Shown one piece after another: positions 1-32,000 of a stretch of DNA of 32,000 bases (positions are counted from its first letter, which is position 1; every line of letters begins with the position of its first letter). This stretch comes from Edaphobacter aggregans. Lineage in GTDB: Bacteria; Acidobacteriota; Terriglobia; Terriglobales; Acidobacteriaceae. The DNA is taken from the NCBI RefSeq assembly GCF_003945235.1, contig NZ_RSDW01000001.1, positions 1,680,001 through 1,712,000 on the forward strand, written 5' to 3'. Below the pieces are notes generated by a model, which saw nothing but the letters and a program-made list of their open reading frames with translations, searched no databases and was not told where the DNA came from. The translations under genes and the position numbers were made by a program.

Positions 1-245
1 CTGAGCGAATGACTTACCTCGCGACACACCAGATCGCGTACGGAGTCATGAATCAGAAGCACTACGTTTTTCTGGCCGAGGGGTTGACGATGGGCGCGTC
101 CGATCCAGATGCGGAAGAAAGCGACCTCATCGTGCGGCGGGTGAAGCTCGCCGACTTCGAACAGATGATCGTGGATGGAGTGATCGTCGACAACTGCTCG
201 GTGGCGGCTTGGGGACTCTACCGGCTCTGGCGGGAGCGGCAATAG
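1..245 (+). CDS. C-terminal fragment of a NUDIX-hydrolase-like protein (5' end outside window)
   Basis: Frame 3 is open from the window edge to the stop at 243-245. The tail ...ESDLIVRRVKLADFEQMIVDGVIVDNCSVAAWGLY resembles C-termini of ADP-ribose-pyrophosphatase-type NUDIX proteins. The Nudix box is not in the window, so the family call is tentative. Confidence 0.5.
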   Translation, partial: ERMTYLATHQIAYGVMNQKHYVFLAEGLTMGASDPDAEESDLIVRRVKLADFEQMIVDGVIVDNCSVAAWGLYRLWRERQ

Positions 246-273
246 CAGTAAAGCGAGCAAAGGAGCTAAGGCC

Positions 274-681
274 ATGGCGGAGGTTTCGAAGAATCGGCTT
301 TGGTGGATCAACGCAACGGGGCTGATGTTCGCGATCCTGCAGAGTGCCTGCGCTGCGGTTCTGGCGGTCAGCGGCTTCCGCGTCTTGATTGGCTTAAGCT
401 CGCTGGCGATCGCTGCGGGAACGAGTGCTCCGGCAAAAGGATTTCACGCGGATGCCATCCGCATCCCGATGATGTTGTTCGCTTTGATCGGTGCGCTCGC
501 GAATCTCTACATGCTGTGGCGAGTACGGTCGCTACGAGCGCGGCCTGCTTCGCAATGGCGGATGCAACCGTTGTCTCCTACGAAGAAGCGCTCCGAACGA
601 CTGCAATTCGCGCTGGCGATTCTGACGTTGCTGGTACTGGCTGCGGAGTGGATCACGCACCCGATGATGCATCACGGCTAA
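274..681 (+). CDS. Hypothetical integral membrane protein (about 4 hydrophobic segments)
   Basis: 135-aa ORF with several hydrophobic stretches (LMFAILQSACAAVLAVSGF, MMLFALIGALANLYMLW, FALAILTLLVLAAEW). AGGAG-like sequence (aaaggagctaagg) upstream of the ATG. The competing 300-749 ORF in another frame is Arg/Cys-rich and looks non-coding. Confidence 0.6.
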   Translation: MAEVSKNRLWWINATGLMFAILQSACAAVLAVSGFRVLIGLSSLAIAAGTSAPAKGFHADAIRIPMMLFALIGALANLYMLWRVRSLRARPASQWRMQPLSPTKKRSERLQFALAILTLLVLAAEWITHPMMHHG

Positions 682-956
682 AGAGACGAATCGCTGCCAT
701 CGGTTGGAACAGCGGGCGGCCCGGCAAGAATGGCCTCGGTCAGGCGTGAGTGAAGACGTTCGCTGTAGCCGAGCGGAAGTTCGAAGATGCGGTCGTCAGC
801 AGTAAGAATCAGAATGTTTCGTGTCGAATCAAGAACAGCTGAGCAGATCTCGCAATGCTCAAGGTGGCGCTCTACATCGGCGCGAGTCGCGGTATCAAGC
901 GTGTTGTCCAAATAGCCGGAGATCTGGTCCCAGACGTGACTGCAGTTCAGAACCAT
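678..956 (-). CDS. Soluble zinc-binding (ZAS / zf-HC2) anti-sigma factor
   Basis: 92 aa with no transmembrane segment. Carries the H-x3-C-x2-C motif (H31 LEH C35 EI C38) plus an upstream C5. GAAGGAG lies 8 nt before the ATG. The start overlaps the stop of the upstream ECF sigma gene by 10 nt. Confidence 0.8.
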   Translation of the reverse strand: MVLNCSHVWDQISGYLDNTLDTATRADVERHLEHCEICSAVLDSTRNILILTADDRIFELPLGYSERLHSRLTEAILAGPPAVPTDGSDSSL

Positions 957-1567
957 GAGAAACTCCTTCGCGTTTCTGGCACTGCACTCTTCAGCTGCGG
1001 CGCGAGACTTTTCTGCAGCATCAGGCGAGCACGATGAAGCCGCATCTTAACCGAAGCAACCGTGATGCCGAGAGTTTCGGCGGTCTCCTGCACGTTGCGG
1101 TCTTCCATTTCACGCAGCACGAAGACCTCGCGGTAGGCCAGCGGAAGCGCCATCAAAGCCTGGCGGATGAGCGAGCGGACCTCCTGGCGTTCAAGAGCCT
1201 GCGAGGGAATCTCGCGCCAGTCAGTAAGTTGCATGGGGGTGACTTTGCCTTCGCGGTCGTCGTCGAGCGAATCGGTGAGCCCGGGCTGGATGCGGCGAAG
1301 GCGGCCGCGAGCCTCGTTGAGGACGATGCTGATGAGCCATGTACTGAAGCGGGCTTCGGCACGGAAGCGCCCGAGGTTTCGGTATGCCTTGAGGAATGCA
1401 TCCTGCGCGGCATCCTCAGCCTCAGCCTCATTGTGGAGCAGCGAAAGCGCCATGAGGTAAACGCTGCGCTCGTGCGGACGGATCAACTCGTGAAAGAGTT
1501 CGTGGTCGCCGGAGAGGATGTCCGCTATCATCCTGGGTTCGTCCCTGTCTCTAGCCGGTAACTGCAT
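947..1567 (-). CDS. ECF-type RNA polymerase sigma-70 family factor
   Basis: Region 2 (DAAQDAFLKAYRNLGRFRAEARFSTWLISIVLNEARGRLRR) and region 4 HTH (ETAETLGITVASVKMRLHRARLMLQ) are recognisable. GGGAGA lies 4-5 nt upstream of the ATG at 1567. An alternative start at 1531 (MIADIL) is possible. Confidence 0.9.
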   Translation of the reverse strand: MQLPARDRDEPRMIADILSGDHELFHELIRPHERSVYLMALSLLHNEAEAEDAAQDAFLKAYRNLGRFRAEARFSTWLISIVLNEARGRLRRIQPGLTDSLDDDREGKVTPMQLTDWREIPSQALERQEVRSLIRQALMALPLAYREVFVLREMEDRNVQETAETLGITVASVKMRLHRARLMLQKSLAPQLKSAVPETRRSFSWF

Positions 1568-2066
1568 CGTTCTCCCAATGCTCTTTGGTGCGGGTCTCGG
1601 AAGTTCGGAGCTTCTTGGCGATGAGAGCGTCCAGCGAGAAGAGGCCCGGGCCGAAGGCCAGAATCATGATCGCAGCGAAGAGAAAGGTGTAGGGATCGGC
1701 TCCGTAAAATTTGCTGGGGTTACTGAAGATCGAGAAGAGTGCCTCGCGATCGGATGTCCAGTATGCAACAAACATCGATCCTGTGAGCAGGAACGCGATG
1801 GGGCGCGAAGCCAGTCCAAGGATAAGCAAGATTCCACCGAAGAATTCAAGCCCGGATACGAAGTGGGCGCTTAACGCCGGGAATGGGATATTGAGTGAAG
1901 TAAAAAAGTCGACGGTACGCGCCTGATTATGCAGCTTACCCCAACCGGTTTGCACGAACTGCCAGCCCCAGTAGAGTCGTACAGCGAGCAGCAGGGGCGA
2001 GCAGAGCTTTTCCGCGACCTTGCAAAAAGCGGCGTACCAAGCGGCGAGACGATGGATGAGCTTCAT
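1551..2066 (-). CDS. DoxX family membrane protein (BufD-like position in the operon)
   Basis: 171 aa with four hydrophobic helices and a DoxX-like sequence (LLLAVRLYWGWQFVQTGWGKL... GLEFFGGILLILGLASR). Its ATG overlaps the upstream gene's stop as ATGA (2063-2066). Confidence 0.88.
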   Translation of the reverse strand: MKLIHRLAAWYAAFCKVAEKLCSPLLLAVRLYWGWQFVQTGWGKLHNQARTVDFFTSLNIPFPALSAHFVSGLEFFGGILLILGLASRPIAFLLTGSMFVAYWTSDREALFSIFSNPSKFYGADPYTFLFAAIMILAFGPGLFSLDALIAKKLRTSETRTKEHWENDAVTG

Positions 2067-2965
2067 AAGGTCTCCGTGGTGGCGCGTGGTGCGCAGAGCC
2101 AGCCCATCTGCATCCAGTGATGGAAAGCGGATTGGATGATGGCTGGACGATCGGATTCCGGCGTTGTGCTATCGGCGAAGGCGGCTTCGATCGCTTCGCC
2201 GAGAGATTGACCCTCTTCGAGAGATTGAAGCAGCAGAAAGTCTTCGCGCGAGAGACGCTTGTAATAGACGGTATCGTCATGACGGTGAATGGCGAGATAG
2301 ATCTGCTGCTGCGACGGCCGCCGAGAACGCGTGCGTCGAACGACATGAATACCGACGGCATTGCTGGCCTGCGTGCCAGATGGCTGCGAGCCTTCGCGCA
2401 CGGCAAGTAGAGCGTCGTCGACGGCATAGGGCGCGGTCAACAGGCGCAGGTAGGGTTGCAGGGTGATGTGGGAGTCGCCGTCGAGGCTGGCGATCTCGTC
2501 AGCAGCAAGAGGTTCGCGGCTCTCATTGTCGAAGGCCTCGATGTGCGCCCATTCGAGAGCGGCCATCGCAATTGCGGATTCCGTGTTTGGAGCCGTGTAT
2601 TGAGGATTCTCCTTAAGCCAATCGACAAGTGAGGAGCCCAGATTACGCAATGTGAAGGAGCGCGAGGGGTGAGCCTCAAGATAGGCACGCATCAGCGCTT
2701 GAAATTTGCGGCTACCGACGATGGATTTGAGGCCAGGAAAGTCCTCCTCGAACGAGGAAAAAAGACGGAACCAGTATTGCCGGTTGTAAATCTCCAGGCG
2801 CTCAAACGACGTCAGCCGATCGTTGGGACGGATGAATGCGCCAGCCTCATCCGCAACCGAGGGGCACGAGGCATCACGCTTGCGCATCTGCTCGTTGAAT
2901 GTGAGCGGCCGCATAACGGCAGCAGCCATGCGTCTCTGAAGAAGATGAAGATCGGAGCCGATCAT
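2063..2965 (-). CDS. DUF2063 domain protein (MbnC/BufC-like partner of the DUF692 enzyme)
   Basis: LEIYNRQYWFRLFSSFEEDFPGLKSIVGSRKFQALMRAYLEAHPSRSFTLRNLG matches the characteristic DUF2063 N-terminal region. I chose the ATG at 2965, which forms an ATGA overlap with the DUF692 stop (2962-2965). The 105-nt upstream extension in the ORF track would overlap the DUF692 gene. Confidence 0.85.
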   Translation of the reverse strand: MIGSDLHLLQRRMAAAVMRPLTFNEQMRKRDASCPSVADEAGAFIRPNDRLTSFERLEIYNRQYWFRLFSSFEEDFPGLKSIVGSRKFQALMRAYLEAHPSRSFTLRNLGSSLVDWLKENPQYTAPNTESAIAMAALEWAHIEAFDNESREPLAADEIASLDGDSHITLQPYLRLLTAPYAVDDALLAVREGSQPSGTQASNAVGIHVVRRTRSRRPSQQQIYLAIHRHDDTVYYKRLSREDFLLLQSLEEGQSLGEAIEAAFADSTTPESDRPAIIQSAFHHWMQMGWLCAPRATTETL

Positions 2966-3825
2966 GCGGTCACCGCGAGAGGAGCCGCCTGCTCGTGTCT
3001 TCGCAAATAACGGTTGGCCTTCAGGGCTTCGGCATGGACCTCCTCGAAGGACGGGATGGAATCGTCCCACTCGAGCAGCGTCGCAGTCGGCCCGCAGCGT
3101 TCAATCGCGCGAGCATAGAGTCCCCACACTGGATCTAGAACCGGATGGTCGTGCGTGTCGAGAATGTACTTCTCAAACTTTGAGTGGCCGGCGATGTGGA
3201 TCTGGGCGACGCGATCTGCTGGTATGGCCTCAACATACTGGCGCGGGTTGAAGTTATGGTTCTGGGAGGAGACATAGATGTTGTTCACATCAAGCAATAT
3301 GCCGCAATCGGCCTGCTCGACGACCTCGTTGAGGAACTCCCACTCCGTCATCTCGGAGACATGAAACTCCGCGTAGCTGCTGACGTTTTCGACTGCTATG
3401 GGTACTTCAAGAAAGTCCTGGGCCTGTCGAATCCTTTCGGCAGTGTTACGTGCGGCCTCGAAGGTGTAGGGCATCGGAAGAAGGTCGTGAGTATAGGTGC
3501 CATCCACGCTGCCCCAGCACAGATGGTCGGAGAGCCACGGAGTTCCAGTGCGACGGACAAGAGCCTTTAGGCGGCGCAGATGCTCACGCGACAATGGTTC
3601 AGCCGAGCCGAAGTACATCGAGACACCGTGCTGTACGACGCGGTATTGGTCAAGAATACTGTCGAGAACGGTAAGCGGACGGCCACCGTCGATCATGTAG
3701 TTCTCGGAGATAATCTCGAACCAATCGACGACGGGCTTCTTCTCGAGAATGTGACGATAATGAGGAACACGAAGACCAATGCCGACTCCGTATTCCGTAA
3801 AACCGTTGAAACGATTCGCTGGCAT
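2962..3825 (-). CDS. DUF692 / MNIO (multinuclear non-heme iron oxidase; MbnB/TglH/ChrH/BufB family) RiPP-modifying enzyme
   Basis: Typical DUF692 blocks are present: GVGIGLR, WFEIISENYM, HGVSMYFGS, PWLSDHLCW, ENVSSY, LLDVNNIYVS, QIHIAGH, TLLEWD. I prefer the ATG at 3825 (GAGG 6 nt upstream) over the TTG at 3831. Confidence 0.95.
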   Translation of the reverse strand: MPANRFNGFTEYGVGIGLRVPHYRHILEKKPVVDWFEIISENYMIDGGRPLTVLDSILDQYRVVQHGVSMYFGSAEPLSREHLRRLKALVRRTGTPWLSDHLCWGSVDGTYTHDLLPMPYTFEAARNTAERIRQAQDFLEVPIAVENVSSYAEFHVSEMTEWEFLNEVVEQADCGILLDVNNIYVSSQNHNFNPRQYVEAIPADRVAQIHIAGHSKFEKYILDTHDHPVLDPVWGLYARAIERCGPTATLLEWDDSIPSFEEVHAEALKANRYLRRHEQAAPLAVTA

Positions 3826-3859
3826 GTGCAACCTCGGAAATCAACTGGAGAAAGGGAGT

Positions 3860-3893
3860 GCTCCGCCGCTCGGGTGGAGTGACGCGGCGGAGC
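3860..3893 (-). promoter_or_regulatory. Intercistronic GC-rich stem-loop between precursor gene and DUF692 gene
   Basis: Perfect 10-bp inverted repeat GCTCCGCCGC (3860-3869) / GCGGCGGAGC (3884-3893) with a 14-nt loop. On the transcribed strand it is followed by ACTCCCTTTCTCC. It sits 9 nt after the precursor stop and about 30 nt before the DUF692 RBS. Confidence 0.55.
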
Positions 3894-3901
3894 GCTGAGG
3901 T

Positions 3902-4195
3902 TTACGCCGCGGGTGGCTTGGAGCCATCAGTTGCGCAGCCGCCCTTACCCTTGCAGCTGTTCTTGCCTTTGCAGCCATTGTCGCTGGTCTTGCAACCGCC
4001 CTTGCCCTTGCAGTCGTTTTTGCCTTTACAGGAGTGCTTGTCCTTATCGGCGGCCACGAAAGAGGCCGAGGAGAAGGCAAGCTGCCCGAACTGCGCACCG
4101 TTGTGGGTGGTGGATGCATGGATCGGTGTTGCGGAACCACTGAGCAGTCCGGTGACGGCTGCACTCAACATCATTGCTTTCATGGACGTCTTCAT
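3902..4195 (-). CDS. Sec-exported six-cysteine Lys/Gly-rich small protein; candidate RiPP precursor (bufferin-like, six-Cys type)
   Basis: 97 aa from the ATG at 4195 (AGGAG 8 nt upstream; the track start at 4201 is a TTG). Signal peptide MKTSMKAMMLSAAVTGLLSGSATPIHA. The C-terminal core is HS-CKGKNDCKGKGGC-KTSDNG-CKGKNSCKGKGGC-ATDGSKPPAA. It is the first gene of the DUF692 operon. Confidence 0.85.
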   Translation of the reverse strand: MKTSMKAMMLSAAVTGLLSGSATPIHASTTHNGAQFGQLAFSSASFVAADKDKHSCKGKNDCKGKGGCKTSDNGCKGKNSCKGKGGCATDGSKPPAA

Positions 4196-4216
4196 TCGCA
4201 AATCTCCTTTAAGGTG

Positions 4217-4288
4217 ATGGTTCTGTTACATGGTTATGTTACGTTCCATCTGGCCCGTTAGATTGCGGGCGTAAAAAACGGTAACAGA
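4217..4288. repeat. Tandem 13-mers plus an inverted copy in the divergent promoter region
   Basis: ATGGTTCTGTTAC (4217-4229) is immediately followed by ATGGTTATGTTAC (4230-4242), with 1 mismatch. GTAACAGA (4281-4288) is the reverse complement of TCTGTTAC (4222-4229). All three lie between the precursor RBS and the divergent 4365 gene. Confidence 0.6.
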
Positions 4289-4364
4289 GTTTCACGAAAT
4301 TATTTAGGGGGACATTGGGAGAGCGAGGATACTGTTTGGGAAAGACGACGCATCTAACTCGGAT

Positions 4365-5984
4365 GTGATTGATATTCCGCAGGAAAGAGCCGAAAGGGTT
4401 CCGCGACGCAAGCGTGGTGTGTGGGGTTGGATTGCAATCGTTTTATTGTTCGCAGTCATTGTTTTATTCGGGACGATAGAGTGGATGATCCACCGCGCAG
4501 AGCCCATTTTGAAGGGCCGCGTCATCGAAACGTTGAGCACTCGTTTCGAGAGTCGTGTGGAGATGGACAATTTTCACGTTTCACCGCTCAAGGGCCTGGA
4601 GGTTTCAGGAGACGGCCTGCGAATCTATCCAACCGATGAGGTGGTGGCCGCTGGAGCGAAAGATCCGTTGATCTCGCTGGGCCATTTTTCATTTCATGTA
4701 AATCTGTCTGGACTGTTTCAGAAACCGATGCATGTAGGTACGGTGCACGTCACCGATATGGCGATCACCATCCCGCCGCGCGAGATGCGCCAGCAGGGGC
4801 CGAAGTCAGAAAAGCGGTTCGGCAAGATCAAAATCGTCGTCGACGAGATCGTCTGCGATGGCTCGAAGCTAATGATCGAGACTGCCAAGCCCGACAAGGA
4901 TCCGAAGGAATTCGAACTCAGCCACATTGTGATGCGTAACGTTGGGCCGAACGATCCATGGCAGTATGACGCGACGCTGGTCAACGCAATTCCAAAGGGC
5001 GATATTCACGCAGTAGGAACGTTCGGCCCGTGGGTCAATGAGAGCCCTGGCGATTCGACCGTGACCGGGAAATACACGTTCGAGCACGCTGACCTGAATA
5101 CGATCAAAGGTATCGGCGGGATGCTGTCTTCCACGGGCGAGTTCAGCGGACAGTTGAACAGGATCGTTGTGGATGGAACAACGGATACGCCGGATTTCTC
5201 GCTGGACACGGCAAACCACAAGATGCCGCTACACACGAAATTCCATGCGATTGTGGACGGAACTAGCGGCGACACGTATCTCCAGCCAGTGGATGCAAAG
5301 CTGCGCGGTTCGGAGTTTACCTGCAACGGCGCCATCATCAACGTGAAGGGCAAAGGGCACATTATCGACCTGGATGTGAATGTCCCTAATGGCCGCATAC
5401 AGGACTTTCTGGAACTAGCGATCAAGACACAGCCGGTCATCATGACAGGACGCCTTGCGATGAAGACGAAACTGCATATCCGCCCGGGGGGGGAGAGCGT
5501 CACACAAAGGATCGGATTGAAGGGCGGCTTTACACTGCGGGCAATTCACTTCACGAATCCAGAAGTGCAGGACAAAGTAGATATGCTGAGTCTCCGCGCG
5601 CGTGGTGAGGCGAAAGAGGCCAAGGCAGGCGCGGAGGATGTGAACTCGCAGATGCGCGGACAGTTTGTCATGCAGAGTGGCAGGCTGAGCTTTAGCCAAC
5701 TGAATTACACATTGCCGGGCGCAGACGTGAACCTGGCCGGTGTGTACTCTCTGGATGGAGACGAATTTGACTTCACCGGTAAGGTACGCACGAAGGCGGC
5801 GCTATCGAATATGGTGGCGACCTGGTGGAAGTCATGGCTGCTGAAGCCCGTCGACCCCTTCTTCAAAAAGAATGGCGCCGGCGCAGAAATTCCCGTCAAG
5901 ATTACTGGAACAAAGGGAGCGCCGAAGTTCGGCCTGGATCTACACCATAAGGATAAGAGCAACGAAGCAAGCCCCACCGAGTAG
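4365..5984 (+). CDS. N-terminally membrane-anchored large periplasmic protein, AsmA-like / DUF748-like (family tentative)
   Basis: 539 aa with a GTG start. Basic N-terminus followed by one TM helix (WIAIVLLFAVIVLFGTIEWMI), then a long beta-rich, Cys-poor domain. This layout resembles AsmA/TamB-type proteins. The family assignment is from memory only. Confidence 0.7.
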   Translation: MIDIPQERAERVPRRKRGVWGWIAIVLLFAVIVLFGTIEWMIHRAEPILKGRVIETLSTRFESRVEMDNFHVSPLKGLEVSGDGLRIYPTDEVVAAGAKDPLISLGHFSFHVNLSGLFQKPMHVGTVHVTDMAITIPPREMRQQGPKSEKRFGKIKIVVDEIVCDGSKLMIETAKPDKDPKEFELSHIVMRNVGPNDPWQYDATLVNAIPKGDIHAVGTFGPWVNESPGDSTVTGKYTFEHADLNTIKGIGGMLSSTGEFSGQLNRIVVDGTTDTPDFSLDTANHKMPLHTKFHAIVDGTSGDTYLQPVDAKLRGSEFTCNGAIINVKGKGHIIDLDVNVPNGRIQDFLELAIKTQPVIMTGRLAMKTKLHIRPGGESVTQRIGLKGGFTLRAIHFTNPEVQDKVDMLSLRARGEAKEAKAGAEDVNSQMRGQFVMQSGRLSFSQLNYTLPGADVNLAGVYSLDGDEFDFTGKVRTKAALSNMVATWWKSWLLKPVDPFFKKNGAGAEIPVKITGTKGAPKFGLDLHHKDKSNEASPTE

Positions 5985-6032
5985 CAAGCCCGCGCTCCAC
6001 ATCTTCAGCGGAGGCGCGGACTCGGATTCGAT

Positions 6033-6821
6033 TTAGAAGCTGTTGTCGTCGTTGCCAGAGTCGAAGCCACCGTCGGAGCTGTCACCAAAATCAGCAGAAT
6101 CGTCGGCAAAATTATCTGCCGTGTCGTTGGTGTCGTCGCTGCCCATCAGGCTATCTCCGTGATCATCGTTGTCCACCGCCTCAGAGAAGCGCGATTCGCC
6201 GCGACGATCTTCGATGTCTGGGGAGAGATGCCCGGAGTGCTCCGAAGGAGTGGCGTCGCCGTAGTAGTTGTTGACGATCTCTTCGGGGCGGTTCGATTCG
6301 CCAAACCCGCCAAAGCCCGAGCCATAACCTCCACCATGACCGAAGCCATGCATAAGGCTCTCAATGCCTTCAAAAGCCAGTGCGCCGGCTGCAACGCCGG
6401 TAGCAGTCTGCAAAGCCGAGCGGAGAAAGCCGCCAGACTGAGGCGCGCCGTATCCTGGAACGGATGGCTGCCCCCCGTAGACAACGGGAGTGTACTGCGG
6501 CTGAGCAGGTAGCGGAGGCGGGGGGGCCGGGCGTGAGGGCTCGTCGTCGCGGCCGAGCAGGTTGCCGAGGAAGCTCGTCGCATGTTTCGGCTGCTGTCGA
6601 ACGGCATCAAGTTGGCCGCGTGCGTCGGCGAGTTGTTTTTGCGCCTGATCGAGCGCGTACTGCTGCACGAGCACAGTTTGAGCGAGGATGTAGAGCGCAT
6701 CCGGATTACGTCCCAGGGTCTGCTGCAGAAACTGCGCGGCGTCAGGATCCTTCTCCTGAAGTTGGGTGCTGTTGATGCGCTCAGTGAGGTCTTGAAGCAT
6801 CTGCTGTTCTTGCGCGGTCAT
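6033..6821 (-). CDS. DUF2076 domain protein with Gly-rich middle and poly-acidic tail
   Basis: The N-terminus MTAQEQQMLQDLTERINSTQLQEKDPDAAQFLQQTLGRNPDALYILAQTVLVQQYALDQAQKQL is typical of DUF2076. GAGGAG RBS upstream. C-terminal D/N/S/G-rich tail. Confidence 0.8.
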   Translation of the reverse strand: MTAQEQQMLQDLTERINSTQLQEKDPDAAQFLQQTLGRNPDALYILAQTVLVQQYALDQAQKQLADARGQLDAVRQQPKHATSFLGNLLGRDDEPSRPAPPPPLPAQPQYTPVVYGGQPSVPGYGAPQSGGFLRSALQTATGVAAGALAFEGIESLMHGFGHGGGYGSGFGGFGESNRPEEIVNNYYGDATPSEHSGHLSPDIEDRRGESRFSEAVDNDDHGDSLMGSDDTNDTADNFADDSADFGDSSDGGFDSGNDDNSF

Positions 6822-6916
6822 GAAACTCCTCTACAAGTTATGACATTTCGTGCTGAAAGTATGACGCGTATCAAGCGCGAAGGGTAGGCAGTGGAAAAGA
6901 GTTGATTCGCCCAAGC

Positions 6917-8158
<1,242 letters not shown>

Positions 8159-8208
8159 GGGCTCTCCAGCGATGCAACAGCAACGGCAAAGCAAAGACGA
8201 TTTGCGCC

Positions 8209-9732
8209 TTAGTTGAAGCCTCTTCGGGTACGGTTGCGAGCAGCCTCGTCGCGTTCTATCTCACGTTCACGCATGCGCTCGGCATATTGACTGGCTTGAT
8301 CGACGCGCTGTTTCTTTTCCGCCGCAGTGAAGCTGCGCTCCTCGGTACGGCTGATGCGCTTATGGGCGGTCATGCCTTCAAGAAGAAACTCGGCCGCACT
8401 CACGGCAACCTCAGGCGACGACTTACCGTTGATCTTCAGCGGCGACAACTTTTCAAACAGGCCCTGAATCTGTTGCAGCTCAGCAAGCGAGCCTGAAGAG
8501 GGTTGCGTATCGTTGAGCTGAACAGTGCCACCAAGATTGAACCACTGCTCGATCTGTTGCGTGTCGGTACCGGCAAAGTACTTGTCGAAGATGCCCGCGA
8601 CACTGGTGCGAATAATCTCTCGGATGACCGTATCGGCACCGCGCATCTCGCCCTCATACTCTAGCTCGATCTTGCCTGTGATGCCAGGCAGCGCAGCGTA
8701 AATGTCGCCAACGCGGGGGACGACGAGCTCCTCGTCATGAAGCAACGCACGGCGTTCCGCATTCGAAAGCACCAGCTCCATCGTGCTGATGGGCAGCCTC
8801 TGCGAGACTCCCGAACGCTTATCGACCTTCTTATCCTCACGTGCGGAGAATGCGATCTGCTCGATGATCTGTCGGATGTAATGTGGGATCTCGATATTGG
8901 ACGCGGGCCGCTCGGACCATGCCTCCTGCGCTGTAATGCTAATGCCTTCCTCGACATCCTCGGGATAGTGCGTGCGAATCTCCGAGCCGATGCGGTCCTT
9001 AAGCGGGGTAACGATCTTACCGCGTGCAGTGTAGTCCTCAGGGTTGGCGCTGAACACGATGGCAACATCAAGCGGCAAGCGCACGGGGTAGCCCTTAATC
9101 TGCACATCGCCCTCCTGCATGATGTTGAAGAGCGCAACCTGAATCTTGCCGGCAAGGTCGGGGAGTTCGTTGATCGCGAAGATGCCACGATTGGCGCGAG
9201 GTAGCAGGCCATAGTGCATGGTCAGTTCAGACCCAAGATCCTGATTGCTGCGCGCCGCTTTAATCGGGTCGATATCGCCCACAAGGTCGGCCACCGTCAC
9301 ATCAGGCGTGGCAAGCTTTTCGACAAAGCGGTCATCCGGCGTAAGCCAAGCGATCGGCGTGTCGTCTCCCATCTTCGCAATCAGGTCGCGCGCAAACTTC
9401 GAGATAGGAGCGTACGGGTTGTCGCGGGTTTCCGCACCCGCAACATAGGGAGTCGCAGGATCAAGCAGCGTAGTCAGAGACCGAAGAATGCGCGACTTCG
9501 CCTGTCCGCGAAGACCGAGCAGAATGAAATTGTGGCGCGAGAGGACAGCATTCACAATCTGCGGAACCACCGTGTCCTGGTATCCGACAATCCCCGGAAA
9601 GAGCGTTTCCTTCGACCGCAGCTTGGCAATCAGATTCTCGCGAAGCTCGTCTTTGACGCTGCGGGCAAGGCGTTGGGGAGTAAACTCGCTGGCCCGGAGG
9701 GCGCCTAATGTGGTCGGAAGAGGAGTCGCCAT
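8209..9732 (-). CDS. ChlI/BchI-like AAA+ ATPase (often annotated as Mg-chelatase-like or sigma-54-interaction-domain protein)
   Basis: Collinear with BchI/ChlI: LLGLRGQAKSR (P-loop position), RGIFAINELPDL (Walker B position), VQIKGYPVRLPLDVAIVFSANPEDY, PLKDRIG. Long C-terminal extension. Confidence 0.88.
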   Translation of the reverse strand: MATPLPTTLGALRASEFTPQRLARSVKDELRENLIAKLRSKETLFPGIVGYQDTVVPQIVNAVLSRHNFILLGLRGQAKSRILRSLTTLLDPATPYVAGAETRDNPYAPISKFARDLIAKMGDDTPIAWLTPDDRFVEKLATPDVTVADLVGDIDPIKAARSNQDLGSELTMHYGLLPRANRGIFAINELPDLAGKIQVALFNIMQEGDVQIKGYPVRLPLDVAIVFSANPEDYTARGKIVTPLKDRIGSEIRTHYPEDVEEGISITAQEAWSERPASNIEIPHYIRQIIEQIAFSAREDKKVDKRSGVSQRLPISTMELVLSNAERRALLHDEELVVPRVGDIYAALPGITGKIELEYEGEMRGADTVIREIIRTSVAGIFDKYFAGTDTQQIEQWFNLGGTVQLNDTQPSSGSLAELQQIQGLFEKLSPLKINGKSSPEVAVSAAEFLLEGMTAHKRISRTEERSFTAAEKKQRVDQASQYAERMREREIERDEAARNRTRRGFN

Positions 9733-9773
9733 GGTCTAAGTATAGATGTTTAGCAATACAGAAGGACTCGGGA

Positions 9774-10085
9774 CTAGCGGCTCAGATCCTCGCGAAGAGC
9801 TTCCATCTCAGCCAGGGCGTGCTGGTTGCCCGTACGGTTAGCCGCCGCGATGCCACTGTGCAGGCGCTCGAGAGCCTCTTCAGCGCGCCCCGCCTTGGCA
9901 AGAGTCTGGGCAGACATCTGATAGGCAGGAACATAATCAGGGCTGTGTTCAATGAGCGTGGTGAATTCAATGAGAGCGGCATCAATATTGCCCTTGCTGA
10001 CGTGCTCCATGGCGAGGCCATAGCGCGCAAAGGCGTTCGTCGGGTCAAGTTGCAGAATTTCGAGGAGAGCGGAGGTCTTGTCCAT
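9774..10085 (-). CDS. Small TPR-repeat protein
   Basis: 103 aa from the ATG at 10085 (MDKTSALLEILQLDPTNAFARYGLAMEH...). It has TPR-like A/Y/G spacing. The longer track ORF (to 10292) would overlap the divergent thioesterase gene and its extra N-terminus looks non-coding. Confidence 0.7.
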   Translation of the reverse strand: MDKTSALLEILQLDPTNAFARYGLAMEHVSKGNIDAALIEFTTLIEHSPDYVPAYQMSAQTLAKAGRAEEALERLHSGIAAANRTGNQHALAEMEALREDLSR

Positions 10086-10170
10086 AAGGGTATGGTGCGG
10101 TGAGCGATGCCCTGTTTGCAAGCCGTAAGCCTTTGGAACGCCCCCAGGCGAAGCAATTACACTGGTAAGA

Positions 10171-10692
10171 ATGAGTGATTTGGTTTTGACACGTACCGTA
10201 GCGGAGTCGCAGTCCGAGCGCAGTGAGATTATCTTCCCTGCCGACGCGAATGCCCTGGGAAATCTCTTTGGTGGCCGGTTGATGCAGTACATCGATCTGG
10301 TAGGAGCGATGGCGGCAAGCCGTCACGCACGCGCGATTACAGTAACCGCAAGCATGGATCACCTGGACTTCGTCGCTCCCGTGCGCGTCGGCGACCTGCT
10401 GATCCTGAAGGCCAGCGTGAACCGCGCCTACAAGACGTCTATGGAAGTCGGAGTAAAGGCCATGGTTGAGGATGTGCGGCAGAACCGGATCCGTCACGTC
10501 TCGTCTGCCTACCTCACTTATGTAGCTGTAGACAAAGACGGAGGCCGGCTCGTCGTCCCACAGGTAGTTCCGGAGACCGACCACCAAAAGCGCCGCTACG
10601 AAGACGCAGCACGGAGGCGCGAGATGCGCTCAGGCGAGACGCTGCGCAAGAAAGATCTGCGCGTGATCCTGGGCGATGAGTGGCACGTTTAG
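10171..10692 (+). CDS. Acyl-CoA thioesterase (hotdog fold, YciA/Acot-like)
   Basis: IFPADANALGNLFGGRLMQYIDLVGAMAASRHARAITVTASMDHLDFVAPVRVGDLLILKASVNRAYKTSMEVGV is the classic acyl-CoA thioester hydrolase hotdog core. Confidence 0.85.
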   Translation: MSDLVLTRTVAESQSERSEIIFPADANALGNLFGGRLMQYIDLVGAMAASRHARAITVTASMDHLDFVAPVRVGDLLILKASVNRAYKTSMEVGVKAMVEDVRQNRIRHVSSAYLTYVAVDKDGGRLVVPQVVPETDHQKRRYEDAARRREMRSGETLRKKDLRVILGDEWHV

Positions 10693-10774
10693 AAACCAGC
10701 GCCGGCACGGCAAGTAACTCATTTGCCGCTCAGAACCGGCCCAACAACGCAGGGGCAATTTTCAGGAGAACATT

Positions 10775-11608
10775 ATGGGACACATGGGAGCAGGAGCACC
10801 GCAGGGGCCGCAGCCTCTGCCCGGAGTAGCGCACGTAGTAGCCGTCGGCAGCGGCAAGGGTGGCGTAGGCAAGACGACCGTTGCAGTGAACCTGGCAGTC
10901 GCCCTCGGCAAACTCGGCTATAAAGTCGGCCTGATCGACGCAGACATCTATGGCCCGAACGTCCCCACGATGATGGGCGTCACCCGCCAGCCAAACATCG
11001 TCGGCGAGAACCGCATCGAGCCGATCCTCTCGCACGGAGTCAAGTTCATCTCCGTCGGCTTGATCTCCCCGGGCGACAAACCCATGGTCATGCGCGGCCC
11101 GATGCTGCACCAGATCATCCGTCAATTCCTGCAGCAGGTGGAGTGGGGCGAACTCGACTTCCTCATCGTCGACCTGCCGCCAGGCACAGGCGATGTCGTC
11201 ATCTCACTCGTCCAGACGGTCCCCCTCACCGGCGCAGTCGTAGTATCCACTGGATCGAGCGTTGCCCTGCAGGACGCCCGCAAGGCCCTCGAGATGTTCC
11301 ACCAGGTAAAGGTCGAAGTCATTGGCTTGGTAGAGAACATGTCACAGATGACGCTGCCCAGCGGCGAGGTCATCGACGTCTTCGGTGCAGGTGGAACCGA
11401 GCGCACAGCCGCTCAGTTCGGCCTCGAGTTCCTCGGTGCGCTTGAGTTGAATCCTCAGATCCGCGAAGGCGGCGACAAAGGACTGCCGATCAGCCTCGCG
11501 GGCCCGGATTCCGCCCTCGCAAAGGACTTTTACACCGTTGCAAAGAAGGTGGCGGATAAAGCTAAAGAGATTGCGTCTAAAAGTGAGGACGTGCTGGAAA
11601 TCAGCTAA
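10775..11608 (+). CDS. Mrp/NBP35-family P-loop ATPase (cysteine-free variant, no DUF59 domain)
   Basis: Deviant Walker A GSGKGGVGKTT and the Mrp signature WGELDFLIVDLPPGTGD are present. AGGAGA RBS. The translated protein contains no Cys at all. Confidence 0.88.
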   Translation: MGHMGAGAPQGPQPLPGVAHVVAVGSGKGGVGKTTVAVNLAVALGKLGYKVGLIDADIYGPNVPTMMGVTRQPNIVGENRIEPILSHGVKFISVGLISPGDKPMVMRGPMLHQIIRQFLQQVEWGELDFLIVDLPPGTGDVVISLVQTVPLTGAVVVSTGSSVALQDARKALEMFHQVKVEVIGLVENMSQMTLPSGEVIDVFGAGGTERTAAQFGLEFLGALELNPQIREGGDKGLPISLAGPDSALAKDFYTVAKKVADKAKEIASKSEDVLEIS

Positions 11609-11664
11609 CATCGCCTGCTTGACGGCGCGGTAGACTCTAGGCAAGCAGCACGAGGGAGGTAAGG

Positions 11665-12738
11665 ATGGCGGACGCAGAGCGGGTAACGGCGCGGCAGCGA
11701 GCCATTCTTACGGCCATCATCGAGAGCTACATCGAGACCGGAGAGCCGGTAGGCTCCAGCACAATTGCGCGCCTGCAACATGGCGGCGGCGGAATGAGTC
11801 CCGCCACCATCCGCAACGAGATGGCTGAACTCGCAGACGTAGGCTTGCTCGAACAGCCGCACACCTCTGCAGGTCGAGTCCCCACAGCCCGCGCCTTCCG
11901 CATGTATGTCGAGCAGCTAAGCGGCGGAGCCCATCCACGAATCGACGCAGCCCGCCTCCCCGCCAGATCACGGATGCATATCGACTCCAGCTTTGCAGGT
12001 GTAGCCGGAACCCAGGCGGTTCTCGAACGAACCTCGCACGTCCTCGCCACACTCTCAAGCGGCGTCGGCGTGGCGATCGCCGCAGCCACCGAAGGAGACA
12101 TGCTGGAGCACGTCCACTTTTCGAGACTGGCTCCTGCCCGCGTCTTAGCGGTCGTCGTAACGCGAAGCGGTCTCGTTCGCGACCGTGTACTAGCCCTCGA
12201 CCATGACCTTTCGCTCCTCGAACTGGAGACCGCGGCGAACTTCCTCAATGAAAACTTCCGCGGCTGGAGCGTCGAGCGCGTCAGATCTGAGATCGCCCGG
12301 CTGGTCGAGCGAGAGCGCAGCGAGTATCAGCGAGTCCTGAACGCCGTCCAGCAGCTCTGGACCAAGACCGTACCCGAAAGCGCCGTCCCCATTCAGACCG
12401 TCTACGTCGAGGGCGTGGCCAATCTCATCGGCAACCAGATCGATGGAGACCGTCTCCGCGAAATGCTGGCAGCGCTCGAAGCCAAACAGCGCCTGATAGA
12501 GCTTCTGAACGCCTATATCGACTCCCACCAGGAGAGCGTCCGCGTCGTCTTCGATCTCGAAGAGCACGCACCCGAGATGCAAGGCCTAGTCCTGATCGCA
12601 GCTCCAGCCCTGGCAGCCGGAGAAAGCCGCGGCACAGTCGGCGTAATCGGAACCAAGCGGATCGACTACGAGAACACCATGAATGCGGTCAGCTACATCT
12701 CACAAGTCTTTGATCGAATGTTGCATCCCACAGAGTAA
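11665..12738 (+). CDS. hrcA: Heat-inducible transcription repressor HrcA
   Basis: N-terminal winged-helix region RQRAILTAIIESYIETGEPVGSSTIA..., followed by IRNEMAELADVGLLEQPHTSAGRVPT, and the overall length are typical of HrcA. GGGAGG RBS. Followed by grpE and dnaJ. Confidence 0.95.
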   Translation: MADAERVTARQRAILTAIIESYIETGEPVGSSTIARLQHGGGGMSPATIRNEMAELADVGLLEQPHTSAGRVPTARAFRMYVEQLSGGAHPRIDAARLPARSRMHIDSSFAGVAGTQAVLERTSHVLATLSSGVGVAIAAATEGDMLEHVHFSRLAPARVLAVVVTRSGLVRDRVLALDHDLSLLELETAANFLNENFRGWSVERVRSEIARLVERERSEYQRVLNAVQQLWTKTVPESAVPIQTVYVEGVANLIGNQIDGDRLREMLAALEAKQRLIELLNAYIDSHQESVRVVFDLEEHAPEMQGLVLIAAPALAAGESRGTVGVIGTKRIDYENTMNAVSYISQVFDRMLHPTE

Positions 12739-12901
12739 GCGTAGCCCGGCCAATCCACAGTAGCGAATTCCGTGCCCTGAAAAGATGTGAGTCGCAAAGA
12801 CTCAACATGGAGATACTGAAAATAAAAGACTTACCCAATCTACCTATTAATGGCTCTCGCGCGATCGCTCAGGATGAGCAACAATAGAGAGGTAACCAAA
12901 C

Positions 12902-13462
12902 ATGAGGAGTAGGGCAAAGATGCAAGACGAGATGACCGTACAGGCTTCGCACGAGGGTGAAGCCGCCCCCGCACCCGAGCCGGTAATGGAGAACGCGGCA
13001 CAAACCGAAATCGAGCAGCTAAAGGGTGAGCGGGATCAACTATTGGACCGGCTGGCGCGCCTGCAGGCTGAATTCGATAACGCTCGCAAACGCGAGATCA
13101 AAGAGCGCGCAGACACCCGCGACTACACCATCTCCAACACAGTTGAGCCCTTTCTCGGCGTCATGGACAACTTCCAGCTCGCCCTCAAGGCCGACGGCAC
13201 CGTAGAGCAGCTCCGCGGCGGCGTCGAATTGATTCTGAAGCAGATGGAAGACGCTCTGCGCGGCTTGCAGGTCGTCGCGGTAGAGTCGGTCGGCGCACAA
13301 TTCGATCCCCGAGTCCATGAGGCCTTGGGAAGCATCGAAACAAAGGAGTTCCCCGATCATCAAGTGGTCGAAGAGATTCGCCGGGGATACAAGATCCGCG
13401 AGAAGCTCCTGCGTCCGGCGCTGGTGAAAATTGCAGTCAATCCGGCCCAGGTATCGGACTAA
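12902..13462 (+). CDS. grpE: Nucleotide exchange factor GrpE
   Basis: Coiled-coil LKGERDQLLDRLARLQAEFDNARKR plus the C-terminal beta domain FDPRVHEALGSIE...GYKIREKLLRPALVKIA. The start could alternatively be the ATG at 12920. Confidence 0.9.
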   Translation: MRSRAKMQDEMTVQASHEGEAAPAPEPVMENAAQTEIEQLKGERDQLLDRLARLQAEFDNARKREIKERADTRDYTISNTVEPFLGVMDNFQLALKADGTVEQLRGGVELILKQMEDALRGLQVVAVESVGAQFDPRVHEALGSIETKEFPDHQVVEEIRRGYKIREKLLRPALVKIAVNPAQVSD

Positions 13463-13529
13463 CAGGAACAAGCAACTGGATTCAGATTCGAGTTTTTGGA
13501 TGCAGCGGTAGAAAGAGACTTTAGGAAAC

Positions 13530-14675
13530 ATGGCGACGGCGAACGTGACGAAATTGGATTTCTACGAAGTATTGAGTGTCTCCCGGGACGCGAATGACCA
13601 AGAGCTGAAGACGGCATATCGCAAACTGGCGATGCAGTACCACCCCGACCGGAACCCCGGCGATCACGCGGCTGAAGAGAAGTTCAAGGAGTGCAGCGAG
13701 GCCTACCAGGTCCTCAGCGACCCCGACAAGCGCGCCGCCTACGACCGCTACGGCCACGCAGCCTTCAACGGAGGTGGCGGCGGCAATCCCTTTACCGGCG
13801 GTGGCTTCGGCGGAGCCCAGGACCTCGGCGACATCTTCGGCGATCTCTTCGGCGAGATGTTCAACATGGGCGGCGGCGGCAATCGCAAAGCCTCCCGTGT
13901 CCAGCGCGGCCGCGATCTGCGCTACGACCTCACGCTCGAGTTCGAGGAAGCCGTCTTCGGCATCGAGAAGGAGATCACCATCCGCCGCATGGAGACCTGC
14001 AACGACTGCAAGGGCTCCGGCGCAGCCAAGGGCAAGGCAGCGGCTACCTGCACACAATGCGGCGGGCGCGGTCAGCAGCGCTTTCAGCAGGGATTCTTCT
14101 CCGTAGCCCGCACCTGCACGGTCTGCGGCGGCACCGGAACCCTGATCGTTGATCCATGCAGCACCTGCCGTGGTGAAACGCGCGTCCAGACCGAGCACAA
14201 GATCCTCGTCAAGGTCCCAGCTGGGGTCGAGCAAGACACGCGTATCCGGTACCAGGGCGAAGGCGAGGCCGGAAAGTTTGCCGGCCCTGCGGGCGATCTC
14301 TACGTCGTGCTGAACGTGAAGGCCCACAAGTTCTTCGAGCGCGATGGCGACGATCTCCACTGCGTCATGCCGATCTCATTCCCGCAGGCTGCGTTGGGAA
14401 CTGAACTCGAAATCCAGACGCTCGAAGGCCCAGCGAGCATCAAGGTCCCCGAAGGCACCCAGAGCGGCCGTGAGTTCAAGCTACGCGGAAAAGGCGTGCC
14501 GCATCTGAACGCGCACGGCAAAGGCGATCTGATCGTCCAAATTCGTGTACAGACCCCAACCAAGCTCAGTCGAGCCCAGAAGGATCTACTACGCCAGTTG
14601 GGCGACACGATGGTCGTCGAGAACACGCCCACTTCCCCAGGCCTGTTTGAAAAGGTCAAGGAGATCTTCAGCTAA
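13530..14675 (+). CDS. dnaJ: Molecular chaperone DnaJ (type I Hsp40)
   Basis: J domain (DFYEVLSVSRDANDQELKTAYRKLAMQYHPDRNPGD), G/F-rich linker, and four CxxCxGxG zinc motifs (CNDCKGSG, CTQCGGRG, CTVCGGTG, CSTCRGET). Confidence 0.97.
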   Translation: MATANVTKLDFYEVLSVSRDANDQELKTAYRKLAMQYHPDRNPGDHAAEEKFKECSEAYQVLSDPDKRAAYDRYGHAAFNGGGGGNPFTGGGFGGAQDLGDIFGDLFGEMFNMGGGGNRKASRVQRGRDLRYDLTLEFEEAVFGIEKEITIRRMETCNDCKGSGAAKGKAAATCTQCGGRGQQRFQQGFFSVARTCTVCGGTGTLIVDPCSTCRGETRVQTEHKILVKVPAGVEQDTRIRYQGEGEAGKFAGPAGDLYVVLNVKAHKFFERDGDDLHCVMPISFPQAALGTELEIQTLEGPASIKVPEGTQSGREFKLRGKGVPHLNAHGKGDLIVQIRVQTPTKLSRAQKDLLRQLGDTMVVENTPTSPGLFEKVKEIFS

Positions 14676-14718
14676 GAGTAATTGTCGAAACTCAGGCTAG
14701 CCGTATATGCGAGGGGCT

Positions 14719-15444
14719 CTACCCAATGCTTGAGCCGACAATCGCAATAGCGGCAATCGCCGCTGTCTCAGCCCGCAAAATGCGCGGCCCCAGCGTCACA
14801 GGCTGCCACTGATACTGCACAAACAGCGCCATCTCCTCCGGCGTCCAGCCACCCTCCGGCCCAATGGCGAGCGCAGTGTCGCTCTCCTGAGTTGAAGTCT
14901 TCGCATTCGCAAGCGCTGACGACAGGGTAGTTCCCTGCTCTGTCTCGCTCAGCAGTATCCGCGTCGGACTTTGCTCCTCATCGAGCGCCTGCTTCAGCCC
15001 AACAGGATCGGCGATCTCTGGAATCGTAGTCCGGCGCGACTGCTTCGAAGCCTCCAGAGCGATACGCCGCCAGCGCTCAACCCGTTTGGCCGCCGCCTGA
15101 GCCAAATGTTTTTCCGTCCGGCGAGCCAGAATTGGCGTTATGCGAAAGACGCCCAGCTCCGTAGCCTTCTCGATGGCCCACTCCATGTGGTCGAACTTGA
15201 AGACGGCAAGCAAGAGGTGCAGCGGCAGAGCAGCGTCCGACTCAAGCTCCTCATGCAGCGCAAAAACAACCTCGCCATCCCCGACGTTCGTAATCTCAGC
15301 CCGGTGAAGAAATCCCCCTGCCACAACGTCGAAGATCTGTCCCGGCTCGGCACGCAAAACTCGGGCCAGATGAGCAGCCTGCTCGCCGGTCAGGGTAGCT
15401 GTGGTTGGTGTCCAAGCGTCGGCAATCCAGCGGCGGCGAGTCAT
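14719..15444 (-). CDS. rsmE: 16S rRNA (uracil1498-N3)-methyltransferase RsmE
   Basis: N-terminal PUA-like HLARVLRAEPGQIFDVV and a C-terminal SPOUT knot (AIGPEGGWTPEE...LGPRILRAETAAIAA). Its ATG overlaps the upstream gene's stop as ATGA (15441-15444). Confidence 0.9.
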   Translation of the reverse strand: MTRRRWIADAWTPTTATLTGEQAAHLARVLRAEPGQIFDVVAGGFLHRAEITNVGDGEVVFALHEELESDAALPLHLLLAVFKFDHMEWAIEKATELGVFRITPILARRTEKHLAQAAAKRVERWRRIALEASKQSRRTTIPEIADPVGLKQALDEEQSPTRILLSETEQGTTLSSALANAKTSTQESDTALAIGPEGGWTPEEMALFVQYQWQPVTLGPRILRAETAAIAAIAIVGSSIG

Positions 15445-16046
15445 TGCTGTTCGGAGTTGGGGCCCTCTACGGAACGTCCTCCCGCGTCAGGAATCACGAT
15501 TGTGATCGGCCCCTGATGGTAAAGATCGACGCTCAGAACCGCGGACTTGCGGCGGTCCCAAACCTCCTTGGTCACGGGGAAGTGGAGCAGGATCATGCCT
15601 TCGGCCGATTTGCCAGGCTCGATCAGCGTCTCGCGCAGCAGCGGCGCTGACGAGAGCTGTTTGACTGCCGGAAAGGCTTCGTACAGAGTATCGAAATCCT
15701 GTTTTTCGGTAGCGCTCGTATGGAACTCTTCCCCATCGACCGTCGTGAGCGTAGCCGTAAAATCCTTCAGGAACAGCGGCAGGTTGAGCCGATCATCGAT
15801 GCGCAGGTTGACCAGCACGTAAAGGTCATCCGACGAATGGTCCCTCCCTACAACGATAGAGTCGGTCGCAAAGACAGTATGAGCCGGGTATATCGCAGTC
15901 TTTGTTATCGTCAGATCGGCTGTCCTATGGGGCGTATAGCGCAATACAAGAGCGAGAACGACACCGAGAACCACGAACGCTATGAGGACCGGGGCAAGGA
16001 GGTTACGACGGGCGGGTTGGGCGAATCGAATATCTGACACTGGCAT
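15441..16046 (-). CDS. Hypothetical membrane-anchored protein (single N-terminal TM, beta-rich ectodomain)
   Basis: 201 aa with TM LLAPVLIAFVVLGVVLALVL. Translationally coupled to rsmE. No family recognised with confidence, and no obvious SD sequence. Confidence 0.65.
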   Translation of the reverse strand: MPVSDIRFAQPARRNLLAPVLIAFVVLGVVLALVLRYTPHRTADLTITKTAIYPAHTVFATDSIVVGRDHSSDDLYVLVNLRIDDRLNLPLFLKDFTATLTTVDGEEFHTSATEKQDFDTLYEAFPAVKQLSSAPLLRETLIEPGKSAEGMILLHFPVTKEVWDRRKSAVLSVDLYHQGPITIVIPDAGGRSVEGPNSEQQ

Positions 16047-16358
16047 CAGGGTAGCAAATCGGGATTATATACACGAATTTGTGACGAAGACACATTTCTT
16101 ATTTCTGTAAATTGTGGTGTTGCAGTCTTTGCGAAATCCCCATCGGCGAAAAGCCCCAACCCCTCGATTCCATCCGTTGCCCGACCCGATCTCGGCCAAT
16201 TTCCGGGCCCACTTAGCCCCTGATCCCCGTCGCCACAAGTTACTACTTTGGTTCCAATCTGGTTTTTTTAGGCATTTCGCTAATAATCAACGGGTTTCCT
16301 CTTGACTCTCAAGTAACCCAGTGTCACTCTAGGCACATCACACGATCCGTTATCGGAC

Positions 16359-16937
16359 ATGTGCTGCGGTTCTTGCTCTGGGCCCGCCCGCTACAGACAA
16401 CTTATGGCAACCATGATGGCACCCGTCGAACAGCGTGAGGTGCTGCGCTGTGATCATTGCAGCCTGGTGCAGTTCCGCACAGCGAACGCACTATGCCGCC
16501 GCTGCCACAAATGCCTCGAGGTCGAAGAGCCCGAACCGGCTCCCGCCCCCATCGCACTCGTCCCCCAAACCAGCACCCCCGACGACGGCCTACAGGTGGC
16601 CACTGCTGTTCGCGACCTGCGCCACGTGCGCAACCTCTCACAGCGCCAGCTTGCCGCCCGCATGAACGTCCCGCGGACCTACATCTCGAAGATCGAGAAC
16701 GGCAAGGCCATGCCCACGCTGTCCTCGCTCGATCGCCTGGCAAAGGCCCTGCAGGTCGATATCTCCACCCTGCTGCGCGACTCCAACACCCGACATCGCG
16801 ACGAGACGGCCGTTCTTATGGCCGACCCATTCCTCGCCGAGATCGCGGCCTACACCTCGCAGCTCGACGCCCTCCAGCGCTCCATCTTCCTGAACCACGT
16901 TCGGGAGTTGGCTGCGGGACGACGCCGCTCGGCCTAA
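16359..16937 (+). CDS. XRE-family HTH transcriptional regulator with N-terminal CxxC...CxxC zinc ribbon
   Basis: HTH_XRE core is LRHVRNLSQRQLAARMNVPRTYISKIENGKAMPTLSSLDRLAKALQV. It is preceded by CDHCSLVQFRTANALCRRCHKC and a Pro-rich linker. The start is uncertain (16359 or the ATG at 16404, MATMMAP). Confidence 0.8.
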   Translation: MCCGSCSGPARYRQLMATMMAPVEQREVLRCDHCSLVQFRTANALCRRCHKCLEVEEPEPAPAPIALVPQTSTPDDGLQVATAVRDLRHVRNLSQRQLAARMNVPRTYISKIENGKAMPTLSSLDRLAKALQVDISTLLRDSNTRHRDETAVLMADPFLAEIAAYTSQLDALQRSIFLNHVRELAAGRRRSA

Positions 16938-16967
16938 ACAACGTAAGCCTGATCTGATTACGACCTC

Positions 16968-16998
16968 GGAGAGTGCCTCGGCCATCGTGGCACTCTCC
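16968..16998 (+). terminator. Stem-loop downstream of the XRE regulator gene (possible terminator, no U-tract)
   Basis: Perfect 10-bp inverted repeat GGAGAGTGCC (16968-16977) / GGCACTCTCC (16989-16998) with an 11-nt loop, 31 nt after the stop codon. It is followed by TCTCC rather than a T-run. Confidence 0.4.
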
Positions 16999-17241
16999 TC
17001 TCCGACCGCATCATCCAGACGGACGGGGAGATCCGATTAGCCGCTCAAGCCGCAAAGGCGGATCGTCGCTAAACCCTCTGCGGTTAGCAGATGGAAGCCA
17101 GCCGGTGGCCAGGAAGCAAGCCAAGAGCAGCAACGCCGAAGACAGCTACGCGCCCCACAAAACTGCACGCCGGTCTGCACAAAGAGACATTCATTGCACA
17201 CCCCATAGCGGTGTGCTAGCGTCATTATTTGTGAGGTTGCT

Positions 17242-18162
<921 letters not shown>

Positions 18163-18220
18163 GTACTGTGCGGCAATTCGGCATCTTGCTTCCCGGCGGG
18201 TCAGGCAGAAGGAGCGAACA

Positions 18221-18625
18221 ATGCCGACCGAATTCCCCTACATCACCATCCTCGAGACCAAATACAAGCCTCTCGAACTCATCGAAGAAAAGCTGACCGC
18301 CGACGCCGCTCCACGTCCCTGGTACAACGAAACACTCTGCAACGTGAACGACTCCGTCGTCCGCCTCGGCGTCGTGCAAGGCGACTATCACTGGCACAAG
18401 CATCCGCAAGAGGACGAATTCTTCTACGTTGTCGAGGGCTGCCTGCACATCGACCTCATCGACCCCGCCGACTCCGCCACGACCCAGGACAACCCCCGCA
18501 CCATCACTCTCAATCCACGACAGGGAGTCGTCATCCCCAAAGACGTTCTCCATCGCCCCCGCGCACCGCAACGTACCGTCATGCTGATGGTCGAGACCGA
18601 CACCATCCGTCCCACCGGAAGCTGA
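18221..18625 (+). CDS. Cupin domain protein
   Basis: 134 aa with the cupin metal motif region G-x5-HxH (GDYHWHKHPQEDEFFYVVEG) and a second beta-barrel motif. GGAG RBS (agaaggagcgaacaATG). Confidence 0.8.
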   Translation: MPTEFPYITILETKYKPLELIEEKLTADAAPRPWYNETLCNVNDSVVRLGVVQGDYHWHKHPQEDEFFYVVEGCLHIDLIDPADSATTQDNPRTITLNPRQGVVIPKDVLHRPRAPQRTVMLMVETDTIRPTGS

Positions 18626-18684
18626 TTCGCATCACCCGCTCGCAAAGAATAGGCAATAGCCCACATCGCGAAACTCACTCGTCG

Positions 18685-18999
18685 TTAGCTCGTTGGCAAC
18701 TCGGCAAGCTCGCCAGGCCGCTTCTTCAACCTTCCTATAAATTCACTCAGCGCGGGCCGAATACTCGCAAACATCGGATCCGCCCGATGCACAAGCGCCA
18801 CCTCGGAGAACAGCTTCAAGCCCACTCCGAGCGAAGCGGTCGTATTCTCATCAAACGGCAGTCGGGAACGCATCCGTTCCACAATCTCAAGAATGTCGTC
18901 ATGATTCGCCGCTTCAAAGGTGAGGCTCCGTCCTTCGACTGCCTCACCCTTGGCTCCAGTCAGCATCTCAACCGTAATCCGGTATCGGTACGAGTTCAT
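18685..18999 (-). CDS. Small DUF3861-like protein
   Basis: 104 aa, MNSYRYRITVEMLTG... Its ATG directly abuts the PadR stop (TAAATG at 18997-19002), so the two genes are co-transcribed. The family name is recalled from memory and is tentative. Confidence 0.65.
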   Translation of the reverse strand: MNSYRYRITVEMLTGAKGEAVEGRSLTFEAANHDDILEIVERMRSRLPFDENTTASLGVGLKLFSEVALVHRADPMFASIRPALSEFIGRLKKRPGELAELPTS

Positions 19000-19599
19000 T
19001 TAGACCCTCTCAATCTGCTTCGCCGCCGCATCGATAATGTCGGTGATCGCGTGAATCTGTTCCGTCGTCAACGGACCAGCCTTCATCCGCAACGCCATGC
19101 GAAAGTTTTCGACGGCCCGCTCAATCTGCGGTGCGCGATCATTCGCCTGCTCCGTTCGCGTCCGGTCCATCCGGGCAAAGAGCGCCTCGACCACGGCCTT
19201 GTTCTCAGCCAATGCCTTCGACCCTTCTTCCGTGATCGTGTAGAGCTTCCGCGCTCCCTCCGATACCACCGTTGCGTGGCCCATCTCCTCCAGCATCGTC
19301 AGCATCGGATACACTACGCCCGGACTCGGAGCATACATGCCCCCCAGACGCTCCTGAATCGACTTGATGATCTCGTAGCCATGGCTCGGCTTCTCCGAGA
19401 TCAGCTGAAGAATGACAAAGCGCAAATCGCCCGCACCGAACATCCGGAACGGACCTCCGCGTCCTCTGCCGCCTCGAAATCCTCGTCGCCCTTCGCCAAA
19501 ATCGCCATAACCGCCGCGATGTCTGTCTTCCCTATGTCCCTCTCCACGGCCTTCTTCTCCGCCGCAGAAACCTCTGAAATGGTGATTGTGTATTCTCAT
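19000..19599 (-). CDS. PadR-family transcriptional regulator with Arg/Gly/His-rich N-terminal extension
   Basis: Winged-helix core is GDLRFVILQLISEKPSHGYEIIKSIQERLGGMYAPSPGVVYPMLTMLEEMGHATV. I chose the ATG at 19599 (MRIHNHH). The track start at 19764 would run through the AT-rich promoter region and overlap the divergent gene. Confidence 0.87.
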   Translation of the reverse strand: MRIHNHHFRGFCGGEEGRGEGHREDRHRGGYGDFGEGRRGFRGGRGRGGPFRMFGAGDLRFVILQLISEKPSHGYEIIKSIQERLGGMYAPSPGVVYPMLTMLEEMGHATVVSEGARKLYTITEEGSKALAENKAVVEALFARMDRTRTEQANDRAPQIERAVENFRMALRMKAGPLTTEQIHAITDIIDAAAKQIERV

Positions 19600-19641
19600 G
19601 TCGAGATAATATAAAGATATATCTTGATATGTCAAGATAAT
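19598..19641. promoter_or_regulatory. Candidate PadR operator region: palindromes and direct repeats in AT-rich divergent intergenic DNA
   Basis: Direct 13-mers ATGTCGAGATAAT (19598-19610) and ATGTCAAGATAAT (19629-19641). Perfect 12-bp palindrome AAGATATATCTT (19614-19625). Overlapping CTTGA-TATG-TCAAG (19623-19636). GATA occurs at 19605, 19616, 19626 and 19636 (spacing 11/10/10 bp). Confidence 0.5.
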
Positions 19642-19739
19642 TACAAAATATGCTTCTATCAACCCGCGATGACTAGAAAACCTTCCTAACCGTGACTCCA
19701 GGAGGCTGTCTAATCTGCCGAACCTGATAAGGGGCGACG

Positions 19740-20894
19740 ATGAGAACGATTCTGCTGCTCGCATTATTGGTTTGCCCTGGCGCGACCATGGCGCAGATGG
19801 ACCGCACAGACGAGATCGTGACGAAGGCCATTACGGCGATGGGTGGGATTGAAAAGATTCATGCTCTCCATAGCCTTGTATTTCGCGGCTTTCACTACGA
19901 GGGCGCCTACAAGCAGGAGTACGCAGGCAGCAGGCAGTCCAGCGCCGTCATGGTCCGGATGCGGCCCGGGCTGCGGCTCGTAGGCTGCCGCCCGGAGATC
20001 CCCGGATGCACCGGACAGTGGGGCCGGATCGTAGAAGGCTTCGACGGCTCCCGCGGCTGGGAGCTGAACTGGCCAAAGCAGCGGCTTGTCAGAACCATCA
20101 ACAAAGCCGAGCGAGCGCTGCATTGCGGGGCTGCATTCGACTATGCGTTCATCGACTACAGGCAACGCGGATTTCGTGCGAGCTATTTGGGACGCAAGTC
20201 CGTTCTCGGAGAGAGCCTGGAGGCAGTCCAAATCAACCGCGATGACTGTGGGCCTCCGATGATGTACTACTTCGACCCCGCAAGCTTTGAACTTCGGATG
20301 AGGGAAATGACAATCCCCATACACGCGCGCGGAGATGCAGTGGATACGATCGCTGTGTCGAAGAGCTTCAAAACCGTGAACGGCGTGAAGCTGATCTCGC
20401 GAGAAGAGGAGGTCAATGCGAAGACGGGCGATGTGATCGATGGAGCAGAGTGGACATCCATCGAAGCCAACACCATCGATGACAGAAAGATCTTCGAGGC
20501 GCCCGAAGTCCACCCGGTGGGGATCACTGCCGTAGTCCTCCAAATGCTTGCCCGCACACAGGACGCCACGCCGGCACAGATGATGGAGCTCTACACGAAG
20601 TTTCGCGCCAGCGACGAGGGCCGTAACACTGACGTGGTCTACGACATGAACTGGCTTGGATTCGAGCTCCTGAAAGTCGACCGCTACGATTACGCGCTAC
20701 CCGTCTTTAGGGAGCTAATCGAAGAGAACCCGCAATCAGGCTCAGCCTATGCGAGCCTCGGAGAGGCCTATCTCCAGATGAAGGATGATGCAAAGGCGCT
20801 GGAAGCATTTCAACATGCGGTGAATCTCGGATTGAAGAACGAGGATGTTCTGAGGAAGCTAAGCAGATTGCAGAAAGCGTCCCAAGGCTCGTAA
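19740..20894 (+). CDS. Secreted hypothetical protein with C-terminal TPR-like helical repeats
   Basis: Signal peptide MRTILLLALLVCPGATMAQ. A beta-rich domain of unknown family, then a TPR-like tail (YALPVFRELIEENPQSGSAYASLGEAYLQMKDDAKALEAFQHAVNLG). AAGGGG RBS. Confidence 0.72.
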   Translation: MRTILLLALLVCPGATMAQMDRTDEIVTKAITAMGGIEKIHALHSLVFRGFHYEGAYKQEYAGSRQSSAVMVRMRPGLRLVGCRPEIPGCTGQWGRIVEGFDGSRGWELNWPKQRLVRTINKAERALHCGAAFDYAFIDYRQRGFRASYLGRKSVLGESLEAVQINRDDCGPPMMYYFDPASFELRMREMTIPIHARGDAVDTIAVSKSFKTVNGVKLISREEEVNAKTGDVIDGAEWTSIEANTIDDRKIFEAPEVHPVGITAVVLQMLARTQDATPAQMMELYTKFRASDEGRNTDVVYDMNWLGFELLKVDRYDYALPVFRELIEENPQSGSAYASLGEAYLQMKDDAKALEAFQHAVNLGLKNEDVLRKLSRLQKASQGS

Positions 20895-20977
20895 ACATTT
20901 GCGATCGCCTTGAGCACGGCCTAACATACTGCTGTGTGATCTCTAAGTCGACATGGAAGCCGACGGAGAAATACGTC

Positions 20978-21790
20978 ATGCGCATGTTGGTTGGCATTCT
21001 CTTCCTATCGACCCTCGTCAACTGTGGACTCGGACAAGAGTTCTCTTCGAAACCATCAGAAGCAGCTGCCAAGATACGCGTTCACAGATTGTCGATCGAG
21101 GCGAACGGCCTTCCAAACGATGACCGTGAGCGGATTACTCACTCGCTCGAGCACTGCACCTGCCTTCAAGAGGAACTTTGGCCTCGCATCCTGATGGCTT
21201 TTCGAGATTTGGGCTATTTCAAAGCTCTTGTCGATGAGCCGAAGGTCTTCGCCGTCGGCCAAACCGAAGGGACGAGGGACGTCGACGTCTCCGTCAAAGT
21301 GGATCAGGGCGCCCAGTACCGTCTCGCCGACATACGCATCGAGAAAGCAGTACTATTCCCTGCTGATCGATTGCGGAACCTGTTCTCACTCCAAACAGGC
21401 GACCTCTTCAATGCGACGCATATTGGCGAAGGACTGGAGCAGATGAGGAAGCTCTACGCGACGGAAGGATACGTCGACTTTGTTGCAACGCCGACACCAC
21501 GGATAGACGAATCACGCCGTACCGTCGATCTGGTCATTCAAGTAGATGAGGGGAAGCCCTATGACTTTGGCCGCCTGTTTCTCGATGGGACAGAGCCTCA
21601 TGCCGGTGCCGCTAAAGAACTCATGGAATCCTGGAAAACATTGCAAGGCAAACGCTACACTCCGCTTTTGCTGAACCGCTGGCTTACGGCGAATACATCA
21701 AGGCCGGGGCCAGTAGACGCGGACCGGATGGTCGACCCAATGATAGATCCGGAATCGCATGTAGTTAACATCAAGCTCCTGCTTCCCTAG
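20978..21790 (+). CDS. POTRA-repeat protein without a beta-barrel (BamA/ShlB N-terminal-like)
   Basis: Signal-like MRMLVGILFLSTLVNCGLGQ. POTRA-like units follow: (a) ILMAFRDLGYFKALVDEPKVF...VDVSVKVDQGAQYRLADIRI; (b) LRNLFSLQTGDLFNATHIGEGLEQMRKLYATEGYVDFVATPTPRIDESRRTVDLVIQVDEGKPYDFG. The ORF ends after ~270 aa with no barrel. The start is uncertain (20936/20978/20984). Confidence 0.7.
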   Translation: MRMLVGILFLSTLVNCGLGQEFSSKPSEAAAKIRVHRLSIEANGLPNDDRERITHSLEHCTCLQEELWPRILMAFRDLGYFKALVDEPKVFAVGQTEGTRDVDVSVKVDQGAQYRLADIRIEKAVLFPADRLRNLFSLQTGDLFNATHIGEGLEQMRKLYATEGYVDFVATPTPRIDESRRTVDLVIQVDEGKPYDFGRLFLDGTEPHAGAAKELMESWKTLQGKRYTPLLLNRWLTANTSRPGPVDADRMVDPMIDPESHVVNIKLLLP

Positions 21791-21852
21791 CCTCCACCCC
21801 TACCCAAATTCCACTCTCCCCGGCCCCGGCAATGTATTCTTGCCACTGGCCC

Positions 21853-22716
21853 ATGAAACGAATCCTCACCGCACTCATTCTCATCCTCGCCGTCTTCGCG
21901 CTCATCTTCTTCGGTCAGCTCTGGATGATCACCCTCGCCGCGGCCATCGTCGCCGAACTGGCGACCTACGAGTACCTCAAGCTCGCCGCCGTCGGTGCCG
22001 AATCCCACGGAGCACAGCTCCGCATCCCCATCTGGTGGATGGCCCTCGGCACCGCGCTCGCCTTCGTCGTCACCTTGCCCAACTTCCCCGTCGAAGCCCA
22101 GCTTCCCGTCCTCAGCGCCATCACCCTCGCTCTCTTCGCCTGGAACGGCTTTCGCGCCCCGCTCATCCAGGTCCTGCCTGACACCGCCCAGGGACTCTTC
22201 GGCCTCATCTGGATCGCCTACCCCCTCACCCTCATCCCCCTGCTCTGGAAGAAAGAAGACGGCCCCGCCCTCGTCGTCTTCCTCATGGTCTGCGTCTGGG
22301 CCGGAGACATTGCCGCCCTCTACATCGGCCGCGCCTTCGGGAAGCACAAGCTGGCCCCGCGCCTCAGCCCGGGCAAAACCTGGGAAGGCTCCATCGCCTC
22401 CATCATCGGCAGCATCCTGGCCGCCGCACTCGTCGTCTGGATCGGCGACCTCCTCACGATCCGCGGCAACCTTCTCCTCCACATCACCGAGCCTCTCTGG
22501 CAGACCCTCATTCTCGCCGGCATCCTGAACATCGCCGCCCAGCTCGGCGACCTCCTCGAATCCGCCGTCAAGCGTGGAGCAGGCGTCAAAGACTCCGGCA
22601 CCATGCTCCCCGGCCACGGAGGCATTCTCGACCGCATCGATGCTCTTCTGCTTGCCACCCCCGTCCTTTGGTTCGTCCTCCTGCTCAAGGACACCTTCAG
22701 CCTGGGCCGCTTCTAA
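21853..22716 (+). CDS. cdsA: Phosphatidate cytidylyltransferase (CDP-diglyceride synthase)
   Basis: CdsA signature SAVKRGAGVKDSGTMLPGHGGILDRIDALL and multiple TM helices. I prefer the start at ATG 21853 (MKRILTAL). Confidence 0.92.
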   Translation: MKRILTALILILAVFALIFFGQLWMITLAAAIVAELATYEYLKLAAVGAESHGAQLRIPIWWMALGTALAFVVTLPNFPVEAQLPVLSAITLALFAWNGFRAPLIQVLPDTAQGLFGLIWIAYPLTLIPLLWKKEDGPALVVFLMVCVWAGDIAALYIGRAFGKHKLAPRLSPGKTWEGSIASIIGSILAAALVVWIGDLLTIRGNLLLHITEPLWQTLILAGILNIAAQLGDLLESAVKRGAGVKDSGTMLPGHGGILDRIDALLLATPVLWFVLLLKDTFSLGRF

Positions 22717-22980
22717 CACGGAGCCCCAACCCGCTGTGACGAACGGCTTCATCCTCGCCTTTGACAGTGTTGAAGTTGCTGTGCAACAGTTACCCTCCTT
22801 GACAGCATCGAAGAAGTTTGCCGGTCAGCAATTTGGATAGACCCTAAAGTTTCTATCAAAATAGGACCGTTCGTCCCAACCCTCCCAAGTCTCCGAACAC
22901 TGGCAGCCCAGGCCCCCTCCAAGATAGCCGTTGCCCCGACAGGCGCTCTAGCTTGCACATGTTTTCGCGAGGTAAAAACG

Positions 22981-23829
22981 ATGAACCTGCCCGAAAAGCC
23001 TTCAACACACTCCGATCGTCAACCCACAAAAATCCACCGGATCGGTTCAAAGACTCTTAGGCTCATGCTCCTCTTGGCCATAGCTGGAATCCTTCTTTGC
23101 CGCCCCATCGGATCCCCTGTTCTTGCGAAAGCCGCACAACAGGCCGACGCCGCCCCTGCAATCGATCCCGACGCCATGGAAGCCCTCAACAAAATGGGAG
23201 CCTATCTTCGCAGCTTGAAATCCTTTCAGGTGGAAGGCGATGTCACGAACGACGATGTTCTCCAGGATGGACAGATCATCCAAAACTCCTCCAAGGTGAA
23301 TCTCCTGGCCGCCAAGCCCAATCGCATGCGCGTCGAGGTTACCAGCGATGCGAAACACAGGCTCTTTCTCTACGATGGCAAAAACTTTACCGTCTGGGGA
23401 AAGCTCGTCAACTACTACGCCACGGTCCCCGCTCCCCCCACCATCCGCGAACTCTTCACTGACATCGAGGACAAATACGGCATCGAGCTTCCGCTCGTCG
23501 ATCTCTTCAAATGGGGGACCGATGAAGCGGATATCAAAAAAATCACATCCGCCGTCGATATCGGACCAACCACGATCAATGGCGTGACCTGCGAACAATA
23601 TGCCTTTCGTCAGGAAGGCCTCGATTGGCAGATATGGATTCAACTCGGCGACTACCCTCTGCCTCTCAAATTCGTCATCCGCACCCTCTCCGATGAAGCC
23701 AGACCCCAGCACAGCGATACGCTGACCTGGAACCTGGCGCCTTCCTTCAACGATGCCGCCTTTGTCTTCGATCCGCCGCCTGATGCCCAGCGCATTCTCC
23801 TCGCGGAACAAAAGCCCGCCAACCAATAA
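22981..23829 (+). CDS. DUF2092 (LolA-like fold) periplasmic protein
   Basis: N-terminal signal/anchor (LRLMLLLAIAGILLC), then LNKMGAYLRSLKSFQVEGDVTNDDVLQDGQIIQNSSKVNLLAAKPNRMRVEV...LFLYDGKNFTVW, as in DUF2092/LolA-like proteins. Confidence 0.78.
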   Translation: MNLPEKPSTHSDRQPTKIHRIGSKTLRLMLLLAIAGILLCRPIGSPVLAKAAQQADAAPAIDPDAMEALNKMGAYLRSLKSFQVEGDVTNDDVLQDGQIIQNSSKVNLLAAKPNRMRVEVTSDAKHRLFLYDGKNFTVWGKLVNYYATVPAPPTIRELFTDIEDKYGIELPLVDLFKWGTDEADIKKITSAVDIGPTTINGVTCEQYAFRQEGLDWQIWIQLGDYPLPLKFVIRTLSDEARPQHSDTLTWNLAPSFNDAAFVFDPPPDAQRILLAEQKPANQ

Positions 23830-23845
23830 AACGAAGGGGAGACCT

Positions 23846-24451
23846 ATGAAGCGATCAGCTCAAATCTTTGCCATATTCGTCATCGCCGTCCTAGTCTCTG
23901 GAATGACACTTCTTGCTCAACGCGGAGGTCGTGGTGGCGGCGGTGGTGGTGCCGCACGTGGCGGTGGCCAGCCACGGAGCAGCGCACAATCCAGTGTCAA
24001 CCGCCCCACCAACACCGGCGGCGCCCAGAACCGCGGTAATGCAGGCGCCGCCAACCAGAACCGCGCCAACACAGCCAACGCCAACCAGAACCGCAACGCC
24101 AACCAGAACGTCAACCGCAACGCCAACGTTAACCAGAACGCCAACGTCAACCGCAACGTAAACGTCAATCAGAACGTGAACGTCAATCGCGATGTCAACG
24201 TCAACGGCAACTACGGTGGCAGTTACTACGGTGGCGGATGCTGCTATCACCCGGTCGCAACTGCGGCTGCAATCACCGGCGCAGCGGTAGTCACGGCAGC
24301 GGTCGTCGGTTCGATCGTCAACTCCCCACCATCAGGCTGCGTAACGCAAATTGTCGGCGGATTGTCCTATCAGCAGTGCGGCAGCACCTGGTACCAGCCT
24401 CAGTTTTCAGGAGGCAACACAACCTACATCGTGGTCAATCCGCCCCATTAA
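23846..24451 (+). CDS. Secreted/anchored protein with RGG tract, alternating-Asn repeat and Cys-containing C-terminal domain
   Basis: 201 aa from the ATG at 23846 (GGGGAG RBS). Signal/anchor MKRSAQIFAIFVIAVLVSGMTLLAQ. RGGRGGGGGGAARGGG tract. N-x repeat from N78 to N122. C-terminal YYGGGCCYHP...GCVTQIVGGLSYQQCGSTWYQPQFSGGNTTYIVVNPPH. Confidence 0.75.
   Translation: MKRSAQIFAIFVIAVLVSGMTLLAQRGGRGGGGGGAARGGGQPRSSAQSSVNRPTNTGGAQNRGNAGAANQNRANTANANQNRNANQNVNRNANVNQNANVNRNVNVNQNVNVNRDVNVNGNYGGSYYGGGCCYHPVATAAAITGAAVVTAAVVGSIVNSPPSGCVTQIVGGLSYQQCGSTWYQPQFSGGNTTYIVVNPPH
24077..24211 (+). repeat. Hexanucleotide-periodic (AAC-NNN) coding repeat
   Basis: 45 codons in which every second codon is Asn (AAC/AAT; one GAT). 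The intervening codons are gcc/cag/cgc/gtc/gta/gtg/ggc: NANQNRNANQNVNRNANVNQNANVNRNVNVNQNVNVNRDVNVNGN. Confidence 0.85.
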
Positions 24452-24471
24452 TCCAGCCAACAGCCCAAGTG

Positions 24472-24499
24472 CCCCATCCTGATTGCGCGAAGGGTGGGG
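24472..24499 (+). terminator. Possible terminator hairpin after the Asn-repeat gene
   Basis: CCCCATCC (24472-24479) pairs with GGGTGGGG (24492-24499), including one G-U pair, around a 12-nt loop, 21 nt after the stop. There is no T-tract, so confidence is low. Confidence 0.35.
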
Positions 24500-24803
24500 A
24501 CGTCCTTACTCCCTACTCATAACTCGTTACTCACTCCTTGTCGTCGCCTCGCGTAACGTAAGCGTCGTCTATCCGGATGAGCAATCTTTCGTCAGCCATT
24601 AGTTGCGCCGAACCTAACACGCTGATTGCACCTGCACTGGGCGTTTATCCGCCTTCCTGGAAAAACCACCACTTCAGGCAACCAATTTACCTCTGCCATA
24701 TACACCGCCGCACTAACCCTTTTACACACAACACTTACAAACACGCATGGCATCTAATCTCCAAGACCGATCGATAAGTTGAATCGGGAAAAGGAGATTT
24801 GAA

Positions 24804-25145
24804 ATGACATCCCAAAAAGGTCTGATTGCTGTACTTGCATTCGCTACCTCAGTCTGTGTTCCGTCAACAATCGTGGCGCAAGGTCCACCTCCTCACGAAT
24901 ACCACGACCAAGCTGGATGGGACGCACCTCCCTCCGAGTATCAGGAAGTCGGACGCCGCGGTTATCACGATGGCATCGAAGGCGCCCGCAAGGACTTTGA
25001 AAACCACCGCAAGCCCAACGTCAATAATCGAGACGAATTCAAACACCCGCCTGTCTCGGGAGCAGATCGCGATCAATACCGCGCTTCTTTCCGTCGCGGC
25101 TACGACGTCGCCGTTGAGCACATGATGAACGGCCCTCAACACTAA
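24804..25145 (+). CDS. Small secreted hypothetical protein (His/Tyr/Arg-rich)
   Basis: 113 aa with an AAGGAG RBS 7 nt upstream. Signal peptide MTSQKGLIAVLAFATSVCVPSTIVAQ. The mature part has two related segments (RRGYHDGIEGARKDFENHRKP / FRRGYDVAVEHM). No family recognised. Confidence 0.7.
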   Translation: MTSQKGLIAVLAFATSVCVPSTIVAQGPPPHEYHDQAGWDAPPSEYQEVGRRGYHDGIEGARKDFENHRKPNVNNRDEFKHPPVSGADRDQYRASFRRGYDVAVEHMMNGPQH

Positions 25146-25250
25146 ACCGTGTCAAGCCTTATGTACTACTAAGTGTATTTATATCAGATACTTACAAGTG
25201 ACGATTCGTCCATGCCAACCCGTTATAATTGTAACAAGAGACCAGATAAG

Positions 25251-25278
25251 AGCCCCGGCATCGATGCTGGGGCTTTTA
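25251..25278 (+). terminator. Rho-independent terminator
   Basis: 9-bp stem GCCCCGGCA (25252-25260) / TGCTGGGGC (25265-25273), with one G-U pair, a 4-nt loop TCGA, then TTTT (25274-25277). It lies 106 nt downstream of the 24804-25145 CDS. Confidence 0.65.
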
Positions 25279-25316
25279 CCATCCGGAGATAAACATAATA
25301 AAATCAATACTTTTAT

Positions 25317-25347
25317 CCGTAAAGTATCTGAAATGAATACTTTACGG
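25317..25347. repeat. 11-bp perfect inverted repeat in AT-rich DNA upstream of dxr
   Basis: CCGTAAAGTAT (25317-25327), 9-nt spacer, ATACTTTACGG (25337-25347). A third partial copy ATACTTTTATCCG lies at 25307-25319. Confidence 0.6.
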
Positions 25348-25474
25348 GAACATGTCACACCTAAGTACATGATTCTAAGCACTTAATCAAAAAAGTGTGG
25401 TAGGGTACCGTCCACTCGAACAACACCCAGAAAGGCAACACAGAACACTCCGCACTTCTGAGAAAATAACCTTC

Positions 25475-26665
25475 GTGAAGAAACTCGCAATCCTCGGCTC
25501 CACCGGCTCCATCGGCAACTCAACCCTCTCCATCTGCGAGTCCTTCCCCGATCGTTACCAGATCATCTCCCTCGCCGCAGGCCGCAACGTCGACGCCGCA
25601 TTCGACCAGTGCCTCCGCTGGAGCCCGAAGGTCATCTCAGTAGCCACCGAGAAGCTCGCTGCCGATCTAACCACCCGCCTCCGCGCCGCAGGCCACGCCG
25701 GTACCGACGTCCTCCACGGCACCGCCGGAACCATCCACGCCGCCACGCTCCCCGAGGTCGACTTCGTAGTCTCCGCCATCGTCGGTGTCGCCGGCCTCGA
25801 AGCCACCTATGCCGCCGTCAAAGCCGGAAAAACCATCGGCCTCGCCAACAAGGAGTGCCTCGTAGCTGCAGGCGAGCTCATCATCGCCGCCGCCCACGAA
25901 CACAAGGTGTCCCTCCTTCCCATCGACTCCGAGCACAACGCCGTCCATCAGTGCATGCGCGGCGGCCGCTGCTCCGAGGTCCGTCAGGTCTGGCTCACCG
26001 CCTCCGGAGGCCCCTTCCGCAACACCCCATTAGCCGACTTCGAGCACATCACCCCTGCACAGGCCCTCAAGCACCCCACCTGGGTCATGGGCCAGCGCAT
26101 CACCATCGACTCAGCTACCATGATGAACAAGGGCTTCGAGGTCATCGAGGCCTGCCGCCTCTTCTCCCTACCCCCCGCCCAGGTCCGAACCACCATCCAC
26201 CCCCAGTCCACCGTCCACTCCCTCGTCGAATTTGTCGACGGCAGCATCCTCGCCCAGATCTCGGTCACCGACATGCGCCTCCCCATCCTCTACGCCCTCG
26301 CCTACCCCGAACGCGTCGACGTGGAAGGCAAAGTCGACCTCACCTTCGACCTCGCCGCATTGAGCCAATTGGATTTCTCCCAACCCGACTACGCCCGATT
26401 CCCCTGCCTCCGCCTCGCCTACGAGGCCGCCGAAGCCGGAGGAAAGGCCCCCATCGCCCTCAACGCAGCCGACGAGATCACGGTAGCCGCCTTCCTCGAA
26501 GGTAGTATCCCCTTCATGGGCATCCCGCGTACAATAGAACAAGTGCTGTCGCTAACATCGGGCCCAAGGCCGTCGTCTATCCACGAGGTGCTTCAAGCTG
26601 ATCTTGCCGCGCGCGAGTGTGCACGCGAAGTGATTGCCCGCCAGTCCACCGGCGTTCTACGATAG
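25475..26665 (+). CDS. dxr: 1-deoxy-D-xylulose 5-phosphate reductoisomerase
   Basis: KKLAILGSTGSIGNSTL (NADPH motif), LANKECLV, LLPIDSEHNA, HPTWVMGQRITIDSATMMNKGFEVIEA. I prefer the GTG at 25475 (VKKLAILG). The track start at 25397 adds 26 atypical residues inside the AT-rich region. Confidence 0.92.
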   Translation: MKKLAILGSTGSIGNSTLSICESFPDRYQIISLAAGRNVDAAFDQCLRWSPKVISVATEKLAADLTTRLRAAGHAGTDVLHGTAGTIHAATLPEVDFVVSAIVGVAGLEATYAAVKAGKTIGLANKECLVAAGELIIAAAHEHKVSLLPIDSEHNAVHQCMRGGRCSEVRQVWLTASGGPFRNTPLADFEHITPAQALKHPTWVMGQRITIDSATMMNKGFEVIEACRLFSLPPAQVRTTIHPQSTVHSLVEFVDGSILAQISVTDMRLPILYALAYPERVDVEGKVDLTFDLAALSQLDFSQPDYARFPCLRLAYEAAEAGGKAPIALNAADEITVAAFLEGSIPFMGIPRTIEQVLSLTSGPRPSSIHEVLQADLAARECAREVIARQSTGVLR

Positions 26666-26705
26666 CCAGCAAAGCCACCACCCGAACGAGGTCCCCAACT
26701 CTCCC

Positions 26706-28055
26706 ATGTCAACAATCTTCGAACTTGCCATCGTCCTTGGCATCATGGTTCTCGTCCACGAATTTGGCCACTTCGCCGTCGCCAAGCTCTGCGGCATCCG
26801 CGTCGAAACCTTCTCCATCGGCTTCGGCAAGCGCCTCTTCGGCTTCAGGCGCGGCGACACCGACTACCGCATCTCCCTCCTACCCCTCGGCGGCTACGTC
26901 AAGATGGCTGGCGACAACCCCGGCGAAGCCCCCACAGGCGACCCCGGTGAGTTCAACGCCCACCCCCGCTGGCAGCGCATCCTCGTCGCACTCGCAGGCC
27001 CCTTCGCCAACTTCGCCCTCGCCCTCGGCCTCATGACCGGCGTCTACATGCTCCACAACGAGGTCCAGGAGTACATCAGCGGCCCCGCCCAGACCGATTA
27101 CATCCCGGCCAAAACCCAGGCCACCACCACCGGCATCCAGGCCGGCGACCTCATCGTCCACTACGACACCGTCGAGAATCCCACCTGGGATCAGGTAGCC
27201 ATCCGCTCCCTGCTCAACATCAATCAGCCGGTGGCCTTCTCCTACCTCCACAACGGACAGCGCACCGACACCAGGATCCTCGTCGAATCCAAAGGCGGCC
27301 CGGACAACTTCTCCCTCGACAGGCTCGGCCTCATCCCCAAGATGCAGCCCACGCCAGTCCAGGTCGACTCCCTTGAGCCCAACATGCCCGCCATCCGCGC
27401 CGGCCTCCAGCCCAAGGACCAGATCCTCTCCATCGACGGCCTCCAGCTCCACTCCGTACCCGCCCTGCTCGCCCACCTGCAGGACCAGGCCGGCAAGCCC
27501 GCATCACTCGTGATCCTCCGCGACGGACAGCAAGTGCCCATGCAGATCACGCCCGAGCTCGCTGATCGTGGCGACGGCGTCAAGGACTACCGCCTCGGCT
27601 TCAAGTACGTCCAGCCCCCCGTCAAGGTAGAGCGCCTGCCCCTCAGCAAGGCCATGGTCGCCTCGTGGGATTACAACAAAAAGGGCTCCCTGCTCATCGT
27701 CGAAGTCCTCCGCCGCATGTTCACGCGTCAGGTCTCGGTTCGCAGCCTGAGCGGCCCCATCGGCATCGGCACCCAGATCCACCAGGCCGTTCAGATGCCC
27801 GGTTGGATGCCCCTCATCGGCCTGATGTCCTACATCAGCCTGAACCTCGGCATCTTCAACCTCCTGCCGATCCCCATCCTCGACGGCGGCATGATCCTGT
27901 TCCTCCTGATCGAAAGCGTCCTTCGCCGCGATCTCAATCAGCAACTCAAAGAGCGCGTCTACCAGGTCGCCTTCGTCTGCATCCTGATCTTCGCCGTCAT
28001 GGTCATCTTCAACGACCTGACCAAACTCAACCTCTTCACCAGACTCAAGCCCTAA
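26706..28055 (+). CDS. rseP: RIP site-2 metalloprotease RseP
   Basis: HEFGHF zinc motif in TM1 and PDZ-like segments (IQAGDLIVHYD, IRAGLQPKDQILSIDG). C-terminal NLLPIPILDGG motif. I prefer the ATG at 26706 (MSTIFELAIVLGIMVLVHEFGH), which also avoids overlap with dxr. Confidence 0.93.
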   Translation: MSTIFELAIVLGIMVLVHEFGHFAVAKLCGIRVETFSIGFGKRLFGFRRGDTDYRISLLPLGGYVKMAGDNPGEAPTGDPGEFNAHPRWQRILVALAGPFANFALALGLMTGVYMLHNEVQEYISGPAQTDYIPAKTQATTTGIQAGDLIVHYDTVENPTWDQVAIRSLLNINQPVAFSYLHNGQRTDTRILVESKGGPDNFSLDRLGLIPKMQPTPVQVDSLEPNMPAIRAGLQPKDQILSIDGLQLHSVPALLAHLQDQAGKPASLVILRDGQQVPMQITPELADRGDGVKDYRLGFKYVQPPVKVERLPLSKAMVASWDYNKKGSLLIVEVLRRMFTRQVSVRSLSGPIGIGTQIHQAVQMPGWMPLIGLMSYISLNLGIFNLLPIPILDGGMILFLLIESVLRRDLNQQLKERVYQVAFVCILIFAVMVIFNDLTKLNLFTRLKP

Positions 28056-28084
28056 GAAGCGCGAGTCAGCAAGCCAGCAAACAA

Positions 28085-28137
28085 AACGGTCAGCCGATGA
28101 CGATGAACTTCGCGTCCGCTGACCGTTTGTATTTAAG
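28085..28137. terminator. Bidirectional terminator-like hairpin between convergent genes
   Basis: 10-bp perfect stem AACGGTCAGC (28085-28094) / GCTGACCGTT (28118-28127) with a 23-nt loop. It is flanked by TGTATTT on the + strand and by TTTGTTTG on the - strand. Confidence 0.5.
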
Positions 28138-28164
28138 CTGACTCGCTAACCAGCTGACTCGCTG

Positions 28165-28320
28165 CTAATCATCCCCACCACTCACACGACCTTTATCCCG
28201 AGGTTCACCCCGCTTCTCCACCTCATCACCCTCTGACTTACCCCACTTGGTCTTCCCCAGAGTCACCGCGACCAAAACGACCAGCAGCAGAACCAGCACC
28301 GCTAACGCAGTAAAGGTCAT
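28165..28320 (-). CDS. Small (51 aa) single-pass membrane protein, not in the supplied ORF track
   Basis: My own translation: MTFTALAVLVLLLVVLVAVTLGKTKWGKSEGDEVEKRGEPRDKGRVSGGDD*. GGAGG lies 5 nt upstream of the ATG (gtaGGAGGttgtgATG). Hydrophobic N-terminus plus charged tail. Codon style (G-ending) matches neighbouring minus-strand genes. Confidence 0.45.
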   Translation of the reverse strand: MTFTALAVLVLLLVVLVAVTLGKTKWGKSEGDEVEKRGEPRDKGRVSGGDD

Positions 28321-28399
28321 CACAACCTCCTACACCGTCTGTATTACGTGTGAGGCCCGCCCCAGTCCATCGGTTGCTCCCATTATGCTCCGTTTTTGC

Positions 28400-29401
28400 T
28401 TAGGACACGAAGCCTCTCTCCCGCAACTCCGCAGCAATCTCTCCCGCAGCCTTTCGAGCCTCGTCCTCGCGGTCCGGAGGAAAGCTGACCGCCCCCACCC
28501 GCGCATGACCGCCGCCCCCATACCGCTCGCAAATCGCCGCTAGATTCACCAGCTTCTCTGCAGGCAGAGGCGTCCACGGATTCGTCCCCACCGCAACCTT
28601 CGTCCGAAAAGAAGACTTGCTCAACCCAACGTTATAAGTCCCATCAGGAAACAAATAGTAGGGGATGAACTTGTTATAACCTTCGGTCGGCTGGTCGGTG
28701 ATATCAAACGTAATCACACCCTTATCCAGCGAAGCTCGCGACCGGATCAGCTCCAGCCCCGCCCAATGCCGTTCCATCAGCGGACCCAGCAACTCCTGCA
28801 CAAACGGCTGGTCGAGCACCTCCTGCAGCGGCATCTCCGTCAGCAGCGGAATCAGCCGCTTCACCAGAGAATCATCCTGCGTGCTCTCGATCACCATCGT
28901 CAACTTCATCGCAGGAGCAGCCATCTCAACCGCAGCCTTCGCGCTCTCATACTTCGCACCGTCCACAATATCGGCCCACTTGATCAGCTCTGCCAACGGC
29001 GCTACATCGAACCCGAACTTCGTCTTCCCGATATGCGCAATAAAGCTTGTGCATGAGGTATAGCTCGGATCAAAGAACTTCCACATCACCTGCGACCCAT
29101 CCGCCTGTCCGCGCTCAAAATCCTTCTGATCCTCAGGCGTCAAAAACGCACTCAAATGATGATCGAACCACCACGTCACCTTAGGCGAAGCCGAATACTT
29201 GAAATCGACAATCGCATTCTCGTCTCCATGCGAGACATCGAGAAAGTCCCGCTCATCGAACAGCGCACCCGCGCGATGCACCAGCCCGTGATACGAAAAC
29301 TGATCGGCGGTCTTCACGCACTCCCGGTGAAACCGCGTAAACACCGAGGCCGAGCAAGCCCCATCGAAACATTTATCGTGATAAAAAACACGGCATTCCA
29401 A
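28400..29401 (-). CDS. DHH/DHHA1-family phosphoesterase
   Basis: YHDKCFDGACSA (motif I-like), VDFKYS, WWFDHH (DHH motif), and the C-terminal YGGGGHARVGAVSF (DHHA1 GGGH motif). TTG start at 29401 with GGGGGA upstream; there is no nearby in-frame ATG. Confidence 0.82.
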   Translation of the reverse strand: MECRVFYHDKCFDGACSASVFTRFHRECVKTADQFSYHGLVHRAGALFDERDFLDVSHGDENAIVDFKYSASPKVTWWFDHHLSAFLTPEDQKDFERGQADGSQVMWKFFDPSYTSCTSFIAHIGKTKFGFDVAPLAELIKWADIVDGAKYESAKAAVEMAAPAMKLTMVIESTQDDSLVKRLIPLLTEMPLQEVLDQPFVQELLGPLMERHWAGLELIRSRASLDKGVITFDITDQPTEGYNKFIPYYLFPDGTYNVGLSKSSFRTKVAVGTNPWTPLPAEKLVNLAAICERYGGGGHARVGAVSFPPDREDEARKAAGEIAAELRERGFVS

Positions 29402-29555
29402 TTCAGCAGTCCCCCATAAAATGCACCCGAGCTCTCAAGGTACGAATCTCTAGCATATCGACACCGCAAACCCTGTCAAACCGCGCATCATCGACGCCCG
29501 CGATGGAACCGGAGTATTCTCACTGCCGTATACCACTCAGCATCCGAGGAACCCC

Positions 29556-30596
29556 TTGAACGAATTCACCCCAGAGACCCCCAGCGCACCCGAGGCTCCC
29601 GTTCCATCGGCCCTCCACCGCATCTTCATCGGTCAGGACGGCCTCCGTCCCGGCTGGGGCCTTCTGACATTCGTCATTCTTTTCTTCTTGCTCGTCCGCG
29701 CCGCCGGATTCCTCGCTCACCTGATCCACCTTCTGCCGATGCGCGCACCCGGAGCCGTCAGGCCCGATCCCGCCCCCCTCTTCACCATCATCTCCGAGGC
29801 CATTCCCTTCCTCGTCGTAGCCCTCGTCAGCTGGATCATGTCCCGCATCGAGCGCCGCCCCGTCGGCGTCTATGGCCTCGGCGGCCAACGCAAACTGCCG
29901 CTCTTCCTTGTCGGAGCCTTCTGGGGAGCCCTCTTCCTCTCTATGCTCGTCCTCATCCTCTGGAAGACCGGCCTCCTCATCGTCGACATGCGCCTTCTCT
30001 TCGGCAGCGACGTTCTCCGCTACGCAGCAGTATGGCTCACAGGCTTTCTCGTCGTCGGTCTGCTCGAGGAGTACCTCACCCGCGGCTATCTTCAGTACAC
30101 ACTCACCCGCGGCCTCGCTGCCCTCTACCGCTTCGCCTTCAAGACTCGCCACAGCACAGCACTCGGCTTCTGGAGCGCCGCCCTGATCCTTTCCATCCTC
30201 TTCGGCGCCGGCCACGGCAACAACCCCGGCGAATCCCCCATCGGGCTCGTCGCCGCCGGACTCGCCGGCTTAGTCTTCTGCCTCAGCCTCTGGCGCACCG
30301 GCTCCCTCTGGTGGGCCATCGGCTTCCACGCAGCATGGGACTGGGCACAATCCTTCCTTTACGGAGTGGCCGACAGCGGCACGATGGTCAAATTCCATCT
30401 GCTGGCCACGCACCCCGTCGGCAAGCCAATCCTCAGCGGCGGAGCCACCGGCCCTGAAGGCAGCATCTTCATCCTGCCGATCCTCTTCCTCGTCTCGCTT
30501 GTCATCATCTACACCCTGCCCCACACCAACCCACTCGCAAACGATGGCGGCGATTTGATCAACCTCAAAACCTCAAGCCTGGACGCTGAAGCCTAA
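29556..30596 (+). CDS. CPBP-family intramembrane glutamic endopeptidase (CAAX protease/Abi-like)
   Basis: Motif 1 GLLEEYLTRGYL (EExxxR), motif 2 LFGAGH (FxxxH), motif 3 GFHAAWDW (HxxxD/N), and multiple TM helices. TTG start (uncertain). Confidence 0.85.
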   Translation: MNEFTPETPSAPEAPVPSALHRIFIGQDGLRPGWGLLTFVILFFLLVRAAGFLAHLIHLLPMRAPGAVRPDPAPLFTIISEAIPFLVVALVSWIMSRIERRPVGVYGLGGQRKLPLFLVGAFWGALFLSMLVLILWKTGLLIVDMRLLFGSDVLRYAAVWLTGFLVVGLLEEYLTRGYLQYTLTRGLAALYRFAFKTRHSTALGFWSAALILSILFGAGHGNNPGESPIGLVAAGLAGLVFCLSLWRTGSLWWAIGFHAAWDWAQSFLYGVADSGTMVKFHLLATHPVGKPILSGGATGPEGSIFILPILFLVSLVIIYTLPHTNPLANDGGDLINLKTSSLDAEA

Positions 30597-32000
30597 ATCC
30601 TCACCGCGCGAAACCGGCTGTCCTCCAGATCCAGCTCGCGCTCAATCGTCCGTACCACATCGTCGCTGATCTTGCCCTCCTCCTGCAGCCGCAGCAAAGC
30701 TTCCCGCTCCGCCTGAACCGCACCCTCGCCCACCTCCAGCAGATGCTTGTAGATGTGAACATTCTCCCCATTCTCATCATGCCCTTCCGCAACGTGCTCC
30801 AGCTTGTGTCTGTACCGATCCATCAGATCGTTGAAGACGTGCGAATGTTCCTCACCGCACACCAACCGCTCCCGCTCCAGATACTCGATCGCTGCCCGGA
30901 AAACAATTCGCCGCGCCTCTGTCTCCTCCGGATCGACCCCCTCCGTCCCTGCCAGGCCCAGCGCGCGAATCACCGACGGCAGCGTCAACCCCTGCAACAC
31001 CAGCGTCACCAGAATCACGCAGAACGACAGAAAAAGAATCAAATTCCGCGGCCCAAACGGCTGCCCATTGACCATCTCTGGAACCGAGATCGCCGCCGCC
31101 AGCGCCAGCACCCCACGCATTCCCGTCCAACCAATCACAAAGATGCTGCGCCGATCCAGCTTCTTCTCCTCGTGCCCCATCCACTTCTTCACCAATTCAG
31201 CGATCCGCACCGCCGGATACACCCACACCATTCGCAGCGCAATCACCACTACGCTAAAGATCACCCCATACTCCGCCAGCACCACCGTCCCATACTTCCC
31301 ATGAATCGCCGCCACCACATACGGCAGTTGCAGGCCAATCAACACAAACACAAGGCCATTCAAAACAAACGTCAGCGCCTCCCACGCTCCGGTCACCTGC
31401 AAACGAACCGCAGGCGAAAAGAACGTCGCACTCTTTCGGCTCATATAAAGTCCACACGCCACCACCGCCAGAACACCTGAAGCCTTGGCCTCCTCACCCG
31501 CCAGGTACGCCGCATACGGAACAATCAGACTCACCACCATCTCCACCGGGCCATCGTCGATGAACCGCTCCATCCACGCCACCGCCACCCCAATCAACAA
31601 TCCGATCCCAAGCCCGCCCACTACCAGATAAATCAGCCGCGCCAATCCCGCCCCCACCGTCGGCATCTCCCCTCGCGCAATAATGGCAAGCCCAATCTCG
31701 AGCGCGAGCAATCCGGTCGCATCATTCAGTAGGCTCTCCCCCTCCAGAATGTCGACGATCCGCCGAGGCAGCCCAATCTGCTTGGCAATCGAAGTAGCCG
31801 CAATCGCATCCGTCGTAGAAACCACCGCACCTAGAAGAAATCCAGCTTTCCAATCCAGCGCCGTAATGAACCGGTCGGAGAACTCCGCCAACCCCCAAAC
31901 CGTAAACCCCACCAACCCGAACGCCAGCAGCCCAATCAGCAGCAGGTTGTGCCGGAAGTCCCTCCACGAAGCATTCCACGCCGACGAGAACAGCAACGGC
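30593..32000 (-). CDS. CPA1-family Na+/H+ antiporter (NhaP-like), N-terminus outside window
   Basis: VVSTTDAIAATSIAKQIGLPRRIVDILEGESLLNDATGLLALE is the conserved CPA1 core. There is a long cytoplasmic helical C-terminal tail. The reading frame stays open to the window edge. The stop overlaps the CPBP stop by 4 nt (convergent). Confidence 0.9.
   Translation of the reverse strand, partial: PLLFSSAWNASWRDFRHNLLLIGLLAFGLVGFTVWGLAEFSDRFITALDWKAGFLLGAVVSTTDAIAATSIAKQIGLPRRIVDILEGESLLNDATGLLALEIGLAIIARGEMPTVGAGLARLIYLVVGGLGIGLLIGVAVAWMERFIDDGPVEMVVSLIVPYAAYLAGEEAKASGVLAVVACGLYMSRKSATFFSPAVRLQVTGAWEALTFVLNGLVFVLIGLQLPYVVAAIHGKYGTVVLAEYGVIFSVVVIALRMVWVYPAVRIAELVKKWMGHEEKKLDRRSIFVIGWTGMRGVLALAAAISVPEMVNGQPFGPRNLILFLSFCVILVTLVLQGLTLPSVIRALGLAGTEGVDPEETEARRIVFRAAIEYLERERLVCGEEHSHVFNDLMDRYRHKLEHVAEGHDENGENVHIYKHLLEVGEGAVQAEREALLRLQEEGKISDDVVRTIERELDLEDSRFRAVRI

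Follow-up and report, generated by a model that had tools for sequence, protein, structure and literature searches.

Two bufferin systems of Caulobacter vibrioides, Buf1 and Buf2, have been described with respect to both their chemistry and the copper protection they provide (PMC11626156). Peptides of the Buf2 or BUF_6/12Cys class carry Cys-derived 5-thiooxazoles and bind copper in the periplasm; in Caulobacter Buf2, four Cys residues carry -4 Da modifications with UV absorbance near 305 nm, and CysI and CysVI are unmodified and likely form a disulfide (PMC11626156; PMC13097082). Asp251 of BufB2 is the residue reported to tell Cys-Lys MNIOs apart (PMC13097082). The rpoE operon of Neisseria meningitidis and Neisseria gonorrhoeae (NMB2140-NMB2145; NGO1948-1943) has been described experimentally as polycistronic and autoregulated (PMC2893595), and in Haemophilus influenzae HOCl induces RpoE2/HrsE control of a doxX-MNIO operon (PMC7907618).

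We consider it probable (roughly 80%) that the locus analysed here, from an Edaphobacter-like Acidobacteriaceae genome, represents a RiPP operon of the bufferin-2-like ('Cys-Lys captophorin') kind, bufA-bufB-bufC-bufD, that carries its own ECF sigma factor and soluble ZAS anti-sigma factor. This reading is favoured because the MNIO lies above the curated MNIO_BufB cut-off and because DUF2063, DoxX, ECF sigma and zf-HC2 matches accompany it. The system is a real one, of a kind described since 2024, and its gene families, operon anatomy, promoter-motif and hairpin conservation, Asp specificity residue and sigma/ZAS linkage are established directly here. Its features, in positions of the window (the whole 32-kb stretch of DNA analysed), are as follows.

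4258-4286, minus strand: predicted ECF-type promoter, from motif conservation
3902-4195, minus strand: bufA2-like precursor gene (97 aa, ATG at 4195)
3860-3893, minus strand: GC-rich stem-loop after the precursor gene, from MFE and conservation in related loci
2962-3825, minus strand: bufB, MNIO (DUF692) maturase (287 aa)
2063-2965, minus strand: bufC, DUF2063 partner protein, PME type 1 (300 aa)
1551-2066, minus strand: bufD, DoxX-family membrane protein (171 aa)
947-1567, minus strand: ECF (group IV) sigma factor (206 aa)
678-956, minus strand: soluble zinc-binding (ZAS) anti-sigma factor (92 aa)
274-681, plus strand: convergent conserved neighbour, a membrane protein (135 aa)

The preliminary description had proposed six co-directional minus-strand genes with four overlaps, and the ORF list (678-4195) and the letters read directly agree with it throughout. 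The bufB stop and bufC start share an ATGA at 2965-2962, as do the bufC stop and bufD start at 2066-2063; the DoxX and sigma genes overlap by 17 nt (sigma ATG 1567, DoxX stop 1553-1551), an overlap that disappears if the alternative sigma start at ATG 1531 is used, and the sigma and anti-sigma genes overlap by 10 nt (anti-sigma ATG 956, sigma stop 949-947). Judged from the sequence, all six genes would be co-transcribed, from a predicted start and with presumed read-through of the hairpin. Profile HMMs recovered every family that had been proposed (DUF692, DUF2063, DoxX, ECF sigma and zf-HC2).

The bufB product matches PF05114 (MbnB_TglH_ChrH, E 1.7e-108) and NF050167 (MNIO_BufB; 353.3 bits, cut-off 310), and the five blocks by which it was originally recognized (GVGIGLR, WFEIISENYM, PWLSDHLCW, ENVSSY and QIHIAGH) are all in the 2962-3825 translation. 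Among solved structures 3BWW is the nearest to it (E 1.6e-49), and the two have the motifs SDHL, VEN, DVNNIY, IHIAGH and DTH in common; LLEWDD aligns with LLERDF of 3BWW, which places Asp255 opposite a Phe of that Lys-Cys-type protein. LEWDD is found in 80 of 80 related MNIOs, the specificity Asp being invariant. Assignment to the Cys-Lys type is supported because Asp255 matches the reported position of BufB2 Asp251, and bufB is predicted to convert Cys to 5-thiooxazole. The methanobactin system MbnABC resembles this one in drawing on the MNIO superfamily and in building a copper ligand from Cys residues of a ribosomal peptide, but the MbnB model scores our MNIO at only 39 bits (cut-off 325), there is no MbnC, and methanobactin precursors carry a leader peptide in place of a Sec signal, their product being secreted to scavenge copper and not a periplasmic buffer.

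The bufC product passes the cut-off for PF09836 (DUF2063; E 2e-16, 60.4 bits, cut-off 27.2) and scores 26.8 bits with NGO1945_C, for which the cut-off is 27; a PDB sequence search with it returned no match. The bufD product matches PF07681 (DoxX, E 2.6e-19) and has three stretches of mean hydropathy above 1.6. Two scores count against the favoured reading, namely 60.7 bits for bufC with HvfC (cut-off 142) and 61.6 bits for bufD with the HvfX family (cut-off 80).

The sigma gene product matches Sigma70_r2 (E 1e-15), Sigma70_r4_2 (E 3e-14) and, above the cut-off of 42.9, TIGR02937 sigma70-ECF (99.9 bits); among solved structures, SigW and AlgU-type ECF sigmas come nearest to it (E about 1e-25). 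The anti-sigma protein matches PF13490 zf-HC2 (E 2.9e-11) and, weakly, RsrA, and its putative zinc ligands Cys5, His31, Cys35 and Cys38 are invariant across 23 orthologues in related loci. No transmembrane segment was found in it (maximum 19-residue hydropathy 1.04). It has 2258 database relatives; among the 120 listed, lengths run from 77 to 102 aa and zf-HC2 is carried, and relatives drawn from the database again adjoin buf genes (Terriglobus saanensis L083, and L085).

A candidate promoter for this sigma factor, -35 TGTTACC (4286-4280), a 17-nt spacer and -10 TCTAA (4262-4258), ends 62 nt before the ATG of the precursor gene. TGTWACY-N17-TCNAA has this single match in the window and none in 100 shuffles, and the 905 kb of related loci yield 58 matches versus 5-16 in shuffles. 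It lies ahead of the precursor in 8/8 type I and 11/11 type II loci and also, in 9/11 type II loci, ahead of a separate, divergent DoxX-sigma-ZAS operon. No sigma-70-like promoter was found in 400-4500.

That the operon has a sigma/anti-sigma pair at its 3′ end, as first described, is correct, and there is precedent for it: the Neisseria operon NMB2140-2145 contains the same six families (DoxX, small precursor, MNIO, DUF2063, ECF sigma and soluble ZAS; PMC2893595). By published description the ligands of Neisseria MseR (Cys4/His30/Cys34/Cys37) have spacing identical to those here, and the Neisseria -10 element CGTCTAAH contains TCTAA (PMC2893595). The Neisseria precursor, however, is built on EGKCG (Lys-Cys) repeats, Phe takes the place of our enzyme's Asp in the related solved MNIO of the Neisseria group, and DoxX, the fourth gene here, comes first there. 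In H. influenzae a small ZAS anti-sigma and an ECF sigma likewise control a DoxX/MNIO/DUF2063 operon (PMC7907618), but the regulator is unlinked to that doxX-hvf (oxazolin) operon, the precursor is again EGKCG and the inducer shown is HOCl. Caulobacter buf1, which goes with SigF/NrsF, shares the bufABCD order, including DoxX, and ECF-sigma control; its -35 GTAACC (PMC3511200) is identical in most related loci and one base off (GTTACC) here. It differs in its DUF2282 precursor with four Cys, its membrane anti-sigma NrsF and its -10 CGAA at N16, and our sigma factor has no more than 19% identity with a SigF-type sigma from an Asticcacaulis buf2 locus.

The strongest competing explanation, which we regard as unlikely but not negligible, runs as follows: the biosynthesis would be the same, and the role would be envelope defence against oxidants or thiol stress (HOCl, peroxide) instead of copper buffering, with the ZAS protein an RsrA/MseR/HrsE-type redox sensor and the thiol-rich peptide and DoxX a periplasmic redox buffer. 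The ligand spacing is indeed RsrA-like (Cys5, 26 residues, His31-x3-Cys35-x2-Cys38), and the promoter motif also precedes an AhpC/TSA-Redoxin gene inserted in the cluster at one related locus (L036) and a DUF1223 gene inserted at two others (L019 and L027). RpoE2/HrsE induces the homologous H. influenzae doxX-MNIO operon after HOCl (PMC7907618), and work cited in that paper ties DoxX to thiol homeostasis in M. tuberculosis. On the other hand, the characterized bufferins have a copper tolerance phenotype and respond to copper as inducer but not to Fe, Zn or Mn (PMC11626156), binding of Cu is general among thiooxazole peptides of the bufferin class (PMC13097082), and no msrAB or other classic oxidant-repair gene in the 32-kb window has the promoter motif. 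Oxidant defence is also compatible with copper binding.

The precursor gene has AAGGAG 8 nt upstream of its ATG. As the preliminary description had it, the product is a 97-aa signal-peptide protein; Cys stands solely at residues 56, 62, 68, 75, 81 and 87 (spacing 6, 6, 7, 6, 6). By eye, the Sec-type signal peptide has an n-region MKTSMK, an h-region AMMLSAAVTGLLSGSA and a c-region TPIHA|S; a variable linker and the conserved core HSCKGKNDCKGKGGCKTSDNGCKGKNSCKGKGGCATDGSKPP follow, the core holding 9 Lys and 9 Gly in 37 residues. What marks the sub-type is a CKGKNxCKGKGGC module that internal duplication has made double, giving five Cys-Lys sites. Caulobacter buf2 (bufA2B2C2, CCNA_02999-03001) and the BUF_6/12Cys or Cys-Lys captophorin class likewise have a signal-peptide precursor with six Cys, twelve when duplicated, and share with our locus central Cys residues followed by Lys, the A-B-C gene order, a DUF2063 partner and a BufB-equivalog MNIO with Asp at the Cys-Lys specificity site (PMC11626156; PMC13097082). 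The operon here adds DoxX, ECF sigma and ZAS anti-sigma genes, whereas Caulobacter buf2 is without doxX and under SigF/NrsF control in trans.

The precursor and its 43 aligned relatives all hit BufA2 and no other family; Cys I-V can be aligned with those of genuine BufA2 proteins encoded on plasmids of Legionella and Asticcacaulis (80.5 and 100 bits), and one relative (P0059) is a duplicated 12-Cys form. Against the bufferin reading, the match to NF050166 Cu_RiPP_BufA2 (E 1.9e-9, 37.6 bits) misses the cut-off of 60 and covers only positions 19-65 of 79, the canonical CysVI and C-terminal segment are missing from the alignment, and an AlphaFold2 model is uninformative (pLDDT 50.6), whereas canonical BufA2 is reportedly predicted as a small fold. 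The sixth Cys here lies 6 residues past CysV, inside the second CKGKGGC module, instead of 11-12 residues past it in the C-terminal segment, and there are five Cys-Lys sites instead of four. The earlier statement that the chemistry of this six-Cys Lys/Gly-rich type had not been worked out holds for the sub-type and fails for the class: the precursor type is not unexplored, because it belongs to the published BUF_6/12Cys (Buf2) class, and the uncharacterized part is only the duplicated CKGKNxCKGKGGC module without C-terminal CysVI. Of the precursor's 6664 relatives in the database, the nearest with a name come from Edaphobacter.

The missed BufA2 cut-off and the lack of a confident predicted fold would also suit a secreted protein of the ordinary Cys-rich, metallothionein-like sort, not an MNIO substrate, with the enzymes acting on something else. 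We think this very improbable. A Cys-repeat small ORF lies directly upstream of the MNIO gene in 77/80 related loci (the other three being short or truncated) with invariant Cys-Lys motifs, the MNIO has the Asp that reportedly pairs with the Lys of the substrate (PMC13097082), and the four modified Cys of canonical BufA2 are exactly its Cys-Lys ones (alignment and PMC11626156). The precursor-MNIO-DUF2063 arrangement is not a matter of chance: the core recurs in related genome loci. The 77/80 count also disposes of the possibility, raised in the preliminary description, that the 3902-4195 ORF is fortuitous.

Of the 80 loci, 23 have sigma/ZAS orthologues linked to the cluster, in three different arrangements, and the pair is not obligatory for the cluster, since 57/80 loci do not have it within 6 kb. 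The motif precedes the precursor in 21/23 loci with the pair and in 7/57 without it (Fisher p = 2e-11), and this tracking strengthens the earlier proposal of a dedicated switch. That the pair is a mere neighbour with an unrelated regulon, another factor driving the buf genes, would fit the pair-less loci, many of which show other ECF-like boxes (e.g. GAACCAATCC...CGTAC), but is the least credible alternative given the 17- and 10-nt overlaps with no promoter or terminator between, the covariation of motif and pair, the second copy of the motif before the sigma operon when it is separate, and a linkage that survives three rearrangements.

The neighbour at 274-681 and the ZAS gene converge, with 4 nt of overlap between their stop regions, and the neighbour may belong to the bufferin module. 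Its orthologues adjoin the ZAS gene in 17 loci that bear the sigma/ZAS pair, irrespective of arrangement, and one occurs in a locus (L048) where DoxX alone was detected. The protein has several stretches with hydropathy above 1.6 and no Pfam or NCBIfam match.

The stem-loop GCUCCGCCGC...GCGGCGGAGC begins 8 nt past the precursor stop, within the 76-nt gap before the MNIO gene (MFE -31.3 kcal/mol, z = -2.7). Related loci have a hairpin of differing sequence at the same position (z < -2 in 43/62), some with a U-tract that is absent here. It was not called as an intrinsic terminator and matched no Rfam family; it is likely an attenuator or mRNA-stabilising hairpin.

For the favoured bufferin reading, a mechanism can be proposed that borrows from published homologues its thiooxazole chemistry, its copper binding, the nature of the inducer and what the hairpin does. 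At rest, the sigma factor would be sequestered in the cytoplasm by the Zn-bound anti-sigma; a thiol-reactive signal (copper, oxidants such as HOCl, or both) would strike the Cys5/Cys35/Cys38 zinc site and free the sigma, which would transcribe the operon from TGTTACC-N17-TCTAA, its own gene and that of the anti-sigma included, giving a positive loop with a built-in reset. On the inducing signal, one published result counts against this reading: in the case of Neisseria MseR, oxidants left sigma-E expression unchanged (PMC2893595). The hairpin past bufA would keep the precursor message more abundant than those of the enzymes. In the cytoplasm, BufB and BufC would oxidise Cys preceding Lys to 5-thiooxazoles; the Sec system would then export the peptide, with cleavage after IHA27, and the 70-residue Lys/Gly-rich product would chelate Cu(I)/Cu(II) in the periplasm, DoxX being a putative accessory membrane protein.

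What is new here is the ECF-type promoter ahead of the precursor, its tracking of sigma/ZAS and the conserved hairpin after the precursor gene. In this soil acidobacterium the operon is predicted to make an exported, Cys-modified, metal-binding peptide and to switch itself through its built-in sigma/anti-sigma pair.

The six minus-strand genes at 678–4195 form a real, coherent system. We read them as a bufferin-2-like operon with its own sigma/ZAS regulator and give this reading a probability of about 0.8; our confidence is lower for a copper or oxidant signal and for the number of modified cysteines. All six open reading frames of the preliminary description are present, and on reading the strand directly we see the ATGA overlaps it had claimed (2965–2962 and 2066–2063), the 17-nt overlap of the DoxX and sigma genes and the 10-nt overlap of the sigma and anti-sigma genes. 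An AAGGAG ribosome-binding site lies 8 nt ahead of the precursor ATG at 4195, and GAGG lies 6 nt ahead of the MNIO ATG at 3825. The features are as follows, the open reading frames being direct readings of the sequence.

Features of the operon
4286–4258, minus strand: ECF-type promoter motif TGTTACC-N17-TCTAA, upstream of the precursor gene
3902–4195, minus strand: precursor open reading frame (bufA)
3893–3860, minus strand: hairpin with a 10-bp GC stem, 8 nt past the precursor stop codon (−31.3 kcal/mol, z = −2.7)
2962–3825, minus strand: MNIO open reading frame (bufB)
2063–2965, minus strand: DUF2063 open reading frame (bufC)
1551–2066, minus strand: DoxX open reading frame (bufD)
947–1567, minus strand: ECF sigma open reading frame
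678–956, minus strand: zinc-binding anti-sigma (ZAS) open reading frame

The operon lies among ordinary chromosomal genes (DUF2076, VWA and AAA ATPase, a ParA/NUBPL-type ATPase and hrcA-grpE-dnaJ). In database searches the precursor, the MNIO and the anti-sigma protein have their closest relatives in Edaphobacter and other Acidobacteriaceae (for the anti-sigma protein, among the 120 relatives listed of 2258). The DUF2076 protein (6033–6821, minus strand) has a Gly/Asp-rich acidic tail, and the VWA-domain protein and AAA-type ATPase stand in tandem at 6917–9732 (minus strand) as a MoxR/VWA-like pair. The DUF748-like gene at 4365–5984 is common only to the closest relatives, L001–L006, so we regard it as local synteny outside the system. 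Neither Rfam at its gathering thresholds nor a tRNA scan gave a match anywhere in the window; between 400 and 4500 a sigma-70 consensus scan found no promoter, and terminator-like matches were not above those in shuffled sequence.

Profile-HMM searches recovered all of the families that had been proposed for the enzymes and regulators (MNIO, DUF2063, DoxX, ECF sigma and zf-HC2). The MNIO exceeds the curated cut-offs of NF050167 MNIO_BufB (353.3 bits against 310) and PF05114 (362 bits against 25, E = 1.7e-108), and it fails each of the NCBIfam HvfB, ApyH, ChrH and MbnB models. Its SDHL, VEN, DVNNIY, IHIAGH, DTH and LLE.D motifs align identically with the solved MNIO structure 3BWW from Histophilus somni, and we take these motifs in register to include the metal ligands. 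The window protein reads LLEWDD (Asp255) where 3BWW, presumably of the Lys-Cys type, reads LLERDF, and LEWDD is present in all 80 of the related MNIOs. A 2026 study places such precursors in the "Cys-Lys" group of "captophorins", reports that at the FonB-Phe250 position the MNIOs of this group have Asp and not Phe, and models BufB2 Asp251 against the substrate Lys (PMC13097082). In the 3BWW alignment the window MNIO has its Asp at this FonB-Phe250/BufB2-Asp251 position, as the Cys-Lys group does. The bufC product contains the DUF2063 N-terminal domain (PF09836, 60.4 bits against 27.2) and a borderline match to the RRE-like C-terminal domain NGO1945_C (PF22106, 26.8 bits against a cut-off of 27); a phmmer search of the PDB with this protein gave no match, 3DEE included. 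The DoxX gene is recognized with E = 2.6e-19.

The precursor has, by eye, a signal peptide with two Lys in the n-region, an h-region of 16 residues and the c-region TPIHA|S; its maximal 19-residue hydropathy is only 1.31, and the xxA|[SQT] cleavage pattern is kept in its relatives. Translation bears out that its cysteines are confined to residues 56, 62, 68, 75, 81 and 87, and these six are invariant or nearly so among 43 relatives, one of which (P0059) is a duplicated 12-Cys protein. The sole family matched is BufA2 (NF050166, E = 1.9e-9), at 37.6 bits, below the 60-bit cut-off, and over profile positions 19–65 of 79 only; all 43 aligned relatives likewise match BufA2 and no other family. Six or 12 cysteines are the defining signature of the BUF_6/12Cys (Buf2) class (PMC11626156; PMC12452194). 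As bona fide BufA2 references we used the plasmid-borne proteins of Legionella pneumophila (L081, 80.5 bits) and Asticcacaulis (L082, 100.1 bits), whose Cys I–V align with window Cys 56, 62, 68, 75 and 81. Their CysVI lies 11–12 residues past CysV in the C-terminal segment, whereas Cys87 of the window protein lies 6 residues past CysV, within the second copy of CKGKNxCKGKGGC, so the window precursor departs from the canonical pattern in which a C-terminal CysVI pairs with CysI. By its sequence it is an internally duplicated three-Cys module that lacks the canonical C-terminal part, which explains the sub-threshold BufA2 score. AlphaFold2, run with the 43-sequence alignment, gave no usable fold (pLDDT 50.6, pTM 0.22). 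Database relatives of the precursor number 6664.

The preliminary description held that the chemistry of the product had not been worked out. This does not apply to the class: mass spectrometry of Caulobacter Buf2 found that exactly the four central cysteines are modified, with a loss of 4 Da each, and that CysI and CysVI carry no modification and are likely disulfide-linked (PMC11626156). It does still apply to the number of modified cysteines, four or five, in the sub-type of the window. In canonical BufA2 the four central cysteines precede Lys, with the one exception of CysIII before Ala in L082, and neither CysI nor CysVI does. Of the six cysteines of the window precursor, five form Cys-Lys sites and the other precedes Ala. 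Possible products are thus four thiooxazoles with a Cys56–Cys87 disulfide (−18 Da) or five thiooxazoles with a free thiol (−20 Da). A more divergent reading starts from these five Cys-Lys sites and the absence of a canonical CysVI, from which five thiooxazoles with a free thiol, or some other cross-link pattern, would follow. The acidobacterial peptides with two copies of CKGKNxCKGKGGC would then be a distinct bufferin sub-class (−20 Da, or other cross-links), largely disordered Lys/Gly-rich multi-site Cu(I) sponges and not small folded proteins, and the soluble ZAS protein would sense copper, or thiol stress caused by copper, directly in the cytoplasm. We consider this unlikely; to our knowledge, copper or copper-induced thiol stress has so far been shown to be the direct signal for no ZAS protein.

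At the place of the hairpin that follows the precursor gene, a hairpin of unrelated sequence occurs across the related loci (z < −2 in 43 of 62), and some are followed by U-tracts. We infer that it may cause partial termination or stabilize the mRNA and so keep the precursor message more abundant than the rest, a common arrangement in peptide operons.

Comparison with 80 genome loci whose MNIOs are 80–94% identical supports the grouping of these genes. Nearly all of the loci are from Acidobacteriota/Terriglobia, with a few binned as Verrucomicrobiota. The neighborhood comparison that had been proposed at the outset agrees with the operon as described: a Cys-repeat precursor gene lies directly upstream of the MNIO and DUF2063 genes in the window and in 77 of the 80 loci, and DoxX was detected in nearly all. 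The precursors have six cysteines in 52 loci, five in 8, four in 16 and ten in one. MNIO genes 80–82% identical to that of the window occur on contigs binned as Verrucomicrobiota/Opitutaceae (L029, L059, L066, L071 and L074), which reflects either horizontal transfer of the cluster or mis-binned acidobacterial contigs. Sigma and ZAS orthologs are linked to the buf genes in 23 of the 80 loci, in three main arrangements.

Arrangements of the sigma and ZAS genes in related loci
Type I, 8 loci (L001–L006, L070, L072): co-directional, as in the window
Type II, 11 loci: bufABC with a divergent DoxX-sigma-ZAS operon
Type III, 3 loci: bufABCD with a divergent sigma-ZAS operon
L033, 1 locus: sigma/ZAS module upstream on the same strand

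Survival of the linkage through such rearrangement argues for function. ZAS relatives picked from the protein database also adjoin buf genes; the genomes are that of Terriglobus saanensis, with a type II arrangement, and one other. All type I loci have 6-Cys precursors, and the 5-Cys forms occur in loci that have no sigma gene. Precursors with four cysteines, the third and fourth having been lost (CKGKNDCKGQGGGK..GKNDCKGKGGC), are found in 10 of the 11 type II loci and in L033; the 4-Cys loci with a separate module are L012, L018, L019, L027, L028, L033, L036, L040, L047, L051 and L062, in which the precursor lies just upstream of position 6001. We also note that the gene at 274–681 (plus strand), convergent to the ZAS gene, encodes a multi-pass membrane protein of 135 aa that matches no family. 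Orthologs of this protein accompany sigma/ZAS in 17 related loci, in any arrangement, as well as in T. saanensis. The HPMMHHG at its C-terminus was considered as a copper motif and rejected, as only one His is conserved among the orthologs.

The sigma factor is of the ECF type, with r2 and r4_2 domains (TIGR02937, 99.9 bits), and the anti-sigma gene directly downstream, with its 10-nt overlap, encodes a zf-HC2 protein (E = 2.9e-11) of 92 aa with no hydrophobic segment (maximal hydropathy 1.04); the 120 relatives listed are 77–102 aa long. Its H-x3-C-x2-C and a Cys 26 residues before the His (Cys5, His31, Cys35 and Cys38) are invariant in 23 ZAS orthologs. The same ligand spacing is found in the cytoplasmic redox-type ZAS proteins RsrA of S. 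coelicolor (Cys11/His37/Cys41/Cys44) and MseR of N. meningitidis (Cys4/His30/Cys34/Cys37) (PMC2893595). A PDB sequence search with the ZAS protein found nothing at E values up to 1.

A degenerate pattern of the promoter motif matches once in the 32 kb and never in 100 shuffles, and a slightly looser pattern matches 58 times in 905 kb of related loci against 5–16 times in shuffles, concentrated in the sigma-bearing loci. The motif lies 40–260 nt upstream of the precursor gene in 21 of 23 sigma/ZAS loci and in 7 of 57 others (Fisher p = 2.3e-11), and 9 of the 11 type II loci have a further copy in front of the DoxX-sigma-ZAS operon. We read it as the probable binding site of the linked ECF sigma. 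The earlier idea that the operon carries its own sigma/anti-sigma switch is strengthened by the gene overlap and by a conserved motif that precedes the operon or, in type II loci, the separate sigma operon; from these such a switch is predicted. A search for a regulon found one site only in the window, the relaxed matches being inside genes. Some relatives have genes inserted between DoxX and the precursor (L036:4748–5326, minus; L019:4660–5457, plus; L028:4399–5457, plus; and L083:2958–4765, in a locus picked by its ZAS protein), which encode AhpC/TSA-Redoxin, a DUF1223 protein or a 320–350-aa protein with no assigned family. The motif is also upstream of such genes, namely AhpC/TSA-Redoxin (L036), DUF1223 (L019 and L027) and the protein of about 350 aa, with GTAACC-N17-TCnnA present in the loci checked (L036, L019, L027, L028 and L047), which points to a small regulon of the sigma factor concerned with envelope thiol redox. 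Use of the motif would make the operon autoregulated, with a small local regulon of thiol-redox character. Ahead of the precursor, many loci with no sigma gene (L039, L046, L055, L076, L079 and others) have another ECF-like box, roughly (T)GAACCAATCC-N16-CGTAC, which suggests control by a different ECF sigma encoded elsewhere.

The class is on record, as bufferins (2024), in a survey of the MNIO landscape (2025) and as captophorins (2026). A parallel established by experiment is Neisseria meningitidis NMB2140-2145, an operon that combines the same six families and closes with the genes for an ECF sigma and a soluble ZAS protein. It is polycistronic and autoregulated, and its ZAS cysteines are required; the −10 element CGTCTAAH of its sigma-E, taken from the published description only, resembles the window −10 TCTAA (PMC2893595). 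After exposure of H. influenzae to HOCl, its homologous RpoE2/HrsE pair induces the doxX-MNIO operon (PMC7907618). The Caulobacter SigF box GTAACC-N16-CGAA has the same −35 as the GTAACC of the related loci's motif (PMC3511200), but the window sigma is not SigF-like. We reject the idea, raised by the common −35, that it is a SigF ortholog: it is only 19% identical to the SigF-type sigma beside NrsF in Asticcacaulis L082, its best NCBIfam models are others, and profile searches found no NrsF match in the window. According to a published generalization, Buf1 clusters contain sigma-factor genes and Buf2 clusters do not (PMC12452194); the window and 22 relatives qualify it as exceptions. The Asticcacaulis sp. 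DW145 plasmid pASDW145_1 (211489–215257; L082) has the order BufA2-BufB-BufC-sigma-NrsF-NrsF, divergent from a buf1ABCD cluster, and is an exception to the same statement as it concerns sigma/NrsF. Our literature search found no paper linking DUF692 to genera of the Acidobacteriaceae.

Among MNIO-made peptides, bufferins/captophorins form the largest group, and their part in bacterial defense against copper was recognized recently. The Acidobacteriaceae are dominant in acidic soils, and metals are more mobile there. This locus leaves the general picture of what such operons do unchanged, and our additions are small: the precursor sub-type, the acidobacterial ECF/ZAS promoter and regulon, and the conserved hairpin after the precursor. 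It is a compact, self-contained test case from a precursor family with thousands of relatives in soil metagenomes. Its cysteine pattern is a test of the rule that a Cys followed by Lys is modified, the natural 6-, 5- and 4-Cys variants are material for comparing which cysteines are modified, and the defined promoter motif with its sigma/ZAS pair is a handle for finding the inducing signal.

Follow-up and report, generated by a model that had tools for sequence, protein, structure and literature searches.

Bufferins, or captophorins, rank with the largest families of RiPPs and serve as a defence against copper stress, and their experimental study has so far been confined to proteobacterial members. 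The bufferin 2 family was reported in 2024 (Leprevost et al. PNAS, PMC11626156; see also Microb Genom 2025, PMC12452194). In Caulobacter vibrioides, Buf2 (CCNA_03001) is copper-induced and copper-protective, and it carries four -4 Da Cys modifications together with a proposed disulfide between CysI and CysVI, the two Cys that are left unmodified; cleavage at the Sec site has been demonstrated for bufferin precursors (PMC11626156). We take Cys50 of Caulobacter BufA2 to be CysVI, in keeping with the series 12/18/24/31/37/50. The MNIO-PME1 pairs tested so far all install 5-thiooxazoles, and MNIOs of the Cys-Lys type have, at the position of FonB-F250, an Asp for which a model shows contact with the Lys of the substrate (PMC13097082). 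A published genome table already lists precursors recognised by the Buf_6-12Cys HMM in Koribacter (WP_011521333.1) and Acidobacterium capsulatum (WP_015897739.1), adjoining genes for an MNIO, a DUF2063 protein and DoxX. Our search of the literature found no paper specifically on the acidobacterial form.

The window analysed here is a 32,000-nt stretch of the genome of Edaphobacter aggregans (contig NZ_RSDW01000001.1, positions 1,680,001 to 1,712,000), a member of the Terriglobia, which are dominant soil bacteria. All coordinates are those of the window and refer to its reverse strand unless a strand is given. A BufA2-like precursor gene of 97 codons occupies 3902..4195 (ATG at 4195, TAA at 3902-3904), and we put at about 80% the probability that it is the bufA gene of a bufferin-2-type ('Cys-Lys captophorin') peptide, encoded in a six-gene operon and working by the mechanism proposed below. 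Its translation is the 97-residue sequence given in the preliminary description of this DNA, which had also reported the signal peptide, the Cys-free segment and the Cys, Lys and Gly counts that we find. The ATG at 4195 is the start, with a GGAG motif (4204-4207) 8 nt 5' of it; the alternative TTG at 4201 is disfavoured because it lies too near this motif. Residues 1-27 (MKTSMKAMMLSAAVTGLLSGSATPIHA, 4115..4195) look like a Sec signal peptide when read by eye and are conserved in the alignment of homologues: a basic n-region and a hydrophobic h-region are followed by I-H-A before Ser28. The Cys-free spacer that follows (residues 28-55, 4031..4114) is poorly conserved and ends in a conserved DKDKH motif. 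The mature region has 12 Lys and Arg for 5 Asp and Glu, and the precursor matched no Pfam family. Two overlapping ORFs, at 3858-4217 (+) and 3841-4164 (-), were rejected as GC-rich artefacts, since the variation sits on the third positions of the bufA frame.

The six Cys of the precursor all fall within residues 56-87 (3935..4030), with spacings of 5, 5, 6, 5 and 5. They form two triads of the type C-K-G-x-N-x-C-K-G-x-G-G-C, separated by a KTSDNG linker, and these 32 residues include 9 Lys and 9 Gly. The 13-residue units (3992-4030 and 3935-3973) are identical at 12 of 13 amino acids and at 33 of 39 nt. The duplication is thus visible in the DNA, as had been claimed, but this identity is largely imposed by the identical amino acids and by codon bias. 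Over the full 57-nt module only 39 positions agree between the copies, and Tandem Repeats Finder (TRF) did not call it as a repeat, from which we conclude that the duplication of the module is ancient rather than recent.

Profile comparisons make the precursor a homologue of BufA2 (Buf_6/12Cys, 'Cys-Lys captophorins'). It scores 37.6 bits (E=1.9e-9) against the BufA2 equivalog of NCBIfam, NF050166, a 79-position profile with a cut-off of 60 bits; the match is below the cut-off and covers profile positions 19-65 only. The BufA2 controls from Legionella, Asticcacaulis and Thiothrix reach 80-100 bits over positions 2-78, and multi-module relatives of the precursor pass 60 bits only through summed stretches. 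With hhalign, the alignment of precursors matches that of canonical BufA2 at 98% (E=2.1e-13, 38 columns); the match covers Cys1-5 and stops at residue 85, ahead of Cys6. The frame C-x5-C-x5-C-x6-C-x5-C is common to the whole BufA2 family. Canonical members have spacings of 5, 5, 6, 5 and 12, and their last Cys belongs to a C-x3-G-G tail that a hydrophobic segment precedes. The precursor agrees with them for the first five Cys (5, 5, 6, 5), whereas its sixth comes at +5, in a GG-C-A-T context. What had been overlooked is that, relative to canonical BufA2, the hydrophobic CysVI tail is missing and a second triad is completed. The array had been described as unlike known bufferin cores, which holds with respect to DUF2282 (Buf1) and methanobactin and fails for BufA2; the novelty that this implied does not survive the NF050166 match, the family-wide frame and the existing Buf_6-12Cys assignments in Koribacter and Acidobacterium capsulatum. 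The Korobacter and Acidobacterium loci that we examined carry the symmetric type of precursor. On sequence grounds, the precursor is a tail-less, fully repetitive acidobacterial sub-form of the bufferin-2-type precursor; the sub-form is its distinctive part, the family being known.

Hydrophobic residues make up 1.2% of the core versus 15% in canonical BufA2, a content that argues against a packed fold. The AF2 model of the precursor (pLDDT 49.4, pTM 0.19) has no secondary structure, and that of a canonical BufA2 control at equal alignment depth (pLDDT 57.4, pTM 0.39) has strands and a helix at CysI and CysVI; both models are of low confidence, and their contrast is weak evidence for a structural difference.

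The precursor has 6664 homologues at E<=1e-3, in 1639 clusters at 50% identity, and among the top 150 representatives, 107 keep the spacing 5, 5, 6, 5, 5 without deviation. The clade occurs in more than 580 species genomes of the scan, and the operon occurs once, on the chromosome, amid housekeeping genes. Conservation of the ORF as a protein had been set beforehand as the check on which its reality would stand or fall: the Cys array is intact and in frame in all of the best 80 genome loci, which are all from Terriglobia. Over these loci, codon differences are synonymous in 1006 cases and non-synonymous in 396, and nucleotide differences are distributed 300/220/1173 over the three codon positions. 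By these counts the bufA frame is under purifying selection and represents a real, strongly conserved gene, and the conservation of the Cys array is far beyond chance. Lys follows five of the six array Cys in more than 96% of 211 homologues. Cys6 is the only one without it, with Ala in that place in 194 of the 211, and the same set shares with canonical BufA2 a conserved His ahead of Cys1. Public records name these precursors 'hypothetical', including ten distant representatives that we looked up, because they score under the curated BufA2 cut-off.

The number of modules varies among homologues, as the preliminary description had anticipated for six and twelve Cys: we found 2, 3, 4 or 5 triads, that is 6, 9, 12 or 15 Cys, although 6/12 is already part of the published name of the family. 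The variants with 9 and 15 Cys carry short linkers of 6-8 residues, and one syntenic relative has gained an extra module through a duplication identical at 56 of 57 nt.

The genes that follow bufA would form a bufferin operon with it. The bufB gene (2962..3825) encodes an MNIO (DUF692) maturase that passes the BufB model NF050167 (353 bits, cut-off 310) and matches PF05114 (E 1.7e-108). The ATG of bufC (2063..2965; PF09836), which encodes the DUF2063 partner (PME1) with an NGO1945_C/RRE-like C-terminal domain, overlaps the MNIO stop codon (ATGA). Then come bufD for a DoxX-family membrane protein (1551..2066), a gene for an ECF sigma factor (947..1567) that overlaps the end of the DoxX gene by 17 nt, and a gene for a soluble, 92-residue anti-sigma factor of the ZAS type (zinc-finger, RsrA-like; 678..956; zf-HC2, 2.9e-11). 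The latter has Cys5 plus H30-x3-C34-x2-C37, lacks a transmembrane segment and matches the RsrA model at 9.8e-8, under its cut-off. Among the best 80 loci, the MNIO gene lies directly downstream of the precursor in 80, DUF2063 is present in 77 and DoxX in 75, the exceptions for these two being contig ends. The earlier reading of the ORF as a RiPP precursor upstream of a DUF692-DUF2063 pair is well borne out by this synteny. An ECF sigma homologue, upstream or downstream of the operon, was found at 40 of the 80 loci and an anti-sigma at 37. Genes for immunity, a dedicated transporter or a protease are absent from the operon.

A tblastn search of plasmids with the precursor gave no match, probably an effect of low-complexity filtering. 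The MNIO, which served instead as the query to reach annotated proteobacterial operons, has the motif TLLEWDDSIP (E-W-D-D), where the Lys-Cys-type enzyme 3BWW has TLLERDFNFP and BufB2 of Legionella and Asticcacaulis have ERDD. The Asp after the catalytic Asp probably corresponds to the position FonB-F250/BufB2-D251. The locus thus presents the features by which Gadgil et al. 2026 define 'Cys-Lys' captophorins, namely Cys-Lys at five of six Cys, an adjacent MNIO-PME1 pair and Asp in the MNIO. The suggestion that the Cys-Lys units are the sites of MNIO recognition agrees with the published 'Cys-Lys' captophorin work and with the Asp of EWDD.

Upstream of the gene, 91 nt from the ATG, lies a bipartite motif, TGTTACC-N15-AATCTAA (4258..4286), a candidate -35/-10 of the ECF type. 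A pattern derived by alignment on the TGTAAC box, TGTWACY-N14-17-..TC..A, has 36 matches when both strands of the 80 loci (1.79 Mb) are searched, where shuffled sequence would give 2.8, and 31 of the 36 lie on the strand of the precursor gene, no more than 320 nt upstream of it. The motif may well function as a promoter. An earlier guess, GTWACC-N13-17-CAATC, matched the closest relative only and was dropped. Among 25 separately placed sigma genes, one has the promoter-like motif upstream, and half of the 80 loci have no sigma gene inside the flank examined. Between the motif and the RBS, the 5' leader contains a 13-nt direct repeat (GTAACATAACCAT / GTAACAGAACCAT, 4217..4242; TRF period 13, 2 copies, 92% matches), also found in locus L001. 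The gap from the stop codon of the precursor gene to the start of the MNIO gene holds a stable hairpin, GCTCCGCCGC-N14-GCGGCGGAGC (3860..3895; -31.3 kcal/mol, z -2.7). The matching intergenic regions of 79 loci have a median z of -3.2, with 71% under -2, and the hairpin is a candidate attenuator or mRNA stabiliser. A scan for sigma-70 promoters found nothing, terminator matches were at chance level, and Rfam gave no match in the window.

The most likely function, by analogy with the characterised bufferin family from which the mechanism is drawn, is the conversion of Cys to 5-thiooxazoles, Sec export and periplasmic copper binding. The operon would be read in the order bufA-bufB(MNIO)-bufC(DUF2063)-bufD(DoxX)-ECF sigma-ZAS anti-sigma, with the hairpin after bufA probably raising the level of precursor mRNA over that of the enzymes. 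In the cytoplasm, an MNIO-DUF2063 heterodimer using O2 and an iron cofactor would oxidise the Cys of C-K-G, with a shift of -4 Da for each 5-thiooxazole formed, and the Lys that follows every such Cys would contact the enzyme Asp just after the catalytic Asp. The Sec signal peptide would then direct export, with cleavage after IHA, and the Lys/Gly-rich product of about 70 residues would be kept in the periplasm and sequester copper through thiooxazole N/S donors. Control of the operon by thiol-reactive or metal stress is probable, through the conserved TGTAACC-type promoter and the adjacent ECF/ZAS pair.

Within this framework, the main alternative concerns the fate of the six Cys. The precursor lacks the tail and the canonical contexts of CysI and CysVI, has almost no hydrophobic residues and consists purely of 19-residue modules (triad plus linker). 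We deduce that the MNIO acts on most, if not all, of the six Cys and that its product is flexible and not a mini-protein stapled by a disulfide. It is possible, though we consider it the less probable outcome, that the peptide keeps the arrangement of canonical Buf2, with a Cys56-Cys87 disulfide, four central Cys converted to thiooxazoles and a stapled, ordered metal site. Cys1-5 align column by column with canonical CysI-V, and the outer pair, CysI and CysVI, is precisely what escapes modification in Caulobacter; moreover, Cys6 stands alone in having no Lys after it, and the His before Cys1 is shared with canonical BufA2. Yet the context of Cys1, C-K-G-x-N, is that of the modified canonical CysIV rather than C-Y-G-V-N, and Cys6 (GG-C-A-T), without the CysVI tail, resembles the modified canonical CysIII (D-C-A/K-T). 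The 9-Cys and 15-Cys variants, with their short linkers, are ill-suited to one disulfide per six Cys, and the core has no hydrophobic residues for packing.

Two further readings would remove the peptide from the bufferin scheme. The Cys-rich, aromatic-free, Lys/Gly-rich composition would fit an unmodified, secreted metallothionein-like peptide binding metal through free thiolates while the MNIO acts elsewhere, and Waschulin et al. raised direct thiolate coordination as one option for six-Cys DUF692-linked peptides. We find this improbable: the MNIO gene is immediately downstream in every one of the 80 loci, the enzyme scores above the cut-off of the BufB equivalog and bears the residue of Cys-Lys specificity, the MNIO-PME1 systems characterised so far all take the neighbouring Cys-rich peptide as substrate, and free thiols are expected to become disulfides in the oxidising periplasm. 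The excess of basic residues in the mature region, the putative signal peptide and the RiPP gene cluster could also suggest an MNIO-matured, cationic antimicrobial, bacteriocin or defensin-like. This is even harder to reconcile with an operon devoid of immunity, transporter and protease genes, with a single-copy chromosomal setting among housekeeping genes, and with near-invariant cores in hundreds of Terriglobia species, as bacteriocins typically diversify; the relatives, besides, act in copper stress.

Recognising the sub-form would mend the 'hypothetical' annotation of these genes. It also provides a natural series of 2, 3, 4 and 5 modules, including a near-isogenic pair with 2 and 3, with which one could ask how many Cys an MNIO modifies, if the peptide requires a disulfide staple and how copper stoichiometry scales with the number of modules. 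The finding extends a known system incrementally and is not a new kind of system. As a tentative and rather doubtful extension, the Terriglobia sub-form might be a poly-thiooxazole peptide, flexible and polycationic, with all of its Cys modified and with each 19-residue C-x5-C-x5-C module binding copper on its own, so that copper capacity would be set by the number of modules (2-5), which 57-nt tandem duplications alter; its architecture would bridge the folded Buf1/Buf2 and the EGKCG repeat types, and a thiol- or copper-sensing ZAS/ECF pair would switch the operon on at the TGTAACC-type promoter.

Among known MNIO systems, methanobactin (MbnA/MbnB/MbnC) is also an MNIO-modified, Cys-containing, copper-binding RiPP. 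However, it has a leader peptide rather than a signal peptide, MbnC rather than DUF2063 as partner, and oxazolone-thioamide groups, and it is secreted for copper acquisition; the MNIO scores 39.3 bits against the MbnB model, below its cut-off of 325. Bufferin 1 (BufA1, DUF2282), a periplasmic copper-binding thiooxazole peptide, shares the bufABCD operon logic, the enzyme family and the presence of sigma/anti-sigma genes in clusters. It differs in being a folded mini-protein with four Cys and a CysI-CysIV disulfide, in its PF10048 domain, which the precursor does not match, and in its anti-sigma factor, the membrane protein NrsF rather than a soluble ZAS. The Lys-Cys captophorins (oxazolin, fontiphorin and gonophorin; Buf_EGKCG; HvfA, FonA and NgoA; PMC11252979, PMC13097082) resemble the sub-form: they too are low-complexity Cys peptides, rich in Lys and Gly, whose repeats vary in number and which have no hydrophobic core, and DoxX often accompanies them. 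They bind copper, and every repeat Cys is modified by MNIO-PME1 (seven 5-thiooxazoles in fontiphorin). Their repeats, of 5 or 17 residues, have Lys before Cys (E-G-K-C-G), whereas the 19-residue modules here have C-K-G, the EGKCG and K-C motifs being absent from the precursor. In their enzyme the catalytic Asp is followed by Phe (3BWW, ERDF), and here by Asp (EWDD); our MNIO is below the cut-off of the HvfB model (255.9 bits, cut-off 360), and FonBC failed on substrates with a charged residue after Cys.

BufA2 is the closest of these systems. There, as here, the genes for a BufB-type MNIO and its DUF2063 partner directly follow that of a precursor, whose signal peptide is putative in the sub-form; C-K-G motifs occur, and both 6-Cys and 12-Cys forms exist. 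The sub-form departs from it in the sixth Cys, 5 residues past Cys5 rather than 12 and outside the C-L-x-x-G-G tail; in the completed second triad that replaces the hydrophobic 'G-F-K...' tail with CysVI; in the context of Cys1, C-K-G-x-N rather than C-Y-G-V-N; and in its 3- and 5-triad variants. DoxX is present here and missing from Caulobacter buf2, and an ECF sigma/ZAS pair accompanies about half of the loci, whereas the published census, in which sigma/anti-sigma genes lie outside Buf2 gene clusters, reports none.

The 97-aa precursor encoded at 3902-4195 (minus strand) reads MKTSMKAMMLSAAVTGLLSGSATPIHA-STTHNGAQFGQLAFSSASFVAADKDKHS-CKGKNDCKGKGGC-KTSDNG-CKGKNSCKGKGGC-ATDGSKPPAA in translation, and we favor ATG 4195 over TTG 4201 as its start because a GGAG lies 8 nt upstream of the ATG. 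The peptide is as the preliminary description had it: the six Cys fall within residues 56-87 (nt 3935-4030), with spacing 5,5,6,5,5, the 32-residue array holds 9 Lys and 9 Gly, and the two 13-aa units are near-identical (12 of 13 residues). The duplication was also said to be visible in the DNA, which holds for these units (33 of 39 nt) but less so over the full 57 nt of the module, where 39/57 positions agree. Tandem Repeats Finder did not call the 57-nt repeat in the window. The duplication is old, its likeness being kept up at the protein level, and ATDGSK, near the C-terminus, seems to be a degenerate repeat of the KTSDNG linker.

The precursor is a genuine, conserved gene. It has 6664 homologues (E<=1e-3) among 5.8 billion proteins searched, the nearest in Edaphobacter, Silvibacterium, and Terracidiphilus, and an exhaustive profile search gave 1639 clusters at 50% identity with E<=1e-3 (767 with E<=1e-10). 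In a genome scan, the precursor matched at least 600 stretches, with 582 confirmed among the matches listed; the best 80 of these stretches are all from Terriglobia (Acidobacteriaceae, Bryobacterales, Korobacter, Acidoferrales). Loss of the reading frame beside a retained DUF692 gene, which would have spoken against the proposed peptide, was not seen, since the Cys array is in frame and intact in 80/80 loci and change is mostly synonymous and at third positions: relative to the window, 1006 codon differences are synonymous and 396 non-synonymous, and codon positions 1, 2, and 3 hold 300, 220, and 1173 nucleotide differences. In the alignment of window-type precursors, the array and the adjoining DKDKH and ATDGSK are near-invariant; residues 28-50 are variable.

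The genes 3' of the precursor lie on the same strand and overlap or are closely spaced. They encode an MNIO of the DUF692 family (2962-3825; 353 bits with the NCBIfam BufB model, cut-off 310; PF05114, 1.7e-108), a DUF2063 partner with an NGO1945_C-like C-terminal domain (2063-2965, in ATGA overlap with the MNIO stop), a DoxX protein (1551-2066, PF07681), an ECF sigma factor with Sigma-70 regions 2 and 4 (947-1567), and a soluble 92-aa anti-sigma factor with a zf-HC2 match (678-956). The order from precursor to MNIO, DUF2063, and DoxX is kept in 80, 77, and 75 of the 80 loci, the missing cases being contig ends. Homologues of the sigma and anti-sigma genes occur in 40 and 37 of them, either after DoxX, as in the window, or upstream of the precursor. 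The other window genes are those of an ordinary chromosome (HrcA, DnaJ, Dxr, RseP, a Mrp/NUBPL ATPase, a VWA protein, a DUF2076 protein). Divergently upstream of the operon lies a gene whose 539-aa product weakly matches DUF748 (4365-5984, plus strand), followed on the minus strand by genes for a DUF2076 protein whose tail is rich in Gly and Asp (6033-6821), a VWA-domain protein (6917-8194), and a 507-aa protein lacking a Pfam match (8209-9732). Only in the closest relatives does the DUF748 gene accompany the operon: in 6 of the 80 loci and in the locus of P0001, a nine-Cys precursor.

A Pfam search of the window proteins gave no match for the precursor, which does match the NCBIfam model NF050166, "BufA2 family periplasmic bufferin-type metallophore" (E=1.9e-9). 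Bufferins were first described by Leprevost et al. 2024 (PMC11626156), with BufA2 of Caulobacter vibrioides as founder of the "BUF_6/12Cys" family, whose members bear a Sec signal peptide and six or twelve conserved Cys. Mature Buf2 has -4 Da modifications, corresponding to 5-thiooxazoles, on its central Cys; its CysI and CysVI escape modification and are probably joined by a disulfide. The Caulobacter operon is induced by copper and protective against it (PMC11626156). A 2021 study of Antarctic soil metagenomes had already seen the same six-Cys precursor beside DUF692 and DUF2063 genes. Gadgil et al. 2026 (PMC13097082) named the whole class captophorins and defined a "Cys-Lys" group of precursors, BufA2 among them; in the MNIOs of this group the residue following the catalytic Asp is Asp, not Phe, and in a model this second Asp contacts the substrate Lys. 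The window MNIO reads T-L-L-E-W-D-D, and its E-W-D-D compares with E-R-D-D in BufB2 of Legionella and Asticcacaulis and E-R-D-F in 3BWW, a solved structure of the Lys-Cys type. The assignment to this family is not new, since besides the NF050166 match a 2025 census (PMC12452194) lists precursors of Koribacter versatilis and Acidobacterium capsulatum as Buf_6-12Cys, adjoining MNIO, DUF2063, and DoxX genes; Korobacter and Acidobacterium loci retrieved in this analysis encode a peptide of the window type. The view that the core is unlike known bufferins thus stands against DUF2282-type Buf1 but not against BufA2, and the preliminary description, accurate in what it observed, underrated what was already known.

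The predicted variation in module number is real and wider than six versus twelve Cys. Of the 120 nearest homologues, six Cys are found in 106, nine (in three tandem modules) in 4, and twelve in 4; the 150 cluster representatives include 119 with two triads (C-x5-C-x5-C), 3 with three, 24 with four, and 2 with five. Four-triad forms have either short linkers of 6-8 aa or whole-domain duplications with linkers of 22-35 aa, and one twelve-Cys form likewise has MNIO and DUF2063 genes next in line. The P0001 locus is syntenic with the window (VWA, DUF2076, DUF748, precursor, MNIO, DUF2063, DoxX), with about 76% nucleotide identity over the operon, and its third module copies the second at 56 of 57 nt (TRF period 57, 2.8 copies), a tandem duplication that arose recently in this close relative. 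The evolving unit is the 19-aa module of triad plus linker. Some four-triad homologues (P0187, P0213, P0232, P0238, P0257, P0263, and their cluster members) have twin-arginine-like signal peptides (RRxFxK), in some cases also with a lipobox Cys; Sec is the sole export route mentioned in PMC11626156 and PMC12452194, which we searched for the term.

The operon is probably under stress-responsive ECF control, with a hairpin that would favor the precursor transcript over that of the enzyme, as suggested by three features. A 10-bp GC-rich hairpin (3860-3895, minus strand; -31 kcal/mol, z -2.7) lies directly 3' of the precursor stop, and unusual folding stability is conserved in the intergenic region between precursor and MNIO across 79 loci (median z -3.2, 71% below -2); it may be an attenuator or an mRNA stabilizer setting the precursor-to-enzyme ratio. 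A conserved bipartite ECF-type promoter-like motif, resembling TGTAACC-N15-16-ACTCCTA (4258-4286, minus strand), lies 91 nt 5' of the ATG. The pattern TGTWACY-N14-17-..TC..A occurs 36 times in the 1.79 Mb of the 80 loci, against 2.8 expected, with 31 of these shortly 5' of the precursor gene; of 25 sigma genes that lie separately, just 1 is preceded by the motif. Finally, the sigma and anti-sigma genes (678-1567, minus strand) are translationally coupled to the operon end, and the anti-sigma factor, with Cys5 and H30-x3-C34-x2-C37 and no membrane segment, is a soluble ZAS protein similar to the redox-sensing RsrA, whereas Buf1 clusters use the membrane anti-sigma factor NrsF. The published census reports sigma and anti-sigma genes as absent from Buf2 clusters (PMC12452194). 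On plasmid pASDW145_1 of Asticcacaulis sp. DW145 (1-5780), a Buf1 operon (DUF2282-MNIO-DUF2063-DoxX) and a canonical Buf2 operon (BufA2-MNIO-DUF2063-sigma-NrsF-NrsF) stand back to back and divergent, the latter with sigma and NrsF genes. Between promoter-like motif and RBS, at 4217-4242, 13 nt are directly repeated (coding strand, GTAACATAACCAT / GTAACAGAACCAT), as they are in the closest relative; the repeat may act as an operator or as an element of the 5'-UTR.

Beyond the observed homology, operon structure, enzyme signature residue, conservation, and module variation, the characterized family suggests a pathway to which we give a probability of about 0.8: the MNIO-DUF2063 complex would convert Cys to 5-thiooxazoles in the cytoplasm, and the peptide would then be exported by Sec with cleavage of its signal peptide and sequester copper in the periplasm. 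A small Cys-rich product might also be read as a metallothionein-like peptide or as a bacteriocin; both are unlikely. Against the first stand the MNIO gene that follows the precursor in all 80 loci and the BufB-type score and Cys-Lys specificity residue of the enzyme; against the second, an operon with no immunity, dedicated transporter, or protease gene, near-invariant cores across Terriglobia, and the role of its relatives in copper stress. How many Cys are modified is a more speculative matter. Profile-profile comparison of the acidobacterial and canonical groups (98% probability, E=2e-13) pairs Cys1-5 with CysI-V, in keeping with the canonical arrangement of four modifications and a disulfide, and ends at residue 85, short of the window Cys6; we hold that arrangement to be doubtful here. 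The Cys contexts, the composition, and the odd module numbers point tentatively to most or all Cys being modified, with no structural disulfide: Cys1 stands in C-K-G-x-N, as does the modified CysIV of canonical BufA2 (whose CysI reads C-Y-G-V-N), and G-G-C-A-T around Cys6 resembles that of the modified CysIII.

Canonical BufA2, taken from genes adjoining MNIOs on Legionella, Asticcacaulis, and Thiothrix plasmids, reaches 80-100 bits with NF050166 across positions 2-78 of the profile; the window precursor reaches 37.6 bits, under the 60-bit cut-off, across positions 19-65 only. Curated models miss the tail-less Terriglobia sub-form, acidobacterial precursors are named "hypothetical" in public records, and a literature search found no paper treating this sub-form separately. 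The canonical consensus (VHCYGVNSCKGTADCKTxxxxCKGxNxCKGHGFKxxxxxxCLxxGG, 89 homologues of the Asticcacaulis protein) has spacing 5,5,6,5,12 in 84 of 89. PMC11626156 numbers CysI and CysVI of Buf2 as Cys24 and Cys50; that spacing, ending at Cys50, gives 12/18/24/31/37/50, with Cys24 as the third Cys, which may reflect a numbering slip or a divergent Caulobacter peptide. AlphaFold2 models from 26 sequences each, both weak, agree with the published fold description: near CysI and CysVI the canonical control forms strands and a helix (pLDDT 57, pTM 0.39), and the window type has no secondary structure (pLDDT 49, pTM 0.19). The value of the sub-form is modest: it matters for annotation and as a natural series ready for use in structure-function work. 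Where canonical BufA2 has a hydrophobic CysVI tail, the acidobacterial form completes a second CKGKGGC triad, and hydrophobic residues from Cys1 to the C-terminus amount to 1.2% against 15%; the locus belongs to the broad Buf2/captophorin kind as a tail-less, purely modular Terriglobia sub-form.
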